From contig JBHLLO010000056.1 in assembly GCA_048885535.1 (NCBI GenBank), positions 1 to 20,090 on the forward strand: a DNA stretch of 20,090 nucleotides. The letters run 5' to 3'. The DNA comes from Candidatus Hermodarchaeota archaeon. GTDB taxonomy: Archaea; Asgardarchaeota; Lokiarchaeia; Sigyniarchaeales; SOKP01. The position numbers were made by a program, and so were the translations under genes. Shown here piece by piece: positions 1 through 20,090 of this stretch. Position 1 is the first letter of the stretch. The number at the start of each line of letters is the position of its first letter. The notes under the pieces are model-generated. The model was not told where the DNA came from. It saw only the letters and a program-made list of their open reading frames with translations, and did no database searches.

Positions 1-2
1 GA

Positions 3-305
3 AGAGAATATGACTTAATATTTTCAGGAGCTTCTTTATGGAGTATATTTGAAGAAGAAGATATTTTAAATCCAGGCTCCTCTACTTTTTTCTTAATGGG
101 AGGGGATGGGTATAATGCTGAAACTCCATTACCTATATCATTAGCCCAAAATTTCACTGAACAAATCATTCTGGCATATGAACAAGATGGGCAACCAATA
201 TTTTTTGATGGTCCTATTGTTTCAGTTATAGACCACATTGTCATTCCTGATAAGCCTAATACTCATTATATGATTAAGTATTTAAAAACAATTTTAATTC
301 AATAG
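3..305 (+). CDS. Molybdopterin-dependent oxidoreductase family (sulfite oxidase/MsrP-like Moco-binding fold) protein, 3' part; 5' end outside window
   Basis: The frame of ORF 96..305 is open back to base 3: REYDLIFSGASLWSIFEEEDILNPGSSTFFLMGGDGY...LPISLA...IILAYEQDGQPIFFDGPIVSVI...YMIKYLKTILIQ. This matches the family pattern (G.sL..ll, DGY, lLAY..dG.Pl...GP, wvK.l..I). Confidence 0.7.
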   Translation, partial: REYDLIFSGASLWSIFEEEDILNPGSSTFFLMGGDGYNAETPLPISLAQNFTEQIILAYEQDGQPIFFDGPIVSVIDHIVIPDKPNTHYMIKYLKTILIQ

Positions 306-318
306 CAGGATTCTAAAA

Positions 319-963
319 ATGGAAATAGACTTTAAAAAAAAAGAAGAACATGAAGCTGTTGTACAAAATAATATAAAAGAAGAATATAAACCTACAGGCT
401 TTTTACAAGATAAATCTAAAAAAATAATTCTTTTAGATCTTCTCTATTCTGTTATTATTGGAGTCATGGGAGGCATAATCTCAAGCCTTATACCTTTTGA
501 TTTATTAATAAAAGTATGGTATCCTTTTACAGGAGGCACCCAATTAGTAAGTGGACATCACGTAATGTGGGCTTCAGTAATATATGGTTTAACTCTAAAA
601 AAGAGAAATATTCTCATAACAATGTTCTCAAAAGGAATAATTGAATTCCTATTTGGAGATTTAACAGGTTTGCTCATTATTTTTGTAAATTTTATGGAAG
701 GAGCTTTCTTATGTGCTGGATTTTATTTTGTGGAAAAAATAGGAGAAGGAAATACTAAATTGGGCTGGGGTATTGCAGGTGGTATTGGTAACTTTTTTCA
801 AGCACCTTTTTTTTGGATTTATTTCGAGCGTTGGACAGTACATTGGATATTATGGGTTCTAGCGTTTATTTTTGCTTTTATCTCAGGGGTTCTCATTACT
901 GGCTTATTAGGTAGAATTATAAAAAATGGATTAATTAAAGCAGGGGTACCAACAACATTTTGA
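319..963 (+). CDS. ECF transporter S component (YkoE-like, group I)
   Basis: 214 aa, about 6 hydrophobic segments, motifs QLVSGHHVMW and KGIIEFLFG, Gly-rich last helix (SGVLITGLLG) ending KAGV. Directly upstream of ECF A and T genes. Confidence 0.8.
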   Translation: MEIDFKKKEEHEAVVQNNIKEEYKPTGFLQDKSKKIILLDLLYSVIIGVMGGIISSLIPFDLLIKVWYPFTGGTQLVSGHHVMWASVIYGLTLKKRNILITMFSKGIIEFLFGDLTGLLIIFVNFMEGAFLCAGFYFVEKIGEGNTKLGWGIAGGIGNFFQAPFFWIYFERWTVHWILWVLAFIFAFISGVLITGLLGRIIKNGLIKAGVPTTF

Positions 964-973
964 TAAGGGGTGT

Positions 974-2794
974 ATTGACCAGATTCCTTTTTCTAAAATC
1001 GCACTTTCTTTTGAAGATTTTTCATTTATCTATGGAAAAGATAAGAAGCAAAAACCATCTGTTTTAAACATTAACTTCCAGCTAAAGGAAGGCGAAACTC
1101 TTGTAATAGCAGGTCCTAGTGGAAGCGGCAAATCTACGTTATCTTATGCCATGAACGGAATCATCCCTTGGAGACAAAAGGGCTTTGTTAAGGGTGACAT
1201 AAAAATATTCGGTAAAAGCTTCTGGGATTATGACTTTTCTGAATTATCTAAAACTGTAGGTCTAGTAAAACAGAATCCTCTTGAACAACTTGTAACATTT
1301 TCAGTTAAAGATGAAATAGCATTTGGATTAGAGAATTTAAATTATCCTAAACAAGAAATTGAATCTAGAGTCGAAGAAGTATCTAAACTAATGGGTATAA
1401 GCCATATTTTGGATCGTTCTATAGAGCAATTAAGTGGTGGACAAAAACAACTTACAATATTGAGTTCATTTTTAGTGATGAATCCAAAAATACTTATTTT
1501 AGATGAACCAATTGCATTTTTAGATCAAGAATCTGAAAGTTTGCTTTTAAATCAGTTAAAGAAGTTAATTAAGTCTAAAGATTTACAATTAACCTTAGTA
1601 ATAATTGAACATCGATTATCTAGAGTTTTAGATATTGCTGATAAGTTATTAGTACTTGATGATATAGGAAAAGTAGCTCTAAAGGGAGAAATAACAGACA
1701 TATTAAAAAACAATTTTGAAAGTCTTAGAGCTTGTAATGTAAGAGTACCATGGTTAATTGAAATATTCGATGAATTAAATAAGGCAACAAAAAGTAGGTT
1801 ACTTATTAAGAATTCAATGAATTTCCAAAATTATTTTAAGCTTATTTCTAATTTAAAACATCAAGATCTAATTTTATTACGTGATATAATTACAAAAAAG
1901 GAAATTCGAGCGGAAGAATTAGAAAAATATGAAAACTTAGAAGAAGTAATAGAATTAGAACAAACATATGTTAAATCCCTCAAACATATGAAATCAATTA
2001 AAATTGACGATTTGGAATCGAGTAAGTCATCTTCCAAAAACAATTCTATTTTGGAAACCAAGAATTTATCGTTTATTTATCCAAATAGTGGTGTTAGTGC
2101 TCTTAACAATCTATCAATTAATATTCAAACAGGTGATTTTGTTGGTCTTGTTGGACCAAATGGTTCAGGTAAAACTACACTTCTCTATTTATTAGCTAAT
2201 TTATATCAGCCAACTTCTGGAGAGATTATCTATAAAAACCAAAATCTGGAAGAAATTAACCCTTATGAGTATGCAAAAAAAGTTGGATTTATTTTTCAAA
2301 ATCCAGAAAATATGATATTCAAATCTACTATAAAAGATGAACTATTATACGCTGCTAAGAATTTTGGAATACTTGGTGAGGTTAATGACAAATATGTGAA
2401 AAAGTTGCTAAATTTAGTCGGTAACGAAAGCCCTATGAAGAATCCTTTCAATTTGAGTTGGGGTCAGAAGAGACGGTTGAATTTAAGTTCAATTTTTGTA
2501 TATAATCCTGAAATTATATTATTAGACGAACCCTTTATAGGGCAAGATCAAAGGACCATAGATTCTCTAATAGAAACTTTATATATTGAAAACAAAAGGG
2601 GTAAAACTATAATTATTTCCTCCCACGATTATCATTTACTATTAAAGTATACCAAAAGGATTATTGAGTTAAATAAGGATGGCACTCTTCAGAATTATGA
2701 TACGAAAAGTAATTATTTTTCTAAACATAGCAATCTTGGACCCATTATTCTATTAAAGGAAATTAACAAGGTGTTAGCGAAGGTTAGAGAATAA
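974..2794 (+). CDS. ECF transporter tandem (double) ATPase, YkoD-like; true start is upstream of the tracked ATG at 1151
   Basis: Frame is open from 935. NBD1 Walker A GPSGSGKST is at 1112-1138, followed by LSGGQKQ, ILDEP, EH. NBD2 has GPNGSGKTT, FQNP, LSWGQKR, LLDEP, SH. Start uncertain (ATT at 974 or 983). Confidence 0.88.
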   Translation: MDQIPFSKIALSFEDFSFIYGKDKKQKPSVLNINFQLKEGETLVIAGPSGSGKSTLSYAMNGIIPWRQKGFVKGDIKIFGKSFWDYDFSELSKTVGLVKQNPLEQLVTFSVKDEIAFGLENLNYPKQEIESRVEEVSKLMGISHILDRSIEQLSGGQKQLTILSSFLVMNPKILILDEPIAFLDQESESLLLNQLKKLIKSKDLQLTLVIIEHRLSRVLDIADKLLVLDDIGKVALKGEITDILKNNFESLRACNVRVPWLIEIFDELNKATKSRLLIKNSMNFQNYFKLISNLKHQDLILLRDIITKKEIRAEELEKYENLEEVIELEQTYVKSLKHMKSIKIDDLESSKSSSKNNSILETKNLSFIYPNSGVSALNNLSINIQTGDFVGLVGPNGSGKTTLLYLLANLYQPTSGEIIYKNQNLEEINPYEYAKKVGFIFQNPENMIFKSTIKDELLYAAKNFGILGEVNDKYVKKLLNLVGNESPMKNPFNLSWGQKRRLNLSSIFVYNPEIILLDEPFIGQDQRTIDSLIETLYIENKRGKTIIISSHDYHLLLKYTKRIIELNKDGTLQNYDTKSNYFSKHSNLGPIILLKEINKVLAKVRE

Positions 2795-3670
2795 TTGAAG
2801 GATAAAAATAAAAGTTTGGATTATAAAAAGTATACATTTGTTTACTTTCCTGGAAATTCTTTTTTTCATAAATTAAATCCCATTTCAAAGATTTTCTTTT
2901 TAATTTTTCTTACCATAATTACATTTTTAATACGCTCTCTGCTTTTTTTAACCTTAATTTTTGTAATTAATGTAATATTTGCCTTATTGAGCAATATTTC
3001 TTTAAAGAATTTAATTAGAAAAACGAGATTTATCCTAATTGTTTTAATTTTTAGTGTTATATTAAATATCTTTTTCAATGCTATTCCAAGTGGTCAAGAT
3101 GTAGTTCTTTTCTATTTATTTAATGTTTCCTTTTTACCAATAAGACGATTAGCTGTATATTATGCATTGAGGGCATTATTTATTATACTTACATTATATA
3201 CCTCAACAATTATATATACTAATACTACTTCTTCTAAAGATTTTGTATATTCTTTATTGAGGTTAAGAATCCCTTACAGATATTGTTTTTCTCTTATGGT
3301 GGGAATCAGATATATCCCTGCCATAGAGCAAGAAGCAAGAACTATTGCTTTAGCTCAAAGAGCACGAGGATTTGGTTTGGGAGGAATTAGGAGTGTAAAG
3401 AAAGCTTATAATCTCATTTTTGAAAGATTAATGTCTACTTTAGTATCAATTCTTAGAAAAGGGCATACAACATCCATTTCAATGGAGAATCGATGTTTTG
3501 GATTATATAAGAAAAGAACCAATTTAATAAAAATCAAATTTAGGACTATAGATATTATTTTTTTAATTGGGTGTGTATGTGTCTTCACGTTTGTTTTATT
3601 ATACACATTCGAAATCTTACTCTTACCTCCCTTTCCTTCTTTATATCAAATATATTTAAGTCTATTTTGA
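2795..3670 (+). CDS. ecfT: ECF transporter transmembrane T component (EcfT/CbiQ family)
   Basis: HKLNPISKI N-terminal motif, several TM segments, TTSSKDF..SL..LRIP, RYIPAI..EA..I..AQRARG and SMENRCF coupling-helix motifs. TTG start immediately after the ATPase stop. Confidence 0.9.
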   Translation: MKDKNKSLDYKKYTFVYFPGNSFFHKLNPISKIFFLIFLTIITFLIRSLLFLTLIFVINVIFALLSNISLKNLIRKTRFILIVLIFSVILNIFFNAIPSGQDVVLFYLFNVSFLPIRRLAVYYALRALFIILTLYTSTIIYTNTTSSKDFVYSLLRLRIPYRYCFSLMVGIRYIPAIEQEARTIALAQRARGFGLGGIRSVKKAYNLIFERLMSTLVSILRKGHTTSISMENRCFGLYKKRTNLIKIKFRTIDIIFLIGCVCVFTFVLLYTFEILLLPPFPSLYQIYLSLF

Positions 3671-3718
3671 AACTTTTCAATTGGATTAATTTTTTAGAAA
3701 TAGATTATTATTAAAATT

Positions 3719-4591
3719 ATGGTTAACACCTTGGAAATTGTAAAAGAAATACAACTGAAATATCAGATTATAGGAAGAACAACAGAACTAAGAAAAATAT
3801 TACTTGCTAAATCTGTTGGAAAGCACATTTTGATTGAAGGTGAAGTTGGGGTGGGAAAAACTACTATAGCTAGGGCGACATCATCCTACTTCGATATAGA
3901 TTTCTTTAGAATTGATTGCAATGAGGAAACTCTCTCTCATAATCTAGTTGGATATTGGGATCCTCCATTAGTAATTGCGAAGGGGTATATTGAAGAATCA
4001 TATGTCTATGGACCACTTGCTTCTGCTATGTTAAAAGGTGGATGTTTATTCATTAATGAAATTAATAGAATGCCAGAAAGTACCCAAAATTCTTTATTGA
4101 CTTCCTTAGATGAAGGAATAATTGAAATTCCTAAACTGAGAACAATTAAAGCTCATAAGAATTTCTATGTAATCGCAACCCAAAACCCTAGAGCTCATGT
4201 TGGTGTAACAGTTTTAGGAGAAGCTTTAAAAGATAGATTCATATGGATTAAATTAGATTACCAAAGTCCAGAAGAGGAAATCTTAATTATCAAAAAAGAA
4301 GCAAATTTAATTAACTCTAATGAAGACGCAATTGCTAGAGTTTGTCAAAATATTATTCAAATGACAAGAGAAAGTACCTCTATTCGAAGAGGGAGTTCGA
4401 TTAGAGGAGGAATTGATCTTGCGAGATTAATTTTCAATTCAGGAAAAGAATCTAGTACAAGGAATTGGGTGGAAGCAGGGATTATGGCTTTGTACAACAA
4501 AATTGAATTAGAAGATGGAGTTTCTAAATCAAAAACAGAACTTATCACAGACATTATTATTTCTACTCTAAATAAAATGGATTTTCAGTAA
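3719..4591 (+). CDS. MoxR-family AAA+ ATPase (CoxD-like)
   Basis: Walker A GEVGVGKT, GPL, Walker B region LFINEINR, sensor I ATQNP, ALKDRF Arg finger, SIRGG sensor II. Followed by a vWA gene. Confidence 0.9.
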   Translation: MVNTLEIVKEIQLKYQIIGRTTELRKILLAKSVGKHILIEGEVGVGKTTIARATSSYFDIDFFRIDCNEETLSHNLVGYWDPPLVIAKGYIEESYVYGPLASAMLKGGCLFINEINRMPESTQNSLLTSLDEGIIEIPKLRTIKAHKNFYVIATQNPRAHVGVTVLGEALKDRFIWIKLDYQSPEEEILIIKKEANLINSNEDAIARVCQNIIQMTRESTSIRRGSSIRGGIDLARLIFNSGKESSTRNWVEAGIMALYNKIELEDGVSKSKTELITDIIISTLNKMDFQ

Positions 4592-4624
4592 TCGATGATT
4601 TCTCATCAGAAAATTCTGAAGAGA
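4579..4624 (+). other. Candidate -1 programmed ribosomal frameshift signal (G_GAT_TTT plus downstream stem-loops)
   Basis: MoxR ends ATG GAT TTT CAG TAA. The -1 frame is open from 4576 and continuous with the vWA ORF. Hairpins: GATGA-tttc-TCATC (4594-4607) and TCTC-a-TCAGA-aaat-TCTGA-a-GAGA (4601-4624). Confidence 0.5.
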
Positions 4625-4638
4625 TTGAGAATAAACGG

Positions 4639-5703
4639 TTGCATGTAAGGCTAACAGAAAGGATTCCCGATGAAGAAATTTTAAGATATGAAATTATCAG
4701 AAAAGAGCGAAAAAGACCTAATTATTATCAACATTTAGCAAATTCTCTGGATTATAAACAAATTAAGGAACTAACTTATTTAGCTATTGAATATAAAAAC
4801 TTAGAGGCTATTATCGGTTTACTCAAATCAAATGTTTATGCAGCAACTGATGCTCTAGATTGTGACGAGGGTGTTAAATTTTTCGCTGAAAAAGCAAAGG
4901 ATTCAGCAACTTCTATGGCAGAAGTTTACTTTTTTATAAGAAGACCAATATCTGAGAAATATAAAAAAATCTTTAGGCGATTAGCTCGCCAGAGTATATT
5001 AAAAACAGCTTTTAAAATCACTAGTAAAGGTATAAGAGGAAATTATAGAATAACTATCCCACATTATGAAATTGGCACACCAGAATTTGATTTAGATGAA
5101 ACAATTCAGCATAACCCTTTAAAAATACATCAAAAAAGTTTACACTATAATGATATCTATGGAATTAAAAGAAAGCAACAAAAGCGCAAGGTTGTTTTAA
5201 TTTTAGACACGAGCGGTAGCATGTATGGGCGACTACTTCTCAACGCCGCTTTAACTGCTTCCGTACTTGCATATAATATGGAAAAAGAAGATTATGCTAT
5301 AATCTTATTTAACTCAACCGCAATGATTTTGAAAAAGATTGATGAGAAGAAACCTATTGCAACAATCATAGATGATATATTGGACTCTGAAGCAAGTGGT
5401 TTTACAAACATACACATAGGTTTAGAAAAAGGGTTAAAAGAATTGAATAAAGTAAAAAAGGAACCGAGAAATCAATTTGGAATTTTAATAACAGATGGGA
5501 ATTATAATAGAGGTGAAGATCCTTTTCATTTAGCGGAAAGTTATCCGAAATTACATGTGATTGGAATGCCTGCTGAAAATGATGCTGATAGAGGAATTGA
5601 TGCATGTAAGGAAATTGCAAGTAAAGGAAGAGGTAAATTTTATGCTGTAAAAAGCTATAAGGAAATTCCAAGAACACTGATAGAATTATTATCACATAAT
5701 TAA
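4639..5703 (+). CDS. vWA domain protein (CoxE-like / chelatase D-subunit-like vWA), MoxR partner; frame is open from 4576
   Basis: Intact MIDAS: LILDTSGSM, GFTNI, ILITDG. FDLDETI motif precedes the vWA domain. Tracked start is TTG. Confidence 0.88.
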   Translation: MHVRLTERIPDEEILRYEIIRKERKRPNYYQHLANSLDYKQIKELTYLAIEYKNLEAIIGLLKSNVYAATDALDCDEGVKFFAEKAKDSATSMAEVYFFIRRPISEKYKKIFRRLARQSILKTAFKITSKGIRGNYRITIPHYEIGTPEFDLDETIQHNPLKIHQKSLHYNDIYGIKRKQQKRKVVLILDTSGSMYGRLLLNAALTASVLAYNMEKEDYAIILFNSTAMILKKIDEKKPIATIIDDILDSEASGFTNIHIGLEKGLKELNKVKKEPRNQFGILITDGNYNRGEDPFHLAESYPKLHVIGMPAENDADRGIDACKEIASKGRGKFYAVKSYKEIPRTLIELLSHN

Positions 5704-5738
5704 TTTCAAGGTGTAAAATTAGCTTAAAGGGGATTCTA

Positions 5739-6203
5739 ATGGAAAAAATAATGAGATTTGCTAATGAAGACGATTTTGAACTTTTAAAAGAGATGTACCT
5801 AAACGAAGTTGAAAAACACGAACGAAGCGCAATAAAATTCGCAGAAGATTTGATTTTTAGATTAAGAACAATTATTTGTGTCGCTAATTTTAAAGTAATT
5901 GGAACTGTATCTTGGGATACTCGTGGTGGATTAAGTGACGGAGTTATTGAATTAATTGGTCTGGGAGTAGCTAAAGATTATAGAAAGCAAGGAATTGGAA
6001 GAGAACTTGTATTAACTTGTATAAATGAAGTAAAAAAGTTTTTTAAACTCGAAGGTTATAAATTAAGAGTTACATACCTATTTATGGAAAGACAAAACAA
6101 TGAAGGTCGTATGTTTTATACAAATATAGGCTTTCATGAAGTATCAATCATACCAGCTTTCTATCCACAAGATGATGCGACATTGTGGATAAAATATTTC
6201 TAG
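5739..6203 (+). CDS. GNAT family N-acetyltransferase
   Basis: Acetyl-CoA motif LGVAKDYRKQGIGRELV and N..G..FY..IGF. Purine-rich RBS (aagggga) upstream. Confidence 0.9.
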   Translation: MEKIMRFANEDDFELLKEMYLNEVEKHERSAIKFAEDLIFRLRTIICVANFKVIGTVSWDTRGGLSDGVIELIGLGVAKDYRKQGIGRELVLTCINEVKKFFKLEGYKLRVTYLFMERQNNEGRMFYTNIGFHEVSIIPAFYPQDDATLWIKYF

Positions 6204-6223
6204 TATAGTTTTATAATTATAAT

Positions 6224-6313
6224 TTAATAGAATCTTACTCTTATGAACTCTTCCCCATAAATATTTGAATCAACTTTCTTTTTCTTCTTTGTTTTCTTAT
6301 TTTCATTTTTCAT
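6224..6313 (-). CDS. Putative 29-aa small protein MKNENKKTKKKKKVDSNIYGEEFIRVRFY
   Basis: Hand-translated ATG(6313)..TAA(6224). AGGTGAT lies about 10 nt upstream, the coding strand is strongly purine-rich, and the ORF fills an otherwise empty gap. Confidence 0.5.
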   Translation of the reverse strand: MKNENKKTKKKKKVDSNIYGEEFIRVRFY

Positions 6314-6319
6314 ATACCT

Positions 6320-6338
6320 TATAATCACCTTGATTATA
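6320..6338. promoter_or_regulatory. Perfect inverted repeat TATAATCA-cct-TGATTATA (possible operator or RBS-sequestering hairpin)
   Basis: 8-bp arms with a 3-nt spacer, overlapping the RBS of the small minus-strand ORF in the region divergent from polX. Confidence 0.35.
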
Positions 6339-6505
6339 CATCTAATTGATTTTTATCAATTTGTCTAATATTTAAATCTAAATGAATTAAGTTAGAAGTG
6401 GTTTCTTCTGTATTTATATTGACATTTAAGTAAAAATGTTATATTAATAAAGATTTAAATTGAAAAAGGCAATATTAGTTAATTAAGCAAATTGTTAAAT
6501 TTAAA

Positions 6506-8218
6506 ATGAAAAATATAGAAATCGCTAAGATTCTCTATGAAATTGCTGAGCTTCTAGAGTTCAATGAAGTAGAATATAAACCAAGAGCATATAGAAGAGC
6601 TGCCCAAAATATAGAGATGCTAACTGAAGATATTGAAAGTTTATATAAAAAAGGGAGCTTAGATGATATTCCTGGAGTAGGAAAGAGTATAGCATTAAAA
6701 ATACAAGAATACATTGAGACAGGGGAATTAAAATATTTAAATGATTTAAGGAGTCAAGTCCCTAATGGTTTACAGGATTTGTTAAGAGTGGAAGGAATTG
6801 GTCCAAAAACAGCACAGATCTTATATAAAGAACTTGCAATTAAGAATGTTGATGAATTAGAATTTGCTATTAAGAAAGGTAAGTTAAAAAATATTAAAGG
6901 CTTTGGAAAAAAAAAGGGAGAAAATCTTCTTAAAGCAATAGAACTATTCAAAACATCCCAAGATAGATTCCTGTTAGGAGAGATCTTGCCTATTGCTAAA
7001 AATATAAAATCAAAATTAGAAAGTTTAAAAACAGTTATTAAAGTTGAATTTGCTGGTTCTATCAGGAGAAGGAAAGAAACAGTAGGAGATATAGATCTTT
7101 TGGTTGTTTCTAAACAACCTAAAAGTGTTATGGAGTTTTTTATTAAATTACCGGAAAAAAAGAATATTATTTCAAGTGGAGAGATAAAAAGCACAATTGT
7201 TCTCAGTAATAATGTTCAGGTTGATTTAACTATTGTTGAAGATTCTAGCTTTGGTTCAGCGCTTCAATATTTTACTGGATCAAAGGAACATAATATTCAA
7301 TTAAGGAAATTAGCCAAAAAAAGTAATATGAAACTAAATGAATTTGGCCTTTTTAATTTAAGCGATAACAAAAAGATTGCTGGCGCTGAAGAGACAGAGA
7401 TTTACAAATTATTAGGTTTAAGTTACATTCAGCCAGAGTTAAGAGAAAATCGTGGAGAGATAGATTTGGCAAGGCTCAAAAAACTTCCAAAGTTAATAGA
7501 ACTTAAAGATATTAAAGGAGACTTACACATTCATACAGATTGGAGTGATGGTTCTAATTCAATTGAAGAAATGGCTATAACCGCCAAACATTTAGGATAT
7601 GATTACATTTCTATTTGTGATCATTCGAAGACTCTAAAAATTGCAGGGGGGTTAAATGAAAACGATTTAAAAGTTCAGATGGCTGAAATCGAAAAAATTA
7701 ATCGTAAATTAGAAGATTTTAGAATTCTATCGGGTATTGAGGCCAATATTGATACAAATGGGAATTTAGACTTAAAAGATTCTATATTAAAGGATTTGGA
7801 CTTTGTAGTTGCTAGTATTCATTCTGGCTTTAAACAGAGTGAGCAGTTTTTAATTAAAAGAGTTTTAAATGCAATGCATAATGATTATGTTAATTGTATT
7901 GGTCATCCCTCTGGAAGAATAATTAACAAGAGAGCACCAGCTATCTTAAATTTCTCTGATATATTTGATGAAGCTGAAAAACTCAATGTATTTTTAGAAA
8001 TTAATGCTTTTCCTGATCGTCTAGATTTATCTGATCTCAATTGCTTTAAGGCAAGAGAACGTGGTATTTTCCTTTCGATCGGTAGTGATGCTCATAATCT
8101 TAATCAATTGAACTTTATGGATTATGGTGTTAATGTGGCTAGGAGAGGTTGGTTAGAAAGTAAAATTATAATAAATACGATGAATCTAAAACAATTAAAG
8201 AAAGTCTTAGGACTTTAA
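6506..8218 (+). CDS. polX: DNA polymerase X / PHP-domain 3'-5' exonuclease
   Basis: AYRRAA, HhH motifs (IPGVGKSI, VEGIGPKT, IKGFGKK), GSIRR..ETVGDIDLL, VQVDL, YFTGSKEHN, PELRE. PHP motifs DLHIHTDWSDG, DHS, GIE, GHP, SDAH. Confidence 0.96.
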   Translation: MKNIEIAKILYEIAELLEFNEVEYKPRAYRRAAQNIEMLTEDIESLYKKGSLDDIPGVGKSIALKIQEYIETGELKYLNDLRSQVPNGLQDLLRVEGIGPKTAQILYKELAIKNVDELEFAIKKGKLKNIKGFGKKKGENLLKAIELFKTSQDRFLLGEILPIAKNIKSKLESLKTVIKVEFAGSIRRRKETVGDIDLLVVSKQPKSVMEFFIKLPEKKNIISSGEIKSTIVLSNNVQVDLTIVEDSSFGSALQYFTGSKEHNIQLRKLAKKSNMKLNEFGLFNLSDNKKIAGAEETEIYKLLGLSYIQPELRENRGEIDLARLKKLPKLIELKDIKGDLHIHTDWSDGSNSIEEMAITAKHLGYDYISICDHSKTLKIAGGLNENDLKVQMAEIEKINRKLEDFRILSGIEANIDTNGNLDLKDSILKDLDFVVASIHSGFKQSEQFLIKRVLNAMHNDYVNCIGHPSGRIINKRAPAILNFSDIFDEAEKLNVFLEINAFPDRLDLSDLNCFKARERGIFLSIGSDAHNLNQLNFMDYGVNVARRGWLESKIIINTMNLKQLKKVLGL

Positions 8219-8311
8219 GTGTGAAATAATTAATTTTTGTTTTTTTACCATGCTCAAATTATAAAAATAAGAACCGCAGAGGAAACAATTAGATTTAGAT
8301 AAACTATTATT

Positions 8312-8340
8312 GATTCAGCATTCATTTTGAATCTTTTTTT
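8312..8340 (+). terminator. Possible terminator downstream of polX
   Basis: GATTCA(8312-8317)/TGAATC(8328-8333) stem followed by T7. A further T-rich tract lies near 8234-8246. Confidence 0.3.
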
Positions 8341-8476
8341 AGAAATTATCCTTTAATACTCCTTTTAAATTACTTTTTTTTATACATTTATTATTTTATT
8401 TTTATATGCATAAAATATAAATTAAGTTTATTCAATGTATAACCCAGATATCAATAAAAATGATGGGTGATTTTTA

Positions 8477-9145
8477 ATGGAAAATCTTGAAAATCTTGAA
8501 AGAGTTGCTAAAGAAAATATAAATATAGCAAAAAATGAAATTAAAGTTGCAATTGATTCTAAAAACGTTACAAAATTCGAAGTAAAGAAAGCTAAAGCTA
8601 GAGAAACACTTGCAAAAAAAGAACTTGAATTAACAAAAATCAGAAAAGACTTAGCTGAAGAGACAACAGAATTAATAGAAAGTAAAGTCAAGGCTAAAGA
8701 AATTTTAAATTTATCGGATTCTGGATTGAAACTTGAAAAAGATCAAGCAATATTTAACGAAAAAATAGCTGATATTCAAGAAGAAATCGCAGAAATTCAT
8801 AAAAAAATTGCAAAAGTTGAAAAAGAAATCGCTGAAGAAAATCAAAAATTAATGGATGAAAAAATCGATGTTGGGAAAGAAAGGGAGAAATTAGGCAAAA
8901 AGCAACTAACTTATATCAAATATGTTAGAAGTTCAGCAATAGAAGAAAAAATTATCTCAGCCAAAGAGGATTATCTTTCTCAACAAAAAAAACTCAATAA
9001 AACTGAGAATAAGGTAATTGAAAAGAATGAAGATTTAAAAAAATTACATAATAAATTATCTGATATTAAACGGGAACTTTCTGAAAAACTATCTGAACGG
9101 GAAAAATTAAGACCTTCAATTGAGACTCCTGAAAGTAATCAGTAG
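8477..9145 (+). CDS. Hypothetical all-helical coiled-coil protein (paralog A)
   Basis: 222 aa, K/E/L/I/A-rich with heptad periodicity and no Pro before residue 213. GGTGA RBS 6 nt upstream. Confidence 0.85.
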   Translation: MENLENLERVAKENINIAKNEIKVAIDSKNVTKFEVKKAKARETLAKKELELTKIRKDLAEETTELIESKVKAKEILNLSDSGLKLEKDQAIFNEKIADIQEEIAEIHKKIAKVEKEIAEENQKLMDEKIDVGKEREKLGKKQLTYIKYVRSSAIEEKIISAKEDYLSQQKKLNKTENKVIEKNEDLKKLHNKLSDIKRELSEKLSEREKLRPSIETPESNQ

Positions 9146-9197
9146 GGTCTATTTGGGAATAAATAATTAAATGACTAAAAGGTAAAAGGGAATTTTA

Positions 9198-9839
9198 ATG
9201 GAAAATATTGAAAATCTTGAAAGAATTGCTGAAAAAAATATAGATATCGCTAAAACTGAAAAAGAAATCGCAATGAATTCGAAATTTATGGCAAAATTAG
9301 AATTAAAAAAAGCTAAAGCAAGAGAAGAACTTTCCAAAAAGGGAATTGAATTGGCAAAAATAAAGAAACAACTAGCTAAGCAAACAAGGAATTTAATAAA
9401 AAATAAAATTGCTGACAAGGAACTTTTAGAATATTCTGATTCAGGATTAAACTTAGAAAAGACATACGCAATTTATAATGAAAATTTAGCAATTATACAA
9501 ATAGAATTAGCTGAAATTCATGGAAAAATAGCAAAAATCGAAACTAATATTTCAGAAGCAAACAAAAACCTCATTAGTGAGAGACTATCCATTGCAAAAG
9601 AAAGAGATAAGTTAGGGAAGCAACAATTTGCCTATATTAAGCTCCTTAAAAGTAATATTTCTGAGGAGAAAAAGAATAGAGCAAAAGAAAAAATTATCTC
9701 TCAGCAAAGCAAGTTAAAAAAAATCCAGAATAAAATCAATGAAATGATGGGAGATATAAAAAGTAAACAAAATATGTTATCTGATCTTAAAAAGAATCTC
9801 TCCTTGAAACTATTAGAACGTGAAAAGATAAGACCTTAA
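9198..9839 (+). CDS. Hypothetical all-helical coiled-coil protein (paralog B)
   Basis: 213 aa, aligns without gaps to 8477..9145 (30 of the first 50 residues identical). Shared KKAKARE, SDSGL, AEIH.KIAK, KER.KLGK.Q..YIK and EREK.RP. Confidence 0.85.
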   Translation: MENIENLERIAEKNIDIAKTEKEIAMNSKFMAKLELKKAKAREELSKKGIELAKIKKQLAKQTRNLIKNKIADKELLEYSDSGLNLEKTYAIYNENLAIIQIELAEIHGKIAKIETNISEANKNLISERLSIAKERDKLGKQQFAYIKLLKSNISEEKKNRAKEKIISQQSKLKKIQNKINEMMGDIKSKQNMLSDLKKNLSLKLLEREKIRP

Positions 9840-9925
9840 TTTATTCCTTTTATTTTAAATTGAAACGAGAATTGATTTCGATACAAACCTTCTAAAATTT
9901 TCTAATATTATCTGGGTTGTTAGAA

Positions 9926-10477
9926 ATGATTAGTGAAATATTAAATGGGAAAAATTTAAAATTTGTTAAGATCGTCTTTGGTCTAATTATCTGTATCTTA
10001 TCTTTCTTAGTACTGATATTTTCTGTTGCTTCAGTCGTCATACTTTTAATCATTCTGTCGCTAACGTTATTAGCTTTAGGTTTAGCTCAAATTCTAAAAG
10101 TAGTTGCTTCCAAGGATTTAGAAAGAGAAAATGTTATTTTTAAATATATTACAGGGATAGGAGCAATAGTTATTTCATTGATTATACTTGTTAGTATAAT
10201 TGTTAATCCTTCGGGTTCAATAATTATTGCCACTACTCTCTTTGGTATAGTTATAATAACAATTGGATTCATTATAATCTATCTTGGAATAAAGATAAAA
10301 GATGAAAAAACAACTTATTGGATATTTCTACTAATAGTTGGAATGTTGATCTTTATATTTGGAGTTTTAATCATAGCATTACCTACTTTTGGATTTACAA
10401 TTCTAGTGATACTTATATCTCTTTCTTTAATGCTTTATGGAATTGTTCATTTGATTTCTGGTATTCAGACAAAATAA
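9926..10477 (+). CDS. DUF308 / HdeD-like membrane protein
   Basis: About 6 TM helices with the repeated G..i.ilG/i...p...LL..G pattern. ATG at 9926 preferred over TTG at 9917. Confidence 0.7.
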   Translation: MISEILNGKNLKFVKIVFGLIICILSFLVLIFSVASVVILLIILSLTLLALGLAQILKVVASKDLERENVIFKYITGIGAIVISLIILVSIIVNPSGSIIIATTLFGIVIITIGFIIIYLGIKIKDEKTTYWIFLLIVGMLIFIFGVLIIALPTFGFTILVILISLSLMLYGIVHLISGIQTK

Positions 10478-10482
10478 TAAAA

Positions 10483-11619
10483 TTATAACCACTTCTTTTT
10501 TTTGAAAAAGTATAGCATTAAAATCCCTATAAATATCATTAAAACGATTAACAAAGGATATGCAAATGGATTTGATAATTCAGGCATAAATAAGAAATTC
10601 ATTCCATAAAAGCCAGCTAAAAATGATAATGGCATAAAGATTGTAGAGATGATTGTTAAAACTTTCATTATTTCATTCATTCTATTGCTAACACTTGAAA
10701 GATACATATCTAACATTCCGAATATAATATCGCGATAACCCTCCAAAAGATCATTAATTTTGTAAATATGATCATAAAGATCTCGTAAATATATTTGCAA
10801 ACCTTCATTAATTAGCTTACTTGGCTCTCTTTGTAACATATTTACTAATTCTCGCAAAGGCCAAACAGTTTTCCTTAAATCAATCATAGATCTTTTAAGT
10901 TTATATATTGCTTGGAGAGTTTCAGGTAAAGGATTAGAAATTAATTCATCTTCAATATGCTCAATTTTTTCACTTGTAATTTCTAAAATTATAAAATAGT
11001 TATCTATAATGATGTCAATTAAGGTGTAAAATAAATAATCTGCTCCCATATATCGAACTCTACCTCTAGGAACACGAACTCGTTCAATTATAGGATTAAA
11101 TGTATCAGTTTCTCGCTCTTCCAGCGAAATTACGTAATTAGGACCTAATATTAAACTTACTTGTTCTCGTTCAAACATTTCACCTTCAGTATTCCAAAAT
11201 ATCCTTTCAAGAATAGTAAAGATATAATCTCCATAAACTTCAAATTTAGGTCTTTGATTTGGGTTTAATATATCTTCTAGAACAAGAGGATGTATCTCAA
11301 ATTGATTTCCTATTCCCTCAATGATATCCACTTGAGCCAACCCGGTAATTTTAATCCACCTTACTTTATTCTTTTCAATTTGGCTAAAATCTTCCTCCAG
11401 ATTATCAAATTCTTTAAAATTGAAACTCTCTTCATCATAATCGATCACTTTTATTTTAGTATCAATTTTTTTTTTATCGCCTGTATATACTAAAGTGCCA
11501 GGTGGATACCCCACTTTTTCTTTCTTCTTTATACGTGCTATTCTTCTGTAGATAGATGGTATTTTCAGATCACCATTATAAATTATAAAAATATGATATA
11601 TATGTAAATCAGAATTCAA
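10483..11619 (-). CDS. corA: Magnesium/cobalt transporter CorA
   Basis: GYPPGTLVYTG, IHPLVLEDI...QRPKFE, GADYL, YLRDLYDH, MNEIMKVLTI and YGMNF signature, ending KKKWL. Start uncertain, probably near 11560-11568. Confidence 0.96.
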   Translation of the reverse strand: MNSDLHIYHIFIIYNGDLKIPSIYRRIARIKKKEKVGYPPGTLVYTGDKKKIDTKIKVIDYDEESFNFKEFDNLEEDFSQIEKNKVRWIKITGLAQVDIIEGIGNQFEIHPLVLEDILNPNQRPKFEVYGDYIFTILERIFWNTEGEMFEREQVSLILGPNYVISLEERETDTFNPIIERVRVPRGRVRYMGADYLFYTLIDIIIDNYFIILEITSEKIEHIEDELISNPLPETLQAIYKLKRSMIDLRKTVWPLRELVNMLQREPSKLINEGLQIYLRDLYDHIYKINDLLEGYRDIIFGMLDMYLSSVSNRMNEIMKVLTIISTIFMPLSFLAGFYGMNFLFMPELSNPFAYPLLIVLMIFIGILMLYFFKKKKWL

Positions 11620-11679
11620 GATAATAATATCTTGTGATTATTTGATAGTAGAGAATATTTCTATAATTTATGGAAAATA

Positions 11680-11687
11680 TTTATATT
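11680..11687 (+). promoter_or_regulatory. Possible archaeal BRE/TATA for the mscS pair
   Basis: ggaaaata-TTTATATT about 50 nt upstream of ATG 11738. Weak evidence in AT-rich DNA. Confidence 0.3.
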
Positions 11688-11737
11688 AGGATAGAAATAC
11701 TTAAACCTAAGATTTATTTCGGAGATTATTTTTCAAC

Positions 11738-12664
11738 ATGAAAAGAATTTATAAAATTATTATCTGGTTAGCTAGTATTGGAGTTTTCTTATGGCTTTAT
11801 TTTGGGATAATAAGGAATTACTTAGAGTTTCTTGTAGGTTATGAATTATTGATAAATTTACTTATCTTAAATGTAATTGCCTACTTCCTAAGGTCTCTTT
11901 TCATTAATTTAACGCATGCTTTTATCAAAAAGCTATTTGCTCGCTATATAATCAAAATAATACTAAATATAACGTGGTTAATATTTCCATTTTGGTTAAT
12001 TTTTATCATTTCACCAATTTATTTTGTAGCAATTATATCTTTTTTAGTGGTAGCTATATCATTAACATTTCAAAGTATCATTAACAATATCATTTCAGGC
12101 ATCATGCTTTTATCATCAGAAGGTTTTGAAGCAGGAGATTTAATTGAAACGAATGGAGTTGAAGGAATTGTTAAAGATATCACACTAAACTATGTTAAAT
12201 TGGAGGATTTTGATGGCTCATTAACCTATATACCAAACAAGACTGCTTTTAATTCATCTATAGTTCGTTATACTCACAAACCAACTAAAGAAGGAATTAA
12301 ATTCAGTATTACAGATGTCATTAAGACAATAAGTAAAATTTTAGTTAAAGAGGAGAAAATCACACGTTATAGAAAAGTAGTTGAACTTCTAATTTCGGTG
12401 GATGTAGAAAAACTAGATGAATTACTCAAGCCTGTATTTGAAAAGTATGAAGTAATATTTGGTATAAAACCATATTTCTATGCTAATAACACTGTTATGG
12501 GAGTAACAAGTAGATTAAGTATCACTATACAAATTTTATCAAAGGATCCAAAATTAATCTTAACATATACAGACCCATTAATGAAAGACATTCTTTTTAA
12601 AATCTATGATAAAGAAATAAATTATCAATGGAATTCTAGTAATAAAACTGTGGAGGTAGACTAA
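11738..12664 (+). CDS. MscS-family mechanosensitive channel protein (paralog 1)
   Basis: N-terminal TM segments, then SLTFQSIINNIISGIMLL..GFEAGDLIETNGVEGIVKDITLNYVKLEDFDGSLTYIPN, the typical TM3b/beta domain. Confidence 0.88.
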   Translation: MKRIYKIIIWLASIGVFLWLYFGIIRNYLEFLVGYELLINLLILNVIAYFLRSLFINLTHAFIKKLFARYIIKIILNITWLIFPFWLIFIISPIYFVAIISFLVVAISLTFQSIINNIISGIMLLSSEGFEAGDLIETNGVEGIVKDITLNYVKLEDFDGSLTYIPNKTAFNSSIVRYTHKPTKEGIKFSITDVIKTISKILVKEEKITRYRKVVELLISVDVEKLDELLKPVFEKYEVIFGIKPYFYANNTVMGVTSRLSITIQILSKDPKLILTYTDPLMKDILFKIYDKEINYQWNSSNKTVEVD

Positions 12665-12666
12665 AT

Positions 12667-13575
12667 TTGGCAATTTTTAGTACTGATTTGGAAGCATTAA
12701 TCTATTTCATAGTCATTGTAGTAGTCCTTTATCTTTTTAATAAGCTGATTTCTTCAACAGTAGGTAAAAGTAAAAAAATTCCTCTTAAACAAAAAATAAT
12801 TATCAATTTTGGTTTTAAGATTGTAATGGCATTCATTATTGTTTATTTCATTATTGAAGGTTTCCCAGTTATTTCATTAATTCATCCTACATATACCGCA
12901 ATAATTACAGGCGCAATAAGCACAGGTATAGCTTTCGCATCTAGTGGGATATTTACAAATTTTATATCAGGAATAGTAATAATGTTAGTTAGACCCTTTG
13001 AAGTTGATGATTTAATAAAAATAGAAGGAGATAAAGGAATTGTTCGAGCAATTAATTTAACTAAAATAAAAATAGAAAATTTTGATAATATTATAATTGA
13101 AAAATCTAACGCTCAAGTTCTTTCTTCAAAGGTGATAAATTACACAGTGAAACTAGGAAAAAAGAAATCCTTCGAACTTTTTAAGAATAAGATCCTAGCG
13201 CCCCAGGATAAAGGTTTCAAGGATCTTTTTGGGGGTACTCCCGAATCAAAAAAAAAGTTTGTAAATAACCTAAAACAAGCCTATGAATCCTTTTCGGGTA
13301 AACATTATCCAAAACTTTATAATTTTACCTTTAGAATGGCTTTCCCTTATAAAGGATTTAAAATTATGATGAACAAAGTCGAAGACTTATGTAACTTATA
13401 TACTGAAAAAGGTATCTTTAGGATAAAACCCCAATTTGATATTATCTCTTTTAATATAAATATAATTGTCAAATTTAGGTTAATGACATTCAATGCAAAA
13501 AAAATTTTCGATTTTCAACCTAAATTTGCTCAAGAAGTCTATAAAATTTTACGAGATAATTATTTAGGAATCTAG
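12667..13575 (+). CDS. MscS-family mechanosensitive channel protein (paralog 2)
   Basis: IAFASSGIFTNFISGIVIMLVRPFEVDDLIKIEGDKGIVRAINL...FDN....SN. TTG start with GGAGGT upstream. Confidence 0.88.
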   Translation: MAIFSTDLEALIYFIVIVVVLYLFNKLISSTVGKSKKIPLKQKIIINFGFKIVMAFIIVYFIIEGFPVISLIHPTYTAIITGAISTGIAFASSGIFTNFISGIVIMLVRPFEVDDLIKIEGDKGIVRAINLTKIKIENFDNIIIEKSNAQVLSSKVINYTVKLGKKKSFELFKNKILAPQDKGFKDLFGGTPESKKKFVNNLKQAYESFSGKHYPKLYNFTFRMAFPYKGFKIMMNKVEDLCNLYTEKGIFRIKPQFDIISFNINIIVKFRLMTFNAKKIFDFQPKFAQEVYKILRDNYLGI

Positions 13576-13597
13576 AAAGGCTAATTGATTATCTTAA

Positions 13598-13726
13598 ATG
13601 TATCACTTGAAAAAAGGTACAGTGGTTGTAAAAGGGAGAGAAGCTGAGGAAGAACAAGAAAAATTACTCGAGTTAATACATCAAAAGCCTAAAAACTTAA
13701 ATAATATTAAAAAGTTTAAAATCTAA
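13598..13726 (+). pseudogene. 42-codon ORF, possible gene remnant (resembles the C-terminal half of acylphosphatase)
   Basis: Hand translation: MYHLKKGTVVVKGREAEEEQEKLLELIHQKPKNLNNIKKFKI. Similarity judged by eye only. Confidence 0.25.
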
Positions 13727-13789
13727 TTTCTTTTTCAAACATTATAAATTTGATACCACATTTAAAATCAAATATTATATGGTGTTTTA

Positions 13790-14326
13790 ATGCGTGAAAA
13801 TTATTTAATCACACTTAATATCATTTTTGGATTAATTATAATAATTTTATCCACAATTGTCATTTCTATTCAGAATATGGATTTGTCAATAACCATTTTT
13901 CTTTTAACAATGGGAATTTTATTAATTGGGATAATTCGGTTATTTAATTCAATTTTAGACAAAAAAGTTAATAGAACTGGGATTATAACAAAATTCTTAA
14001 GCGGAATGGTGGCAATCATCCTAAGTATAACGATTTTTGTCTTTCTTTTAAATCCAATGTTATACGTTTTTCTACTAATCGATTTATTTGGAGTGGTTAT
14101 TTTAGTCATTGGGGTATCAAGGATTCTTGTAGGAGTTTTAACAAGAAAATATACTAAGAATTTTCGTATTCTTACAATTTTGATTGGTTTAATTAGTATT
14201 ACTTTTTCAGTTATAATATTTAGCTCTCACACTTTTAGTATTCGTTTTCTGTTACTATTAATTTCATTTGCGATATTAATTAATGGATTCGCTAGAGTTA
14301 TGCAAAGTATAGTTAATTTTAGATAA
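13790..14326 (+). CDS. DUF308 / HdeD-like membrane protein (second copy)
   Basis: 178 aa, about 6 TM helices, motifs IIFGLIIIILS, LLIGIIRL, ILVIGVSRI, LINGFARV. Resembles 9926..10477. Confidence 0.72.
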   Translation: MRENYLITLNIIFGLIIIILSTIVISIQNMDLSITIFLLTMGILLIGIIRLFNSILDKKVNRTGIITKFLSGMVAIILSITIFVFLLNPMLYVFLLIDLFGVVILVIGVSRILVGVLTRKYTKNFRILTILIGLISITFSVIIFSSHTFSIRFLLLLISFAILINGFARVMQSIVNFR

Positions 14327-14337
14327 TAATTCTTCTT

Positions 14338-14709
14338 TCAGTCTCCTGTAGGTTTAATTGTGCTTTTTTCGATCAATAAAACAGACGTGCGAGAAGGAGC
14401 TCTTGTTCGATGCTTTACGCCCTTAGGAACTACAAATCCTTGTTTCGCTTCTAATGTAAATGTCTTATCTTCTAAATCTATCAGAAGAAATCCTTCGATT
14501 ACGAAAAAAAATTCGTCCTCCTTATCGTGTTTATGCCAATGAAACTCACCTTCAATAACAGCAAGCCTAACAACAGAATTATTAACGTTACAAAGAGATA
14601 TATTTTGCCACTTCTTGGTACTTTCGGTTATTAATTCATTGATGTCAATAATTTCTAAGGGTTTAAACATTACCTCAAGATCAATCGAATATTTGTTGTA
14701 ATCTCTCAT
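14338..14709 (-). CDS. Cupin domain protein
   Basis: GEFHWHKHDKEDEFFFVIEG and FVVPKGVKHRT cupin motifs. ATG at 14709 preferred over TTG at 14730. Confidence 0.9.
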   Translation of the reverse strand: MRDYNKYSIDLEVMFKPLEIIDINELITESTKKWQNISLCNVNNSVVRLAVIEGEFHWHKHDKEDEFFFVIEGFLLIDLEDKTFTLEAKQGFVVPKGVKHRTRAPSRTSVLLIEKSTIKPTGD

Positions 14710-14824
14710 TTTTAGTCTTCCTAAGTTCAAAATTAATTTATTTCAATTTTTTAATTCTTGAAAAGATACACCTAAATATCAAAATTTCCCCATATTTTTA
14801 AGGGTATTATGATTTTGATAAATT

Positions 14825-15826
14825 ATGGCAGAAAATGGGAAACAAGCCCACAATTTTCCCTCAAATAATCATATATCCAATAATTTCTACCCTAATAGAA
14901 ACATTGGGGTGTTATTTTCATTTATCTCTCTTTTTTTTCTCGGAATATTACCAATTATATCGAAAAGTCGACCATCAGCATTAGATGCATTGAGCTTCGC
15001 ATTTTACCTTTCTTTATGGGAACTAATATGTACAATACCTTTATTCATTTATGAACTGACTAAGAATAATAAGGGAATATTTCAAAAGTCAATAGATTCT
15101 AAAGTTCGAAAAAAAACTCTTGGAATTATGGTAATAACAGGCGTGATTTTTACTTTTTCAACATTTTTTTATGTTTATGCCTTTGAGACTGCTGGTACCG
15201 TAAGTGCTGCAATTGCTATTCAAACTTATCCATTATTTTCAATTCTTATGGAATTTATTTTATATAGGAAGAGGAAGCGATTAGTTGAGCTTATTTTTAC
15301 TCTTACAATGATAGTAGGAATATATTATCTTGGCACAGAGGGCACATGGGTCATTACTGGTTTTTCTCCTTGGTTTGCATTAGCCTTAATTGTGCCATTT
15401 TTATGGAGTATTGCTCATGTTTCTATAAAGAACACAATTGATACTTCCCCAATTACTCCAAACCAAGTTACTTTTTTCCGTGTATTTATATCATCAATAC
15501 TTCTTTTTGGAATTTCCTCCTCATTTAGAGGTACTAATAAAATTTTAGAAGGATTATTGAATCCTGAATTTCAAATATTTGGCTTCCTTATGGGATTTGT
15601 TTATTATCTAGAACTAGTAAATTGGTTCTATGCTGTGAAACATGTAGATGTATCCTTGGCAAGTACAGTTACTACACCTAACCCTGTAATTACCATGGTG
15701 CTTGCTTTACTCATTCTAAAAGAACCCATTGAACTATATCAAATTATTGCGATGATTATCGTGTTTGCGAGTCTATATGGTTTACTATGGTCAGGTAAAG
15801 TAAAAAATCATAAAAAATCAGCTTAG
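14825..15826 (+). CDS. DMT/EamA family transporter
   Basis: About 10 TM helices in two repeats: AFETAGTVSAAIAIQTYPLF and AVKHVDVSLASTVTTPNPVITMVLALLILKE. Confidence 0.88.
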   Translation: MAENGKQAHNFPSNNHISNNFYPNRNIGVLFSFISLFFLGILPIISKSRPSALDALSFAFYLSLWELICTIPLFIYELTKNNKGIFQKSIDSKVRKKTLGIMVITGVIFTFSTFFYVYAFETAGTVSAAIAIQTYPLFSILMEFILYRKRKRLVELIFTLTMIVGIYYLGTEGTWVITGFSPWFALALIVPFLWSIAHVSIKNTIDTSPITPNQVTFFRVFISSILLFGISSSFRGTNKILEGLLNPEFQIFGFLMGFVYYLELVNWFYAVKHVDVSLASTVTTPNPVITMVLALLILKEPIELYQIIAMIIVFASLYGLLWSGKVKNHKKSA

Positions 15827-15936
15827 CCATAAATTTTATCAAGTTTAGTTATTTCCACTAATCTTTTATGAATTAATTCATTAAATTAACGCATAGTAGC
15901 AGATTTTTTGGAATACACATCAAATTCTTAAAGTAT

Positions 15937-17715
15937 ATGAGTCTAGAAAGTAAAAACTATAAAAATTATTTGAGGTGGCTTTTACACCACCTTTTAAAGC
16001 AAAAATACCTGCTTATTTTTGTAATAATAGGGATTGTTCTAGTGACATTTACGAGAACATTGATCCCTCTAATATTAGGAAATATAATAGATAAGATTCC
16101 AATGATTAGCGAAATTTCAGAGATTTTACCATTAATTTTCATAGCCTTCTATGTTTATATAACAAATATTGCCTTAGATTATGGATCTATGATGGCTGGT
16201 CATTTTTTGGGTTTAAAAACAGAAAAAAATATGCGGACAGAATTTTTTGATATTATTCAATCCAAATCGTTAAAATTTCATGACAGTGCGAGAACTGGAG
16301 ACTTACAAGCTCTCGCTACGTATGATTTAAGAATTGTAAACACTATGGTCTCCCATGGCGCTTTTTATATATATCCATTCATTCAAGTGTCTATAACCTT
16401 GATTGTTTTATTCAATATACTTGATATAAGACTCGCTTTACTCTTTATTCCCTTCCTTATATTCTATTGTTATTTCATTTTACACTATAGAAAGAAACTT
16501 GTTCCATTTGTAAGAGCACGTATGGAAAAGCACTCTAATATCGCCATAACTCTTCAAGACAATATAAGTGGTTCAAAAGTGATTAAAATCTTTACAAAAG
16601 AAAAATTAGAAAGAAGAAGATTCCTTTCAGCTGTTCAAGCATTTAGAGATAATTGGATCGGAGAAAATGATATACAATCGAAATATTATCCACTTTTAAT
16701 TCTTTATCTTGCTATTAGTATCTTATTTTTAATAAGCTGCTTTTTTGTTTATTTTAACACACTCACGATTGGTGAATTGGTTGCTGTTAATTTACTTTTA
16801 ATCACATTGATTGATCCAACTAATTTGATTTTTTGGGCTACAAATGATATGACCAGCGGTTTTGCAGCTTGCTCTCGCGTTTTTAATGCTCTCTCAAAGG
16901 GTGAGAGTGAGCTTGTTAGTCTTCATGAGAAGGATACTTCAAAGAAATTTAAAGGGAAAATAGAATTTAAGAATGTATCTTTTTCTTACGAGGATGAGAA
17001 TAATAAAAGTACACCTGTTTTTAGGAACCTAAATTTTATTATTAATCCTCAGCAAAAAGTTGCATTGGTTGGGCCCACTGGTTGCGGTAAAACTACTCTT
17101 GCCAAAATAATTTTATCCCTATATGAACCACAGAATGGAACGATCTACATAGATGATATAAACATAAATAATTATCCTCTTGAACAATTAAGGAGGAGGA
17201 TTGGATATATAGAACAAGACATCTACTTATTTCCAAGATCTATTAAAGAAAACATCTCATTTGGTAAACCCGATGCCTCTGATGAAGAAATTATGGAAGC
17301 CGCAAGATTAGCACAAGTTGATGATTTTGCTAAAAATTTTCCTGATGGTTATGATACAATAGTAGGTGAACGTGGAACTAGGCTCTCTGGGGGAGAACGT
17401 CAACGTATCGCAATTGCTCGTGCATTATTAACTAATCCTGATATAATTATTCTTGATGATTCTGTTTCTGCCGTTGATAGTGAAACAGAGGAAAAAATAG
17501 GGAGAGCTATTGAAAATGTCTTAAAGAAAAGGACAACAATAATGATTACTCATCGTTTAAATACGATTAGGGCTTCAGATAAAATTCTTGTACTTAAAGA
17601 GGGAAAAATTGTAGCAGAAGGGAACCACCAAGAATTATTAGAAAGATCAGAAGATTATAGAAGGATATTTGGAAAAGTAATTCCATTACCTGATATCAAA
17701 ATCAAAAATCGATGA
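15937..17715 (+). CDS. ABC exporter half-transporter (TMD+NBD), heterodimer subunit 1
   Basis: FHD...TGDL, GPTGCGKTT, LSGGERQRIAIARA, degenerate Walker B ILDDSVSAVD, THRL. Confidence 0.93.
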   Translation: MSLESKNYKNYLRWLLHHLLKQKYLLIFVIIGIVLVTFTRTLIPLILGNIIDKIPMISEISEILPLIFIAFYVYITNIALDYGSMMAGHFLGLKTEKNMRTEFFDIIQSKSLKFHDSARTGDLQALATYDLRIVNTMVSHGAFYIYPFIQVSITLIVLFNILDIRLALLFIPFLIFYCYFILHYRKKLVPFVRARMEKHSNIAITLQDNISGSKVIKIFTKEKLERRRFLSAVQAFRDNWIGENDIQSKYYPLLILYLAISILFLISCFFVYFNTLTIGELVAVNLLLITLIDPTNLIFWATNDMTSGFAACSRVFNALSKGESELVSLHEKDTSKKFKGKIEFKNVSFSYEDENNKSTPVFRNLNFIINPQQKVALVGPTGCGKTTLAKIILSLYEPQNGTIYIDDININNYPLEQLRRRIGYIEQDIYLFPRSIKENISFGKPDASDEEIMEAARLAQVDDFAKNFPDGYDTIVGERGTRLSGGERQRIAIARALLTNPDIIILDDSVSAVDSETEEKIGRAIENVLKKRTTIMITHRLNTIRASDKILVLKEGKIVAEGNHQELLERSEDYRRIFGKVIPLPDIKIKNR

Positions 17716-17734
17716 GAAGAGGGAAAAAAAAGAT

Positions 17735-19516
17735 ATGTATAGAAGCTTAATAAAAGAAAAACGCCAGCGAAAATATTCTGATCGTGAATTATTTAGTAGG
17801 TATATTAAAAGATTAGCTCCCTTTAAGAGGAACATAATATTCATCGCATTATTTATTTTTATCGCAACAGTAGCGGAAATTCTTGGTCCTTTAGTAGTAG
17901 GATTTACCGTTGATCAGTTAACTTTTATATCAAACCAATTTATCCTATTATTATCTTTTACAGTTAGTTACATTGCGTTATCTAGTATCCAATGGATAAT
18001 GTTTTTTTTGCGAAGGAGAGAATATGGCAAATTTGTACCCTTTTTTTTAGAACATCTGCGTATGGATATTTTTGAAAAACTACAAGAGCAGGATATAAGG
18101 TTTTTTGATAAATATCAAAGTGGAGCTTTAAATACAAGAGTATCAAATGATGCTTTAGATTTTGGTGATATAACAGCCCTAATTTCGGAAACGATAGGTA
18201 ATTTTCTTATAAGCATTTTGACCTTTACTATTTTAGCGTTATTAAACGTCTTTTTAGCGTTAATTGCGTTAATTGTAGTACCTATTGTATTATTTTTGAT
18301 GCTTTCCTTACGAAAATTAGCAAGAATAGTTAGTAGAGCCTACAGAAAAGCAATAGAGAATGTTAACAATGCAATGGTGGAATCCATAGAAGGAATTCAT
18401 GTTTCCAAAAGCTATGGTCAAGAATCTACCATCTCAAATCAGTTTAGTGAGATTAACAAGGATTATTTCAGATCAACTTTTAAATTAACTGCTGTTACCC
18501 ATCTGTGGAGGCATATTTTGAACTTAGTTGCCTCAATTACAATCTTAATAATAATTTATTTTGGTGCTCAAGTCTTTTTAGAAGGTTATTTGACAGCAGG
18601 AACAATATTTACATTCATATTATACCTACAGAGTTTTTTTAGACCGATTATAGTCCTCGCCACATTTTTTCCACAATTAAGTACTGGAATGGCCGCATAT
18701 GAACGTATTATAGAAATTCTTGACTCCAAACCTTTGGTTGAGCAAAACATTAATGCAATCGAAGTGGGAGAATTAGAAGGTGAAATTGTGCTTGAAAATG
18801 TAAGTTTCAGTTATGGGAATAATCAGTTAGTTTTCAAAGATTTTAATCTCAGTGTGCCCAAAGGAGAAAAACTGGCTATAGTTGGCCATACTGGAGCAGG
18901 CAAAACATCACTCGTATCTCTGTTAGCTCGATTTTATGAATTTCAAAGCGGAACAATCAAAATTGACGGCGTAGATATAAGAAATATGACTTTAGATTCC
19001 TATAGAAAAAATATTGCGATTGTTCAACAAGAAATATTTTTATTTTCAGGTACACTGGAGGAAAATATTCGTTATGGAAAACGTGATGCTTCTCAAGAAG
19101 AATTGGAGAGAGCAATTAAAACAGTTCATGCTGAAGAAATAATTAAATATTTACCTGATGGGATTAAAACGAGAGTGGGAGAGAGAGGAAAAGGATTATC
19201 TATGGGACAAAAACAGATAATAAGTTTTGCGAGAGCAATTTTAAGCAACCCTAAAATTCTCATTTTAGATGAGGCAACTTCTAGCGTTGATGCTTACACA
19301 GAAGCAATGATACAAGAAGCTCTTGAACAGTTGTTATTGAACCGTACTTCAATTATTATTGCTCATAGATTATCAACTGTTCTTAACGCTGACAGAATAA
19401 TCCTCATAGATGATGGGAAAATTATTGAAGAGGGAACTCATAAATCTCTACTTGCCCAAAATGGGAAATATGCTCAGCTATATAAACAATACTTTGAACA
19501 TCAGAGTCTAAATTAG
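17735..19516 (+). CDS. ABC exporter half-transporter (TMD+NBD), heterodimer subunit 2
   Basis: FFD...SG.L..RV.ND, GHTGAGKTS, degenerate signature LSMGQKQ, ILDEATSSVD, AHRL. Confidence 0.93.
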   Translation: MYRSLIKEKRQRKYSDRELFSRYIKRLAPFKRNIIFIALFIFIATVAEILGPLVVGFTVDQLTFISNQFILLLSFTVSYIALSSIQWIMFFLRRREYGKFVPFFLEHLRMDIFEKLQEQDIRFFDKYQSGALNTRVSNDALDFGDITALISETIGNFLISILTFTILALLNVFLALIALIVVPIVLFLMLSLRKLARIVSRAYRKAIENVNNAMVESIEGIHVSKSYGQESTISNQFSEINKDYFRSTFKLTAVTHLWRHILNLVASITILIIIYFGAQVFLEGYLTAGTIFTFILYLQSFFRPIIVLATFFPQLSTGMAAYERIIEILDSKPLVEQNINAIEVGELEGEIVLENVSFSYGNNQLVFKDFNLSVPKGEKLAIVGHTGAGKTSLVSLLARFYEFQSGTIKIDGVDIRNMTLDSYRKNIAIVQQEIFLFSGTLEENIRYGKRDASQEELERAIKTVHAEEIIKYLPDGIKTRVGERGKGLSMGQKQIISFARAILSNPKILILDEATSSVDAYTEAMIQEALEQLLLNRTSIIIAHRLSTVLNADRIILIDDGKIIEEGTHKSLLAQNGKYAQLYKQYFEHQSLN

Positions 19517-19556
19517 TAATTATTATGATTTAGCGAATATACCCTTCATTTTTATA

Positions 19557-19949
19557 TTAAAATTTAACCAGGAGAGGCTCTTTTCCTTTTTTAAGTAGAA
19601 TTATATTCTCATAAGCTTTCTTATGATGAATTCCTTGCTCAACCCATTTGTTATATTCATCACATGGAAAATCTTCACATTCAGAGCAATCATTTAAATG
19701 CTTGTTATCAATACAACATATTAAAAGAGAGCAGTTTGAAGCCCAATGGATATCTGTTCTATCACTTCTACATCCCTTACAATAATCTTTATTCTCTATT
19801 ATATCAGAGACGGTTTGATCTTCTCGATACCATCCTTCTGATTGAAACCATTTCAGCACCTCCTTTCCTGAATTTTCATTATAAGGAAGATTTAATATCG
19901 GACATGAACTGCATGTCAATCCACAGATGCTTAATTCACCTTTCTTCAT
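19557..19949 (-). CDS. DUF3795-type Cys-rich putative metal-binding protein
   Basis: CGLTCSSCP...CKGCR...CSLLICC..NKHL..CSEC..FPC pattern. ATG at 19949 preferred over TTG at 19973. Confidence 0.82.
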   Translation of the reverse strand: MKKGELSICGLTCSSCPILNLPYNENSGKEVLKWFQSEGWYREDQTVSDIIENKDYCKGCRSDRTDIHWASNCSLLICCIDNKHLNDCSECEDFPCDEYNKWVEQGIHHKKAYENIILLKKGKEPLLVKF

Positions 19950-19988
19950 AATTTTTTTAATTTTCCTTTCCAAATAAATATTGGATTA

Positions 19989-20090
19989 TCAATTTATTAT
20001 TCTTTGAATTTTCTCTCTTGAATTTGTTATATCTATTATTTTAGAGCAATTATTAATACTTAAAATATCTATCCATTCATTCAATTGTTT
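19989..20090 (-). CDS. 3' end of an unknown gene entering from the right edge
   Basis: 33 open codons from the window edge (KQLNEWIDILSINNCSKIIDITNSREKIQRIIN), then TGA just upstream of the DUF3795 gene on the same strand. Confidence 0.45.
   Translation of the reverse strand, partial: KQLNEWIDILSINNCSKIIDITNSREKIQRIIN

Follow-up and report, generated by a model that had tools for sequence, protein, structure and literature searches.

The locus described here raises the question of how its second gene could be expressed at all, since its first possible start codon lies inside a conserved reading frame. The window, by which we mean the whole stretch of 20,090 nt that was analyzed, carries on its forward strand an open reading frame for a MoxR-class AAA+ ATPase of 290 aa (3719-4591) and, in the -1 frame relative to it, an open reading frame that ends in a vWA domain. 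The MoxR frame finishes with AAA ATG GAT TTT CAG TAA. This places the heptamer G_GAT_TTT (4579-4585) in the slippery register of the 0 frame, with GAU as the P-site codon and UUU as the A-site codon, one sense codon ahead of the MoxR stop codon (TAA, 4589-4591), which is possibly itself part of the signal. The -1 frame is closed by a TAA at 4573-4575, opens at 4576, and runs without interruption to its stop codon at 5701-5703. A preliminary description of this DNA had pointed out both the register of the heptamer and the open -1 frame, and both were confirmed by direct reading of the window.

The explanation that we favor, with good confidence and on the basis of comparative analysis, is that the site is a programmed -1 ribosomal frameshift that yields a short ATPase and an ATPase-vWA fusion, and that it is conserved across an archaeal phylum. 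Most ribosomes would decode GAU UUU and one further codon before reaching the stop, thereby releasing the 290-aa MoxR-class ATPase. Some ribosomes would slip one base back on G_GAU_UUU, where the A-site tRNA-Phe would re-pair perfectly on UUU and the P-site tRNA-Asp would pair at two of three positions on GGA. We infer the slip itself, as well as its efficiency. Slipped ribosomes would then read the post-shift region of 372 codons and a stop (4585-5703), and the resulting trans-frame product would have 289 + 372 = 661 aa.

The two halves of this product are recognizable as partners. The first ORF matches the Pfam families AAA_5 (E 7.8e-22) and AAA_3 (E 1e-18), carries the Walker A motif GEVGVGKT at about 3839-3862, and has MoxR (2r44), NorQ, CbbQ and the AAA domains of midasin among its solved relatives. 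After the shift site, the -1 frame would encode a linker of roughly 25 residues (4585-4653) that is acidic, has a conserved [S/P]-D-[D/E] motif, and is predicted to be disordered (AlphaFold2 pLDDT below 50 at open-frame residues 1-16 and 19-26). It is followed by a domain predicted to be entirely helical (4663-5025), whose helices lie between open-frame residues 32 and 149 in a block with pLDDT values mostly of 84-97. The vWA domain (5041-5700) matches Pfam VWA at residues 206-365 of the second ORF (E 6.8e-10), and its model resembles BatB and the NorD VWA domain of NorQ-NorD complexes (Foldseek E about 2e-7). Its MIDAS motif is intact (DxSxS at 5206-5220), and residues D211, S213, S215, T277 and D307 are invariant in 27 sequences. 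An AAA_5/AAA_3 ATPase with a Walker A motif therefore adjoins a vWA protein with a MIDAS motif, which is the arrangement of a MoxR protein and its vWA partner. One RNA run gave a single contig here, at 4775-4900, and none that reached the shift site.

Conservation of the site was examined in 86 loci that carry both genes. They represent 21 families of the phylum, which corresponds to the Asgard archaea, its relatives in databases bearing the names Promethearchaeota, Lokiarchaeota, Thor-, Hermod- and Hodarchaeota. Left out of this set were one locus whose contig ends before MoxR (L028), three paralog regions (L048-L050) and a sequence representing another locus (L091). Six more loci (L092-L097) were analyzed separately, and 37 weaker matches remained outside the counts, with five of the genomes concerned searched again. 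Paralogous pairs of a MoxR protein (313 aa) and a vWA protein (833 aa) were also excluded.

The vWA frame is offset by -1 relative to MoxR in 83 of the 86 loci. These 83 come from 20 families, with protein identities of 35-92%, both halves intact and no internal stops. Three single-contig genomes (G044, G050 and G055) also have the arrangement. Every one of them has a U-rich heptamer in register, and 38 of these heptamers conform fully to X_XXY_YYZ. The most frequent is G_GAT_TTT (36 loci), followed by A_AAT_TTT (16), T_TTT_TTC (9), A_GAT_TTT and T_TTT_TTA (5 each), G_GGT_TTT (3), and C_CAT_TTT and A_AAT_TTC (2 each), while T_CAT_TTT, C_CCT_TTT, C_CTT_TTT, T_TTT_TTT and A_AAC_CCT were each seen once. 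In 81 of the 83 loci the MoxR stop codon is located zero or one sense codon past the heptamer. The MoxR proteins of all 83 end in ..[D/N/H/G..]F(x)stop. Two expectations of the preliminary description, that orthologs should share the -1 offset and that they should share an in-register slippery heptamer with a MoxR terminus resembling ..DF, were borne out by these comparisons.

Not all of these heptamers are equally favorable on paper. With G_GAU the A-site tRNA would re-pair perfectly and the P-site departs from a perfect X_XXY, and P-site re-pairing is predicted to be poor in six of the 83 loci, namely the five with A_GAU_UUU and the one with U_CAU_UUU. A second candidate in the genome of the window, on contig C54, where A_AAA_AAG precedes a stop codon, was rejected because it proved to be a small-GTPase gene of the usual kind that starts from an ATG.

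Would such an ending be expected by chance in AT-rich DNA? A loosely defined version of the pattern closes 306 of the 2300 ORFs of at least 150 aa in the genome from which the window derives (13.3%), so the window alone is not beyond chance. The significance of the site comes instead from its conservation over the 83 loci, which are related and so do not count as independent events. Furthermore, the phenylalanine at this position is kept even in homologs in which the two proteins are fused in frame (..FFR..), which means that conservation of UUU is partly a matter of protein sequence. Synonymous choices were compared as well. Of 78 loci with an NNY codon in the P-site, 77 have T as its last base, versus 55.5 expected from each locus's own codon usage, and these include a locus of 63% GC in which T closes 13% of codons of this type. 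Likewise, in 26 of 29 family relatives the variable codon that precedes GAT has G as its last base, through seven different codons, compared with a genome-wide frequency of 12% for G at third positions. Judged by these sequence patterns, codon choice at this place serves the slippery site, both in the T-ending P-site codon and in the G before GAT.

The second line of evidence concerns the beginning of the vWA frame. In the window, the first ATG, GTG or TTG of the -1 frame is the TTG at 4639-4641, which the ORF finder had taken as the start of the vWA protein, and neither GGAGG nor GGTGA occurs in the 40 nt upstream of it. The preliminary description was therefore correct that this ORF has TTG as its only start and no clear GGTGA or GGAGG. 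The family alignment reveals, however, that the TTG is actually an internal leucine codon. Among 29 relatives, this column holds TTG 4 times, TTA 5, CTT 14, CTC 4, CTG once and CTA once, so that 25 of the 29 have something other than TTG. Within the linker, the -1 frame preserves an arginine through six synonymous codons and a leucine through six, and because the arginine lies ahead of the TTG, the frame is coding upstream of that codon. Amino acid conservation in the -1 frame in fact starts at the heptamer.

The same picture emerges from the larger collection. The vWA frame lacks ATG, GTG and TTG to +30 nt past the MoxR stop in 69 of the 83 loci, to +60 nt in 51 and to +90 nt in 37, and the first starts that do occur are scattered from -280 to +326. 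The ATG inside GATGA just past the stop in the window was ruled out as a start, since it is in frame with MoxR and begins an open stretch of just 17 codons. The anticipated lack of a conserved vWA start was thus observed. By this comparative evidence the vWA frame is a downstream ORF without initiation of its own that is coding from the shift site onward, and where it has no start codon, as is the case for most lineages, the fusion would be the sole form in which the vWA part is produced. In public records, gene callers have assigned lengths of 296 to 367 aa to the vWA protein. These annotations give it arbitrary starts and miss the 661-aa product.

A third line of evidence is that some genomes encode the joined protein directly. 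In one family of this phylum it is encoded by single ORFs of 724 and 732 aa, and all ten long homologs that were scanned (584-711 aa; drawn from 28 homologs of at least 519 aa among the 150 matches listed) are AAA_5 plus VWA proteins encoded by single ORFs. The homolog P0160, for example, shares 51% identity with residues 1-289 of MoxR in an alignment that includes the terminal ..DF, and 31% identity with residues 41-364 of the vWA protein. A word-index search of proteins of 658-2000 aa had found no fusion at E <= 1e-10, and this was a false negative because an exhaustive search of representatives later found fusions. The existence of in-frame fused orthologs, which had been predicted, shows that a protein uniting both parts does occur. 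With offset, heptamer, vWA start and in-frame fusion all agreeing among orthologs, the earlier claim that a -1 shift produces both MoxR and a MoxR-vWA fusion is supported by comparative evidence.

The adjacent 0-frame stop codon and a downstream hairpin would probably promote the slip. Over the 50 nt past the site, the mean predicted folding energy in the 83 loci is -10.2 kcal/mol versus -5.6 kcal/mol in control windows of the same genes, and the downstream fold is lower than the locus's own controls in 78 of 83 cases, with stem sequences that differ among families. The fold of the window itself, at -11.2 kcal/mol, has a z of -1.34 and is equaled by 18 of 200 shuffles, which does not exceed what chance would give. 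In the family of the window, an imperfect hairpin is predicted at 4592-4630, 6 nt past the heptamer, with an outer UCGA/UUGA stem, an inner UCUCU/AGAGA stem and an apical stem. Its positions are paired in 87% of alignment cells compared with 34-56% when the pairing is slid. Both sides of the pair have changed in 15 cells versus 6.2 in shuffles, a count that leans toward the hairpin because it was specified from the same sequences. RNAalifold finds a weak consensus for the family alignment (-3.9 kcal/mol, two pairs with double changes). Spacing varies among the 83 loci, and the first paired base falls 4-10 nt past the heptamer in just 40 of them.

The preliminary description had named a different and smaller hairpin, GATGA/TCATC (4594-4598 with 4603-4607). 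This hairpin is present in the window, but it is not conserved. Its central pair forms in only 1 of the 27 relatives that have letters there, and 63% of its cells are paired versus 33-79% in slid controls, which is no better than the controls. It was therefore rejected as a stimulator.

The alternative that best withstands this evidence holds that two separate proteins are made with no shift, the vWA protein being started by termination-reinitiation or at a non-canonical codon, and that the U-rich end does no more than reflect, in a genome rich in AT, a conserved C-terminal ..DF motif. Families f32 and f23, which have the vWA frame at a +1 offset with its own ATG, show that a vWA protein can function on its own. 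In six loci a TTG overlaps the stop codon (TTTTGA), where coupling would be possible, and the -1 frame of the window's family has ATA ATC over the stop, which are near-cognate start codons. The phenylalanine kept in fused forms and the frequency of loosely similar ORF ends also count in favor of this alternative. Other families, however, read TTA ATC, GTA ACC or CTA GGG over the stop, and no start, canonical or near-cognate, is conserved. Translational coupling would tolerate other offsets, whereas 83 of 86 loci share the -1 offset and those that depart from it are loci with an ATG. Conservation of the -1 frame from the heptamer onward, the synonymous preference for a slippery pattern, and the fused in-frame orthologs all speak against separate synthesis as well. 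We consider it unlikely.

A different way to join the frames would be slippage of the polymerase, which might add one U on the T run so that a share of the messages carries MoxR and vWA in a single frame. In the chlD family, runs prone to slippage are a known alternative, and runs of 6-8 T do occur in some lineages of our collection (the nine T_TTT_TTC, five T_TTT_TTA and one T_TTT_TTT loci of the 83). The window and at least 60 of the 83 loci have only four T, however, and polymerases slip on much longer runs than that. Features tied to the register, including a G or matching base ahead of the P-site codon, the stop zero or one codon after the heptamer, and the hairpin, argue for a ribosomal event, and no indel at 4579-4591 was present in any contig compared, a comparison that covered contigs alone. 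According to PMC3711429, shifting in the chlD family increased with the length of the A run, a relationship that would suit polymerase slippage. On balance this explanation appears very improbable. A frameshift introduced by sequencing or assembly, or the decay of a once-fused gene into a pseudogene, would give the same picture in one genome through loss of a single base and could appeal to the fused relatives, but its probability is negligible given that the same offset and site recur with intact halves in 83 loci of 20 families and that contigs of three other samples bridge the junction, identical to the window over 4579-4591 with no gaps, which settles the check for an indel that the preliminary description had called for.

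If programmed frameshifting does operate here, the fusion would be expected to join the MoxR ring through its AAA+ part, thereby tethering a vWA adaptor to it. This mixed ring is proposed by analogy with ChlI/ChlD and NorQ-NorD. A bolder version, which we regard as rather unlikely, treats the site as a stoichiometry device. It posits a MoxR hexamer in which about one subunit has an acidic tail and a MIDAS domain in a midasin-like topology, with the frameshifted, fused and split states representing settings of the tail-to-ring ratio and the [S/P]-D-[D/E] motif of the linker possibly acting as a MIDAS pseudo-ligand. Were it true, a midasin topology would exist in the archaeal phylum closest to eukaryotes.

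Midasin (Rea1/Mdn1) itself invites comparison because a single chain unites modules of the AAA_5 type with an acidic region and, at its C-terminus, a MIDAS domain. The MoxR ORF matches several midasin AAA modules with a summed E of 2.6e-39, a top PDB match whose score is summed over six modules. It was rejected as a sign of special kinship with midasin, as the best single module scores 40.6 bits, less than the 60.2 bits to a bacterial MoxR. Midasin is also one chain of roughly 4900 aa with six fused modules, whereas here there is one AAA module per chain, and the resemblance is one of layout only.

Among systems that combine a MoxR-class AAA+ ring with a vWA adaptor, the locus resembles NorQ-NorD and CbbQ-CbbO. 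The ATPase matches NorQ and CbbQ (E 2e-7 to 1e-5), and the predicted vWA structure, with its MIDAS motif intact, resembles NorD as described above. In those systems, in contrast, each of the two proteins has an ordinary start and is made on its own, as is also true of the paralogous 313-aa and 833-aa pair in a close relative. The score against the GvpN model TIGR02640 is 69 bits versus a cut-off of 266.8. No neighboring gene is conserved across families. The largest flanking cluster comprises 13 ORFs from 12 loci of one family, and a PhoU-domain gene lies upstream in six loci of three families only.

The closest match to the shift site itself is found in plant RNA viruses. In PEMV2, G_GAU_UUU is followed by one codon and then a stop that is required for shifting, and G_GA is a known X_XX variant in umbravirus and dianthovirus sites, according to PMC5009743. 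This precedent, like that of chlD, had been cited in the preliminary description, and both were found in print. The viral sites share with the window an identical heptamer, a stop 3 nt on (in PEMV2) and a 3' stem-loop, but they function on eukaryotic ribosomes with a long-distance RNA interaction. The site described here belongs to a cellular archaeal gene, and its heptamer varies between lineages.

For cellular genes of archaea, PMC8211752 lists -1 frameshifting as proven for fucA1 alone and proposed for chlD in Methanococcales. The fucA1 gene of Sulfolobus (Saccharolobus) solfataricus is similarly an archaeal cellular gene with a -1 shift on a heptamer that has flanking elements (PMC8211752). 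It uses A_AAA_AAT and is split in single strains while being full-length in close relatives, whereas the MoxR-vWA site is phylum-wide, with a complete functional domain as its short product. We found no prior report of a MoxR-vWA frameshift in a literature that included few subscription journals; the supplementary clusters of PMC3711429 might list MoxR. A site in 20 Asgard families would be the broadest case of archaeal -1 frameshifting. It also constitutes a natural mutagenesis series, with thirteen heptamers, the placement of the stop, lineage-specific hairpins, and fused and split natural controls. Such a series could help to show how slipping occurs on archaeal ribosomes, which are the closest to those of eukaryotes.

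The closest precedent is chlD, for which frameshifting that generates short and long AAA+ subunits is described by Antonov et al. 2013 (PMC3711429) and Kuznetsov et al. 2022 (PMC9227772). In both systems an AAA+ ORF overlaps a -1 frame ORF that ends in vWA, the two products are, or here would be, a short AAA+ subunit and a long AAA+-linker-vWA subunit, single-ORF fused relatives exist, and archaea are represented (chlD occurs in Methanococcales as well as in bacteria). The preliminary description had spoken of a chelatase-like strategy in a MoxR system, and the MoxR/vWA pair is no chelatase. Its ATPase belongs to AAA_5/MoxR, scores only 18.1 bits against TIGR02031 (cut-off 499.55) and 24 against TIGR02442 (cut-off 779), and matches PF01078 only at residues 16-54. 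No CobN/ChlH (PF02514) was found in the 91.6% complete genome of the window, in a search that detected controls in 5 of 14 genomes. The signals differ too, since that of chlD is the poly-A heptamer A_AAA_AAR, which occurs at none of the 83 loci, and that of the Asgard MoxR-vWA site is a U-rich heptamer with a nearby stop codon. The MoxR-vWA site suggests that recoding-based tethering of a vWA adaptor to an AAA+ ring arose twice, once in chelatases and once in MoxR systems.

In the window, a MoxR-class AAA+ ATPase ORF of 290 aa (AAA_5 E 7.8e-22, AAA_3 E 1e-18) occupies positions 3719-4591 of the + strand and ends in AAA ATG GAT TTT CAG TAA. The preliminary description had proposed that a -1 frameshift at this end yields both MoxR and a MoxR-vWA fusion. 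The heptamer G_GAT_TTT (4579-4585, + strand) does lie in the -1 slippery register, one sense codon before the MoxR stop. On the same strand a TAA at 4573-4575 closes the -1 frame, which is open from 4576 as far as 5703 and encodes an acidic stretch followed by helical and vWA domains (VWA E 6.8e-10, residues 206-365 of the open frame). Its earliest ATG, GTG or TTG is the TTG at 4639, and a slip on the heptamer is predicted to give 289 + 372 = 661 aa. Because the window sequence, the ORFs and the domain checks agree, what had been observed here, including the TTG-only start and the two product lengths, is correct in every part.

The window by itself would prove nothing about frameshifting, because 306 of the 2300 long ORFs in its genome finish with a loose variant of this pattern. 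On the minus strand of another contig of that genome (C48), an ORF ends ..TTA TTT TTG CGC TAG, beyond which the -1 frame stays open for 247 codons, with its first start at +65. A similar candidate on contig C54 was rejected, being a normal small-GTPase gene that begins at an ATG of its own.

A spurious indel in the assembly can be dismissed. Contig 56, which holds the window, belongs to a 3.09 Mb genome in 112 contigs (estimated 91.6% complete, ~29% GC), and the sequencing runs that contain it are sediment metagenomes. Logan contigs from three other samples of one study bridge the junction without gaps, as read mapping had been suggested to establish: X2 record 6 (4400-4644, 0 differences), X3 record 10 (4307-4644, 0 differences) and X4 record 18 (4300-4642, 1 difference). 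No indel at 4579-4591 was reported in any run compared, and the sole indels, at 4605-4612, are confined to relatives' contigs. The single RNA run has no cover at the shift site. The MoxR-vWA junction is not an artefact. Over 4573-4635 the summed depth of relatives' contigs is up to ~20-fold higher in three sediment runs, because this block is near-invariant in nucleotides among co-occurring relatives.

The arrangement is widespread. A vWA-frame query matched 58 of 61 relatives at E <= 0.001 (a count that includes paralogs) and 183 of the 301 phylum genomes searched at E <= 1e-30, with vWA open frames of 296-397 aa throughout the matches listed in the phylum search. The named relatives of the vWA protein in databases come from MAGs of Promethearchaeota, Lokiarchaeota, Thor-, Hermod- and Hodarchaeota, which suggests an Asgard archaeon as the source of the window. 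Both genes were fetched from 86 loci in 21 families, of which the window's family contributes 29 loci, the remainder of its class 19 and other classes 38. As anticipated for a functional shift site, the vWA frame lies at -1 relative to MoxR in 83 of the 86, and all 83 carry an in-register heptamer near the stop: G_GAT_TTT in 36, A_AAT_TTT in 16, T_TTT_TTC in nine, A_GAT_TTT and T_TTT_TTA in five each, G_GGT_TTT in three, C_CAT_TTT and A_AAT_TTC in two each, and T_CAT_TTT, C_CCT_TTT, C_CTT_TTT, T_TTT_TTT and A_AAC_CCT once each. Their common denominator is an A-site slip on U_UUY, combined with a P-site codon that either re-pairs perfectly (A_AAU, G_GGU, C_CCU, U_UUU) or is of the G_GA type. 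In 56 loci a single sense codon separates the heptamer from the MoxR-frame stop; in 25 the stop is immediate, and in two others it comes 2 and 5 codons later, so that its position (0-1 codons past the heptamer) is kept in 81 of 83.

Conservation of this end is partly at the protein level, because in-frame fused relatives also carry Phe at the site. Three synonymous codon choices nevertheless point to the RNA level. T is the third base of the P-site NNY codon in 77 of 78 loci, whereas the NNY usage of the individual loci predicts 55.5. Even at a locus of 63% GC, where T ends just 13% of NNY codons, the site reads GAT TTT TTC. Members of the window's family use various codons before GAT (ATG, CTG, GTG, GCG, TCG, ACG, TTG), but 26 of 29 have one ending in G, a base that makes up only 12% of third positions genome-wide; one of the three exceptions has altered both bases together to give A_AAT_TTT.

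An unlikely alternative is that the vWA protein is translated from a start of its own. Among the 83 loci the first ATG, GTG or TTG of its frame lies anywhere between -280 and +326 from the MoxR stop, and 69, 51, 37 and 24 of them have no vWA-frame start up to +30, +60, +90 and +150 nt, respectively. As for the TTG taken as the start, across 29 family members its column reads TTG in 4, TTA in 5, CTT in 14, CTC in 4, CTG in 1 and CTA in 1, and the preceding Arg is retained through CGG, AGG, AGA, CGA, CGC and CGT. This synonymous variation of Leu and Arg codons means that the -1 frame is coding upstream of the supposed start. Within the family, tblastn alignments reach back to residue 1-3 of the open frame, and public gene calls for the vWA protein range from 296 to 367 aa, as expected of callers choosing arbitrary starts.

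Downstream RNA structure is likely, although the GATGA/TCATC hairpin originally put forward is particular to the window, its central pair recurring in 1 of 27 relatives. A longer imperfect hairpin (~4592-4630, + strand), starting 6 nt past the heptamer, is common to the window's family. With the structure derived from the same sequences, 87% of its cells are paired versus 34-56% with slid partners, and two-sided changes occur in 15 cells versus 6.2 in shuffles. The window's own downstream fold is unremarkable (z -1.34). Over the 83 loci, the 50 nt from the stop region average -10.2 kcal/mol against -5.6 in controls (five windows in the same genes), with a mean z of -1.29 versus -0.13 and 78 loci below their own controls. 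The first paired base lies at a median of 6 nt past the heptamer, and within 4-10 nt in only 40 of 83. Stem sequences vary by family (for example GGAGGA/UCCUCC, GGGAAUUC/GAAUUCCC, GGCUC/GAGCC). The 3' arm adjoins a conserved GAUGA (window ~4591-4600) encoding a linker motif, [S/P]-D-[D/E], that is kept across the phylum directly 3' of the hairpin; in the window's family the motif comes immediately after the stop because the linker is shorter there.

Further loci show other arrangements of these genes. A +1 offset occurs in three f32 loci (L055, L059, L085) and one f23 locus (L092), exactly those with a conserved ATG, and the acidic linker is absent. Their MoxR is lengthened by a few residues (..FFRAK, ..FFRAIAKT), with a T run of 6-8 retained. 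They appear to derive from the frameshift layout and to have turned into ordinary split genes. In-frame fusions, which had been named as supporting evidence, were also found: the f25 loci (L093, L094) are single ORFs of 724 and 732 aa that read ..FFR.. through the equivalent place. Two single in-frame AAA_5-vWA ORFs of the same phylum (L095 and L097; 588 and 648 aa) are more distant, sharing 35-37% identity with MoxR, and could be paralogs. An exhaustive search of representative proteins listed 150 matches, of which 28 were at least 519 aa with the aligned region C-terminal; all 10 scanned from these 28 proved to be AAA_5 + VWA. One fused form is named as a Thermoplasmata archaeon protein. The 711-aa protein P0160 shares 51% identity with MoxR 1-289, up to the ..DF end, and 31% with vWA-frame residues 41-364. 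Because fused, split and -1 loci are all found, these are three states of one gene family. A paralogous pair (L048, G018:C23:4300-8300) joins a 313-aa MoxR to an 833-aa vWA protein across a 14-nt gap with an ordinary ATG; similar open frames of ~830-860 aa occur in most relatives, and the vWA-frame query found none in the window's own genome.

MoxR matches the bacterial MoxR structure 2r44 (60 bits), NorQ and CbbQ, as well as several midasin AAA modules (E 2.6e-39 as a sum; best single module 40.6 bits). By NCBIfam it is nearest GvpN and MadB, both far under cut-off, and membership in ChlI/ChlD was rejected on this placement. CobN/ChlH was not found in the 91.6% complete genome. The Walker B of AAA+ proteins is usually Asp-Glu; here (4055-4060) it is Asn-Glu, ..LFINEINR.., and INE also occurs in the fused homologs P0160 and P0148. 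In the vWA frame, the MIDAS residues D211, S213, S215, T277 and D307 are invariant. An AlphaFold2 model (27-row alignment, mean pLDDT 85.3) places a helical domain at ~32-149 before the vWA fold; pLDDT is below 50 at residues 1-16 and 19-26, and the acidic linker is predicted to be disordered. Foldseek matched the model to BatB-type vWA proteins and to the NorD VWA domain of NorQ-NorD complexes (E ~2e-7).

No neighbor gene conserved across families was found beside the pair. Upstream, positions 319-3670 of the same strand hold an ECF-type transporter module. Its parts are a small membrane protein that weakly matches ABC_cobalt (319-963), a fused double ABC ATPase (1151-2794) and a CbiQ/EcfT-like protein (2795-3670) that starts with TTG immediately after the ATPase stop; the module is not conserved beside the pair in other families. 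Downstream of vWA are a GNAT acetyltransferase (5739-6203), found behind the pair in 12 loci, all of the window's family, and a PHP-domain polymerase of the PolX type (6506-8218). Six loci of three families (L064, L066, L069, L070, L077, L083) have a PhoU-domain gene upstream of the pair in the same orientation.

We infer that ribosomes slip on the heptamer, favored by the downstream hairpin and by the stop, which is one codon on and slow to clear. The 661-aa chain would be the minor product, with an AAA+ part identical to the 290-aa subunit. This long chain would enter the MoxR ring, giving a mixed ring with the vWA adaptor held by a flexible acidic tether.

A literature search, with the cluster tables of PMC3711429 outside its scope, returned no report of frameshifting in a MoxR-vWA gene of Asgard archaea, and an excerpt of an archaeal recoding review names fucA1 as the only proven case among cellular genes (PMC8211752). 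The review by Atkins and colleagues (2016; PMC5009743) gives G_GA as one of the X_XX variants known from umbra- and dianthoviruses. It describes the shift site of pea enation mosaic virus RNA2 as G_GAU_UUU followed by one codon and then a stop, a layout identical to that of the window, and states that changing this stop to a sense codon strongly reduces shifting. Known -1 frameshifting in chlD produces a short AAA+ and a long AAA+-vWA protein (PMC3711429; PMC9227772). The chlD gene exists in the same three states as the MoxR-vWA family, namely joined protein, split pair and frameshift layout, whereas MoxR-vWA differs from it in AAA+ family, in shift signal and in its host lineage, the Asgard archaea.
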